Of a DNA stretch of 64,000 nt, positions 1 to 64,000 are shown piece after piece. Position 1 is the first letter of the stretch. Each line of letters begins with the position of its first letter. The notes beneath the pieces are model-generated. The model was not told the DNA's origin. It saw only the letters and a list, made by a program, of their open reading frames with translations, and did no database searches. The stretch covers positions 320,001 to 384,000 of the forward strand of contig CAWEMM010000007.1 in assembly GCA_963810095.1 (NCBI GenBank). Reading direction: 5' to 3'. The stretch is from an uncultured Chloroflexia bacterium (GTDB taxonomy: Bacteria; Chloroflexota; Anaerolineae; CG2-30-64-16). The translations under genes and the position numbers were made by a program.

Positions 1-440
1 CCGGGATGGGTCCCGAAGCGCGCCCTGACCTGGCCGAGCGTTACCCGCTCATTCTCACCTGTGCGAAGCACGCGCTCTTCTGCGAGACACAGCACCGGAG
101 CCTGCCCAGCCTGCGCAAGCAAGCGCTTGAGCCAGAGGTCGAGCTGCACCCCGAGGCGGCGGCCGCCCGGGGGATCAAGCCGGGTGACTGGGTGCGGATC
201 GAGACGCCTGAAGGCAGCGTGCGGGCGCGCGCCCGGCTCAACCCCACGCTCCAGCCGGGCGTGGTGTGCGGACAGCACGGTTGGTGGCAGGCGTGCCGCG
301 AGCTGGGGGCGCCCGGATACGACCCGTTCACCCGCGACGGCGCCAACTTCAACCTGCTGATCGGCAACGCGGCGATCGATCCGATCAGCGGTTCAGTGCC
401 CCACCGCGCCTATCTCTGCCAGGTGCGCCCGGCCGAGTGA
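1..440 (+). CDS. C-terminal molybdopterin dinucleotide-binding domain of a molybdopterin oxidoreductase (partial, begins before window)
   Basis: YPLILT...HRSLPSLR...EPEVELHPEAAAARGIKPGDWVRIETPEG...VCGQHGWW...ANFNLL...DPISGS; stop at 438-440. Confidence 0.88.
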   Translation, partial: GMGPEARPDLAERYPLILTCAKHALFCETQHRSLPSLRKQALEPEVELHPEAAAARGIKPGDWVRIETPEGSVRARARLNPTLQPGVVCGQHGWWQACRELGAPGYDPFTRDGANFNLLIGNAAIDPISGSVPHRAYLCQVRPAE

Positions 441-450
441 GGACGGAATA

Positions 451-500
451 CACAAAGGCGCAAAGACACAACCTCTGAGCGATGTGTCTTTGCGCCTTCC
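451..500. repeat. Family A palindromic element; likely bidirectional terminator between convergent genes
   Basis: Perfect 16-bp inverted repeat aaggcgcaaagacaca (455-470) / tgtgtctttgcgcctt (483-498). Confidence 0.75.
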
Positions 501-510
501 TGGCGCCGCA

Positions 511-1495
511 TTACGGTTGGTGCGCCGCGTCGACCGCCGCCTTCAGGTTGTCCCAGGATGTTTCCGCGGGCACCGTGCAGTCGGCGGCCAGGATGAAGTG
601 CTCGGGCGCCTGCGCCAGCACCTCGCGGGCTGCGGCCGCCGCAGCTTGCGGGGTTCCCGTTGCCAGCACGCCCTTGCGCTCGAGCCCGCCCATGAAGGGC
701 CGGCGGAACAGGGCAGCCGCTTCTTTCGGCGTCATCGCCCGGTCGCCTACGTGCAGCGAGCAGTTGACCACGTGGCCCGGATAGTCGAGGAAGGGCGACA
801 GATCGTCGTAGCTGCCTTCGAAGTCGCAGACGTGCAGGATGTTGAAGCGGCAGTCCGCCAGCTCGTTCCACACGGCCAAATCGGTGGGCTTGATCAGCCG
901 CTCGAAGATGTCGCGGCCGCCGTCGCGGCTTCCAGCAAAGCGGCTCGTTCCGCGAAAGCGGAACCCCTCCCCGCCCTGCGTCGACGCGTAGAAGCCATCC
1001 ACGCCCGCCTTCCTGCAGGCCCTGACGAGCGTCAGCACGTTGTCGGTGCTGATCTCCAGCCCCTTCAGCCGCCTGGGCCGGGTGTTCCCGCAGGTGTTCC
1101 TGGAGCAGCTCGTCGCCGGCCAGGTGCCGCGCCCACATGAAGGGCGAATAGAGCGTCAGAACCACCACGGCCTCTTGGCCGGCCGCCTCAACCAACCCGC
1201 GAACCACCTCGACCGTCGGCGCGAAGTCTTCTTCTTTCATCCGCCTCGCATGGGCCCAGTCGGCCGGGCTTGTGATCGGGAACTCGGCCATACCCTGCTC
1301 GTACTGGATCTTCACGAAGTCCATGCCGGTGTGCCGGAAGAATTGGAGATGCCGGTCGATTGCGGCCCGCCCCGCCTGGTACTGCGGGCCGAAGTGCAGG
1401 AAGAACGCGGCCGGGGTGTATCCTTCGGGTGTGTCCGCTGCCGGCGCCTCGCCCGCAGCCAGTCGCAGCATCATCTCGCGCTTGTTCACTGTCAT
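511..1495 (-). CDS. Uroporphyrinogen decarboxylase (URO-D/methyltransferase) family protein; one frameshift near 1065
   Basis: N-part TPAAFFLHF...TGMDFVKIQ...TLYSPF in one frame; C-part GVDGFYASTQGGE...FNILHVCD...FMGGLER...FILAADCTVP in another; RBS gaaaggag upstream of ATG 1495. Confidence 0.8.
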
Positions 1496-1528
1496 CGCTC
1501 CTTTCCACATGCTGCCTGCATTATATAA

Positions 1529-3799
<2,271 letters not shown>

Positions 3800-3819
3800 T
3801 GAAAGGACTCATTTCCAGC

Positions 3820-5166
3820 ATGACCGAACCAACCCAGACCGCGCAACGGAACATGGTGCCCATCCAGTGCCCGAATTGCGGCAACCGCTTCGAGTCGCCC
3901 GTGATCTCGCTGATCGACGTGGGCGCTTACCCCGAGTTGCGCAGCTATTTCCTTTCGGGGCAGCTCAACGTGGCTGTCTGCCCGAAATGCCAGGCGCCGG
4001 TCATGCTCGAGGTGCCGCTGGTCTACCACGACCCGCGGGCCGAATTCCTGGCGATCTACTTCCCCCAGCAGCTGAACATCCCCGAACTCGAGAAGCAGAA
4101 GATGATTGGGGAGGTGACGCAGTCCCTCATGCGCAACCTGCCGCCCGAGCAGCGCAAGGGCTACTTCCTGAACCCGCGCCAGTTCGTCAGCCGCCAGAGC
4201 CTGGCCGACGCGATCTACGGCACGATGGGCATCAGCCAGGAAGAGCTCGACCGCCAGCGCAAGAAGGCGAAGCTGGTCGAGCAGCTTCAGGTTTTCGCCG
4301 ACGATCCCAAGGGCCTGCAGATGATGGTCAAGAACTCGGACAAGGACATCGACGGGGAGTTCTTCGCCATCCTGGCCTCCATGCTCGAGCAGGCCGGCGC
4401 AACCGGGGACGAGAAGAGCAGTGCGCGGCTCGAGATGCTGCGCGACAACCTGATGCCTATCACCAGTTGGGGCAAGAAGGCGCAGAAGCAGCGTGCGGCA
4501 GTGGATTCGCTCAAGGATGTGAAGACGCCCGAGGAATTCGTCGACCGCATCGTCGTCGCGGATGATGACGAGGTCGGTGCCATCGTGCTGGCCGCCCGGC
4601 CGGCCTTCGACTATAGATTCTTCGAGCTGCTCACGCAGCGGGTGGATGACGCCAAGGGTCCGGAGAAGGATCGTCTGGCGAAGCTGCGCGACCGCTTGCT
4701 CGAACTGACCAAGCAACTTGACGACGCGGCCCGCGAGAGCGTGGAGGCCAGCGTCAAGCTACTGCAGGAGATCATCAACTCGGAAAGCCCGCGCAGTGCT
4801 GTGCTCGAACACGCGGACCAGATCGACGACATGTTCATGAGCGTGCTGACCCGGAACATGCAGGCCGCGGAGCAGAAGGGCGACCAGTCCTTGCTTCAGC
4901 GCCTAGCGATGGTCTACGAAGAGATCATGAACCTGATGCAGGCCGGCGCGCCGCCCGAGGTGCAATTCATCAACGAGCTTGTGATGGCGCCATATCCGGA
5001 CGGCACCCGCGAGCTGCTGCAGGAGAACCGCGAGATCGTGACCCCCGAGCTGGTCGACCTGATTGCGCAGATGGCGGATCAAATGGCCGAGGACGAGGGC
5101 GACGAGGCGGCCGAGATGGTCAAGCGGCTCCGCGACATTCGGGCGCAGGCCCAGCTGATGATCTAA
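3820..5166 (+). CDS. CpXC domain-containing protein (N-terminal zinc ribbon, long helical C-terminus)
   Basis: IQCPNCG...FLSGQLNVAVCPKCQ...PLVYHDP motif typical of the CpXC domain; intact 448 aa ORF. Confidence 0.8.
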   Translation: MTEPTQTAQRNMVPIQCPNCGNRFESPVISLIDVGAYPELRSYFLSGQLNVAVCPKCQAPVMLEVPLVYHDPRAEFLAIYFPQQLNIPELEKQKMIGEVTQSLMRNLPPEQRKGYFLNPRQFVSRQSLADAIYGTMGISQEELDRQRKKAKLVEQLQVFADDPKGLQMMVKNSDKDIDGEFFAILASMLEQAGATGDEKSSARLEMLRDNLMPITSWGKKAQKQRAAVDSLKDVKTPEEFVDRIVVADDDEVGAIVLAARPAFDYRFFELLTQRVDDAKGPEKDRLAKLRDRLLELTKQLDDAARESVEASVKLLQEIINSESPRSAVLEHADQIDDMFMSVLTRNMQAAEQKGDQSLLQRLAMVYEEIMNLMQAGAPPEVQFINELVMAPYPDGTRELLQENREIVTPELVDLIAQMADQMAEDEGDEAAEMVKRLRDIRAQAQLMI

Positions 5167-5176
5167 ACGGATCTGA

Positions 5177-5210
5177 AATGGGACACTGATGCAACTGATA
5201 GAACTGATAC
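5177..5210. repeat. Family B repeat, half element (GGACACTGAT with 9-nt period)
   Basis: aatgggacactgatgcaactgatagaactgat; matches the left arms at 7725 and 47623. Confidence 0.65.
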
Positions 5211-5256
5211 CTTCGACTTGTGCCGAGGCTCGCATGCCGGTCTCGGTCCACGAAGG

Positions 5257-5755
5257 ATGAACACAACCGAACGGGTTGGGCCCGAGTTGGCCCGGCAAAC
5301 CGTCGCGTTGCTCCGCGAGGCCGGCGTGCAATTGGCTATTGCCGAGTCGGGCACGGGCGGCGCAGTCGCCGGGCTGTTGCGCGACGCGGGCGCGGAGACG
5401 GTGCTGACGCGCGAGCGGATCGAACCGTCGGCCGAGGCGCTCGCGCTGACCTTGCGCGTGTCGCCCGCCAAGGTGCACGCCTTCGGCGCGATCAGTGCAA
5501 TGGTGGCGGCGGAAGCGGCTGCCGACCTGATCGACACGTATGAGGGCGGCTGGGGCCTGGTGGTGATGGTGCCGCCGGGGAACGCAGCGACCGGGCCCGG
5601 CGTCTCAGCAGAGGACCCGCACCACGGTCCGGGTTTCATCGCGCTCGGCACGCCCAGCATGACGATCATCCAGCAGTGCCGGCCCGGCGAGATCCTGCGC
5701 CGCAACTGTGGGGCTGCTGCACGAACAGGCCGTGCGCAAGCTGGCAAAGGCTTAG
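5257..5755 (+). CDS. Divergent CinA C-terminal/PncC (NMN deamidase)-like protein; frameshift near 5700
   Basis: LAIAESGTGG (cf. AESCTGG), VSPAKVHAFGAISAMVAAEAA (cf. GAVSEEVA), FIAL; corrected end ATVGLLHEQAVRKLAKA*. Confidence 0.65.
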
Positions 5756-5958
5756 CGATCTATCCGGGAATCAGCTGGGGCTGGTCTCTGACCGTGCCCC
5801 GTCTGGCCCGGGCGCCAGCCAAGCTGGCGTACGAGACCGGCCAGAGCGTCTTTCGGATAGATTCTTGGTTGCCAGGACGCCACGACCTGAGGGTTCACCC
5901 GGCACGTTAGGCTTTGCGGCGCTTCGCGCCATTGGTTCTTCCTGTGAAGGAGCCAGTC

Positions 5959-6460
5959 ATGTCAGAGATTCCCTTCCAGCTCAAGCTGATCCAGATCGAG
6001 AACCCCGACGATCTCAACTTCATCCTGGGGCAGAGCCACTTTATTAAGACAGTTGAGGACCTGCACGAGGCGGTGGTAGGGGCCATCCCTGGCGCGAAGT
6101 TTGGGCTGGCCTTTTGCGAGTCGTCGGGTGCGGCCCTCGTGCGCTCCACGGGCACCGACGAGGCGCTCAAGGAGCTGGCCGAGCGGAACGCGCTGGCCCT
6201 GGGCGCCGGGCACTGCTTCATCCTCTTCCTCCGCGATGCGTTCCCGATCAACATCCTTAACACGATCCAGGCTGTGCCCGAAGTCGCCGGCAGTCTACTG
6301 TGCGACCGCCAACCCGGTCCAGGTGATCCTGGCCGAGAGCGAGCAAGGCCGCGGCATCCTGGGTGTGATCGACGGCATCCACACAAAGGGCATCGAAGAC
6401 GCGGAAGGCGTCGCGTGGCGGAAGAGTTTCCTGCGAAAAATCGGATACAAGGTAGGCTAA
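5959..6460 (+). CDS. DUF355 adenosine-specific kinase family protein; frameshift near 6290
   Basis: NFILGQSHFIKTVEDLHEA, FGLAFCESSG, GAGHCF, FPINILN, YCATANPVQVI, GRGILGVIDG, RKIGYK; RBS aaggag. Confidence 0.9.
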
Positions 6461-6471
6461 AAACACAGTCC

Positions 6472-7725
6472 ATGACACCAACCCCGTCTCGAAACCGGCA
6501 GCCTGGCCGCTCGATCCAGCGCGGCCTGGCACTCGCTGCTTCTGCTGATCATCGTGCTGGCCCTGACCGCCTGCCAGGCCGTGCCCGTCGCCTACCGGCC
6601 CGGCCGCGGCAACCTCCGAGCAAGCGGCCGTGACCGCCCAGCCTGCGACAGCGGTCGTGGCTGCTTCAACCTCGACGACGGCCGCCCCGCCCACCGCGGC
6701 TCCCACCGAGCCGCCGACTGCGACGCCCGAGCCGCCGACGCCCACGCTCGAACCGACGAGCAGCGAGCCGACCCTGACGCCCACCCCCGCGCCCGACGAA
6801 GGCGCCGCGGTCGCTTAAGGAAACGGACAACTACCTCGTGCTCGGTATGGATGCACGGCCGGGCGACAAGGCCTGGCGCACCGACACGATCATGATCGTC
6901 GCGGTCGACAACGAGGCCAACCAGGTCGGCATCTTCTCGATCCCGCGCGACCTGTGGGTCGACATCCCGACCATGGGCCCCGGGCGCATCAACCAGGCCG
7001 ACTATCACGGCGAGGCGAACAAGTACCCCGGCGGCGGCCCCGCGCTGGTGGGCAAGATCGTCGAGGACATTTTCGGCGTGCCGACCCAGCACTGGGTGCG
7101 GATCAAGCAAGAGGGGCTGGTGGAGATGGTCGACGCGTTGGGCGGGGTGGACATCACCCTGGATTGCGCGCTGCACGAGATCACGCCCGACCCGAAGGAT
7201 CCCAACAAGTTCGCGAAGTTCGACCTCCCAGCGGGCAAGAATCACCTGGACGGCCCGACTGCCAAGAAGTTCGCGACCTACCGCTACAACTCAAACGACT
7301 TCTACCGTGGGCAGCGCCAGCAGCAGCTCATTTGGGCCATCAAGGAGCGCGCGCTGCAGGTGGACGCCATCACCAAGCTGCCGCAGCTTTGGACCGCGTT
7401 GCAGCACACCTTCCAGACGGACCTGGGGATCCTGGACGTGATCCGCCTGGCGCGCCTGGGCGCCAACCTCAAGCCGGAGCAGATCCACGGGCTGACGTTC
7501 AGCACGCAGGCGATCGTCTATGCGACCGTAGGTGCGGCGCAGGTGCTCAAGATCGGGGACAAGGCGCTGTTGATGAAGGAACTCGGCACGCTGTGGAACC
7601 AGAAGTCCATCGCGGAGCAGGGCAAGATCGGCTCGAACGCGACCTGCGCGACGCCAACCCCGCCGCCGACTGCGACCATCACGCCGCTGGCAACGCTCGA
7701 GGTTGTCTCCACGCCGACACCGTGA
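6472..7725 (+). CDS. LCP (LytR-CpsA-Psr) family lipoprotein with Pro/Thr-rich linker; several frameshifts at 6540-6820
   Basis: Lipobox LTAC; NYLVLGMD...RTDTIMIV...SIPRDLWV...RINQA...MVDALGGV...DFYRGQRQQ. Confidence 0.9.
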
Positions 7726-7805
7726 ATGGGACGCTGATTTGACTGATCGAACTGATTTGACTGATCGCTAATGATCATCCTAATCAGTTCGATCGGTGTC
7801 CTGTT
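7725..7805. repeat. Family B palindromic element between convergent genes
   Basis: aatgggacgctgatttga-ctgatcgaa-ctgatttga-ctgatcg ... atcagttcgatcggtgtcctgtt; 9-nt periodic arm and complementary right arm. Confidence 0.7.
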
Positions 7806-8599
7806 TACCGTCTCGCCAGGAAGATCATGCGATCGCTGGCGCTGTCGTAGTCGCCCATCTCCCAGTCGCCGTAGACCGCCTCGACCTCGAATCCCGCCTT
7901 TTCGAGCAGCAGCTCGGCCTCAAACCGCCACAGGTAGCGCAACTCGAACGACGCCACCGAGCGGCGTACCGTCCCGTCCACGTCCATCTCGTCATAGATG
8001 TGGGTCACCTGCATCCGCTGCTCCGCGGGATCGAGCGTGCGGGCCAGGAACTTCATCACTTGCCGTCCCGTCGAGGGATCGGTCCACGTCCTGTCCCACT
8101 CCAGCCGGCCGTTCAGCGATGCCAGCTCGGCCACGTCCGGGCTGAATATGTCGATCAACAGGAGACCACCCGGCGCAAGGGCCTCGTGCCACGCCTCGAG
8201 CGCCGCAAGCTGCGTTTCTTGGTCCGCGAGGTGCAGGAACGTATTCATCAGCGCAAACGCCAATCGATAGCGGCCGGCGGGCAGCGACTCCGTGAAGTCG
8301 CCTTCGATGAGCCGCACCCGCCGCTCCGCGCCCCGCACGGCCGCGACCTTTACGCGCGCCAGCGCCAGCATCGCGGGGCTGCTGTCGATCCCGTCGATCT
8401 GGAACCCAGCCTGCGCCAGCGGCGCCAGCGCGCGCCCGGTGCCGCAGCCGAGCTCGAGCAGGGGACCGCGCGCCTCCTGTGCCAGCGCATGGAGCATGGG
8501 CAGGTCGTCCGCATATTCCGCGTACTCCCCGTCAAAGAACCGCGCTATGCGATCCATCTCGGCCGGCAGCTCGCTCATCGTCCTCTCCTCGGGTTGCAT
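7805..8599 (-). CDS. Class I SAM-dependent methyltransferase
   Basis: LLELGCGTGR, GIDSSPAML, LAPGGLLLID, LLEKAGFEVEAVYGD. Confidence 0.92.
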   Translation of the reverse strand: MQPEERTMSELPAEMDRIARFFDGEYAEYADDLPMLHALAQEARGPLLELGCGTGRALAPLAQAGFQIDGIDSSPAMLALARVKVAAVRGAERRVRLIEGDFTESLPAGRYRLAFALMNTFLHLADQETQLAALEAWHEALAPGGLLLIDIFSPDVAELASLNGRLEWDRTWTDPSTGRQVMKFLARTLDPAEQRMQVTHIYDEMDVDGTVRRSVASFELRYLWRFEAELLLEKAGFEVEAVYGDWEMGDYDSASDRMIFLARR

Positions 8600-8616
8600 C
8601 GGTGTCCCATTCCTTG

Positions 8617-10600
8617 TTAGTCCAGGTCAAACGCCAGTAAGGGCACCGGCCCGCCCACGGGTTGCCCCTGCGCGTCTGTCGCTCCAGCGTCGACAAACCC
8701 GCCGTCTCGCGCCTGGTACAGCAGGAGACTGAGCACATAGTGACCCGGCGGCGCATCGGGCGGAATGGGGATCTCGTAATAGTCCTCGACGACTTGGTGG
8801 AGCGCCAGCTTCGAGAACGGCTGCATGCCCAGCACCGGTGCTCCCTGGTCGGCCTGCCACACCGTCGTCTCCCCATTCATCAGGCGGAGGGATACGGCAT
8901 AGTCCGGCGGTGGCGCCAGCACTTGCCAGGCCAGCGACATGGGCAGCACCTTGCCCCGGTCCAACTCGGGCGTGCCCAGCGGCCAGCTGTAGCCGAGGAG
9001 CCTGAGCGCACCGTCAAACCGGAAATTCAGGCCGGTCAGGCCCCCGGGAATCGTCTCGTCGGGTTGGCCCTTCAGCCAGGCAAGCGCGCCCGCGGAAGTG
9101 GGCTCGCTCCAGTCGCCTGCGCCGTTGACCGTGCGCGCGACCAGAAACGGTCGCCCTTCGGCCGCAGCCTGCTCCGAGTGCTGCTGCAGGCTGTTCTCCG
9201 ACTGGCTGAAGATCAGGCAGTCCGGGCAGATGCCGTCGACCTGCTGCGCGTACCACAGCGCCGTCGCCTGCTCCCAGTTCGCGGAAATCAACGCACGGGG
9301 TGGGGCGAGCGCGAGGCTGGCTGCCATCCGGTCGCCGCGGCCTCCAACCTTCAGATCCTGGCGGTACAGGTCCAGGGGCGTTTCCACCCGCTGCTGCGCG
9401 GTCTGCATGCGCCACTGCGCCGGCGCCCGCGCCAGGCCGGCCGCCAGCAGCACGGCCGCGGGCAGCAGCAGCAGCGCGGGCGGCCGCGCTCGTCGCGGCG
9501 CCGGTCCTCGCCTGCACCTCTGAGCCCTCTGCGTCCTCGGTGGCAAGCCGCCCGGACCGCCACTGCGCAGGCGCGATGGCCGTCCCGATCAGCACGACGA
9601 GGCAGACGTACGCAGGGATGTAGAAGACAAACTGGCGGGGCACCGCGTAGTTCTGGGTGAAGTACGCCTGGACGAGGAAACAAGCGAGGAGGAACAGCAG
9701 CCACGATCGGGCTCTGCCTCGCACCAGGGCGACGGCCGCGGCGAAGACGCCGAGCGCGAGCACGAACCAACCGAAGTTGGCGGCCAGCGTCTCCAGGTAC
9801 GCGACGACGTTCTCCGCCTTCGGCAGCAGGCCCACCTGGCCCAGGTAGCCGGCATCCTGTACGAAGGCCGCGAACTCACGGACCGAGGTCACCGGCGGCT
9901 GGTACGGGGGCAGGCCGCGCTGCGATGCGAGCGGCACGTAGAGATACAGGAGCAAGGGTGCGAGCAGACCGGCCCCGGCGGCCAGCCAAAGGGTAGGGCG
10001 CTTGAGGTCGCGCCGTGCCCAGAACAGCGCGAAAGCGGCGACGACGGGTGCAAACGCCAGGAAGCTGCGGTGATGTGCGAGCGCCAGGCCGGCTGCCAGC
10101 CCCAGCCCGGCCCACGGCCCCGCCGATCCCGGGCGCCGGTAGAATCGCCAGGCGGCGGCAAGGAGCAGTGCGGTCAAGAAGGCGTTCAGCGCGTACTTGT
10201 CGGCCAGCACGGCCTGGCCCCACACGACCGGCGAAACGGCGAGCAGCACGGCAGCGGCACTCGCCGCCAGCCATGAGCCGGTCGAACTCCGGACGAGCGC
10301 CCACACGAGCGCGACGCCGCCCGCTGCGGCGAGCGCGCTGAGCAGGTTGGTGCGCCATGCGATGCTGCCGAAGGGCACGATCGTGGTCCACAGCTTATCG
10401 AGCAGGGTTTGCAGCGGGTAGCCGGTCGGGTGAGTCAGGCTCAGGATGTGGGGCACGAATTGCAACTCGGCCGCGTCGCCGCCGAGGACGCCCGGCGCCA
10501 GCGTCGCGGCGTACAGCGCAGCCGCAAGCGCAAAGACGAGCAGCGGCGGCAGGATGGCACCGGCGGAGATGCGGCCGGACCTCTCGGGCGGGTGGGCCAT
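8617..10600 (-). CDS. DUF2723 (TMEM260-like) GT-C membrane glycosyltransferase with extracellular C-terminal domain; frameshift near 9500-9560
   Basis: LAPGVLGGDAAELQ, HPTGYPL, AWRTNLLSA, VWGQAVLADKYAL, GLALAHH, YLYVPL; many TM segments; C-terminal LRLLGY...LAWQ...PPGHY. Confidence 0.85.
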
Positions 10601-10796
10601 GAGAGCGGACTCAGGTGGAATTGCGGGCACGCCTCCTTATACCCTTCGACCGGATGGGCTGTCAAGCAGGGCTGGCCCGCGCCCTGTGCCAGACCCGCGA
10701 GGCGCGGGATGACATATTGACTCGGACCGGCTTTCGACTCCCCGGTCTGGAATCCCCCTCGCTTGCCCCCGACCCGCTTCATGTTATGATTCGCAC

Positions 10797-11348
10797 ATGA
10801 CCCAAGAACCCATCATCCGCATCACCCGCAGCCCGAACCGCGCCAAGACCATCTCCGCCCGCCTCGTCGAGGGCGGCGCGGTCATCGAGGTGCTGGCCCC
10901 CTCCAGCGCCAGCGACGCGGAGTTGGCGCCCATTATCGAGCGGCTGAAAGGCCGCATTCTGCGCCGGCAGCAGAAGGCCGAAACCTCCGACGACGCCTCG
11001 CTCGCCCGCCGGGCTACCGAGCTTAACCGGGAATACTTCGAAGGCAAACTGCGCCCGACAGAGATTCGCTACGTGACGAATCAGCAGCGCCGGTACGGCT
11101 CTTGCACGCCCGCCACAGGGGTCATTCGCATCTCGCACCGGGTGGCGGCCATGCCGGCATGGGTGCGCGACTACGTGCTCGTCCACGAGTTGGCTCACCT
11201 GAAGGAACCGAATCACGGTCCCCGGTTCTGGAAGCTGGTGAACCGTTACCCCCGCACCGAGCGTGCGCGCGGCTACCTGATCGCGGTCGGCCTGGAGGGG
11301 GAGGCCGACGAGGGCGGTCCCGGCGCTGACGTGGAAGGCGAGGGGTGA
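10797..11348 (+). CDS. YgjP/DUF45 M48-like zinc metallohydrolase
   Basis: YGSCT...IRISH...DYVLVHELAHL..PNHGPRFWKLV (HEXXH). Confidence 0.9.
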   Translation: MTQEPIIRITRSPNRAKTISARLVEGGAVIEVLAPSSASDAELAPIIERLKGRILRRQQKAETSDDASLARRATELNREYFEGKLRPTEIRYVTNQQRRYGSCTPATGVIRISHRVAAMPAWVRDYVLVHELAHLKEPNHGPRFWKLVNRYPRTERARGYLIAVGLEGEADEGGPGADVEGEG

Positions 11349-11998
11349 TGGACATCCGGGCTTTCATTTTCGACGTCGACGGCGTGTTGACCGATTCGGT
11401 CGAGCTGCACTACCGTTCGTGGGTGCGGCTGGCAGAGGAGGAGCATCTGCCGTTCAGCCGCGAGGCAAACGAGCGCATGCGTGGGCTGACCCGGCCGGCT
11501 TCGCTGAAGGTGTTTCTCGGCGAGTGCGCAGTGACGGACGAGCAGGCGCGCGACTACCTCGAGCGCAAGAACGCGTACTTTCTGGAAGAGTTGGCGGATC
11601 TCACCGCGGCCGACCTGTTGCCCGGCGTGCTGCCGCTGCTGACCGAGCTCAAGGCGGCCGGGCTCAAGGTGGGTATTGGCTCGGCCAGCAAGAACGCCCG
11701 GGAGGTGGTGCGACGGCTGGGCATCGCCTCGTTCATCGACGCGTACGCCGACGGGCACGCGGTGGAGCGCAGCAAGCCCGCGCCCGACGTGTTTCTCGCC
11801 GCGGCCGGGATGCTGGGCGTATCGCCGGCGGCCTGTGTCGTCGTCGAAGACGCGGAGGCCGGGATTCAGGCCGCACACGCAGCGGGCATGCGGGTAATTG
11901 GCGTCGGCCCACAGGACCGCCTGCAGGCCGCCGACCTGGCGGTGGAAACCCTGGCCGGCCTGAGCCTGGGCCAGATCCTGGTCGCGCTCACGGCATGA
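11348..11998 (+). CDS. pgmB: Beta-phosphoglucomutase-like HAD hydrolase
   Basis: FDVDGVLTDS..HY.SW, RKNAYF, LLPG, GSASKNA, KPAPDVFL, VEDAEAGIQAA. Confidence 0.82.
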   Translation: MDIRAFIFDVDGVLTDSVELHYRSWVRLAEEEHLPFSREANERMRGLTRPASLKVFLGECAVTDEQARDYLERKNAYFLEELADLTAADLLPGVLPLLTELKAAGLKVGIGSASKNAREVVRRLGIASFIDAYADGHAVERSKPAPDVFLAAAGMLGVSPAACVVVEDAEAGIQAAHAAGMRVIGVGPQDRLQAADLAVETLAGLSLGQILVALTA

Positions 11999-12125
11999 GT
12001 TTGCGCCGAGCCGGCCAGGCCGGCGGGCGGGTGACCTGACAGCGCGCACGTGGCGCGCCTTGGTGGAACGCGTACATCTTTAGTGGTGCGCTTTCCCGCA
12101 TAATGGACCTGGAAACGGGAGGGCT

Positions 12126-12153
12126 TTGACACCCTCGCGGGGTCGGTTAGAAT
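12126..12153 (+). promoter_or_regulatory. Sigma70-type promoter for the DUF1385-mdh region
   Basis: TTGACA (12126-12131), 16-nt spacer, TAGAAT (12148-12153). Confidence 0.65.
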
Positions 12154-12231
12154 ACCGGGTATCGAGGTGCGCGTTCGTGCAGCGGGAAAACCGCCTGCCC
12201 GGCGTCGGCACCTGCAACGAGGGATGGCACA

Positions 12232-13170
12232 TTGGCAAAGTTTTACTATGGCGGACAGGCAGTTATCGAGGGCGTGATGATGCGCGGCCGGAAGCAGTTG
12301 GCCGTGGCCGTGCGCGCGCCGAACGGTGAGATTGTCGTCCACGAAGAGCCGCTCACCGCGGCCATTTATCGCAAGAAGTGGGGCCAGTGGCCCTTCATCC
12401 GGGGCCTGGCGATGCTGTGGGATGCGCTCGGACTGGGCATGCGCGCCCTGATGTGGTCGGCCGACGTTGCGGTGAAGGAAGAGGGGCAGGAGGACATCAA
12501 GTTCGCCGGCCCGGTGGCCTGGACGACGGTTGCCGTCTCGCTGGTCTTCGCCATCGGCCTGTTCTTCCTGCTGCCTACGGCTGCGGGGAAGTGGCTGGCC
12601 CCCGCCGGCGCGAGCGGGCTCACCGTCAGCATCGTCGAAGGCTGCATCCGGCTGGCCCTCTTCCTGCTCTACCTGTGGGCCATCGGGTTCATGCCAGACA
12701 TCCGCCGCGTTTTTGCCTATCACGGCGCGGAGCACAAGACCATCAACGCTTACGAGGCGGGCGCGCCGATGACCCCCGAGGCGGTGGCCAAGTTCAGCAC
12801 CGCGCACACCCGCTGCGGCACGGGCTTCCTGCTCACGGTGATGGTCATTTCGATCTTCGTCTTCGCACCGTTTCACTTTGACAACCTATTCCTGCGCCTG
12901 GCTTCTCGCATCATCCTGATCCCGGTGGTGGCGGGCATTTCGTATGAGTTCATGCGGTTCAACGCGAACCACCAACAGTGGGCGTGGGTGCGCGCGGTGA
13001 CCGCGCCCGGCCTCAGCTTGCAGCGCCTGACGACCCGCGAGCCCGAGCCCGCGATGCTCGAGTGCGCGATTGCTGCGCTGAAGCCGGTGCTGGCGGCGGA
13101 TGGGATTGTGGTCGAGAGTGCCGCCCCCGCCGCGGCTGTGACTGCGCCTGCGCCGGTAGCAAGCGCCTGA
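12232..13170 (+). CDS. DUF1385 (YqhQ-like) membrane protein
   Basis: [56 protein letters not shown]; TTG start. Confidence 0.93.
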
Positions 13171-13190
13171 GACGTTCTCAAGCAGGGTCA

Positions 13191-13259
13191 CCACAAGGAC
13201 ACGAAGACGCAAAGGACATCCAATCCGGAGTGTCCCTTCGTGTCCATGTGTCTTTGTGG
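13191..13259. repeat. Family A palindromic element
   Basis: ccacaaggacacgaagacgcaaagg ... ccttcgtgtccatgtgtctttgtgg. Confidence 0.75.
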
Positions 13260-13315
13260 CTCGTTCTCGTATCGCCGCACGGATTGCACCTCGTATTGTC
13301 GAAAGGAGAGACTCG

Positions 13316-14251
13316 ATGAGCAAAGTCAGCATTATCGGCGCCGGGTTTGTCGGCAGCACGGTCGCACACTGGGCGATGATCTCGGGCGGCTGTCAGATTG
13401 TCCTGTTGGACGTGGTCGACGGGCTGGCGAAGGGCAAAGTGCTGGATTTGATCCAGTCAGGCCCGATCGCAGGGCATGCCATTGATGCCCTTGGCACGAC
13501 CGACTATGCCGACACGAAGGGCTCTGACATCGTCATCATCACAGCGGGCGTCGCGCGTAAGCCGGGCATGACCCGTGAGGACCTGGTCCACATCAACGCG
13601 GGCATCGTGACTGACGTGGTGCGGAAGGTTGTGGAGCACTCGCCCAACTGCATCATCATCATGATGACGAATCCCCTCGACACCATGACCTACCTCGCAC
13701 ACCAGGTGAGCGGCTTCCCGCGAGAGCGCGTGATCGGCCAGGCGGGTGTGCTGGACGGCGGCCGCATGAAGACCTTCATCGCCCAGGAGACCGGGATCAG
13801 CCCCGAGAACATCCACACGACGGTGTTGGGCGGCCATGGCGACGAGATGGTTCCGCTGGTCCGCTACTCTACCATCGCCGGCATGCCGCTCACCTACTTC
13901 CTGAGCCAGGAGCAGATCGACCATATCGTGGCCCGCACCCGTGACGGTGGGGCCGAGATCGTCCGCTACCTCAAGACCGGCAGCGCGTACTACGCGCCCG
14001 GCGCCTCGGCCTGCAAGATGGCTCAGGCCATCATTCAGAACCAGCACCATATCTATCCGGCGTCCGTGTATCTGCAGGGCGAATACGGCCTGAGCGATAT
14101 CTGTTTCGGCGTGCCCGTCGTCCTGGGACGGAACGGCATCGAGCGGATCATTCAGATTGACCTGAACCCGGACGAGCAGTCCATGATGCACAAGTCCGCC
14201 GACTTGATTCGCAGCACGATGGCGCACCTGCAGCAGTCCGCTGTATCGTAA
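13316..14251 (+). CDS. mdh: Malate dehydrogenase (LDH-like)
   Basis: [24 protein letters not shown] (Arg specificity residue), [35 protein letters not shown]. Confidence 0.95.
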
Positions 14252-14315
14252 TCGGCGACGCCGCACGTCGGCCTCTGGAATCTCGACGCCGAGCAATGAG
14301 GAGGAGGTAAGTCCG

Positions 14316-16109
14316 GTGGCCTACGAGGTCAAGAACCCGAAACTGAAAGCCTGGGTGGAGGAAGTCTCCGCTCTCTGCCAGCCAGACAGTGTTTACTGGT
14401 GCGACGGCAGCCAGGAAGAGTATGACCGCCTGATGGCAGAGATGGTCGCATCTGGCATGGCCGAGCCGCTCAAGCAGCGCGCCAGCAGTTACCTGTTTCG
14501 GTCCGACCCATCCGACGTCGCACGTGTCGAAGCGCGCACTTATATCAGCACGCCCCTGAGGGACGATGCCGGTCCCACGAACAACTGGGTCGCGCCCGGC
14601 GAGCTCAAGCAGACGATGCTGGGCCTGTATGACGGCTGCATGCGCGGCCGCACCATGTACGTCATCCCCTTCTCCATGGGTCCGATCGGATCGCCCATGG
14701 CGAAAATCGGCGTCGAGGTGACGGACAGCGCGTACGTCGTGTGCAACATGCACATCATGACGCGGGTCGGCGTGAAGGCGTGCGAAGCGTTGGGCGCGGA
14801 CGGGGACTTCATTCCGTGTCTCCACTCCATCGGCGCGCCGCTGGAACCGGGCATGCCCGACAGCAAGTGGCCGTGCGCGCCCATCGAGCAGAAGTTCATC
14901 AGCCATTTCCCCGACGAGAATTTGATCTGGTCGTACGGCTCGGGCTACGGGGGCAACGCGCTGCTGGGCAAGAAATGCCTGGCGCTGCGCATTGCGTCGG
15001 CCATGGCGCGGCGCGAGGGGTGGATGGCCGAGCACATGCTCATCCTCCGCCTGATCAGCCCGGAGGGCAAGCGTTACCACATTGCGGCCGCGTTCCCCTC
15101 GGCCTGCGGCAAGACGAATCTCGCCATGATCCAGCCCACGCTGCCGGGTTGGCGTGCCGAGACGCTGGGTGACGACATCGCCTGGATGAAGATCGGGCCC
15201 GACGGGCGGCTGTACGCCATCAACCCCGAGGCCGGCTTCTTCGGCGTTGCGCCCGGCACCTCCTACGCTTCGAACCCCGTGGCGATGGACACAGTGCGCG
15301 ACAATGTCATCTTCACCAACTGCGCGCTGACAGACGAGGGCGACATCTGGTGGGAAGGGATGGGCGTCCCCGCGCCCCGGCATGCCATCGACTGGAAGGG
15401 CCGGGACTGGACCCCTGACGTCAAGGAACCGGCCGCGCATCCAAACGCCCGTTTCACGGCCCCGGCTAGCCAGTGCCCGTCGATCAGCCCGGATTGGGAG
15501 AGCCCGCAGGGCGTGCCAATCGACATCTTCCTGTTCGGCGGCCGCCGGGCCGGCGTCGTGCCGCTGGTCACCGAAGCCTTCAACTGGGATCACGGGGTGT
15601 TCCTCGGCGCAACTGCGTCGTCCGAGACGACGGCCGCAAATATCGGGGCGGTGGGCAACCTGCGCCGCGATCCCTTTGCCATGCAGCCTTTCTGCGGCTA
15701 CAACATGGCCGACTACTTTGGGCACTGGCTGGAAATGGGCGACCGGCTCGGCGACAAGGCGCCGCGCGTCTTCTACGTGAACTGGTTCCGCAAGTCGCCG
15801 GAGGGCAAGTGGCTGTGGCCGGGCTACGGCGAGAACGGTCGCGTGCTGAAGTGGATGTGCGACCGGATCGAAGGCAAGGTACAGGCGCGGGAGACGCCCA
15901 TCGGGCTGCTGCCGTGCGACGGCGATCTCGACACCGGCAGCCTGGAAATCGCGCCTGAGAATCTGCGCGAGGTGATGCGGGTCGATGTGGCCGCCTGGCG
16001 GGCAGAGGTGCCCGACATCGAGCGGCACTTCGGCCAGTTCGGTGAACGACTGCCCGACCGCATGCGGCAGCAGGTGGCCAACCTGGCCGACCGGCTGGCG
16101 CGTGCGTGA
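14316..16109 (+). CDS. pckG: Phosphoenolpyruvate carboxykinase (GTP)
   Basis: [75 protein letters not shown]. Confidence 0.97.
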
Positions 16110-16120
16110 TTGAGGCGCTG

Positions 16121-16204
16121 ACCACAAAGGCACGAAGACACAAAGCATCTCGAAGACCCTCGCGATCTCCTTGGAGCGCCTTCGTGTCTTTGTGTCTTCG
16201 GGGT
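16121..16204. repeat. Family A palindromic element
   Basis: accacaaaggcacgaagacacaaag ... cttcgtgtctttgtgtcttcggggt. Confidence 0.75.
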
Positions 16205-16207
16205 TAG

Positions 16208-16936
16208 GTGCGAAGGATTCGCTTGGGGCGCAACTATCGGTATTACGATCTGATCATGGCGACGTTCGTCGCGGTGCTGCTCATCAGCAACATCGCGTCG
16301 TCGGCCAAGATCATCGACTGGGGTGTGTCCGTAGCGGGGTTGCCGCTTGCTTTTGATGCAGGCACACTCCTCTTCCCGGTCAGCTACATTTTTGGCGACA
16401 TCCTGACGGAAGTCTACGGCTATGCGGGCAGCCGCCGCGTGATCTGGACGGGCTTCGCCCTGTCCGCTCTGATGGCCGTGACCTTCTGGGTCATCGCGCA
16501 GCTGCCGGGCGAGGCCAACTGGCAGGCGACTGCGGGCCAGCCGGCCTACAACGCGATCCTGGGTGGCGTCAGCTACGGCGGCATCGTCCTCGCCAGCCTT
16601 GCGGCCTATTTCGCCGGGGAGTTCAGCAATTCTTTCATCCTCGCAAAGCTCAAGGTGGCCACCGGTGGGCGCTATTTGTGGGTGCGCACCATCGGTTCCA
16701 CCCTCGTGGGCGAGGCGATTGATAGCATCGTGTTTGTCCTGATTGCAAGCCTGTTTGGCGTCTTCCCATGGGCAGCCGCGGCGAGCATTATCGTTGCGAA
16801 CTACATCTTCAAGGTCACGGTCGAGGTAGCTTTCACGCCCATTACGTACCGGGTGGTCAACTTCCTGAAACGCGCCGAGGGCGTCGACTACTATGACCGG
16901 GACACGAACTTCAACCCCTTCAGGTTAAATGCTTGA
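16208..16936 (+). CDS. yhhQ: Queuosine precursor transporter (QPTR/YhhQ, VUT family)
   Basis: LLISNIASSAK, FPVSYIFGDILTEVYGY, ASLAAYFAGEFSNS, LWVRTIGSTLVGEAIDS, D.DTNFNPF. Confidence 0.92.
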   Translation: MRRIRLGRNYRYYDLIMATFVAVLLISNIASSAKIIDWGVSVAGLPLAFDAGTLLFPVSYIFGDILTEVYGYAGSRRVIWTGFALSALMAVTFWVIAQLPGEANWQATAGQPAYNAILGGVSYGGIVLASLAAYFAGEFSNSFILAKLKVATGGRYLWVRTIGSTLVGEAIDSIVFVLIASLFGVFPWAAAASIIVANYIFKVTVEVAFTPITYRVVNFLKRAEGVDYYDRDTNFNPFRLNA

Positions 16937-18008
16937 GCAGGCGGGCATGACCCAACCAGACGCCGACCGCAGTCCAGAGCCGCAGGGCGAGCTTGATTTG
17001 GGCGAGGAGCGCATTTATCCGGCCGACTATCGCGCCGGATTTGTGGCGGTCGTCGGCCGTCCGAACGTGGGCAAGTCCACGCTCATCAACGCGCTACTGG
17101 GCCAGAAGGTGAGCATCGTTTCGCCCAAGCCCCAAACGACGCGCAACCGGCTGCTGGGCATCCTGACGCGGCCCGACGCGCAGCTTGTGTTCCTCGACAC
17201 GCCCGGCATCCACAACCCGCAGCACAAGCTTGGCGAGGTGCTGGTGGAAACCGCGGCCGCGACCCTGCCCGACGCGGATGCGCTGTTGTGGGTCGTCGAC
17301 CTGAGCGCGCCGCCGAACGACGAGGACCGCAAGGTTGCCGCGATCATCGCAGCCAGTCAGACGCGACTGCCGCTGCTGTTGGGACTTAACAAGATTGACC
17401 GGCTCGACGAGGGCGCTCCCGCCCGGAGTGCGCGCGAAAAAACGCCCAAGTACGAGGGCGAGTACGTGGCACTGGCGCCGGGCGCCGAGCCCCTGCGGCT
17501 GTCAGCCGTCCGCGGCGATGGGCTCGAGACCCTGGCGGCTCGCCTGGCGCAGCTCATGCCCCTCAGCCCGCCGCTCTTCCCCGAGGACCAGGTGACCGAC
17601 CAGCAGGTGCGTTTCATGGCCGGCGAGCTGGTGCGCGAGGCGGTGCTGCATCACCTGCGCGACGAGGTGCCGCACTCGGTGGCCGTCCTTGTCAACGAGT
17701 TCGCGGAGCGCGACAATGGGATGACCTACATTTCTGCCGTCGTGTACGTCGAGCGGCCGACGCAGAAGATGATCGTCCTCGGCAAAGATGGCGCGATGAT
17801 CAAGAAGATCGGCCAGACCGCCCGCCAACAGATCGAGGAATTGCTCGAGAGCCGGGTCTTCCTCGAATTGTGGGTCAAGGTGCGGCCCAAGTGGCGCACG
17901 GACGAAGAAGAGCTGCGCCGGCTGGGATATCAGATGCCGCGGCGCTATGCGCCGAAGCAGAAGGGAGGTCAGAGGCGTCCGCATGGGCGTGCCTCGCGCC
18001 CGCAGTAG
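16929..18008 (+). CDS. era: GTPase Era
   Basis: GRPNVGKSTL, PQTTR, DTPGIH, NKID, ELVREA..EVPHS, KH domain QKMIVLGKDG. Confidence 0.96.
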   Translation: MLEQAGMTQPDADRSPEPQGELDLGEERIYPADYRAGFVAVVGRPNVGKSTLINALLGQKVSIVSPKPQTTRNRLLGILTRPDAQLVFLDTPGIHNPQHKLGEVLVETAAATLPDADALLWVVDLSAPPNDEDRKVAAIIAASQTRLPLLLGLNKIDRLDEGAPARSAREKTPKYEGEYVALAPGAEPLRLSAVRGDGLETLAARLAQLMPLSPPLFPEDQVTDQQVRFMAGELVREAVLHHLRDEVPHSVAVLVNEFAERDNGMTYISAVVYVERPTQKMIVLGKDGAMIKKIGQTARQQIEELLESRVFLELWVKVRPKWRTDEEELRRLGYQMPRRYAPKQKGGQRRPHGRASRPQ

Positions 18009-18055
18009 TCCAGATAGTAGCACCAGTCCCCACCCAACTCGACACGGAGGCTCAA

Positions 18056-18637
18056 ATGGACTTCAATCGAATTATTAACGGCATGATGCGCGCCATTCGT
18101 CTGGACACCTCGTTCTACGAGGAAGTTGAGCACGACCCGAGCTACAATCGGGACGCGCTCGTCGTCGTCATCCTGGTGTCGGTAGTCGGTGCAATCGGGA
18201 ACTTCCTCGGAGCGCTCTTCACGGGCCGCGGCTTCGGGGCCGCAATCGGGGGCATGATTGTCGGTCTCGTCCTGGCGGTGCTCGGCTACTTCCTATGGGT
18301 GTTCGTAGCCCACTTCATCGGCACCAAGATGTTCAAGGGTTCAGGCGATCGAGGGGAAGTGCAGCGCGCTTTCGGCTTCGCGTACTCGCCGCAGATCCTC
18401 AACATTCTGGCTTTCATCCCGTGCATCGGCGGCCTGATCGGCCTGGTTGCCTGGATTTGGTCGATCGTGACGGGCTTTGTCGCGATTCGCCAATCGCTCG
18501 ACCAGGACAACACCAATGCAGCCCTGACCGTCGTCGTCTCTGCAATCGTGGTCTTCGTCATCATCACGATCCTGGGCAGCATCTTCGCGGCGATGGGCTT
18601 CGGCGTTGCCGCGCTTAGCGGTGCATTCAACGGCTAG
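18056..18637 (+). CDS. YIP1 family membrane protein
   Basis: RAIRLD.SFYEEVEHD, RAFGFAYSP, about 5 TM segments; RBS ggagg. Confidence 0.8.
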   Translation: MDFNRIINGMMRAIRLDTSFYEEVEHDPSYNRDALVVVILVSVVGAIGNFLGALFTGRGFGAAIGGMIVGLVLAVLGYFLWVFVAHFIGTKMFKGSGDRGEVQRAFGFAYSPQILNILAFIPCIGGLIGLVAWIWSIVTGFVAIRQSLDQDNTNAALTVVVSAIVVFVIITILGSIFAAMGFGVAALSGAFNG

Positions 18638-18670
18638 TCTGTAATTTGAATTAGCTATACGGAGGTATAC

Positions 18671-19315
18671 ATGCTCGTCGGCGAACGGATGTCCAGCAAT
18701 CCCGTCACCATTCTCGATACGGCAAGCATCGACGATGGTCTGCACCTGATGCGCGAGCGCAAAGTGCGCCGCCTGCCCGTCCTGGATGCGTCTGGCAAGA
18801 TGGTTGGCATCGTGTCGGACAAGGACTTGCTCCATGCGGCGCCGTCTCCTGCAACGTCGCTGAGCGTGTATGAGCTGCACTACCTGTTGGCCAAGCTCTC
18901 GGTCAGGCAGGTCATGTCGAGCCCGGTGATCTCGGTCAGCGCGGACACGCCGGTCGAGGAGGCCGCCCGGGTGATGGCCGACAACAAGATCGGCGGCCTG
19001 CCCGTGGTGGAGGGCGACCGGCTCGTCGGCATCATCACCGAAACCGACGTCTTCAAGATTCTGGTCGAGCTGCTCGGTGCGCGCACCCCCGGCCTGCGCA
19101 TCACGGTCGCCGTGACGGAAGCCAAGGGCGTGCTGGCGAAGCTGAGCCAGACCCTTGCCGAGCTTGGCGCCAACATTATCAGCGTCGTGACGTACGCGGG
19201 GCAGGATGCCTCGAAGCGCCTGATCATGCTCAAACTGAGCGGCGCCGACGCGGCGGCAGTGCGCGCCGCGCTGGCCGGCCTCCACGTGGAAGTGGTCGAC
19301 TTCCGCGGGGAATAA
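18671..19315 (+). CDS. CBS-pair plus ACT domain protein (AcuB-like)
   Basis: [55 protein letters not shown]-terminal ACT (GVLAKL...GANIIS). Confidence 0.9.
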
Positions 19316-19325
19316 TCAGCAGGGG

Positions 19326-19391
19326 AGAAACCAGGTCTCTACCGCCATCCCGTCACTTCGTAACGTTGGCTGGCGCAGAAACCTGGTTTCT
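19326..19391. repeat. Family C palindromic repeat pair upstream of thyA
   Basis: agaaaccaggtctct (19326-19340) and agaaacctggtttct (19377-19391). Confidence 0.7.
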
Positions 19392-19404
19392 TGAAGAGTT
19401 GACC

Positions 19405-20199
19405 ATGCGCCAGTATTTGGACTTAATGCAGCACATTCTGGATCACGGGGCAGACAAGACCGACCGCACCGGCACCGGCACGCGCTCTGTCTTCGGCTAC
19501 CAGATGCGATTTGACCTTGCGGCGGGCTTTCCGGTGCTCACGACGAAGAAGCTGCACCTCAAGTCCATCATCTACGAGTTGCTGTGGTTCATCAACGGCG
19601 ACACCAACGTGCGGTGGCTGCAGGAACGCGGGGTGACCATCTGGGACGAGTGGGCGGACGCGGACGGCGAGCTGGGGCCGGTGTACGGCAAGCAGTGGCG
19701 CTCGTGGTCGACCGCGGACGGCCGTGTGGTAGACCAGTTGGCCGGGGTGATCGAACAGATCAAGCGCACACCCGACTCGCGGCGGCTAATCGTCAGTGCC
19801 TGGAACGTCGGGGAGATCGAGCGGATGGCGCTGCCACCCTGCCACGTGCTCTTCCAGTTCTACGTGGCGAACGGCCGCCTGTCGTGCCAGTTGTACCAGC
19901 GCTCGGTCGACGTGTTCCTCGGCCTGCCGTTCAACATCGCGTCGTATGCGCTGCTGACGATGATGGTGGCGCAGGTGTGCGACTTGCTTCCGGGCGAGTT
20001 CATGCACACGAGTGGCGACGCACACCTCTACCGTAACCACTTCGACCAGGCCCGCCTCCAGCTCAGCCGTGAGCCTCGGCCGCTGCCGCAGATGCGGATA
20101 AACCCGGCTGTCAAGGACATCGGTGGGTTCGGTTACGAGGACTTCGAGCTCGTGGGGTACGACCCGTATCCGCGGATCAAGGCGGACATCGCGGTATAA
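19405..20199 (+). CDS. thyA: Thymidylate synthase
   Basis: [72 protein letters not shown]. Confidence 0.98.
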
Positions 20200-20201
20200 G
20201 C

Positions 20202-20238
20202 AAAGAGACCAGGTTTCTGCCAGAAACCTGGTCTCTTT
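20202..20238. terminator. Family C perfect inverted repeat between convergent thyA and ribF-archease; probable bidirectional terminator
   Basis: aaagagaccaggtttctg-c-cagaaacctggtctcttt (18-bp arms). Confidence 0.75.
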
Positions 20239-20245
20239 CTCTAGG

Positions 20246-21599
20246 TTACACGTCGAACGTGACTCGGGCCCGCCACCCTCCGGGCGTTTCCCGCACGTCT
20301 ACGTCGTAGAACGTGACCGCCTTGACTGCGGTGTGCGTGGGCGTGCCGTGGTAGCCGTAAGCCACGCCTCGCACGCCGCGGCTCGAGATTTCGTAGATCT
20401 CAAACCGGGTGTACATCTCCCCGCCCACTTCCTGCCCCAGGAGCAGCCGGTTAAGCCACCCGACGATGAGCTCCTCGAACCCATCCGCCTGCGCGCTGAT
20501 GGCGCGCGCCAGGCTAACCGGCCGGCTCTTGTCCACATCCTGCAACGAGTACATCGCGTCCGCGGCGTTGGCGAACAACTCGGCGGGGCCTGCACCGGCC
20601 ACGTCGACCGCCCAATCTGCCGTGTGCACCAGCTCGCGCCAGCCCGTACCATCTCCGCTTAGGGCGTCCGTTGGAGGCTGCGCCAGCATTGCCTGCGCCT
20701 GCTGCGCGTCCGCGCCGATTTGCGCCACGAGCTCGCCGATGTCCGCGAACTTCTTCTCCCCGCGCAGCCGCGCCATGAAGCTCAGGCCCAGCGTCTCGCC
20801 GTACAGGTCGCCGGCGAAGTCAAGCAGGAAGGCTTCGATGGAGGGATGGCCGTTGTCGAAGCTCGGACGCACGCCGATGTTGACCACGGCGGGATAGCCC
20901 CGGTCGCCGCGCCACGCCCAGCACGCGTAAACACCGTAAGCGGGCAGCAGGCGGTCTTCCGCGATGCGCAAGTTGGCGGTGGGGAACCCTAACTGCCGGC
21001 CGCGCTTCGCGCCCTCCACCACTTCGCCCCAGAGCCGGTAGGGCCGGCCCAGCAGTTCGGCCGCGGCCTCGACCGCGCCGTCCTCGCTCAGCAGGGTGCG
21101 CACGCGGCTGGAGCGGACCGGCTCACCCCGCCAGTCGTAGGGCGGGACCACGCGCAGCGCGAACCCCAGCTCGCGGCCTAGCTCCGCCAGGCGCTCCGTG
21201 TTCCCCTCGCGGCCCGCGGCCGAGCGCAAAATCCGGGCCGACCCATAGCTCGGCCAGCGGCAGGTGGGCCAACAGGTCGACCACGAAGTCTGGTGCGGAG
21301 GTCGCGGCGGTTCGCCGCGTGAACGGCAGGACGACGACGAAATCGAGCCCGAGCGCCGCGAGGAGGTCGGCGCGCTCTTCGTTGGTCGTCAGGCGCGGCA
21401 CCTTGACTTCGGGGCGCAGCACGGCCACCGGGTGCGGCTCGAAGGTCAGGAGGCCGGCCAGCCCGCCGTGCGCATGGGCAGCGGCCGAAAGACCGCAGAT
21501 GAGCATCTGGTGACCGCGGTGCACGCCGTCAAAGTTGCCGATGGTCAGGTAGACCGGGCCGGCGATGGGTGATGACGGAAACGAGTCGAAAACATCCAT
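20246..21599 (-). CDS. ribF: Bifunctional FAD synthetase/riboflavin kinase fused to a C-terminal archease domain; one frameshift near 21215
   Basis: TIGNFDGVHRGHQ, TFEPHP, VGPDFALG, SSRVR, LLGRPY, RGRQLGFPTAN, GVYA, NIGVRPSF, IEAFL, RGEKKF; then in the same frame ELVHTADW...ELIVGWLN...VKAVTF...VTFDV* (archease). Confidence 0.9.
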
Positions 21600-21638
21600 A
21601 GCTGTGGCTCACGCTGCGCAAAGACAAACCGTCGGGCG

Positions 21639-22538
21639 CTACTCTCCGGCGAACACTTTCTCGGGCCACCACTCTTCCCGCTCGGCGTCTGGGCGGAGGA
21701 TGGCGACAACCGCGCCGTCGTGGCTAAGCGCGTAGCCGTCCCGCGTCAGGCTGGCCGGGTGGCCGGCGATCGGTTGGCCGTTGCGTAGTCGCTTCACGTC
21801 ATCCTCGGACACGGGCACGGGCGTGAGTTGAGACAGCGCGGCATTCATCGGGTGCAGGTGCGGGGCCAGTTCGCCGGCGCGGTAAGCGTCCGCGACACTC
21901 TCCGGGCTCGAGCGCGTCGCCGACCAGGAAGCGGCCGCTCCGCGTGCGCCGCAAGCCCGACAGGGCCGCGCCGCATCCCAGCGCCTGGCCGAGGTCGTGT
22001 GCAAGGCTGCGGATGTAGGTGCCCGGCTCGCACGTGACGTCGATTGTCAGGCACGGCTCCGTCCAGTCGACAGCTGGATGCTGTGAATATGAACCGGCCG
22101 GGCCGAGGGCCGGACATCTTCGCCGCGCCGCACCCGCCGGTGCAGTGGCACCCCATCCTGCTTGATCGCAGAATAGGCGGGCGGCGCCTGCATGATGTCG
22201 CCGACGAAGCGGCCCAGCGCCACCCAGATCGCACCCCGGTCGATGTCAGGGCTAAGCGGTCGTGTTTCGACGACTTCGCCCTCCATGTCGTAAGTGTCTG
22301 TGATGGCGCCGAGCTGAACGGCAGCCCGGTAGGTCTTGTCCGAGGCCATCAGGTACTCGCTGACGCGGGTTGCCTGGCCCACGCAGACGAGCAGCACCCC
22401 GGTAGCGAGAGGATCGAGGGTGCCGGCATGGCCGACCCGTTTCACCTTGAGCACCCGGCGAATCCAGGCCACCACGTCATGCGACGTCCAGCCTTGCGGC
22501 TTGTCAATGTTCAGAATGCCGTCCACAGTATTTCCCAT
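21639..22538 (-). CDS. truB: tRNA pseudouridine(55) synthase; multiple frameshifts
   Basis: [64 protein letters not shown]-terminal PEKVF. Confidence 0.95.
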
Positions 22539-22555
22539 CGATGAGAGCCTCGGAG

Positions 22556-22625
22556 AACACAAAGACACCAAGCCACCAAGACGCTGAGGTCTTAGGATGC
22601 CCTTGTGTCTTTGAGTCTTTGTGTT
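22556..22625. repeat. Family A palindromic element overlapping the 3' end of the DHH gene
   Basis: aacacaaagacaccaagccaccaag ... cttgtgtctttgagtctttgtgtt. Confidence 0.75.
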
Positions 22626-23651
22626 GGCTCGGTCTTCTTCAGGCTCGCAGCCTGCACAAGCGGCAGGACGCGGGCCTCGGCATCGGCAAGCGGGCCCGGC
22701 AGGTTGCAGCCCGCGGCTTGCGGATGGCCGCCGCCGCCCAGGCTGAGTGCAACCGCGGCCACGTCGTACCCGGGCCTCGACCGGAAGTCCACTTCGATCA
22801 TGCCGGTCGCCAGTTCGTTGAACACGACGGCCACAGCCGGCTTCCGCCGCTGTTGATCAGCTGGCTCACCAGCCCGCCGTCGTCGTCGCCGTCAATACCC
22901 GCCGACTCACGCATCTCACGCGTGACCTCAGCCCACAGCACCCGGCCGTCGAGCCGAGCGCTCGAAAACGCCATCGCCCCACAGCCGCATGAACTTGAGC
23001 GGCCGGGTCGCCAGCGTCCGCTGCGCGATGTCGGCCAGGTTCGCGCCCGCCTCCATCAGCCGCACCGCGCAGGCCATCTCTGCGGCCGTCACGTTGCTGG
23101 TCCGGAAGCCCGAGCGTGTCGGTGACGAGGCCCACGAGCAGCGGAACGGCGGCAGACGCCGGCAGCGGCACGCCGAGGGCGTCGGCCAGCGCCACAACCA
23201 ACTGCGAGGTCGAGGCGCACTTCCGGCGCGACGTAGTTGAGGTCGCCGAAGTGCAGATTGGTGATGTGGTGGTCGATGACCAGCAGCGGGCGCGGGCGCG
23301 AACGCCAGGCCGGCGAAGATCTTGCCGAGCCGCGCCGGGTCGCTGGCGTCCAGCGAGATGACGAGGTCGGGATGCAAATCCGGCGGCAGCTGGTTGACGA
23401 TGCGGCCGTCCGCCGGTCTCGCGCCCGGCAGGAAAAGCAGCGATCTCGGGCGCGGGGTCCTGGCAGGCCAGCGTGACGCGGCCGGGCCGCCCGGCCAGCT
23501 CGGGCAGGGCATCGCAGCAGGTGCCCCAGCCCGAGGAGCGAGCCGATGGCGTCGCCGTCAGGGTTGAAGTGGCAGAACGCCACGATGTTCCTGGCCGCCG
23601 AGGATGTGCGGCTGCCAGGTCACTCAGCGCTGCGCTGTTCGGCGTCGGCAT
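22592..23651 (-). CDS. nrnA: DHH/DHHA1 phosphoesterase (NrnA-like nanoRNase/pAp phosphatase); many frameshifts
   Basis: CHFNPDGDAIGS, ISLDAS, VIDHHITN..FGDLN, GLVTDT, FRS, GGGGHPQAAG pieced across frames; canonical position between rbfA and truB. Confidence 0.88.
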
Positions 23652-24096
23652 GATTCTCCTGCTCGCGCGCGTCCTGCTCGGTTTCGTTCTGCGGCTCGGG
23701 GCGCATCGCCGTCGCCCGCACCGTCTGCGGTGCGGTCGGCGTCGCTGCTCGCTGCGATCTGGTCCAGGATCTCGTCGATACGCTGTGCGCGCTTCTCAGT
23801 CTCGTCGACGACGAAGTGCAACTCGGGCACGACGCGCAGGTGCAGGTTCTCGAGCAGCGAGCGGCGCAGGAACGTGGTCGAGTGCTGCAGTGCGCTCAAC
23901 ACGTGGCGCGATTGCGCGGGCGGGCAACGCGTGCTGGATGTACACGCCGCGCATTGCCCAGGTCGGGCGACACCTGAACGTCGGTGACTGTGACCATCGC
24001 GTCGTCGAGACGCGGGTCGGTCAGTTCACTGGCGATCAGGAGGCCCAGTTCCTCAGTCAATACCTCGGCAATACGTTCTTGCCGGCGAGAGGTCAT
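23620..24096 (-). CDS. rbfA: 30S ribosome-binding factor A; frameshifted
   Basis: [11 protein letters not shown]...DPRL...[25 protein letters not shown]...AQRIDEIL; ATG overlaps the infB TAA. Confidence 0.92.
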
Positions 24097-26737
24097 TACA
24101 GTACCCGTTCCTTCTTGTAGGTCTCCAGGATGTCGCCGACTTCGAAGTCGTGGAAGTTGTGCAGGTTGATGCCGCACTCGAACCCCGTCTTGACTTCGGT
24201 CGCGTCTTCCTGGAACCGCTTCAGTGCGCGCGATCTTGTCTTCGGCCACCACCTCGCCGCCGCGCTTGACGCGCACGGACGAGTTGCGGGTGATTTCGCC
24301 GTCGAGCACCATGCAGCCCGCGATCTTGCCGACCTTCGAGACCTTGAAGACCGCCCGGATTTCCGCATGGCCGGTCACGACTTCCTTGTAGACCGGTTCG
24401 AGCAGGCCCGTGAGCGCCTTCTGCACATCCTCGATGATGTTGTAGATGATGTTGTAGATGCGGATGTCGACGCCCTCGGCCTCGGCCAGGCGCTGCGCGC
24501 CCGCTGTCTGCCACGACCGAGAAGCCGACGATGATGGCGTGCGACGCGATGGCCAGCATGACGTCCGACTCGGTGATATTGCCCGTGCCCTGGTGCAGGA
24601 TCTTGACCTTCAGCTTGTCGGTGCTCAGCTTCTCGAGCGAGTTCACGATCGGCTCGATCGAGCCCTGCACGTCGGCCTTCAGGATCAGGTTGAGTTCCTT
24701 CGACCTTGCCGGCCTCGGCCTCGGCGAAGATGCTTTCCAGCGTGCGCACGGGCGCGGGTCCTGCGGCCGCCTTCTTGGACAGCTGCCGCTCTGAAGCCAT
24801 GGAGCGGGCGGTGCGGTCGTCGGCGACGACCTTGAACGTCTCGCCCGCCACCGGCACGTCGGAGAAGCCCAGGATCTGGACCGGCGTCGCCGGCGGCGCC
24901 TCGGTGATCGGCTCGCCCTTGTCATCATACATGGCGCGAATCTTCGGCGTAGGTTTCCCCGCTCACGATGCTGTCGCTCACGCTGCAGCGTGCCGTTCTG
25001 GACCAGCAGGGTGGCCATGGGGCCGCGCTGCTTGTCCAGCCGGCTCTCGATCACCGTGCCCAGGCATTCGCCCTTTGGGTTCGCCGTCTGCGGGTCCACG
25101 TCGGCCAGCAGCAGGATGCTCTCGAGCAGGTCGTCGATGCCGCGGCGCATCTTCGCCGAAACCGGCACGCACATCACGTCGCCGCCGTACTCCTCGATGA
25201 GCACGCCGTTGTCCGCCAGTTCCTGCTTGACGCGGTCGGGGTTCGAGCTTGCGCCTTGTCGATCTTGTTCATCGCGACGATGATCGGCACCTGGGCCGCC
25301 TTCACGTGCGCGATGGCTTCTTTCGTCTGCGGCATGACGCCGTCATCGGCCGCCACCACCACGATCGCGATGTCCGTCACCTGCGCGCCGCGGGCGCGCA
25401 TGGCGGTGAAAGCCTCGTGACCCGGCGTGTCCAGGAACGTGATCTTGCGACCGTTGATCTCGACCTGGTACGCGCCGATGTGCTGGGTGATGCCGCCGGC
25501 CTCGCCTTCGACGACGCGGGTCTCGCGGATGGCGTCGAGCAGGGTCGTCTTGCCATGATCGACATGGCCGAGCACGACGACGACGGGCGGGCGGAGGACC
25601 ATGTCCTCCGCCTCTTCTTGCGCCATGATCTCGCTGGCGCAGGGTCTGCGGCGCGTCCTCCGGCTCGGCCGATACTTCAGGTTCCGCCGCGCTTCTCAGG
25701 ATGGACCGCGATGCCCAGTTCCTCGCCGATGAGCGCGGCCGTGTCGAAATCGATCGACTCGGTGATCGGCACCATCATGCCGTAGTTCATCGAGCGTCTT
25801 GATGATTTCGATCGGGCTCTTGCGCATCTTGTCGGCCAGGTCGCGGACGGTGATCATGTCCGGAATGATGATTTCCGTGACCGCGGCCGCCGCGGCCGCA
25901 CGCGCGAGACCTGGGTCAACGGCGGCGGTGCGAGCGTCTCGCCCGCGGGCAACTGCGAACCGCGGCCCCGCTGGCCGCCCTGCGGTCGCTTTTGGCCGCC
26001 CGGCCGCCCGGCTTGTGACGAGCCGCCGCCGGGCCGCCGCTGCTGGTCGGGCGCCTTGCGCGGTGGACCACCGCGGTCAGGTGCACCCGTGGGCGGTGTG
26101 CCGAAGCCCCCGCCACCCTGATTGCCGCCGAAACCGCCACCGGGCCGGCCCTGCGCTGGACCGCGGCCGGGGCCACCCTGTCCGCCATAGCCGCTCGGGC
26201 CACCGAAGCCCCCCGGGGCGTGGACCGCCGGGGCGTTGGCCGCCCACCGGTCGGGGACCACTGGGCGCGGGCCGCCCGCGCGGCACGACCGTGTCCTCGG
26301 ACGTCGGGTCGAAAACGCGCTGGTTGAAGGGTTCGTCGGGGTTTGCGGGCTGGCCGTCTGGCCGGACACCCGGCCCACCTGGCCGTGCTCCCGGTGCACC
26401 GGGCCCGGGGCCGCCGGGACGCGACGGCCCTGGTGCGCCCGCGCCGCCCGGCTTGGACGGGCTAGCAGGCTTGGCAGACGCCGGCGTCTTAGGCTGGCGC
26501 GCCGCATCATTGCGGGCCGCGTCGTTGCGCGCACCGTCACGCTGCGCACCGTCACCCTGCATCGCGTCGCTGCGGGGTGCGTTATTAGCGGGCCTGGCCG
26601 GCTGACCGAGGGTTGGGTCGTGTCCCGCCCTGCTGCGCACCCTGCCCACCGGGATTCCCGGGCCGTGCGGGTGTGTTGGGCTCGTTTTTTTCGTCTTGTG
26701 CCCGCTTGGGCTGATCATTCTTCGGGTCGTTTGCCAT
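24096..26737 (-). CDS. infB: Translation initiation factor IF-2 with long Gly/Pro/Arg-rich N-terminus; many frameshifts
   Basis: [77 protein letters not shown]; RBS aggagg. Confidence 0.97.
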
Positions 26738-26804
26738 TAATCCATCCTCCTGTTGCCGGTAGGCCCGCCTCTCAGGAAGCGGGCCGCGAACGGCCAACCT
26801 GGTA

Positions 26805-27015
26805 CGCGCCAGGGTGCTGCACCGCGTGAGTTGCACGAGCCGGCCGGTTCATATATAAGGTCAAACGACGGGGAAGGACAGGGGGTGTCAGAGGGAGCGG
26901 CTTAGAGGTCAACGTACCATAAGCCCTTCCTCGTGACGCCTCAGTCCTGCGCCCATCGGTTGTGTTGTGAGTTACGACCCACAACCTGCGGGGTGGCGCC
27001 CGCAACTAGCGGTCG
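26805..27015 (-). ncRNA. Candidate structured ncRNA (6S-like rod with central bubble) between ylxR and infB; strand uncertain
   Basis: About 200-nt self-complementary rod by manual pairing (accgc/agttgc closing stem, unpaired A/C-rich and AT-rich segments, ~70-nt apical stem 26876-26948); no credible ORF. Confidence 0.35.
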
Positions 27016-27106
27016 CGTGGCCGCTACCATCACTTGCTCCTGTTACAGAGGTGGCGTGGATCCGCATGGAACAATCGCCCTCGACGGATCCACCCGATGC
27101 ATTCGA

Positions 27107-27444
27107 CTATTCCTCTGGCAGCGTCTCGGCGTACGCCTTCAACCCCGCCAGGTCTTCCTGCGTTATCGTCGTCTTCAGCGCCGCATTCAGCTTGTGAACA
27201 GCGCCGGGCCCTGCCAGCAGGGTCGCGCCTTGCACAGGTACGCCCCGCGGCCGGCCACCTTGCCCGTCGGGTCCACCCGAACGGCGCCGTCGGGCGTGCG
27301 CACGATACGCACCAGCTCGCGCTTGCCCCGCTCCGAGCGGCAGACCACACAGGTCCGCTGCGGCACGTGCTTCGGCCGCGGCCCCTTGGGCTTCGACCCC
27401 CCGGATGGCGCTTGCTTCGCCCCGGCTGCCTGTGCGGGCGTCAT
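27107..27444 (-). CDS. ylxR: YlxR (RnpM/DUF448) RNA-binding protein; frameshift near 27195
   Basis: KHVPQRTCVVCR...KRELVRIVRTPDG.V.VDPTGK.AGRGAYLC...LNAALKT. Confidence 0.93.
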
Positions 27445-27450
27445 CGCGGC

Positions 27451-29138
27451 CTAGTATTCCCCAAGATCGCCCCAGCCGCCGCGGCCCGGCTTGCGCTTGC
27501 GCCGCGCGACGACCTGGCCCAGGTCCTCGTCGAACACCAGCTCGCGCTTCTTCGTGTCCTTCTTGGCCTTCTTGGCGGGCGCCTTCTTGGCACCGGCGGG
27601 CTGGGCCTCGCCGTCTTCTTCGTCGTACTCGACTTCCTCGGCCGGGAACGCTTCGGGGACGAGGAGACCTTGCCGTGCCTCGACCATCGTCTGCGGCTCG
27701 ACTGCGACACCCGCAACCTCAGTCGACGGTGCGGCGGGCTTCGACGGTCTCGGGCGCGGCCTCCGCCTCGATCGTCTCGGCGGGCGCAGGCGCCGCGGCC
27801 TCGACAGCCTCGGGTGCGACCTCTGCCTCGACCGGTTCGAGCTGCGGGGCTTCGCCCTCGGGGGCTTCCTGCTCCACCTGCGGCAGCTCGAGGCGGTTCT
27901 GATCTGCATGGGCCAGCAGGCGTGCCGCCGTCTCGAGCGTCGCCTGCGACTTGTCTCGCTCGCGGAGCAGCCACTCGGCCCGGCTCAGCAGGTCGTCGCT
28001 CGGCGGCAGCGCCGCGGCCTTGTCCTGCAGGCTTCGGGCGCGGATCATCTGCATCTGCTGGCGCTTGATCTCGGCCAGGCCCTCGGTGGCAGCCTCGGTC
28101 TCGCTCTTGATGTCGATGCGCCAGCCCGTCAGCTTGGCCGCCAAGCGGGCGTTCTGGCCTTCCTTGCCGATGGCCAGCGACAGCGAGCGGTCGGGAACCA
28201 CCACGATCGCCGTGCGCAGGTCGCCTTCCTCGATCAGGATCGTGTCGGTCGGCTTGGCCGGGCTCAGCGCATTGCTGATGAAGTTGCGCACATCGGCCGA
28301 CCACTCGACCACGTCGATCTTCTCGCCGTTCAGCTCGTCGACGATGTTCTGGATGCGCGTGCCGCGCAAGCCGACGCACGACCCGACCGGGTCGACGCCG
28401 GGCTGGCTTGCAGAAACGGCCACCTTCGAGCGCTGGCCCGGCTCGCGCGCAATGCTCTTGATCTCGACCGTGCCGTTATAGATCTCGGGGATTTCCCGCT
28501 CGAGCAGGCGGCGGAGCATATTGCGGTGCGTGCGCGAAAGCCGGATTTGCGGCCCGCGCGTGCCCTTGTTGATCTCCGCCAGCAGCGTGCGCACGTTCAT
28601 CCCGACGCGGTAGCGGTCGTTCGGCAGCTGGTCTTCGGCCGCAATGATCCCCTCGGCCTTCTTGCTGAGGGTGACGGTCACCGCATTGGAGCGGTAGTCA
28701 ATCGACTGCACCTGGCCGGTGATCAGCTCGCCTTCCCGCTGCTTGTAGAAGTCATACAGCTGGTCACGTTCGGCCTCGTGAATGCGCTGCAGGATGACCT
28801 GCTTCGCGGTCTGCGCGGCGATGCGGCCGAAATCGGCCGGCTGCGCGTTGGTCAAGGATCGTGCCGCCCACCTCGGCATTTTTGTCGATCTTGCGTGCCT
28901 CGGCGAGGGTGATCTCCGTCGCCGGGTCTTCAACCGTCTCGACGACCGTCTTCTCGCACGTGACCTGCAGATCGCCGGATGTCGGGTCAATCGACGCCTG
29001 CACGTTCGCTGTCGCGCTGGCGTAGTTTTTCCGGTAGGCGTGGACCAATGCTTCTTCGATGGCTCCCAGGATCACATCGCGCGGCAGCTCCTTTTCCGCG
29101 CAAATCTGGTTAACAGCCATGATCAGCTCTTTGCTCAT
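27451..29138 (-). CDS. nusA: Transcription termination/antitermination factor NusA with long acidic C-terminal extension; frameshifts near 28860 and 27750
   Basis: [22 protein letters not shown]1 domain, [67 protein letters not shown]. Confidence 0.97.
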
Positions 29139-29250
29139 TTCCTTCGTTTACTCCTATGGACGCCCTGCACCCGGGACGAGAACTACCCGTCGAGTGCGGC
29201 GCATCCCTGCCTCCCGGCCCTACAGCCGGCCCTGTTTGTTACGGCCCCTG

Positions 29251-29283
29251 ACAACAAAGAAAGCCGGGGGGTTCCCGACTTTC
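29251..29283 (-). promoter_or_regulatory. Leader attenuator hairpin upstream of nusA (rimP-leader-like position)
   Basis: Minus strand gaaagtcggg-aaccc-cccggctttc followed by tttgttgt, located about 25 nt after the predicted TSS. Confidence 0.55.
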
Positions 29284-29313
29284 CGCAGAAGAGTGGCTGA
29301 AGCTAATGTCAGA

Positions 29314-29342
29314 AGAATACCACAGGGTTGCCAATGGGTCAA
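29314..29342 (-). promoter_or_regulatory. Sigma70 promoter of the nusA-infB operon
   Basis: Minus strand TTGACC, 17-nt spacer, TATTCT with extended -10 TG. Confidence 0.7.
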
Positions 29343-29405
29343 GTTCTGTCACCGGGCGTAACGCACCCCCCCCGGTGCGGCGCGGAGCAGCAGTCTCCGT
29401 GCCGC

Positions 29406-30332
29406 CTACCGTAGGGCCGCGTAGTGCTTATCCCAGATGGCGGCCCCCGCGGGACCCTGGGCGAAGTCAAGAAATGCCTGCAATCCGGGGGATGCCGGCT
29501 CCCGAGCGGCCAGGTAGAGGGTGCGGGTGAGGTGATAGCCGCCGCTGCCGATCGCCTCTTTCGAGGGCAACAGGCCCTCGACCGGGACAACTCGCACCCG
29601 GCTGTCCGCAGCATCGGCCGAGAGATAGCCGACCGCCAGCCGGTGGCTCGCAACGTAATCGGCGACGGCCCGAGTTGTCGGCATGACCAGGGCGTTGAGC
29701 GTCACCCGCCGGTCGCCCATGATACGGCTTTCGAAGGCTGCCCGGGTGCCCGACCCTTCTTCGCGACTGACGATCACGGGTTCACCTTGCTCGCCACCCA
29801 ACCCACTCCAGTCGAGCACCTCGCCGCCGAACAGCGAGCGCAGTTGCAGCGCCGTCACGTTCGTGATCGGGTTACGCGGGTGCACGACGATCGCGATTCC
29901 GTCTCGGGCCACCGGCACGAGGCGGTAGCCCGGGGGCGCTGCCTTGCTCGCATCCCACCATGACAGCGCGGCGACCTCGGCCCGACCGGCGCGCAGGTCC
30001 TCCCAGCCGTTGCCGGTATCGCCGCCCTGCACCTCGAGCAGCACGTTTGGGTTCTGAGCCTGGAACGCCGCAGCGATCTCACGCAGCGCGGGCGCCATAC
30101 TCGTCGAGCCAGCGATCCGCAGCCGGGTGGGGGCAGGGGTGGGGGCCGGGCCGGCCGAGCACGCAGCTGTCAGAAAGAGGACGAAGAGCAGGAGGAGCGC
30201 CTGTAACACGGCCGTTTGGAACACGGAGGCGCGAAGGTTAGCGAAGTGCAGGAAGCACGAAGGACGCGAAGTCGTACGCACTTTCTGAGCTTCGCTTGTC
30301 CTCGCACCTTCGGGTTCCACAAGCTCAGGCAC
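29406..30332 (-). CDS. PstS-family (PBP2) phosphate-binding lipoprotein without adjacent permeases; start uncertain
   Basis: Lipobox LTAAC; [47 protein letters not shown]. Confidence 0.85.
30217..30319. repeat. Family A-related palindromic element at the uppP/pstS-like junction
   Basis: tggaacacggaggcgcgaagg...cacgaaggacgcgaag ... cttcgcttgtcctcgcaccttcgggttcca. Confidence 0.65.
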
Positions 30333-31180
30333 GGCGACCTACCCCATCACGCTCGCCACAATCACGATCACGCCGACCACTGCGCAGTAGATCGCGAACG
30401 GGTAGAGTTTGCCGCGCCGCAGGTAGGCGAGGAGAAAGCGGATACATAGATAGCCGACGATGGCGGCCGTTAGGGTGCCCAGCACGATCGCCGACGGTGG
30501 ACGATGTAGCCGTTTCCGTTCCCTTGAAGACGTCGAACAACTGCAGGACGCCGGCGCCCAAGATCGCGGGCGTGGCCAGCAGGAAGCTGTAGCGGGCCGA
30601 CGATTCGCGCGTCAAGCCCCGGGCGAGCCCAGCAGAAATCGTCGCGCCCGAGCGGCTCAGGCCGGGCGCAATCGCCGCAGCCTGGGCGAAGCCGATCGAC
30701 GATCGAGTCCGGAATGTTGATCCGGTTCAGAGGCCGCTCGCGCCGGCCGTAACGCTCGCTCAGCGCGAGGATGGCGGCCGTGACCAGCATGAACGCGCCC
30801 ACGGCCGTCGGGGTGTCGAACAGCGACTCGACAAAGTCCTTCAACAGGAACCCGACGACCACGGCAGGGATGGTGCCGACGATGATGGCCCAGGCCAGCC
30901 GGGCATTCGGGTCGGCAAGGCGCCCGCCCGCAGCACTGTTCCAGCGTCCGCGGGTGAAGAGGCTGCCGAAGAAGCCGCGGATGATGTCGATCCAATCGCG
31001 CCAAAAATACACGAGGACCGCGGCCAGCGTGCCCCAATGCAACATGGTGTCGAAGAGCAGGCCGGGATTGGACCAGCCCAGCGCCCACGGCACGAGCACA
31101 AGATGTCCGGATGAGCTGACGGGGATAAACTCGGTGAGCCCTTGGACGATGCCAAGGACGATGGCCTGAATGATGTTCAT
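30325..31180 (-). CDS. uppP: Undecaprenyl-diphosphate phosphatase; frameshifts near 30695 and 30490
   Basis: [63 protein letters not shown]. Confidence 0.96.
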
Positions 31181-31242
31181 GTTCCCTCTGTGTGCCGCTT
31201 GATGGGTGCTGCTTGGCTTGGCCGGCTTTCGTCGTGCGGCGC

Positions 31243-32466
<1,224 letters not shown>

Positions 32467-32525
32467 TCACGCGTCCGTCGTTACCACCTCTCCCTGCACC
32501 TGCAGGCATCCACAGGAGGCAGCCC

Positions 32526-33685
32526 ATGCCCTTCGGCGAAATCTTCACCGGCGCGTTCCAGCGCATCTGGAGACACAAGAACCTCTGGCTGCTGGCCATG
32601 ATTGGCCTGGCCCTCAGCGGGATTGGCGCGCTGGTGTCGGCGCTGCTGACCGCACGCTGGCTCAACGGTTATATGGGCTTGATGGCCGGCATGTTTCGCA
32701 ATCCCGGCGCCATGCCCGGGCGCGCCTTCGGGGACATGATGAACTCGATGGCGCCCCTCTGGACCGTCAGCATCTGCGCCGGCCTGCTAGGTCTCATCGG
32801 CTACGTCGTGAACCTGGTGGCCCGCGGCGGGATCATCAGGCGAGGCTGCGCACGCCTGGCGGGGTGAAGCGACCGACACGGGCCGGGGCTTGCGGACCGG
32901 CGCGCAGCGGGCCGTCTACGTCTTCCTGCTCGACTTGATGTGGGTGCTGCCCGCGCTCCTGCTTGGGATTGCCGGCTTCGTCGCCTTTTTCGGCGTGACG
33001 GCAGCGACCATTTCGGCCTCGCAGCAGCGGTCGCGGAGACGGCATCATCCCTGTCGTTTGGCTTGCGTTCGCCTGCTGCGGCGGCTGCCTCGCCCTGCTG
33101 TATTACCTCGTCTTCAGCATCTTCTCGCCGCTGATGTACCAGTCGGCCGTGGCCGGACGCCGCGACATCGGCGGCGCGGTGAGCGAGGGCTGGCGCCTGG
33201 CACAGCGCAACCTGGGCGGCATGATCATCTTCTGGCTGCTGCTGCTCCTCGTGGGCTTCGTGCTCGGCGCGCTGGTGCAGGCCGTGAACGCGCTCTTCTC
33301 GCTGCCACTCATGACGAGTTGGATTTCGGGCATGACCGGCATGATGCAAGGCTACGGCGGTGGCTTCGTCCCCATGATGCGCACCAGCGGCCCGCTCCTG
33401 GTCATTGCGGGCCTGGTGTCGGCCGTGCTGGCGTTTCTGATCAACACCTTCACACAAACGCTGAACCTTACTGTGTACAGTGGGGCCTACCAGCATCTGA
33501 CCGGTTTGGGCCTGGCCGCGCCGGCCGAGCCCTCGCCTGCGCCGTACGTACCCGCTGCAGATGTGCTCGCAGCGCCCGCTGCAGACGTGCTCGACCCGCC
33601 CGCTGCAGAGGCGGCGGACGCGCCGGCCGAACTCATCGTGCCGCCCGCGGGCGAGCCGGAAGAGGCCCCTCCGCCGACCCTGTAG
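32526..33685 (+). CDS. Multi-pass membrane protein (GDPD membrane-anchor/DUF7544-like) with acidic Pro/Ala tail; frameshifts
   Basis: F.EIFTGAFQRIWRHKNLWLL, GAVSEGWRL..RNLG, TVYSGAYQHLT; RBS aggagg. Confidence 0.7.
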
Positions 33686-33700
33686 GGCGGCAGTGCTGAC

Positions 33701-33736
33701 AAAAAAGGGCGCCAGACCCACCGGTCCGGCGCCCTC
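33701..33736 (-). terminator. Rho-independent terminator for the FmdB-family gene
   Basis: Stem agggcgcc/ggcgccct with adjacent A6 on plus (U-tract on minus). Confidence 0.7.
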
Positions 33737-33759
33737 CTATTGTGCCGCGCTCCTTGCAG

Positions 33760-34074
33760 TCAGTCTGCCTTCGAGGCTGACGACGATTCCGACGAGCTGC
33801 CGCTCGTGGGCGCAGAGGTGCTCTCGGTCTTTTTGTCGCCGGCCGGCGCAGTTGTGCCCTCTTCCTTCTTCGGGGCAGGGACGCCGGTCGAAGACTTCCC
33901 CTTGTTATCGGTGACGTAGAAACCAGAACCCTTGAAGATGACGCCCACGGGCTGGATGACGCGGTGAACGTGACCGCTACACTCTGGGCATTCCCGCAAT
34001 GATGCATCGCTGTACGACTGCAGGCGCTCGAATCGCACGCCGCAGTCCTCACATTCATAGACATAAGTGGGCAT
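33760..34074 (-). CDS. FmdB family zinc-ribbon protein (CxxC_CxxC_SSSS)
   Basis: MPTYVYECEDCG..FE..QS.SD..L.ECPECSG...VIFKGSGFYVTD plus Ser-rich tail. Confidence 0.92.
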   Translation of the reverse strand: MPTYVYECEDCGVRFERLQSYSDASLRECPECSGHVHRVIQPVGVIFKGSGFYVTDNKGKSSTGVPAPKKEEGTTAPAGDKKTESTSAPTSGSSSESSSASKAD

Positions 34075-34115
34075 CGTAACCAACCCCCCGGAACAACCTA
34101 TCGCAGAACATTCAA

Positions 34116-34143
34116 ACCTCCGAAGACTTGGCGCCTCGGAGGT
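34116..34143. repeat. Short palindromic element in the 5' region of the FmdB-family gene
   Basis: acctccga...tcggaggt. Confidence 0.45.
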
Positions 34144-34232
34144 CGCCATTATTATACCGCAGCCCGCGCAGCCTGACAAATGTAAAGCGGCGTTGGGGTG
34201 CGGGCGGCCCGAGGCGAGCCGCCTGCGCCGCT

Positions 34233-36111
34233 TCATTCCCGGACCGTGAGGACACCCAGTTCCACGGCGTCGCCGCCTGCCGCAGTTGCCAGCCGGGGCA
34301 GGCCGGGAGCAGCCGGATCATAGACCGCGGCGATGAGCCGGTACGCCCCCGGCGCAAGATCGTCCGGCAGTTGCAGCGCATGGCTGCTCCAGCCGGGTTC
34401 TCTGCGCAACGCGCCGTCCGACTGCACCACGAGCGCGCCTGCCGAGTCGAGCAGTTGGACGGTCACCTTGGCACCCGCCGGTACGCGGTCGAGCGTTCCC
34501 GACCACAGCAGGTGGACGCCCAGCAAGCTGCCGGCCTGCGGGCTTTCAGGCTGCCAGCCGGCGGCGTCCAGCCGCAGGCCCGCGTCGAATTGGGCGGCCA
34601 ATGGTTGCCGGTTGGCCGGAATGGCTTCTACCACCGCCACCCGCCACCCGCCCGCGGATGCGGTTGTAAGCAGCGGATACCGCGAGGCGAGCGCGGTGCT
34701 GGCGATCCCCCCACTGTCCCAACCGCTGTCTCCGCTCAGTGGGACGGCGACGCGCTGTACGCCACGCTCGGCCAGTTCGGCGACCACTCGCATGGCTCCG
34801 GCCTCGTCCTTCGGCCCCGGCGGCACAACCCAGCGCTCGGCCTGCGCGGGATAGTAGTACCACAACGTCGGGTCGGGGCCGTTGCCCACCACCCAGGCCG
34901 CACCGGCTGGAAAGCCCCGGGTAACGCGGGTGAGCTCAGCCGCCAGGCCGCGCCATCCACCGGCCTTGCTGCCCGTGGTGTCAAAGTAGTACGAACGCAG
35001 GGAGGCGAGTCCGACGGCCATGACCAACACAAGGGCGAGCGCGGCCGCCCATCGCCGCACCCTGTCGCGACTGCTATCCGTGCGGCCATTCGCTGCGGCC
35101 CCATCGATGGCGGCGCCCAGGAGGATGTACATGCCCGGCACGGCCGCGATCAGGTAACGTTCGTTGAAGATCGGCCGGCTCTGGCTGCTAACCCACGTCG
35201 CCAGCAGGGGGACCAATGTGGTCAGTGCGATGAGTCCCAGCGCGGGCCGGCGAAAGGGGCGGGCCAGCACCAGCAGCGCAAGCAGTGCGAGGCCCGCCGC
35301 AACGGCCAGATTCTGTGCGAGCACGGGCGCGGTCTCGCCGGCCAGGAACATCCGGCTGGTGCGCAGCAGCGCGGCCAGGGCGGCCGGCGAGTCGCCGTTG
35401 CCCCGGTAGCTGCGGAGCGTGTCGCCTGCCACGGCCAGCCAGGGCAGCGTAGAGCAGCACGAGCCCAGCCTGCATTGCCAGCCAGCCGAGCAGCAGCGAG
35501 CGGCTGCGGGTGCGCAGGATCCGCCACCCAACCCACACGTTCTGCGCAAGGATGACGAAGGCGCTGAAGTAGTGCGTGTGCAGTGCGGCGAGACTCACGA
35601 GCACGTAGGCCGCCCCGGTGTACCACACGCGGGCGGCGCCGCGAAGCGGAGGGTCAGCAGCGTCCCGGCGAGGGTCAGCGCCAGGCTGATCGAGTACATG
35701 CGCGCGTCCTGGCTGTGCCAGACTGCATAGGGGCTCAGGGCCAGCAGGCCGGCCGCGACTGCCGCAGCGGCACGCGTCAGCCCTGCGGCCCGCGGCAAGC
35801 CGGTAGATCAGCGCGACGGCCAGCGTCGCCAAACCACACGCTGACGAAGCGAAGCGCAAATTCGGTGTGGCCCGCTGCCTGCAGCCAGGCATGCTGCAGG
35901 AGGTAACTGCGACGGGATGCGGCTCGCGGAGCGCGAGCGTCTGCCGGACGATCTCCGCGGGCGGCTGCAGGCTGAAGAAATAGCCGAAGGTTTCGTCGCC
36001 GCGCAGCTCGTGCTCGCCCAGCCGGAACACCCGCAGCCCGAACCCGACCAGGACGATGAGCAGGGGCACAAGCTGCGCCGTCCCGCGGCGGAGACGCGGA
36101 GGACCGGTCAT
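34233..36111 (-). CDS. GT-C (family 39/PMT_2-like) membrane glycosyltransferase with extracellular C-domain; several frameshifts
   Basis: LRVFRLG..ELRGDE, EPHP, EFALRF.S, ALSPYAVWHSQDARMY, ALHTHY, PIFNERYL; C-terminal KVTVQLLD...APGAYRL. Confidence 0.85.
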
Positions 36112-38400
36112 CGGGTTGCCCGGCGCCCCGCTCGGCCGGCCCAGGCCAGCAGCACGGCGGCGGCGAGCAAGGTGACGCCCGACACAATCAGGCCGAGGGC
36201 GACGACGAGGGGCCGGTAGGTGAGGGTGACGGTATGTGCGCCGGCCGGCACCGCGACCGCCCGCAGGACCGAGTTTGCGGTCAGGAGGGGCGCGGCCGCA
36301 CCGTCGACCGCGGCCTGCCAACCGGGATAGGCGATCTCGCTCAACACGAGGATGCACGGCGCGTCGGTCGAGACGTCCACCCGGAGGGCCTCGGGCGAGG
36401 ACTGAGCCAACTGCGCGGCGCCCGTGCAGCCCTCCTGCGGGCTCGGCGCGGGGCTGGCGTCCAGCACCACCTGCTTGTCCGGATCAAAGCCGGCCTCGAG
36501 CACCCGCTGCATCTGGCGCTCGCCGTCCGGCTCGACCAGCGCATCGCCGGCAAACCAGACCCTCGGGTTCGCGGCGGCCAGCCGGTAGGCGTAGATCTTC
36601 TGATCCTTCTCGACCGGCTTCTCGGCGGGCTGCTCGGCGATGCGCTCGGCCGGCAGTTCCAGCTCCTTGCGCCAGGTGGTAACGTACTTCACCCCGAGCA
36701 GGCGCCAAACGAGCGCCCTGGGCCCGCTCTCGAGCAGCCGGTCGTACCGGGCGAGGCGCAGCGGGCTGGCGCCGTTGGTGTCCTCCAGGCGATAGCCGTA
36801 GCCGTAGTTCCCGGGGAGGACGTCCTCGTCGAACGTGCGGTAGGCGGAATCCTCGGCGGCGATGGCATCGTGATGGGCGTGGGCGGCCAGACCTGCGGGG
36901 TCGACGCATTACCCGCGTGCTGCCCGCCGTCGAGCGCAAACAGGTCGAGCACGATCAGCCCGATGAGCCAGGCCGGCTGGCGGCTGCGGAGCGCCAGCGG
37001 CGCTAGCGCCAGCACCAGTGCGAGGAACAGCCCCGAGGCGGCAAAGCCCCACAGCGCGTCGCGTCCGGCCAGGTAGCCGACGAAGCACACGGCGGCGAAG
37101 AGCGCAGCGACGATGGCCGCCACCCAGTAGCCCCGGTATACGCCCCGGCGTTCGGCGGCCTCCAGCCGCGCCACCTGCGGCGTGTCCTGCCGTCTTTGGA
37201 GCACCGCGGCGCCCAGCCCCGCCAGCAGCGCCAGCCCGAACACGATCCAGACCGCTATCCGCTCTTGCTGCCTGAAGAGCCGCCATCCCGGCGCTACCAG
37301 GTAGGCGGCCTGGTACAACGGGGTGAGTGAGCCGAACGAGAGCAGGACGCCGACGAGCGTCAGGCCGTGAGATACCCGGCCAGCGCCCGCTCTTTCACGG
37401 TTACGAGCGCCGAAGGCCGGAGCGCAACCCTGACGATGGCGTAAATGGCAAGCCCGAGCGGCACCGCGCCGACGTACAGTGCGGCAACGGTGCGCCCACT
37501 TGGGGCAGCACGAGCTGGAGCAAGTCGTAAGGCGTCAGGCCGCCGCCCGTGGCGTCGATGCCGAGCCCGGCCCGAGTCGAGAGGCGCATGTACTCGAGGC
37601 TGGGCAGCAGCTGCGCCGCGGCCAGCCCGGCGGCAACCAGTGTGAAGACCGCAAGGATGCCCGCGAGGGCGCCCAGCCTGCGCTTCGCTTGCTCTCTGTC
37701 CCCGGTGAAGTAGCGAAACAAGGCGAAGGCAATGCTGCCGTAGAAGACGAACATGGCCGACTGCGGGTGCCCGGCCAACAGTGCGATGCCCATGAACAAG
37801 CCCGCGCCCGCGGCCCAGCCCAGCGCCGTCCGCGTGTGCCCGACCGCAAGATCGCTCGACCGCATGGTCCAGCGCCAGCACGACGAACGGCAGCCAGGTC
37901 ACCGTTTCGAGGATGGCGAGCTGGAGGACCGGGTAGCCGGTCAGGTACGCGCCGAAGGTGAAAGCGAGGCTGGCCACCCATGCGCCTAACCGGCTGCCCG
38001 TCAGCCGGTGCGCCAGCAGGTACATGCCTGCGGCGGCGATGGGGAAGTGCAGGACGGCCTCGATCTGGAGCGCCGCGTAGCTGAAGCCGGTGAGCGCGGT
38101 GACGAGCACTGGAGCAGCCCGGGCGGGTAGAACACGGCGGACTGGATGTCGGCGAGGAATGGGTGGCCGGCCAATGCGTACGGGCTCCACAGGGGCAGCT
38201 GGCCCGCGTGCAGCCGGGCGGCCTTGTAGCTGGCGAAGGCATAGAACTGGTTGCCGAAATCCCCGGCAGCAAAGCCGCGGTAGTCGACGCCGGCCAACGG
38301 CAGGTCACGCCAGAAGAACAGCAGGACAGAGGAGCGCGAGGAGCACCAGGTCGAGCAGGCGTGCGACCGCCACGGGGAGATAGGGCGCGCAAGCTTCAAG
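36108..38400 (-). CDS. YfhO-family GT-C membrane glycosyltransferase; many frameshifts, start approximate
   Basis: GDF..QFY, GQLPLWSPY..AGHPFLADIQSAVFYP, WLP, LAGHPQ, LAAAQLLP.LEY..LSTR, FRQQER, LVLSEIAYPGWQA.VDG, LRAVAVPAGAHTV..TYRP. Confidence 0.85.
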
Positions 38401-38538
38401 GCAGACTCCGTTCGGCCCAGGCGAGAACAGCGACGCGGACCGACCTGCAATCGGACTGATTGGCATGATCCCTGATGCGTGACAGGGATCAAGATCGAGT
38501 GTCAACGCAGTTCCAATCTGCGTCCTATTCAGTTGAGC

Positions 38539-40419
38539 TTAGAACAGGCCGACCACCCGGTTGGTCTCCAGGTCCAGGTCCACGTCATAGAAGACCGGCC
38601 GGGTCGGCAGGCCCGGCATGGTGCGCATCTCGCCGCACAGCGGGTAGAGGAAGCCGGCGCCGACGCTCGCGCGGATGTCGCGGACCGGGAAGATGTAGCC
38701 GGTCGGGCGGCCCTTCAGCGTCGGGTCGTGGCTCAGGCTCAGGTGGGTCTTCGCCATGCAGATCGGCAGCTTGTCAAAGCCCAGCCGGGTGTACAGCGCG
38801 ATCTTCGGCCTCGGCCTCGGGCGTGTAGCTCACGCTTTCCGCGCCGTAGAACTCGCAGGCGATCTTCTCGATCTTCTCCTTGATGCTCCACTCGAGCGGG
38901 TAGAGGAACTCGAAGTTGGCTCGGCTTCTCGCACGCCGCGATCACCGCCTCGGCCAGCGCCGGTCGCGCCGTCGCCGCCCTCGGCCCAGTGGTTCGACTG
39001 CACCGCGTCCTCGGCGCCCGCCTCGATCGCCCGGCTGGCGGATCAGCTCGATCTCGGCCGGGGTGTCGGTGTGGAACTGGTTGATCGCGACCACGACGGG
39101 GACGCCGTAGCGCTTGGCGTTCTCGATGTGCGCGACCAGGTTCGCGCAGCCCTTGTCGAGCAGTTCGGCAGGTTTTCCTGCGAGGTACTCGAACGCCAGC
39201 GGTTTGCCGGCAACGACCTGCGGACCGCCGCCGTGCATCTTCAGCGCCCGCACGGTCGCCACCAGGACGACGACGTTCGGGCACCAGGCCGGAATAGCGG
39301 CACTTGATGTCCATGAACTTCTCCATGCCGATGTCCGCGCCGAAGCCCGACTCGGTGACGACGTAGTCGGCGCAGCTTGCAGGGCGATCTGGTCGGCGAT
39401 GATGGAGGAGTTGCCGTGGGCGATGTTGGCGAACGGGCCGGCATGGACGAACGCGGGCTGGCCTTCGAGCGTCTGCATCAGGTTCGGCGCGATCGCGTCC
39501 TTCATCAGGACGGTCGCGGCGCCGGCCACGCCCAGGTCTTCGACCGTGACGGCCTCGCCTGCGCGGCTCGTGCCCACGACGCAGCGGCCGATGCGCTCGC
39601 GCATATCCTCGAGGCTGGTCGTCAGCGCCAGGATCGCCATGATCTCGGAGGCGACGGTGATGTCATAGCCCGTAATCCGAGTGTGGCCCTTTTCCTCCGG
39701 GCCCATGCCGATCTCGATCTTGCGCAGGAAGCGGTCGGAGATGTCGATGACGCGGTTCCAGGTGATGGATGCCGGGTCAATGTCGAGCATGGCGAACCGG
39801 GCGCGCTCTTCGGGCGTCAGGGTCTCGGGATCGGTCTTGTCGATGCCCAGCTTCTTGATCCGGCGCAGCATCGGCGGCGCAAAGGTGCGCTTGCCGGTCT
39901 TGTCGGGCGGGCAGAGGCGGTCAAACATAACCTGCGGGTCGACGTCGGCTTCGTGGAGCATGCGGGCGTCGACGGCCGCGGCGATCAGGTTGTGCGCCGC
40001 GGTAATGGCATGAATGTCGCCGGTCAGGTGGAGGTTGAAGTCCTCCATCGGGACGACCTGCGAGTAGCCGCCGCCGGCCGCGCCGCCCTTGATGCCGAAC
40101 GTCGGACCCTGCGAGGGCTGGCGGATGCAGGCGACGGACTTCTTGCCGAGCACGCCCAGGCCCTGCGTCAGGCCGATGGTCGTGGTCGTCTTGCCTTCGC
40201 CCAACGGCGTCGGCGTGATGGCGGTGACGTCGATGTACTTGCCCTGCGGATGCTGGCGAACTTCTCGCGCACGTCCAGGTGCACCTTCGCCTTGTACTTG
40301 CCGTACATCTCCAGATCATCGGCGCTCAGGCCCAGGCTCTCGGCGATTTCGAGAATGGGCTTCAGTTCGGCTGCCTGCGCGATCTCAAGATCGCTGGGGA
40401 CGGGGGTCAAGCGCTTCAT
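38539..40419 (-). CDS. fhs: Formate--tetrahydrofolate ligase, eukaryote-like long form; many frameshifts
   Basis: [106 protein letters not shown]. Confidence 0.97.
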
Positions 40420-40702
40420 GCTGGACAAACCTCCAAGGGATAATTGAGGATCTCAGAAGGACGACTCAGTATAGCAGGATACATGGCGTCGCGCCAGTTA
40501 TGCAATGATCCAAGTCATGTCGGCTTACCATAACGACGCAGCGCCTGGCTTGCGGCCCAGACGCAGGGGCATCCGGTCCGCACCTTAAAAATATGCTATA
40601 TTTGCGGTTTTCCCCCGCTGCAACCATAAATAGCGCGTCTTTTTGTAGCTACTTTACGTCTTCTATTACGTGTTGAGCAACCAAACGGCTAGGAGGGATC
40701 CC

Positions 40703-41168
40703 ATGGCGCTGTATTCCCGTGCGCTGAAGGCCGACGAAAAGGCGAAGCTGGAAGCAGCTTCTGAAGGACTCCGACGAGGAACTCGCGCGACGCGTGCAGA
40801 TCGTCCTGCTGTCGGCGCAGCGCACCGGCGTTCACGAAATCAGCGCGATGGTCGGTTTGCATCCGATCAACGTCCGCAAATGGATCCATCGCTTCAACCG
40901 CTTTGGCCTCAACGGCTTGTTCCCGCGGCGCTCGCCCGGCCGGCCGCGCCTGTTCAGCCGGGAGCAGCGCGATGCGATCGTCGGGCTGGCGACCACCGAG
41001 CCGCGTGTGCTCGGCCTGGACTTCGATGCCTGGTCGCTCCAGCGGCTGCGCTCTCAGTTCATCGAGCGCGGGGTGATGAACGACGTCAGCGCGGAGACGA
41101 TCCGCCAGGAGCTGCTGCGCAGCGGCTTGGTGTTCGAGGAGCGGCGCTGGGTGTCCGCGCCCAGGTAG
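40703..41168 (+). CDS. Stand-alone IS630-type helix-turn-helix protein (HTH plus winged HTH, no DDE domain); frameshift near 40765
   Basis: RVQIVLLSA...EISAMVGLHP.NVRKWIHRFN..GL.GL..R.SPGRPR.FS...P..LG.DF..WSL..L...VSAETIRQ.L; strong RBS aggagg; stop right after the HTH. Confidence 0.75.
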
Positions 41169-41181
41169 GGAGCCGGCGAGA

Positions 41182-43573
41182 TCAGGGTTTAGCCATCCAG
41201 GGGATATAGATCCTTAACATCGGCGGCGCCATGTTGTGCCGGCTTTCATACACGCCCATCTTGCCGGGCGTGGTGTTTCTGGACCCAGGACACCGCGACG
41301 CCGTCGCCGCTCGTTGCCAGGCAGACGTCGGCGACGCTGCCGCTGGCGGGCGCGCTGCGGGTGGCCACGGTGATCGCCGCGGGCCAGCTTTGCGTACGGG
41401 TCGGGCTAACGGTTATGCGCAGGCTAACGCCTTCGTCCCACGCCATGTAGAGCTGCCCGTCGCGCGCGATCTGGAGGCTCAGCCCGCGGGCGAGGGCCAG
41501 CTTTCCCGTCACGTCGACGGGAACGGGCCAGTACCCGCCGCGGCCGTGCGCGTAACGCACCTGGGCCTTGTTGTCGATCCACGCAATGTGCGCCAGGCCG
41601 CCCATCTCGCCGTTGGTGGCCAGCCGCGCGCCGAGGGAGTCCGTGCCCGGCCGGAAAGCCCGGTTGTCCGAGACGTTCACCGGCAGGCTCCACGACTTGG
41701 TCGCCGTGACCCGTTCGCTGGCGAAGATGTCGTAGTTGCCCCACAGGTTGATGCCCAGCGGGATCCGGTCTTGCCATGCCAGGAAGAGCGCACCGTCGGG
41801 CATGAGCCCCAGCGCGGGGCTCTGTCCGCGCGCGTTCGGCACAGGGTAGCTTGTCCAGTTCTTCCCGTCCCACGTGCCCATCTGGATCGCCCATTCCCCC
41901 GACGTGAAGTCCATCCAGGCCGCATACACCTTGCCGTCCGGCCCTGCCGCAATCACCGGGTCGTCTGACTTGCCCGTGGTGGGGGCCACCACGTGGGGTA
42001 GGGTCCAACCGGTCGGCGTCAAGCGCACATGCAGGATATCGTAGTTGCCCATGAACTCATTGGCGTACGCCACGTGGAGCTGCCCTTGCGCGTCGAACGT
42101 CGCGGTCGGCTTGATGCCCGTGCCGATCTTGACGGCCGGGTTCCACGAACGTCCCTGCGGCTGATGAGCATAGTAGATCTTGCCGAGCGACTCGTAGACG
42201 GCGTGACCGTCCCCTTGCGCGTCGAAGAGGATGGTCGGCTTCGTGGCGCTGCTCAGCGAGGCGTCAATACCCGTTGGGCCGTACCAGCCCGTGTCGAGGC
42301 TGGCCGCGTCGATGCCGGCCGCGGCCGCGGCTTCGGGCGTGAACACCTCCTGGCCGATCAGAACGCCGCTGCTCAGGCGCACCCCGCGCACCACCACCTG
42401 TCCCGAGCTGCCGTCTGGGCTGGCGGCGAGCCCTGCCGGCGCGGCGAGCGCGATGCGCTGCGCTTCCAGCCGGAGGGCGTCAGAGGCCAGCCACACCTGC
42501 TGGCCCCCCACCTGCCACAACTCGTCCGGTCCGGCAGCGCTCAGCGCGCCCGCGGCAGCGCCGGGCGCCGGCTGTTCGAGGCTGATCGTGGCAGCTGCGA
42601 CGCCGGCATCGCCCGTCACGCCTTGCACCCTGGCCTCGACATTCGCCTGGATGACGGCCCGGTCCTCGTCGACATACGTGCCGGGTTCGACCCGGATGGT
42701 CTTCCGTTCGGCCCTGCCGTTCGAGAAGACCTGGACCGTCCATGTCTGGTTGTCCTCGCCGATGCCGTTCACGGCCGTCACGAGACCGTCGAGCATCGTA
42801 TCGTGCGACGTGTCGACGACGCGCGCTTCCTGTGCAACCAGCGAGCCGTCGGCCCGTTCCAAGGCGGCGATTTCGACCGTGTCGCCCTGGCCGGCTGCCA
42901 CGCCTTGCCCCGCCGGCACCTCCACCGGCCGCCGGTCGACCACCCACGAGTTGTCCGTCACCATCTCGACCGTGCCTTCGATCGCGGCGGGTACGCTGGT
43001 CGCGTTCGGCGCAATGGCGCGGATTTCGAGGGCTTGGAGCCGGTTGCCATCGACGCGCTGGACCTTTGCCACTACCAGCCCGTCGACGAGGACATTGCCG
43101 ATGATCTTCGTGCTGGCCGTGATGTCGATGAAGGCGTCCCCGATCGTCCAGACTTCCGAGCGCGGCTTCTGCAATATGCCGCTGAACTCGTAGGAGGGGA
43201 TGGGTGCGCCGGCGGGCCGTTGGACCTCGATCGTGTCGGCGTCGAGGCGATCCGGATACTGGTTGCCTGCGACAAGCACCCAGGCGCCGACCGCGGCCTG
43301 CCCTTTCTTCTGGATGAGAGTCGTCTGCGGCCCAAGGACGACGGGGGTCTGGTCGACCTTCCAACTCGTCCCGTTCATCGACTTGATGTAGCCCTCGATG
43401 CGGGTGGGAGTGGGCGCGTTTTGTTCGGCGGCTGCAGAAGGGTTGATGCCCGGGCGCGGGGCGGCGGCGAGGGGCTGCGCGGTCAACGCGACAGCCAACG
43501 CTGCCAGAAGGCTTACGGCCCAATAGCGGCCGCGCTGTGAAGAGCGGCGATCTCGGATCACGAGTGCTCCCAC
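41182..43573 (-). CDS. Secreted protein with tandem DUF5666 domains, a BNR-like beta-propeller and a YLP-type C-terminal tail; frameshift near 41278
   Basis: Signal peptide; repeated W.V.G..V..T.I.G...G..V units; propeller blades (GDGHAVYE, GQLHVAY, GKVYAAW, GALFLAWQD); corrected C-terminus ...MLRIYIPWMAKP*. Confidence 0.8.
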
Positions 43574-43600
43574 CCACTAAGGACTGGGCGTCGCAGTTAG

Positions 43601-45378
43601 TCAGCTCGTGGCCGTAGGCGTTGTCGTGGCGGTGGGCGACTCCAACGGTATTGCGGTTGGCTCCGCCGTTGGTGTCGCCGTTGGCTCGGTCGTCGGTGTG
43701 TTAGTCGGTGGTTCGACCACGAAAACGACCAGGGCAAGCAAGCTCCCGTCTGAAAACTGCAGGGCACGTACCTGGGCCTGGCGTCCAACGACCGGCGTTC
43801 CGACGAACTGGGTGGCGGAGTTGGTCCCGATAAACCGCCCGTCGACCGTGATCGACGTGGCAGCGATGGCATCGATGTTGCCGTCGATTTGGACTTCTGT
43901 GGCCGGCACCAGGGTGATGCTGGTGGCCCAGATTTCGCCGTTCGGCTGCTTCGTACCTTTGACCGACACGCGATCTCCGACGGCGATTCCGTCGCTCACC
44001 TGGGCGCCCGCCACTTCCTTGACCTGCGTTCCGCCGATGGTCCACGACGGCCGGTTGATCGCATCAACGTAGCCCTGGAACTCCACCGGCTCGGGCGTGG
44101 CTTCCTGCGCTGCAGTGATCGTGATCCGGATCGCGAGCGGCAGCGCGCCGGGCCGCTCCCACACCTCGGCCTCGGCGAACGCACCCACGACCGCGTTGCC
44201 CGAGATTTCGGCCCACGGCGCCACTTCCACCTGCTGCCCACCGATCGTCCAGATGTTGCCGTTGATCGCCTCGATCCGGCCGATGACCCTCAGGGAGACC
44301 GGTGTCGGCCGCGAAACCTGCGGCGTCCAGGTGGCCGTGGGCAAGGCGGTCGGCGTCCGGGTGCGGGTGGCGGTCGGCGTGCGAGACGGCGTCGTGGCGT
44401 CCGGGACGGCGTTACTGTTGCCGTCCTGGTCGGCGCATCGGTCGGCTCGAAGGGCGTCATGCCCGGCAGCACCACCGGCAGCCGCATCCTCGTTGGCGAC
44501 GGCACGGGCGAAGGTGTCTCCGTCGGCGTAGCTGTTGCGGCAGGCGGCGGCGCGGCAGCGGGCGGATCTATTGTCAGTTCCTGCGCCTGCGAGCGCGCCA
44601 GTGGCGGCTGTAGCACGGCGAAGACCAGGATCAACCGGCCATCGCCCGGCGCACGCATCCGCCCCACCACCGTGGCCCCGACTTCAGGTGTGCCTTCGAC
44701 CTGCGAGCTGCTATCCAGCCCGACCCGCAGCCCGGAGACCTGCCACTGTTTAGGATCGAACGACTCAATCGTGCCCTGCAATCTTAAGTTGTCAACGGGT
44801 CGCCTGCGTTCGACAACGGCCTGAGCTTCGTCGATGCGGCGCTGGCCGAACTCCTTGCGCAGTTGCGAACGAGTCCCCTCGTCCAGCGCCAAGAACAGCC
44901 GCACGCTTTCCGTCGTCGTCTTGACGTTGTAGAGGGTATCGCCCGGCAGTGCATTAGCAGCCAGGGTAACGCTACCAGAAATGACTATACCACTAATAAA
45001 TAGAATTAGCAAAATCGCAAAAAGGGCTACGGGGCGCGTGCGTGGGCCGCCAAACGGGCTTGAACCGGGGCCAGAGACCTGGAAAATGGTGAAGACCTTC
45101 ATCCACCACGGGACTGCGGCGGCCGCGGCTGCCCGGCTGCGCTGCACGCCGGCGGCCGCGTTCATGAAGCTTGCGCGCGATGCGACGGCGACGCCGGCCG
45201 AGCGAACCGGGGCGGCCCGGTGCTGGCGAACGCCGAACATCGAAGCGAGCATGGGCTCGAGTTGCGCGGCGTGCTCGGGGAAGCGTTCGAGGCAGGCAGA
45301 GACACTGGCGCCCGACAGGATCATGTCGGCGCATTCGGCAAACTGTGCGATCAGCACGTCGTCCTTGCGGCGTCTCAT
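43601..45378 (-). CDS. Putative transmembrane anti-sigma factor (DUF5667 plus DUF5666 repeats, Pro/Thr-rich linkers); frameshift near 44400
   Basis: Cytoplasmic FAECAD....ASVSACLERFPEHAAQLEPML, one TM, ALPGDTLYNVK...E.VRL...RRIDEA (DUF5667), DUF5666 units; ATGA overlap with the sigma gene. Confidence 0.8.
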
Positions 45379-46007
45379 GGCTGCATCACCCGGCGGAGGG
45401 CGAGAACTGCGCGGTACTGCAGTGCCTTAACCGCGCCCTCGGTCTTCTGCATAATGACGGCTACTTCAGCGATGCTCAAGTCTTCCAGGAATCTCAGCGA
45501 GATCACTTGCGACTGCTCGTCAGTAAGTTCACCCAGTGCCTGTCGGAGCCGCTGGCGCTCGAATTGCGATTCGGTCGAGGCGACCGGGTCGCCGCTCGGC
45601 GCCTGCATGGGCGCAGCATCGTCGATGTCGACAAATGTGGCGCGGCCCCTGCGCCGGTAATGATCGATGACGATGTTATGCGCGATCCGGTACAACCACC
45701 CCGAGAAGGATGTCTGCCACCCGTGGCCGGTGCGGACCGCTTCCAGCATCCGCATGAACACCTGGCCGGTGAGGTCCTCCGCCACGTCGGCCTGGCCGAC
45801 GCGGTGGTAGATGTAGGCGTAGATCCTGTCAACGTACTGGTCGTACAACATGCCCAGGGCTGCGGGATCGGCCCGCTTAGCCCGGTCGAGCACCGACTGT
45901 TCAGGCGGCTCCAAGCGCGGATTGTCGCCTTTGCGCGTATCATCACCTTTGAAGACGCCAAAGGTTGCAAAAGATAACGCTCCAAAGAGCCAATTAAGTA
46001 GGTTCAT
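45375..46007 (-). CDS. ECF RNA polymerase sigma factor (BldN-like) with N-terminal extension
   Basis: LYDQYVDRIYAYIYHRVG..VAEDLT..VF, FSGWLYRIAHN.VIDHYR, LT.EQ..VI.LRF, SIAEVA.IMQKTEGAVKALQYRA. Confidence 0.93.
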   Translation of the reverse strand: MNLLNWLFGALSFATFGVFKGDDTRKGDNPRLEPPEQSVLDRAKRADPAALGMLYDQYVDRIYAYIYHRVGQADVAEDLTGQVFMRMLEAVRTGHGWQTSFSGWLYRIAHNIVIDHYRRRGRATFVDIDDAAPMQAPSGDPVASTESQFERQRLRQALGELTDEQSQVISLRFLEDLSIAEVAVIMQKTEGAVKALQYRAVLALRRVMQP

Positions 46008-46035
46008 TGGAAATTCGTGGTCACAGCAGTGGCCA

Positions 46036-46621
46036 CTACCGGGATGGACCGCTCGCGCGCCAGGTTACGACGATGCGTTGGACCGCGGTGATGCCCGCCA
46101 GCACCGCAATCAGTCCCACCGCCCAGGTCAGCTGCCCAAAGATCAGCCCGGCAATCAGGATGACGAGCCGCTCGAACCGTGTCAGGAGTCCCTCCTTACA
46201 CTGCAGGCCGATTCCTTCGGCGCGGGCACGCGTGTAACTGACGAGTAGTGACATGCCTAGGGCGATGATGGCCAACATGACACCCAGGTTGGTTGTTGGC
46301 CCGGAGCAAAACCCACGCGATCGCGACGAACAGCACTACTTCGGCCCAGCGATCGAGCGTTGAATCGAGGAAGGCGCCGAAGCGGGTGGTCTGGCCCGTA
46401 ATCCGGGCCAGCGTGCCGTCCACGGCGTCGAACGCGAGCGTAAACATGAGGAGGATTCCGGCAAGGAGCAGCTGGCCTGTGGCCAACACCACAGCGACGA
46501 TGACGGTCAGGAAGAAGCCGATGATGGTGACGGCATTGGGGGTCAGTCCCAGGGAGCCCAGGAAGCGGGCTATCGGCTCGATCAACCGCGCGCTGAAGGA
46601 TCTGGCAAGATTCGTGACCAT
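46036..46621 (-). CDS. CDP-alcohol phosphatidyltransferase (PI(P) synthase-like); frameshift near 46288
   Basis: GLTPNAVT, DAVDGTLAR..G.TTRFGAFLDSTLDR, VSYTRARAE, GLLTRFER, TAVQR. Confidence 0.92.
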
Positions 46622-46767
46622 GCTCGCACCCGGGAAGAAGATGACGTAAAAATGCAAATACAATATACCAGAAGCGCGCGCGGCTGTCAACAGATGAATT
46701 GGCGGTACGGGCTAAGTATGCTAAAGTGGCGCTGCATTATCACCCATCCTTGCGCAGCGGTGTGGCT

Positions 46768-47544
46768 GTGATTCGCAGAACGCCCCAACATCGCTCATCC
46801 TCGCTCGAACGGGCCGCCGACCTGCTGGCCGTGTCCTCGCGCACGCTGGCGCTGACGGGCGCGGGCATCAGCACCCCGTCCGGCATCCCCGACTTTCGCA
46901 GCGACCGTTCCGGTCTGTGGAAGCACACGAATCCTCTCGAAGTGGCTTCAATCTGGGGTTTCCACGAGCATCCCGAACGCTTCTACCAGTGGGTCAAGCC
47001 TTTGCTCTCCAGCACGGCGACCGCGCGGCCCAATGACGCGCACAAGGTGCTGGCGCGCATGGAGGCCGCCGGCCGGCTGGCGGGGGTCGTGACGCAGAAT
47101 ATCGACTCGCTGCACCAGGCGGCGGGGAGCAAGTGCGTGTGCGAACTGCACGGCCACTTGCGTAGTGTTACCTGCCTGGGGTGTCATGCGCGGTCGCCCG
47201 CGGAGCATCTGCTTGCCGGCGTGCTGGCCGGCCTGCCACCGCCGCGCTGTCCTGCGTGCGGCGAGCTCCTCAAGCCCGACGTGGTGCTCTTCGGCGAGCC
47301 CCTGCCCTATGACTTGCTGGCGCGGGCACAGGAAGAGGCGCTGGCGTGCGACGTGATGCTCATCGTGGGAACTTCGCTCGAAGTCATGCCTGCGGCCGAT
47401 CTGCCGCTGTTGGCGAAGCGGCGCGGCGCGAAGCTCGTGCTCGTGAACCGGACGGCCACACCGCTTGACGATCAGATGGACTTCGTCGTGCGCGCCGACG
47501 TGGTGGCGGCCCTGACGGGGATTGCGGAGAACCTGGGATTGTAG
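46768..47544 (+). CDS. cobB: NAD-dependent deacylase (sirtuin)
   Basis: [37 protein letters not shown], CxxC/Cxx[19 protein letters not shown]. Confidence 0.95.
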
Positions 47545-47622
47545 CCGCGCGCCCAATGGTGCCGTCACCGTCTCGCCGAGCCGCAGGGGGCACCCTCGTC
47601 GACCGGCCCCAGCGACTTTTTC

Positions 47623-47710
47623 GGACACTGATCGGACAGATCCGCCTGATTATCACGATCTTTTTCCCGATGGACCGTGCAGATCAATTCAATGAATTGC
47701 CTCAGTGTCC
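47623..47710. repeat. Family B palindromic element between convergent genes
   Basis: ggacactgatcggacagatccgcctgattatcacgat ... tcagtgtcc; 9-nt period. Confidence 0.65.
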
Positions 47711-47727
47711 CAGCCAAGAGAAGGCGC

Positions 47728-48186
47728 TCACTCTCTTTCCCGGTGCTGGTGAACCTGGGGTGGGTCTTTGGCGTATGTCGCTTCGAGCCCCGACAGCAAT
47801 TGCTGCTTTTCCGCGTCGGTCAGCTTCGCATCGCCGTGCATCAGCAAATAGTCCCAGGGCGGCATGTCGCCGCTCCGCACGCGCTCGCCGATTTCATCGA
47901 AGCGCGACTGGCGCTGGTCCCACTGCGAGAAATTCAGGTTCTCCCGGCCCTCGGTCACATGCCGCCACAGAAGCAGGTTGACCGGCGCGACATACGCATA
48001 GGGCGGCCAGACCGTCTCGTTGCTGTGGCAGTCGAAGCAGGCGCGCTGCGCCAACGCTCGGGTCTGGGGCGAGTCCCAGTTGACCTCACGCGCAACGGGC
48101 GGATTTGTCCGGTTCAGCGGCAGCAGCGACGCAATGACAAACAACGCGACGGCAGCAATCACGACCCACAGGATGACGCGCTTCAT
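47728..48186 (-). CDS. Membrane-anchored monoheme c-type cytochrome (Haem_bd family)
   Basis: N-terminal TM, RTNPPV, RACFDCHSNETVWP.YA.VAP, EGRENLNFSQW, MPP..Y. Confidence 0.9.
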   Translation of the reverse strand: MKRVILWVVIAAVALFVIASLLPLNRTNPPVAREVNWDSPQTRALAQRACFDCHSNETVWPPYAYVAPVNLLLWRHVTEGRENLNFSQWDQRQSRFDEIGERVRSGDMPPWDYLLMHGDAKLTDAEKQQLLSGLEATYAKDPPQVHQHRERE

Positions 48187-48284
48187 CGGTTAGTACTCCT
48201 CTTGTTCATGCTTCCACAGAGTCTGGCCCCATTGTGAGACCGGCGCCACACGCTGTCAAATCCGCCTGCACCTTTGGAAGTGCG

Positions 48285-48323
48285 CTTCGCGTCCTGCGCG
48301 CGCCTTCGTGGCTTCGTGTTCAA
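48285..48323. repeat. Family A half element
   Basis: cttcgcgtcctgcgcgcgccttcgtggcttcgtgttcaa resembles the right arms of the other family A copies. Confidence 0.55.
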
Positions 48324-48347
48324 ACCCACCCGTGTCTTTGATCTGAT

Positions 48348-48404
48348 TTGACACTCCGTCCAATGCTAGTTAGAATCTGACTACCGTTGTTCAGATTCTG
48401 AATA
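48348..48404 (+). promoter_or_regulatory. Sigma70 promoter with two 17-bp palindromic operators (putative PadR sites)
   Basis: TTGACA (48348-53), 17 nt, TAGAAT (48371-76); tagttagaatctgacta (48367-83) and tgttcagattctgaata (48388-404). Confidence 0.75.
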
Positions 48405-48450
48405 GTGCCCGGGCGAAACGATACTGGGTTGCGAGCGAGGAGGGGAGCGC

Positions 48451-48999
48451 GTGCAGGCGCCGTGGTCGAGCGAGATGATCCTGTTGGGTCTGCTGTGTGA
48501 GCGGCCCATGCACGGCTATGAGCTGGGCCAGACGGTGCGCGACGACCCGGCCATGCCGCTGATCTGGCGCTTCGAGCGCAGCGAGGTCTACTTTCTGCTG
48601 GGCAAGCTGCGCGAGCGCGGCTACGTCGAGGAGACCGGCGAGGCCAAGGGCGGCGGCCCCACCCGCACCATCTATTCACCCACCGCACCCGGCCGGGCAG
48701 CGCTCGACCTGTGGCTGCGCACCCCCGAGGTCCGCCCGCGGCTGCTGCGCACCGCGTTCCTGGCGCGGGTCCACCTCGCGCTCCGCCGCGACCCCGAGCT
48801 TGCGGTACAGATCATCACGGCCCAGCAGCGCCATCTTGCCGGCTGGCTGGCGGCAGAGCGGGCCGAGCCGCCCGCAGACCGGTATGTGGGCCTGGTGCGC
48901 GAGGTGCGCGCCGCTCAGGTCGATGCCAGCATCGCCGCGTTGGACGGGCTGGCGGAGTACGCACGCTCGCTCGTCATGGCAACCGCGGAGCCGTCGTGA
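48451..48999 (+). CDS. PadR family transcriptional regulator
   Basis: ILLGLL.ERPMHGYEL, SEVY.LL.KL..RGYV, P.RTIYSPT..GR..L..WL.TP. Confidence 0.9.
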   Translation: MQAPWSSEMILLGLLCERPMHGYELGQTVRDDPAMPLIWRFERSEVYFLLGKLRERGYVEETGEAKGGGPTRTIYSPTAPGRAALDLWLRTPEVRPRLLRTAFLARVHLALRRDPELAVQIITAQQRHLAGWLAAERAEPPADRYVGLVREVRAAQVDASIAALDGLAEYARSLVMATAEPS

Positions 49000-49812
49000 T
49001 GCCCCGCGCTCTGCCGCCTCGACGCTGGCTCCCCGCGATCCTGCTGGCGCTGGTGCTGTCGCTGCTGGCCGGGTGCGGTAGGGCCGGCACGGCCGCCCGC
49101 CCCCTAACGGTGTTTGCGGCAGCTTCGCTCACCGAGGCATTCAAAGAGCTTGGCGCCGATTTCACGGCCGAAACAGGCATTCCCGTCGCCTTCAATTTCG
49201 CGGGTTCGCAGCAGCTGCGGGCGCAGCTGGAGCAGGGGGCCGATGCGGACGTATTCGCTTCGGCCAACAACAAAGAGATGACCGCGGCGATCCGTTCGGG
49301 GCTGGTGATTACGGGAACGCCGCAGGTCTTCGCGCATAATCGCCTGGTTGTCATCATGCCGAAGGAGAATCCCGCCGGGATCACCGCCCTGGGCGGGCTG
49401 GCACAGCCGGGCTTGAAACTGGTCCTGGCGGACAAGGCCGTGCCGGTGGGGCAGTACAGCTTTGACATGCTCGACAAGATGAGCGGCGACCCGGCGTTCG
49501 GCGCTGATTTTGGTAGGCGGGTCCTCGCAAACGTCGTATCGTACGAGCAAAACGTCAAGTCCGTTGTGACCAAGGTCCAGCTGGGCGAGGCCGACGCAGG
49601 CATCGTCTATGCCACAGATGTTACGCCGGCCGCAGCCCAGCGGGTGGTTGCGCTCGCCGTATCGGAAGCCTATAACCAGGTCGCGAGCTATCCCATCGCA
49701 CCGCTTGCCAGGAGCCAGAACGGTGCGGCGGCGGCGAGGTTTGTAGCGGCTTGTGTTATCGAAGAAGGGGCAGGCCACCTTGGCCAGGCACGGGTTCGCG
49801 ACCGCACCATGA
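48999..49812 (+). CDS. modA: Molybdate ABC transporter substrate-binding lipoprotein; frameshift near 49750
   Basis: Lipobox LAGC; VFAAASLTEAF, NFAGSQQL..QLEQGA.ADVFASAN, VPVGQY, GEADAGIVY.TDV, YPIA. Confidence 0.94.
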
Positions 49813-49863
49813 GCGGCCGCACCACGAGCGGCTCGGCAGTGATCATCGTCGAGTGAGGACGTA

Positions 49864-50739
49864 TTGGCAGGCTACGTACACAGTGTGAACCGAGGGGAGA
49901 ACCAGTCAAGCCGCGTGGGCTCGCCGCCGCGCGTGCGGCGGGGGCGGGGCATCCCGCCGTGGACCACGCTGCTCATGAGCCTCCCACTGCTCGCGTTCAT
50001 CGCGCTCCCGATCCTCGCCTTGTTTGGCCGCACCAGCCTCGAGACGTTGGTGGCCAGCCTGGCGACGCCCGAGGCGCAAGCGGCGCTCCGTCTCAGCATG
50101 CAGACGACCGTCATCAGCACCTCGCTCGCGATCCTGTTGGGCACGCCGGTCGCCCTGCTGCTGGCGCAGCCGAACCTTCGCTTCGGCCGGGCGCTCGACA
50201 CCTTCCTCGAGCTGCCCATCGTGATCCCCCCTTCGGTGGCCGGCATCGCGCTGCTGATGGCGTTCGGCCGCCGGGGCGTGTTCGCCGGCCCGCTGAACGA
50301 GTTGGGCATCTCGCTGCCTTTCACGTCGCTGGCCGTGGTGCTGGCCCAGCTCTTCGTGGCCGCGCCCTTCTATGTGAAAGCCGCCTCGCTCGGTTTCAGC
50401 GCTATCGATCAGGACGCCCGGGAAGCCGCCGCGATCGACGGCGCTAACCGCTCGCAGTTGTTCCGCAAGATCCTGGTGCCGCTGGCGTGGCCGGCCCTGC
50501 TGAGCGGCATCGCCACCACCTGGGCGCGCGCTCTTGGCGAGTTCGGCGCCACCATCATCTTCGCCGGCAACTTCCCGGGCCGCACCCAGACCATGCCGCT
50601 CGCGATCTATCTCGGGTTCGAAATGGACATCGACGTGGCCCTGGCACTCTCCGTCGTGCTCATCACCCTCGCGTTCCTCTCCCTCTTCGTGGTCAAAGTC
50701 CTACTCAAGCGCGAGCCGCTCTCCGGTTCTCCTGACTAG
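49864..50739 (+). CDS. modB: Molybdate ABC transporter permease; start uncertain
   Basis: LGTPVA..LA, LPIVIPPSVAGIALLMAFGRRG, FVAAPF, EAAAIDGA, WARALGEFGATIIFAGNFPGRTQTMPLAIY. Confidence 0.94.
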   Translation: MAGYVHSVNRGENQSSRVGSPPRVRRGRGIPPWTTLLMSLPLLAFIALPILALFGRTSLETLVASLATPEAQAALRLSMQTTVISTSLAILLGTPVALLLAQPNLRFGRALDTFLELPIVIPPSVAGIALLMAFGRRGVFAGPLNELGISLPFTSLAVVLAQLFVAAPFYVKAASLGFSAIDQDAREAAAIDGANRSQLFRKILVPLAWPALLSGIATTWARALGEFGATIIFAGNFPGRTQTMPLAIYLGFEMDIDVALALSVVLITLAFLSLFVVKVLLKREPLSGSPD

Positions 50740-50785
50740 CGCGTTTCCTTCTCCTTAAATCTTTTATCCGCATTATTTTTGGGTC

Positions 50786-50842
50786 TTGACAAATCGCAAC
50801 AACGAGCGTATTCTCTTGTTACCGGTAACGTTACCGGTAACA
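50786..50842 (+). promoter_or_regulatory. Sigma70 promoter and tandem LacI-type operator
   Basis: TTGACA (50786-91), 17 nt, TATTCT (50809-14); perfect 26-bp palindrome tgttaccggtaacgttaccggtaaca (50817-42). Confidence 0.85.
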
Positions 50843-50863
50843 TCCCGCCCAACCACCCAGCCC

Positions 50864-51922
50864 ATGTCAAGAAACAGCGCGAAGCACCCGACGTTGCGTG
50901 ACGTAGCAGCCCTGGCCGGGGTCTCCCACCAGACGGTCTCACGCGTCGTCAACCAGGTCCCTGGCGTGACGCCCGAGACACGCTCGATGGTGGAACAGGC
51001 CATTGCCGAGCTGGGCTTCCGCCCACATGCGATTGCGCGCTCGATGGCCGAAGGCCGCACCCGCACCCTGGCCTGCCTCACGCCGAATCTCACCGATTTC
51101 ACTTACGCTTCCAACATTGAAGGCGCCGAAACCATCGCCCGCCAGCACGGCTACTTCCTGCTCTCTGCGTCGTACGGCGCGGGCGGCGGCGAGGTGGATC
51201 AGCAGCTCGAAGCGCTCATCGATGCCTTGGTGGGACGCCGCCGGGTGGACGGGCTCATTGTGTTCAGCCCCAACGTCGATCTGCCGGTACGCCTGCTGCC
51301 CGCGGATTTTCCGGTCGTCCTCATGGGTGGCTGTTCACGCGACGACGTTGCGAACCTCGTGTACCTCGACAACCGCGGTGATGCCGCGCTGGCGGCCGGC
51401 CACCTGCTCGAGCTGGGGCACACGAAGATCGGGCAGATCACCGGGCCGCTGGCCGAAGACTGCTCGCAGGAGCGCGATGCCGGTTACCGGGACGCCCTCG
51501 GGCGGCACGGCCTCGCGCATGATCCGACCCTGACAGTGGAGGGGAATTGGTCTGCCACTTCGGGTTACGAGGGGCTGGGCGCCTTGCTTGCGCAAGCGCC
51601 CGACCTGACTGCCGTGGTCGTGCAGAATGACCGCATGGCCGTGGGTGCGATCCGGGCCGCCCGGGATGCCGGCCTCGCCGTTCCGGTCGACCTCTCCGTT
51701 GTTGGTTTTGACGATATGCCGCTGGCGTCTTACTTCGATCCCCCTCTGACCACCATGCGCCAGGACACCTTTGGCATCGGCCGCACCTGTGCGGAGCGTT
51801 TGCTGGCGATTCTGGATCACGACGAGCCGGCGCATCCGCCGGTCCGGCTCACATCCGAGCTCGTGACCCGCAGCAGCACGGCCCCACCCACCCGCGGCAC
51901 GGCCGCTGGCGAGCGTGCCTAG
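50864..51922 (+). CDS. LacI family transcriptional regulator
   Basis: PTLRDVAALAGVSHQTVSRVVN, ELGFRP..IARS, HLLELGHTKIG, NDRMAVGA, DLSVVGFDD, PPLTT. Confidence 0.96.
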   Translation: MSRNSAKHPTLRDVAALAGVSHQTVSRVVNQVPGVTPETRSMVEQAIAELGFRPHAIARSMAEGRTRTLACLTPNLTDFTYASNIEGAETIARQHGYFLLSASYGAGGGEVDQQLEALIDALVGRRRVDGLIVFSPNVDLPVRLLPADFPVVLMGGCSRDDVANLVYLDNRGDAALAAGHLLELGHTKIGQITGPLAEDCSQERDAGYRDALGRHGLAHDPTLTVEGNWSATSGYEGLGALLAQAPDLTAVVVQNDRMAVGAIRAARDAGLAVPVDLSVVGFDDMPLASYFDPPLTTMRQDTFGIGRTCAERLLAILDHDEPAHPPVRLTSELVTRSSTAPPTRGTAAGERA

Positions 51923-52056
51923 CATCCGATTTGACGGCGCCGGCCGGAGGGGCCGGGTCGGAAGGAGGTGACCTGCTCCAGCCAGACCACAATCGCTCAC
52001 AACACCAGCCATAAACCTATCCGCTTCAACTCAACTCTAGGGAGGGAAGTCCGACT

Positions 52057-53457
52057 ATGTCGTCCAAGTGGTTTAAGTTCGCATCGCTGCTCATGGTCTT
52101 GAGCATGGTCTTCGTGATCGCCGCATGCGCGGCGCCGGCGCCCGCACCGGCCGCACCCCAGGTCGTCGAGAAGGTCGTCACCCAGGTGGTGAAGGAAGTC
52201 CAGACCCAGGTGGTGGAGGTCGAGAAGCCGGTGGTCCAGACCCAGGTGGTCGAGAAGACGATCGAGATCACCCAGGTCCCCGTGACCAACATGGTCTACA
52301 ACTCCTACCAGAGCGATCCGGCGCCCCGCCAGGTCGATGCCGACATCGTGAAGATGTTCCAGGAGAAGTACCCGAACATCAGCGTGACCCAGAGCACCGT
52401 GGCGCACGAGGATTTCAAGCAGGCCATCCGGGCCTACCTCACCTCGTCGACGCCGCCCGATGTCATGACCTGGTTCGCCGGCAACCGCGCCCGCTTCTTC
52501 ATCGACAAGGGCCAAATCCTGGACATCAGCGACGTCTACAAGAGCGAAGGCTGGGACAAGGCTTTCCCCAAGGGCTTCCAGGCGCTGAGCACCGTCGACG
52601 GCAAGCAGTACTTCGTCCCGACCAGCTACTACTGGTGGGGCATGTATTACAACAAGAAGGTGTTTGAGAAGTACGGCCTCCAGCCCCCGACGACCTGGGA
52701 AGAGTTCCTGAAGGTCTGTGAGACGCTCAAGGCGAACGGCATCACCCCCATCGTCAGCGGCACCAAGAACGCCTGGCCGGCGGCCGCGTGGTTCGACTAC
52801 CTCAACATGCGCGTGAACGGACCCGAGTTCCACATCAACCTGATGCTGGGCAAGGAAAAGTATGACGACCCGCGCGTCAAGAAGGTGTTCGAGTACTGGG
52901 CCGAGCTGATCAACAAGGGCTACTTCATCGACAACGCTGCTTCTTACGACTGGCAGGAAGTGCTGCCCGAGATGCTGCAGGACAAGGCCGGTATGTACCT
53001 GATGGGGCAGTTCGTCATGGACTCGATCCCTGAGGATCAGAAGGCCAACTACGACTTCTTCCGCTTCCCGATCATCGACCCGAACGTGCCAGTGGGCGAA
53101 GATGCGCCGACCGACGGTTACTTCGCCGCCGCGAATGCGCCGCATCCCGAGGCCGCGAAGGCCTTCCTGGCCTACCTGGGCTCGAAGGAAGCGCAGGCCT
53201 ACGTCGCCGAACAGCTGAAGCGGCTGCCCGTCAACACCGACGTCGACACGAGCAAGTTCGACGAAGCCTCGAAGAAGGGCATGGCCATGCTCCAGGGCGC
53301 GGACTACATCGCGCAGTTCTACGATCGCGACACCACGCCCGAAATGGCCGAGAAGGGCATGGCTGCCTTCCAGGCCTTCTGGAACGACCCCAAGCAGATC
53401 GACACCATCCTGGCCGACCTCGAGAAGGAACGCGCCATGATTTTCGCCGAGGAATAA
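52057..53457 (+). CDS. Carbohydrate ABC transporter substrate-binding lipoprotein (CUT1)
   Basis: Lipobox IAAC; Val/Thr-rich stalk; PDVMTWFAG, DGKQYFVP..YYWWGMYYNK, PTTWEEF, MYLMGQF, QFYDRD. Confidence 0.94.
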   Translation: MSSKWFKFASLLMVLSMVFVIAACAAPAPAPAAPQVVEKVVTQVVKEVQTQVVEVEKPVVQTQVVEKTIEITQVPVTNMVYNSYQSDPAPRQVDADIVKMFQEKYPNISVTQSTVAHEDFKQAIRAYLTSSTPPDVMTWFAGNRARFFIDKGQILDISDVYKSEGWDKAFPKGFQALSTVDGKQYFVPTSYYWWGMYYNKKVFEKYGLQPPTTWEEFLKVCETLKANGITPIVSGTKNAWPAAAWFDYLNMRVNGPEFHINLMLGKEKYDDPRVKKVFEYWAELINKGYFIDNAASYDWQEVLPEMLQDKAGMYLMGQFVMDSIPEDQKANYDFFRFPIIDPNVPVGEDAPTDGYFAAANAPHPEAAKAFLAYLGSKEAQAYVAEQLKRLPVNTDVDTSKFDEASKKGMAMLQGADYIAQFYDRDTTPEMAEKGMAAFQAFWNDPKQIDTILADLEKERAMIFAEE

Positions 53458-53530
53458 GCGATGACGGACGCGGCGCCGCTGTAATGCGCCGCGTCGCCAG
53501 CAAGGACCGCAGGCTTACGGAGCCGGATAA

Positions 53531-53592
53531 GGTCTTCTTCTGGTGCAGGTTGCGGCCAGCCGACCACGGCCTGCACCAGGAGGGGCCTTGCG
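53531..53592 (+). other. Intergenic stem-loop after the SBP gene (likely mRNA stabiliser or partial terminator)
   Basis: aaggtcttcttctggtgcagg ... cctgcaccaggaggggcctt; position typical for ABC operons. Confidence 0.55.
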
Positions 53593-53646
53593 ATCCGATC
53601 CTTGATGGTTGCGCGTTGCCTCTGCAATGCGCGAGGGAGGTGCACG

Positions 53647-54579
53647 ATGGCTGTCACACCCGTCATTCCCGCCAAGGCCGCGGAGAAGAAAGCGCGTGCG
53701 CCGCGGGCGCGTAACAAGGCCTGGTGGGTTCCCTATGTGTTTCTCGCCTTGCCCGTAGCGATGTTCCTCATTTGGGTCATCGGCCCGATGATCTATTCCT
53801 TCTATCTCAGCCTGACCAATTGGGACGGCGTTTCTGCGCCGAAGATGATCGGCTTGCGGAATTACACGCGCCTGTTCAACGACCGGGTCTTCTGGATCTC
53901 GATCGCCAACAATGCAAAGTGGGTTGTCTCTTTCATCACCGTCCCCGTGGTCATGGGGCTGGGCCTGGCAATGGTGTTGAACCGGGACATCCCGGGGGCC
54001 AAGGGCATCAAATCCGCGTTCTACTCGCCCTACATCATTGCACCCGTCGTGATCGGCCTCATTTGGGGCTGGATGTATCAGCCCGCCACCGGGCTGTTCA
54101 ACAGCATCCTGCGCGGCATGGGCGTGCAGAACGTGCCCGGCTGGCTGGCCGACCCCCGGCTGGCCACGTGGTGCATCATCGTGGCGGCCATGTGGCGCCA
54201 GGTCGGTTACGTGATGACCCTGTACCTGGCTGGCCTGCAGGGCGTCGATCCATCGCTCATCGACGCTTCGATGGTGGACGGGGCCAACCCGTGGCAGACC
54301 TTCCGCAATGTCATCTGGCCGCTGTTGAGCCCGGTGACGGTCGTAGTGGTGGTCATCAGCATCATCGACTCACTGCGGTCGTTCGACATGGTCTTCGTGA
54401 TGACCCGCGGCGGCCCGGCCAATTCTTCGAGTGTTCTGGCCAACATGATGTACATCGAGGCCTTTAACAATTACAAGATGGGCTACGGCGCCGCCATTGC
54501 GGTCGTCCTTTTCCTCATCAGCGCCGGCTTCATCTTTGTCTACCTCTGGCAGACGCTGCGCACCGAGCTCGAGTATTAG
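53647..54579 (+). CDS. Carbohydrate ABC transporter permease 1
   Basis: SFYLSLTNWDG, GLRNY, FYSPYII, YLAGLQ...DASMVDGA (EAA loop), FDMVFVMT.GGP, MGYGAA. Confidence 0.95.
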   Translation: MAVTPVIPAKAAEKKARAPRARNKAWWVPYVFLALPVAMFLIWVIGPMIYSFYLSLTNWDGVSAPKMIGLRNYTRLFNDRVFWISIANNAKWVVSFITVPVVMGLGLAMVLNRDIPGAKGIKSAFYSPYIIAPVVIGLIWGWMYQPATGLFNSILRGMGVQNVPGWLADPRLATWCIIVAAMWRQVGYVMTLYLAGLQGVDPSLIDASMVDGANPWQTFRNVIWPLLSPVTVVVVVISIIDSLRSFDMVFVMTRGGPANSSSVLANMMYIEAFNNYKMGYGAAIAVVLFLISAGFIFVYLWQTLRTELEY

Positions 54580-54587
54580 GAGGCCGT

Positions 54588-55448
54588 ATGACAACCGCAA
54601 CTGCTTCTCAGAGACGGGCCGGCTCGGGCTCGTGGCAGCGCATCGCACTGTACGTCGGAGTCTACGCGCTAACCCTGGCGTGGCTCGTGCCGGTTATCGC
54701 GGCGCTGATCACGTCGGTCCGCACGAACGACGACATCATGGCTCGGGGCTTCTGGTCCACCCCGAACGTACTCACCCTCAAGAACTTCGCGCTGGCCTGG
54801 ACACGCGGCGGGCTGTCGCGCTACCTGCCCAACAGTTTCATCATCACGCTGCCGTCGCTGGTCTTGACCCTGTTCTTGTCGTCCTTGGGCGCGTACGCGC
54901 TGGCCCGGTTCCGCTTCCGGTTTGACCGCATCGTCCTGTTCATCTTCGTGGCCGGCATGATGCTGCCGTTCCAGATTCTGCTGCTGCCCGTGTTCCGCCT
55001 GATGAATGTGATCGGCCTGTATAACACCTACTGGGCGCTGATCATCTTCCACTCCGCGTTTCAGCTGGGCTTCTGCACGTTCGTCCTACGCAACTACATG
55101 CGGACCATTCCGGGCGAAATCCTCGAAGCCGCCCGCATGGACGGCTGCAGCGAGTTCCGGGTCTACCGGCAGATCATGCTGCCGCTGACCCTGCCCGCGA
55201 TGGCCGCGCTGGCGACCCTGGAATTCACCTGGATCTTCAACGACTTCCTTTGGGCGTTGATCCTCATCCAGGACGACAAGCTCAAGCCGGTGACGACGGG
55301 CCTCGCCGCTCTGCGCGGGCAGTACGTGATGGACTGGACGGTGATTGTGGCAGGCTCGCTGATCGCCACGGTCCCGACGATCCTGGTGTTCTTGTTCCTG
55401 CAGCGCTACTTCATCGCCGGCCTGACGCTGGGCGCGACGAAGGGCTAG
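54588..55448 (+). CDS. Carbohydrate ABC transporter permease 2
   Basis: NSFIIT, AYALAR..F, MLPFQ, IPGEILEAARMDG, NDFLW, LQRYFIAGLTLGATKG. Confidence 0.95.
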   Translation: MTTATASQRRAGSGSWQRIALYVGVYALTLAWLVPVIAALITSVRTNDDIMARGFWSTPNVLTLKNFALAWTRGGLSRYLPNSFIITLPSLVLTLFLSSLGAYALARFRFRFDRIVLFIFVAGMMLPFQILLLPVFRLMNVIGLYNTYWALIIFHSAFQLGFCTFVLRNYMRTIPGEILEAARMDGCSEFRVYRQIMLPLTLPAMAALATLEFTWIFNDFLWALILIQDDKLKPVTTGLAALRGQYVMDWTVIVAGSLIATVPTILVFLFLQRYFIAGLTLGATKG

Positions 55449-55475
55449 ACCGATCGCAATATCCAATTGCGCATT

Positions 55476-55529
55476 TAGGGCGAGAGTCAGCTCGCCTGTG
55501 TGTCCGGGCGAGCTAGAGCTAGCCCTACA
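55476..55529. repeat. GTAG-type REP doublet (REPIN-like)
   Basis: tagggcgagagtcagctcgcc ... gggcgagctagagctagccctaca; same family as 63958-63985. Confidence 0.7.
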
Positions 55530-55587
55530 TGCGCAAGACCTTGGCACAACCGCCACACACTGAGAGACAACAAACGTTACGGATGGG

Positions 55588-57121
55588 GTGAAGCCTATGA
55601 AGATGGAAAACGGCCGGTACGTTATTTTCGACAACACGTTGAGCAAGGCGGACTCGAACAAGGCCACTGCCTGGCAGGACATGTTCGTCAAGAAGTTCAG
55701 TTATAACAAGAACGAGAAGTACGAGCTGACCGTCAAGGACAACCCGTATCTCGGCTCCGAGTTCGGCCTGCGGGACATCCTGCGCGGGAATGACGGCGGG
55801 CAGATCGACGCCAAAAACGGCGTGATCATCAGCACGATCCGCATGGGGTTCGGACACTACCGCATCGCGATGGCCGGCGCGTCGGCCGCCTGCGCCATGG
55901 GCTTCACCCCCTATTGGCTTGACCTCCTCGCCATCCCGGGCATCACGACCGACGTCATCAACTGGTGCAACTCGTGGTACAGCCGCTGGTCGCGCGATCT
56001 CGCAGCGCAGCGAGCTCTTCAACAAATACGTCTGGGAATCGGTCACGACCGGCGAGTCCACGTTGCCTGGGCTGAACTGGTTCCTGAATCAATGGACCGT
56101 CGGCTGGCCGTGGCGGTTCCTGAAGACGAACGTCAAAGACTACAAGATGAGCGAGCTGTTCGGCAACCTGTACGGGGCGCTCCCCAAGGAGATGCCCGTG
56201 CTGACCTCGCACATGTGGAACTGCATGGGCGCCGTGGCGGGCGGTATGACCAACGTGGTCGACATGATGTTCGACAACTGGCCCATGGCGTTCCAGCTCA
56301 CCGAGGGCGCGAAGCACGGGGTTCAGTCGCCTTCGGGCTACTACGGTTTCCGGGCCATGCGCGGCTTCGACCCGAAGGGCGCGATCCTCAAGGGCACCCC
56401 GCCCGAGGCGATCTATTACACGGGGCACCACGTCGACCACGAGCTCGTGGAGAACATCGAGGTCGACTGCGCGGACCGGATTGCGCGGATGCGCAACGGC
56501 GAGCCCCGGCGTTTCCTGGTGACCATGGGCGGCGCGGGCGCGGAGCGCGAGCTGTTCAAGGCGATCATCGAGCACTGCGTGCCACTGGTGCAGGCAGGCA
56601 AGATTGCGCTGTTCGTCAACCTGGGCGACCACAAGGACAACTGGGAATGGCTGAAGGGTGAGCTCGTGGGGCACCAGGACCTGATCCAGACCCACTTCAC
56701 CTGGGCCGACACCCGGGCGCTGGCCGACGGCATCCGCCACGGGCCGGCCGAGGGCATCCACGTCTTCTTGCACGACAACACGTTCCACGCGGTCTACGCG
56801 ACGAACTACCTGATGCGGGTTATCGACGTGATGATTACCAAGCCAAGCGAGCTCGCTTTCTACCCCGTGCCCAAGATTTTCAACGCCCGGGTGGGCGGGC
56901 ACGAGATGTGGGGGGCCATTCGCGGGGCTGAGCTTGGTGACGGCACGGTGGAGACCCGCTCGGTCCCCCAGACCCTGCAGGCCATCAACCTGCTGACCGA
57001 GGGCACGGACCTGCTCGAGATGTATTGCAACTGCATCGTCAAGAACAAGAGCATCGGCATCTACGACGGCGCATATAAGTGCGTCGAGCTGGCGACCGGC
57101 CGGAAATTCGTACGGCAGTAG
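55588..57121 (+). CDS. Uncharacterised GT-B-like protein (DUF6937/DUF6938-like; MGDG-synthase-like motifs); frameshift near 55998
   Basis: TIRMGFGHYRIA, TSHMW, GHHVDHELV, LVTMGGAGA, VMITKPSELAFYPVPK, VGGHE; family name recalled, not searched. Confidence 0.65.
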
Positions 57122-57196
57122 CGAGGGGCTCTGCGGTGTGGGGCGCTTGGTTGCTCGATCACCAGGCGCCGCACACCGCAGCGGTCGGGGTGCTCC

Positions 57197-58380
57197 ATGA
57201 ACATCGGCATCTTCTCCGACTGCTATCTCCCCACCCGGAACGGCGTCTCGACTGTCGTCGCCCAGGCGCGGGCGGAGTTGGTGCGCCGGGGCCACCGGGT
57301 CAGCCTGTACACGGTCGCCGCACCGGGCGACGCCGGTGGCCGTGACCCGCTAGGGGCCATCCATCGTCTGCCTTCACTTCCGTTCAACCCCCGCATCCAG
57401 CTTCGCCTTGGGCTGGTCCCCCCGCGGCAGATCGACGCCTGGGTGGCGGCCGAGCAGCTAGACATAATACACACGCATACCGAGTTCACGCTGGGCCGCG
57501 GCAGGGCAGGCCGCTGCCGGAGCTCTCGACCTGCCCACAGTCCACACCCTGCACACCTTTTACCCTGCCTACCGGCACTATGCGCCTCTCGGCCGCCTGC
57601 TGCCGTTGCGGATCGTAGACTCCCTCGTCGGGCGCTTCCTTGCCCGTTGCGACATGGTGGCCTGCCCGTCGGAGAAGGGGCGGGCGTACGTGGCGTGCTG
57701 CGCTCCCGGCGTCCCCGCGGTCATCATCCCCAACGGCATCGCGCCCGGCCGTTTCGCACCCGCGGGCGCGCACGGTGAGGCCCGCCGGACCGGGCGGGCC
57801 GCGCTCGGGATCGCCGACGCCGCGCCGACCGTGCTCTTTGCCGGCCGGCTGGCGCCCGAGAAGCGCGTCGTCGAGCTGCTGCACGCCGTGCACCCGCTCC
57901 TGGCTGCAGACCCCGCTGCCCGGGCGGTGTTCGCCGGTGCAGGCCCCCAGGCCGCTTTGCTGCAGAAGCTGGCGGGGCGGGCGGGCGTGGGCCGCCAGGT
58001 CGTCCTGACCGGGGGCGTGCCGTGGCAGGACATGCCGGGCATCTATACGCTGGCCGACGTCTTCGCCACGGCGTCGCTCAGCGAAATCCATCCCATGACG
58101 CTGATCGAAGCGGTTTCGTCCGGGCTGCCCGCGGTCGCGCGGCGTGATCCGGGCATAGACGAGCCTGATACTTGACGGCTTCAACGGCTTCCTTGTAGAC
58201 TCGGACGCTGAACTCACCGCCGGGCTCGCCGCACTCCTGTACAATGAAGGCGTCCGCCAGCGATTCGGGCAGCACGCGGCCGGCGTAGCCGCCCAGTTGA
58301 GCATTGGCGCGCACGTCGACTGCCTGGAGGCGCTGTACCGGCAGACCATCGAAACCCACTCACGAAAGGCAACCCGATGA
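57197..58380 (+). CDS. GT4 glycosyltransferase (diacylglycerol alpha-glycosyltransferase-like); frameshifts near 57500-57530 and 58165
   Basis: [67 protein letters not shown]; TGA overlaps the next ATG. Confidence 0.9.
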
Positions 58381-60360
58381 AGCTTGGCGTCTGCTACTAT
58401 CCCGAACACTGGCCCCAGGAGCGCTGGGGCACCGATGCCCGCCTGATGCGCGAGGCGGGCATCGAGATTGTCCGCATCGGGGAATTTGCCTGGGCGCAGA
58501 TGGAGCCCGAGGACGGCCGGTTCGACTGGGGCTGGCTCGACCACGCCGTCCAGACGCTCGCGGACGAAGGGCTACAGATCGTCATGGGCACCCCCACGGC
58601 TGCGCCGCCCGTGTGGATGGTGCAAGCCTATCCCGACGTCCTCCCCGTGGACGCGGCAAGGCCGCACGCTGGGATTCGGCTCGCGGCGCCACGCCTGCGC
58701 CAACAGCCCGTCGTACCGGCGTCTCACGGAGCGCATCGTGACGGCGCTGGCCGAGCGCTATGGGCGCCACCCGGCGGTCACCGGGTGGCAGATCGACAAC
58801 GAGTTCGGGTGTCACAACACGACCCGCTGCTACTGCGACCGGTGCGCCGCGGCGTTCCGGCAGTGGCTCCAGGCGCGCTACGGCGATCTGCAGGCGTTCA
58901 ACGCGGCCTGGGGCAACGCGTTCTGGTCGCAGTGGTACAGCGACTGGGGGCAGATTGGACTGCCGATGCTGACCCCGGCCCAGCTCAACCCCAGCCACGT
59001 GCTTGACTTCTACCGCTTCTCGTCCGACTCGTGGGTTGCTTACGAAGATCTCCAGGCGCGGCTGCTGCGTGAGCACGGCGACCCGGCGAAGTTCGTGACA
59101 CACAACTTCATGGGCAATTCGCATGACCTGGACTACCACGATCTGGGGCGGCCCCTCGACTTCGTGACATGGGACTCCTATCCGACCGGCTACCTGGAAC
59201 AGGAGTCGGCGTCGCTCTACCTGCCCGAGGAACCTCGCTCGGCCTACGCACACGACGTGGGCGACCCTTATGTGACCGACTTCTGCCACGCCATCACCCG
59301 CGGCATCAAGCAGGCGCCATTTTGGGTGATGGAGCAGCAGCCGGGCGGCATCAACTGGGCGAGTTACAATCCGGGCGTGCTTCCCGGCGCCGTGCGCCTG
59401 TGGACGTGGCACGCGCTGGCGGCGGGTGCCGACGCAGTGGTCTACTTCCGCTGGCGCGCCTGCCGCTTCGGCTTCGAGCAGATGCACACGGGTCTCCGCA
59501 AGCATGACGGCAGCGCGGATACCGGATACCTGGACGTCGTCGAGATGGCGGCCGAGCGTGAGCTGATGGACCAGGTGGGCCGGGCCGAGCTGGCCGGCGA
59601 AGTGGCGATCCTCTCGAGCTACGAGGATCTGTGGGCGCTTCAACTCCAGCCGCATCGCAAGGGCTTCTCCTACCAGCGCGCACAGTTCGTGCTCTATCGT
59701 GCCTGTCAGCGCCTCGGCATCCCCTGCGAAGTGGTGTCGCCCGACGCGGACCTCACCCGCTTCAAGCTGGTGCTTGCGCCTGCGCTCCACCTCGTGGGCC
59801 CTGAGATCGTGACGAAGCTGCGTGCTTACGCCAGTGCGGGGGGCCATGTGGTCCTCGGGGTCCGCTCGGGCTTCAAGACCGCAAGCGACGTGGTGACGGA
59901 CCTGCCGCTGCCCGGCCTGCTCCGTGACCTGGTCGCCGCCGACGTGACGGCATGGCATGCCCTGCTGCCGGGAACCGCCTACGGTCTCACGTTTGGAGAT
60001 GAGAGATTCGACGCGGGTGTATGGGCGGAATCGGTGGCTCCGTGGCCGGCCACGGAGACACTCGCCGCCTGGCGCGGGACGCCGTTCGCCGGCGAGGCCG
60101 CGTTCACGCGCGCCGCCGTGGGGCAGGGGACCGCGTCGTATTGGGCCTGGCAGCCCACCCTGGAGCAGGCGCTCCGCGTGATTTCGCGTCTTGCAGACGA
60201 TGCCGGCGTCGCGCGCCTGGTCGCACCGCTTCCGGACGGCGTGCTGCGAGTCCCGCGTGGCCGGCACGTCGTGTGGTTGAACTTTACAGACCATGCGGAG
60301 ACGGTGGAGGCTGGTGAGGAGTTTGTGATCATTCCGCCGCGAGACGTCGTGATCGGATAG
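58377..60360 (+). CDS. Beta-galactosidase, glycoside hydrolase family 42; frameshift near 58655
   Basis: [81 protein letters not shown]. Confidence 0.96.
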
Positions 60361-60376
60361 TCGCGCCGGCCCCCGG

Positions 60377-60412
60377 AAAAAGAGAGGCGCCAGCTTCGCT
60401 GACGCCTCTCTT
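60377..60412. terminator. Hairpin terminator between the convergent GH42 and ybaK-like genes
   Basis: aagagaggcg-c-cagc-ttc-gctg-a-cgcctctctt with an A-tract on the left (U-tract for minus-strand transcript). Confidence 0.7.
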
Positions 60413-60471
60413 CATGCCACTGATCCAAATAGACAGTCACCCCGCGTTGTCCAGCAGCGCGGGGTGAGGGC

Positions 60472-60946
60472 CTAACTCGTCAGGTCCGCCAGCGCGGCCC
60501 CCAGCAGCGCGACGACGGGTTGCACGGGGACGAGCACGCCGACGCCCACTTTGCCCGCGCTGATCTCGATACGGTCGAACAGGATAGCCGTCTCGTCGAT
60601 CAGCACGGGCCAGCGCTTGTCCATCAGCGCCAGCGGCGAGATACCGCCCTTCTCCAGCCCCGTCAGACGCTCGGCCTCGCGCTCGGGGCGCCATCTGGAC
60701 CTTCTTCTCGCCGCTCGCCTGCGCCAGTTTCTTGAGATCGAGCTGGCTGTCGCCCGGCACCAGCGCCAGGATCGGGCGGCTGCCGGCTCGCTCGGGCAGG
60801 GCGACGAGCGTCTTGAAGGTCTGCTCGGGCGCCAGGCCGAGCACGGCGGCCACCTCGGCTGCCGAAAGATGCTCGACTACCTCATAGTACTTCGGCTCGT
60901 ACTCGATGCCGTGCGCCTCGAGCACGCGCATCGCCAGCGTCTTCAC
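60472..60946 (-). CDS. ybaK: YbaK/EbsC aminoacyl-tRNA deacylase; frameshift near 60685
   Basis: KTLAMRVLEAHGI.Y, QTFKTLV, LVPGDSQLDLKKLA, EAERLTGLEKGGISPL, ISAGKVG. Confidence 0.85.
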
Positions 60947-62247
60947 TACCCCTGCTTCATGATGAGGGGCAGGTAAGTTTTGCGGAGCGGCGCGGGAGCC
61001 GCGCTCAGTGAGACCCACACATTGCCCGACGGCGCGGCAAAGGCGAGCAGGTCGGACGAACGATCGCCGTTGAAGTCTCCGCTGCTACAAATCTCGGTGT
61101 TTGCAGTGCAGAAGCCCGTCGCGTAAAGCTGCGAGTTGGCGAACCTCGTGCGCTCGGACAGCGCGACATAGACATAACCTGGCTTGTTGGCGTAGAGGTT
61201 TCGCGTAAATGCGATCACGTCGTCATTGAAATCCCCGTTGAAATCGCCCACGCCACACACCTCGGAACCGACGCAGAACACCGGCGCGGGCGAGGGATTC
61301 CAGAGGGAAGCCGGGTTCAGCGCCGATCCGTTCGAACTCGCCACCCACACGCGGCCGGCTGAGCGTACAAACGTGACGACGTCATCCTTGCCGTCACCGT
61401 TGAAGTCTCCCGTCATGCAGACCTCGCCCGCGTAACAGAAGTCGAAGGAGGGATTCCAGATCGCGGGTGTCCCGAAGTTGAGGGTCCCCTGCTTGACCTG
61501 CGACAGGGCAATCCATACCTTGGCCTGGCCGCCCACCGTGCCGCCGTGGAAGGCCACGATGTCGTCGAATCCGTCGCCGTTGAAGTCGCCGGTATCACAA
61601 GTCTCGTTGATGCTGGCGGACGAGACGCAGAAGCCGTTGCGCCAGATGGCGCTGGGGCCAAAGCCGCCGCCCGCCTGGGCCAATGCCACCCAGACGTTGC
61701 CGGTAGAGCCGCGCACGAAGGAGACGATATCGTCCCGCCGGTCGCCGTTCACATCCGCAACCCGGCATTCCTCGGAGCCAACGCAGAAGTTGGTGGTCCA
61801 GCGCACCAGCGGCCCGAAGGCATTCGTGCCGTTCGAGAGCGCGACATAGACGCTGCCGGCATCGCTTGGCACGAAGCTGCGGATGAAGCGGATGACGTCG
61901 TACTTGCCGTCCCCGTTGAAATCTCCGGTGAGACAGCGGTCGCCGTTCGCCGTGCCGCTATTGGCGACGCAGAAGCCAGTCAGCCAGATCGCGGCGTCGG
62001 GCGCCGAAGCCATGGGCCCGGTGGGGACATGGCTGCCGTCGAGCGGGGCAGCGACGACCGAGGGACCGTACACCTCGGGCGTCACGCCGGGCGAGGACAC
62101 GTCGGCGCCGGGCGTTCCGTTGGTCGCCGGCGTCTGCGCCAGCGCGGTTGCAGGTACGATAAGCAGGCTCAGGATCGTAAGCAGAGCTAAGAGGCGACCA
62201 ATCCGGCGCGACGCCTGGGTCTGCGATCGGGTGGTTTTCGAGTTCAC
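60946..62247 (-). CDS. Secreted FG-GAP/VCBS-repeat beta-propeller with six Cys-paired blades and C-terminal YLPLIMK tail
   Basis: Signal peptide ending ALA; six W..FC...E/D.C..GDFNGDG.DD...F repeats; ends KTYLPLIMKQG*; RBS aggag before GTG 62247. Confidence 0.88.
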   Translation of the reverse strand: MNSKTTRSQTQASRRIGRLLALLTILSLLIVPATALAQTPATNGTPGADVSSPGVTPEVYGPSVVAAPLDGSHVPTGPMASAPDAAIWLTGFCVANSGTANGDRCLTGDFNGDGKYDVIRFIRSFVPSDAGSVYVALSNGTNAFGPLVRWTTNFCVGSEECRVADVNGDRRDDIVSFVRGSTGNVWVALAQAGGGFGPSAIWRNGFCVSSASINETCDTGDFNGDGFDDIVAFHGGTVGGQAKVWIALSQVKQGTLNFGTPAIWNPSFDFCYAGEVCMTGDFNGDGKDDVVTFVRSAGRVWVASSNGSALNPASLWNPSPAPVFCVGSEVCGVGDFNGDFNDDVIAFTRNLYANKPGYVYVALSERTRFANSQLYATGFCTANTEICSSGDFNGDRSSDLLAFAAPSGNVWVSLSAAPAPLRKTYLPLIMKQG

Positions 62248-62486
62248 GGCGTGCTCTCCTTTGATTTGGATTTGCTGCATGTTACCTCAGGTGCAGGCAC
62301 TGGGCAAGGCTTGAATCAGGGTTCCGGCGCTGTGGGTGGCCGGCGATGCTCTCCGCTGCCCGTCGTCCCGGCAGTGGGTGCTGCTTCACCGACACGGGCG
62401 GACGCGCACCTTATGGTTGTTAACGTATGACGCCGAGTCTGGCTATCGGTTCCGGTAAGCTGTCTTGAAATGATACGGAGTTGTGG

Positions 62487-63918
<1,432 letters not shown>

Positions 63919-63957
63919 GCCCATCTCTCAACCAATCGCAGAGGTGGAAATGCCGCT

Positions 63958-63985
63958 TGTAGGGCGAGCGTCAGCTCGCCCTACA
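63958..63985. repeat. GTAG-type REP hairpin
   Basis: tgtagggcgagc-gtca-gctcgccctaca, perfect 12-bp stem. Confidence 0.75.
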
Positions 63986-64000
63986 GCGCAAGCTCATTTT

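Follow-up and report, generated by a model that had tools for sequence, protein, structure and literature searches.

Archease as a C-terminal domain of RibF in a class of Chloroflexota: a conserved gene fusion with a proposed origin in a truB-ribF-archease-rtcB operon

Archease has so far been studied as a small free protein. In the window analysed here, a stretch of 64,000 nucleotides on contig C7 of an uncultured Chloroflexota genome, it is covalently part of RibF, a metabolic enzyme that is essential. The locus raises the questions of whether this join is real, how it arose, and which enzyme the archease serves.

The gene is carried on the minus strand of the window. An ORF of 327 amino acids with a TTG start (20246..21229) encodes riboflavin kinase and archease in one frame, with zero stops separating them. 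The kinase (Flavokinase, Pfam PF01687; 20684..21052) matches its profile in full (positions 1-124 of 124, amino acids 60-182, 145.2 bits, E 1.5e-42). It is followed by a linker of 14 residues (20642..20683, amino acids 183-196), which is variable in relatives, and then by an intact archease domain (PF01951; 20249..20641) that also covers its whole profile (positions 1-136 of 136, amino acids 197-327, 82.1 bits against a cut-off of 25, E 6e-23). The archease contains the motifs HTAD and KAVT and a terminal D-V just ahead of the stop codon (20246-20248, minus strand). An earlier, sequence-only reading of this DNA had described the same run from the last kinase helix through about 14 linker residues into a full, intact archease without a stop, and every string that it quoted (the helix ending AQAML, HTAD, KAVT and the terminal FDV-stop) is present in the translation.

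The gene is longer than that reading supposed. It had placed the gene start at 21229 and had taken 20246-21229 as the RibF fusion; the kinase-archease join holds good, but a frameshift at 21211-21215, in the FAD_syn part, had been overlooked. FAD_syn (FMN adenylyltransferase, PF06574; 21201..21557, minus strand) lies in the frame of a second ORF, 21123..21599, where it matches at amino acids 15-133 (profile positions 7-126 of 158, 116.1 bits). The real ribF::archease gene occupies 20246..21599 on the minus strand and comprises FAD_syn, Flavokinase, the linker and Archease, with one extra base breaking the assembled copy. The motifs GxFDGxHxGH, which we take to be the HxGH-type adenylyltransferase motif, and PTAN, presumably the kinase motif of RibF, were both found in the translations of the window ORFs and are invariant across the alignments of relatives. 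Profile searches of the genome returned this broken gene as the sole FAD_syn match and its C-terminal domain as the sole archease match.

We confirmed that the RibF-archease fusion is genuine and not an assembly artefact. The sequence-only reading had allowed that the junction might be an error, and several features of the assembly would fit a ribF and an archease that are separate in the cell and that only a compensating pair of indel errors around 20650-20661 has joined. The assembly is indeed rich in indels, as that reading had observed: neighbouring genes contain many frameshifts (truB, infB, rbfA and nusA are all split into ORFs), ribF::archease contains one itself, and the linker does hold an out-of-frame TAA (20661-20659) followed by GGAG-ATG (ATG 20652-20650). 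The TAA and the ATG share one frame, but this is not the frame of Flavokinase and Archease, so that splitting the gene would take two compensating indels, as had been argued. The proposed check against reads favoured the fusion: short-read contigs from public runs agree with the window base for base and gaplessly at 20540-20678 and at 20628-20818, which jointly span the linker. These contigs may stem from the assembly's own sample and are best read as a check on the assembly, not as an independent organism.

The same open frame is found in relatives. An uninterrupted match over query residues 5/6-327 was recovered in 20 of 24 genomes of the same family, and in the remaining four the match falls into colinear pieces, interrupted where the frame changes or a contig ends. 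In close relatives, all 19 loci read carry FAD_syn, Flavokinase and Archease in one ORF (447-470 amino acids, one of them cut by a contig end). Their linkers measure about 12-30 residues and differ in sequence too, so independent indel errors could not have made the fusion. The search for this architecture in other Chloroflexota extended the result to the class (Anaerolineae, going by how close database relatives are named). Among 301 of its genomes, evenly sampled, 67 gave a total of 68 matches that cover the domains on either side of the linker, and 64 genomes are fused with no stop inside. In a large protein collection, PF06574, PF01687 and PF01951 occur together in 119 of the 120 best clusters, several of which come from Anaerolineae or Chloroflexi metagenome-assembled genomes; the clusters are named only 'riboflavin kinase/FMN adenylyltransferase' or similar, with archease unmentioned. 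Across a sample of the phylum (401 genomes), a full-span match at E <= 1e-52 came from just two genomes, that of the window and another member of its family; this threshold could miss more distant fused forms. No public RNA run containing the locus was among the matches listed. Given the exact short-read match across the linker, the shared frame with differing linkers in 19/19 relatives, and the counts of 64/301 genomes and 119/120 clusters, we regard an artefact at the junction as refuted and assign it practically no probability.

As assembled, RibF is not intact, owing to the one extra base. Translation in three frames, compared with the G-R-G-R-E-G-N reading that all 19 relatives retain, places a 1-nt insertion in a GGGCC run (21211..21215, minus strand), where the frame shifts between the FAD_syn part and the rest. 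The window copy therefore splits FAD_syn and Flavokinase over two frames, whereas they share one ORF in 19/19 relatives. The gene could be a true pseudogene killed by this insertion, which is after all in the assembled sequence, and none of the read pieces listed (short contigs of low depth, from four runs of one study) spans 21211-21215. We consider this improbable, however. RibF is essential in bacteria and this gene holds the genome's only FAD_syn match, at a genome completeness of 88.5% that leaves room for a second ribF. Beyond the shift the frame is open and encodes full-profile kinase and archease, and similar breaks in nearby core genes point to systematic indel error. The extra base is probably an assembly error, since it affects the sole FAD_syn of a genome in which the core genes truB, infB, rbfA and nusA are likewise split.

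The fused gene ends a string of genes on the minus strand. Upstream of it (21639..28990), Pfam matches identify truB, an nrnA-like gene (DHHA1), rbfA, infB and nusA (TruB_N, DHHA1, RBFA, IF-2/GTP_EFTU and NusA KH_5/NusA_N, many as partial profiles), and most of these genes are fragmented into several ORFs or partial profile matches in the assembly. ribF::archease is the last gene of this nusA-infB-rbfA-nrnA-truB-ribF string, in agreement with the first description of the locus. A convergent thymidylate synthase gene (thyA) lies downstream, and between the two is a perfect 18-nt inverted repeat (20202..20238) that contains one terminator-like match on the + strand. This repeat is likely a two-way terminator.

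The window contains no rtcB, as had been noted before. The single RtcB of the genome, a full-length match, is encoded on contig C6 and flanked by unrelated genes, and archease and rtcB are thus not neighbours on one strand in this genome. Other genomes of the class show the two genes together in several states. In G030, truB, ribF, a Pfam-confirmed archease and rtcB are separate genes; the archease ATG lies 3 nt past the ribF stop, and rtcB overlaps archease by 8 nt. The same order is seen in G164. ribF and archease overlap in different frames in G025, and in G042, G257 and G255 they share a frame and stand one stop codon apart, where a single substitution would fuse them. truB, the fused gene and rtcB are consecutive in G029, G047 and G235. 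By coordinates, 14 of the 64 fused genomes have rtcB as the next gene downstream of the fusion on its strand, and one further genome has it within about 0.9 kb. The matches to the RibF part and to RtcB are 595-997 nt apart on one strand in 17 genomes, a spacing that suits an unfused archease between them and that ORF reading confirmed as such in G030 and G164 only. In five other relatives a stand-alone archease immediately precedes rtcB, and ribF is either on a different contig or at a great distance on the same contig.

The truB-ribF-archease-rtcB operon is common in this class of Chloroflexota, and we propose that loss of the stop codon between ribF and the downstream archease in such an operon would have produced the fusion. 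rtcB would have left the fusion locus in some lineages only, the window's family included. The sequence-only reading had offered a physical tie between RNA repair and flavin synthesis or, alternatively, capture of archease into a housekeeping operon. The second is the better supported, in a fuller form than was first stated: an archease-rtcB pair would have come to lie behind truB-ribF, and fusion would have followed.

Phylogenetic analysis of the RibF parts places the window's family within an all-fused group but does not give the fusion one origin. The maximum-likelihood tree is unrooted and has 50 rows, only 6 of them unfused; the window copy, the truncated L019, the degenerate L029 and L030, and L043 were left out. 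The family of the window is a single clade (SH-aLRT 99), nested in a larger one (support 92) whose 33 rows, from six families, are all fused; in those six families rtcB is on another contig wherever both matches are listed. A second clade (support 98) is a mix of fused and unfused forms. Changes between the two states number at least five on this tree, and at least two are forced by well-supported branches, which leaves a single origin of the fusion unsupported. Fusion or fission thus occurred more than once, and with six unfused rows and no root the tree cannot tell gain from loss.

We think it probable that the gene encodes a genuine and conserved protein with three functions, those of FMN adenylyltransferase, riboflavin kinase and archease, that derives from an operon and whose archease still serves RtcB. 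The domain retains all the residues known to be required for RtcB activation, the free C-terminus included, which is consistent with such service. In the numbering of a 72%-identical relative, every one of the 73 close and 26 distant fused proteins has D325, K423, T426 and D446, and H322 is kept in all 73 close proteins and in 24 of the 26 distant ones. In all complete fused proteins read, the C-terminus is one residue beyond the last Asp (D-[V/I/T]). For P. horikoshii archease, PMC3973293 reports that changes at H9, D12, K117 and D141 cripple RtcB activation and that loss of the last residue does so too. In human archease, according to PMC10944509, Mn(C) is bound by D51, D178 and the terminal carboxyl of I179, phosphate is bound by K156, and the protein was crystallised in complex with RTCB while bearing an N-terminal His tag. 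By analogy, archease would be tetherable by its N-terminus and not by its C-terminus, and its C-terminal position in the fusion can be understood because the terminal carboxylate is a metal ligand and the N-terminus tolerates additions.

We propose that the RibF part would make FMN and FAD as usual, while the archease tip, which comprises the HTAD Asp, the KAVT Lys, the final Asp and the free C-terminal carboxylate, would enter the RtcB active site. There it would hold a third Mn ion at the gamma-phosphate of the NTP, and this placement would lead to guanylylation of RtcB and to its repeated turnover. In the window's family the archease would act in trans, because rtcB moved to another locus, and the domain is most likely the cell's RtcB activator.

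The distribution of RtcB bears on this proposal to a limited degree. Of the 64 fused genomes 63 have RtcB, but so do 269 of 301 genomes of the class, so its co-occurrence with the fusion discriminates little. In G086 (95% complete) the fused archease looks intact and an RtcB match was not found; the fusion lies 280 nt from a contig end there, and rtcB may simply be unassembled. A search of G038 (97% complete) for RtcB gave no match either. The fused archease of that genome has decayed (20.2 bits against the cut-off of 25, profile positions 1-100 of 136 only, terminal motif lost), and its RibF domains are intact. Decay of the archease in a genome that lacks an RtcB match points in the expected direction, although this is one genome.

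Structure prediction suggests that the archease may be more than a passenger on RibF in the window's family. The RibF part (amino acids 1-306) and the archease part (amino acids 315-447) of the 72%-identical relative were modelled as two chains with a 77-row alignment. The predicted complex scored ipSAE 0.88, 0.89 and 0.89, whereas the highest value among 3 controls was 0.00; it had 57-60 contacts, of which at least 98% agreed from run to run, and a partner pLDDT of 90. The docking mark is attained by 58/80 solved complexes and by 2/110 mismatched pairs, figures that are only rough with a custom alignment, and the set-up used here, in which both chains come from one alignment with paired rows, is not calibrated. 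An AlphaFold2 model of the whole chain of the relative reached pLDDT 93.1 and pTM 0.91; mean pLDDT over blocks of ten residues was 96 and 91 for residues 301-320, which include the linker, and 86-98 for residues 321-447 of the archease. In a structure comparison no solved chain with all three domains was found, so the docking score is not the memory of a like complex.

The named contacts on the RibF side are in the kinase beta-hairpin 227-236 and in the adenylyltransferase helices 31-42 and 78-84, and those on the archease side are at residues 357-367 and 399-409. No catalytic-tip residue is among them, with the reservation that a residue not named is not proven free. In the window's family, on this model, the base of the archease would rest on the body of RibF and its tip would lie outside the named contact residues. 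Interface positions are nearly invariant in the close fused proteins (W229 and G234 in 73/73, A361 and G405 in 72/73), a conservation that kinship inflates, as these 73 proteins are 59-100% identical to the query. The 26 distant fused proteins differ at the interface positions, and in 25 of them position 234 is R. The fused protein of G047, which belongs to another clade and has rtcB adjacent, gave pTM 0.69 and a linker pLDDT below 50, with a shallower alignment of 26 rows. As far as these models indicate, the predicted docking is not general to the fusion, and the window's family may have acquired it later as an adaptation.

The strong predicted docking argues for a fusion that offers more than co-expression, something that our main explanation does not need. 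It is conceivable that the archease of the window's family has become fixed to RibF as one of its modules and that the two activities affect each other: binding of substrate or flavin to RibF might gate access of the tip to RtcB, or docking might alter the riboflavin kinase or FMN adenylyltransferase activity of RibF, or its oligomerisation. The docking scores, the whole-chain pTM and the near-invariant interface speak for such coupling. We nevertheless find it rather unlikely, as the case is built on a prediction from an uncalibrated paired-row set-up and on an invariance that is in part kinship. Moreover, the linker of the family varies between about 12 and 30 residues, the model of G047 from another clade had the lower pTM of 0.69 and an uncertain linker, and a catalytic tip outside the named contacts means that docking need not touch function. 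The stronger form of the idea, in which archease is a fixed module of the FAD synthetase and RibF would be the place where RtcB is activated, and might also gate it, so that RNA ligation is tied to the state of flavin synthesis, is one that we put forward tentatively and hold to be doubtful.

A further alternative is that the archease has been repurposed, giving no service to RtcB, and that its metal-binding tip aids RibF in the reaction FMN + ATP -> FAD + PPi, in the way that archease helps RtcB with GTP. FAD synthesis by RibF and guanylylation of RtcB are both nucleotidyl transfers that release pyrophosphate, and the predicted docking on RibF would suit a local role. To our knowledge, stand-alone RibF enzymes require no archease-like helper, which weighs against such a role, as does the absence of the tip residues (322, 325, 423, 446 and 447) from the named interface. 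PMC3973293 does report that archease broadens the NTP use of RtcB to ATP, which could be taken in favour of repurposing. The tip residues are, however, identical where rtcB adjoins the fused gene, and in the genome without an RtcB match it is the archease that decays while RibF stays intact. We judge repurposing to be very improbable, and retain service to RtcB as the preferred explanation.

These results have several implications. The fusion spans a class of widespread bacteria, and the name RibF hides the archease, and with it the link to RtcB, from annotation. The series from separate genes, through a single in-frame stop and a fusion beside rtcB, to a fusion from which rtcB is gone can be read as a record of a fusion outliving its operon. 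The fusion also shows which end of archease can be tethered, in agreement with the C-terminal carboxylate as a metal ligand. Placement after nusA-infB-rbfA-truB-ribF hints at a constitutive, translation-linked role of RtcB, which would bear on the open question of what RtcB is for in bacteria. With the pair at the end of the nusA-infB-rbfA-truB operon, if the reading of archease as a RibF module is true, ligation by RtcB would be housekeeping for the translation apparatus and not a stress response. From the predicted docking comes a concrete idea, open to testing, of how the synthesis of cofactors and the ligation of RNA might influence each other.

Our literature search, which covered the main text of open articles, found no paper that names archease alongside riboflavin kinase or RibF, or rtcB alongside ribF, and none on an archease-rtcB pair placed behind truB-ribF. 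The fusion is widespread and so far undescribed, though it is in public databases under the name RibF. Archease and riboflavin were co-mentioned only in a soil-microbiome study.

Taken singly, the domains are ordinary members of their families. The archease domain described here shares with the archeases of P. horikoshii and human a full-length PF01951 match, the H, D and K residues, the terminal Asp and a free C-terminal residue. The window's archease shows HTAD, KAVT and D-V-stop alike, and among close and distant fused proteins together D and K are kept in 99/99 and H in 97/99. The modelled archease fold of the 72%-identical relative resembles 8btx (TMt 0.72), 4n2p (TMt 0.71) and 8odo_B (TMt 0.68). 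It differs from the free, 16-kDa archease in being the C-terminal domain of RibF, with rtcB not adjoining in the window's genome, and from known archeases in that the window's family carries derived residues, A361 and G405 among them, at the predicted RibF contact. Compared with the type I FAD synthetases of Corynebacterium ammoniagenes (2x0k) and Thermotoga maritima (1mrz), FAD_syn and Flavokinase are in the usual order and truB precedes the gene, but the additional C-terminal archease domain is absent from solved FAD synthetase chains. The model of the relative aligns to 2x0k with TMt 0.82 and 35% identity; with the third domain left unmatched, TMq reaches only 0.63.

The gene order also has a known counterpart. 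As in the rtcB-archease operon of Desai et al. 2014 (PMC3973293), the archease of relatives, free or fused, immediately precedes rtcB and shares its strand. In this class, by contrast, the pair follows truB-ribF at the end of the nusA-infB operon, and the window's family is without rtcB there. A precedent for an archease tied to an enzyme other than RtcB is the Pyrococcus archease, which has been linked with a tRNA m5C methyltransferase (Auxilien et al. 2007, as cited in PMC3973293 and PMC4275035). In that case, as those sources describe it, the partner modifies RNA and the two are separate proteins, whereas here the partner synthesizes a cofactor and the link is covalent.

The archease domain of the RibF fusion L030 (genome G038, contig C74, ORF 1281-2636, minus strand) has decayed: it scores 20.2 bits, below the Pfam cut-off, and the HTAD, Lys and terminal motifs are all gone. 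RtcB, the RNA ligase that archease activates, was not found in this genome, which is 97% complete. In L029, a fused protein of the window's family (G017, contig C7, ORF 1320-2735, plus strand), FAD_syn and Archease gave good matches, Flavokinase gave no match within the fused ORF, and the kinase region looks degenerate. The fused proteins L028 and L031 (G040, G086; family f17) carry Tyr in place of the HTAD His (YVAD, YTAD), a residue that is otherwise near-invariant.

One genome bin, G177, holds two fused ribF::archease genes, on contigs C106 and C325, only one of which adjoins rtcB. The gene may have been duplicated, or the bin may combine sequence from more than one genome.

Within the window, the fusion gene is convergent with thyA (19366-20199, plus strand), and a perfect 18-nt inverted repeat (20202-20238) lies between the two. 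The loop of the repeat is one G longer in one short-read contig, which has the additional base just after 20221. Upstream of the fusion, truB, an nrnA-like gene, rbfA, infB and nusA (21639-28990, minus strand) each appear as several ORFs or as partial Pfam profile matches. Frameshifts are numerous in the core genes of this assembly.

The window genome's own rtcB lies on another contig (L002, G000:C6, 1351-2808). As read by eye from the translations, it is flanked by three putative genes, one for a MoaA-like radical-SAM protein, one that is IscA/ErpA-like and a second radical-SAM gene, the last apparently frameshifted.

The RtcB of the window's genome (485 aa) has no insert of the kind found in seven relatives (G010, G014, G017, G020, G025, G028 and G037), where about 1.5 kb of additional in-frame sequence interrupts the RtcB match near profile position 46-50 and gives open frames of about 1000 aa. 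In its size and in the manner of the interruption, this insert resembles an intein.
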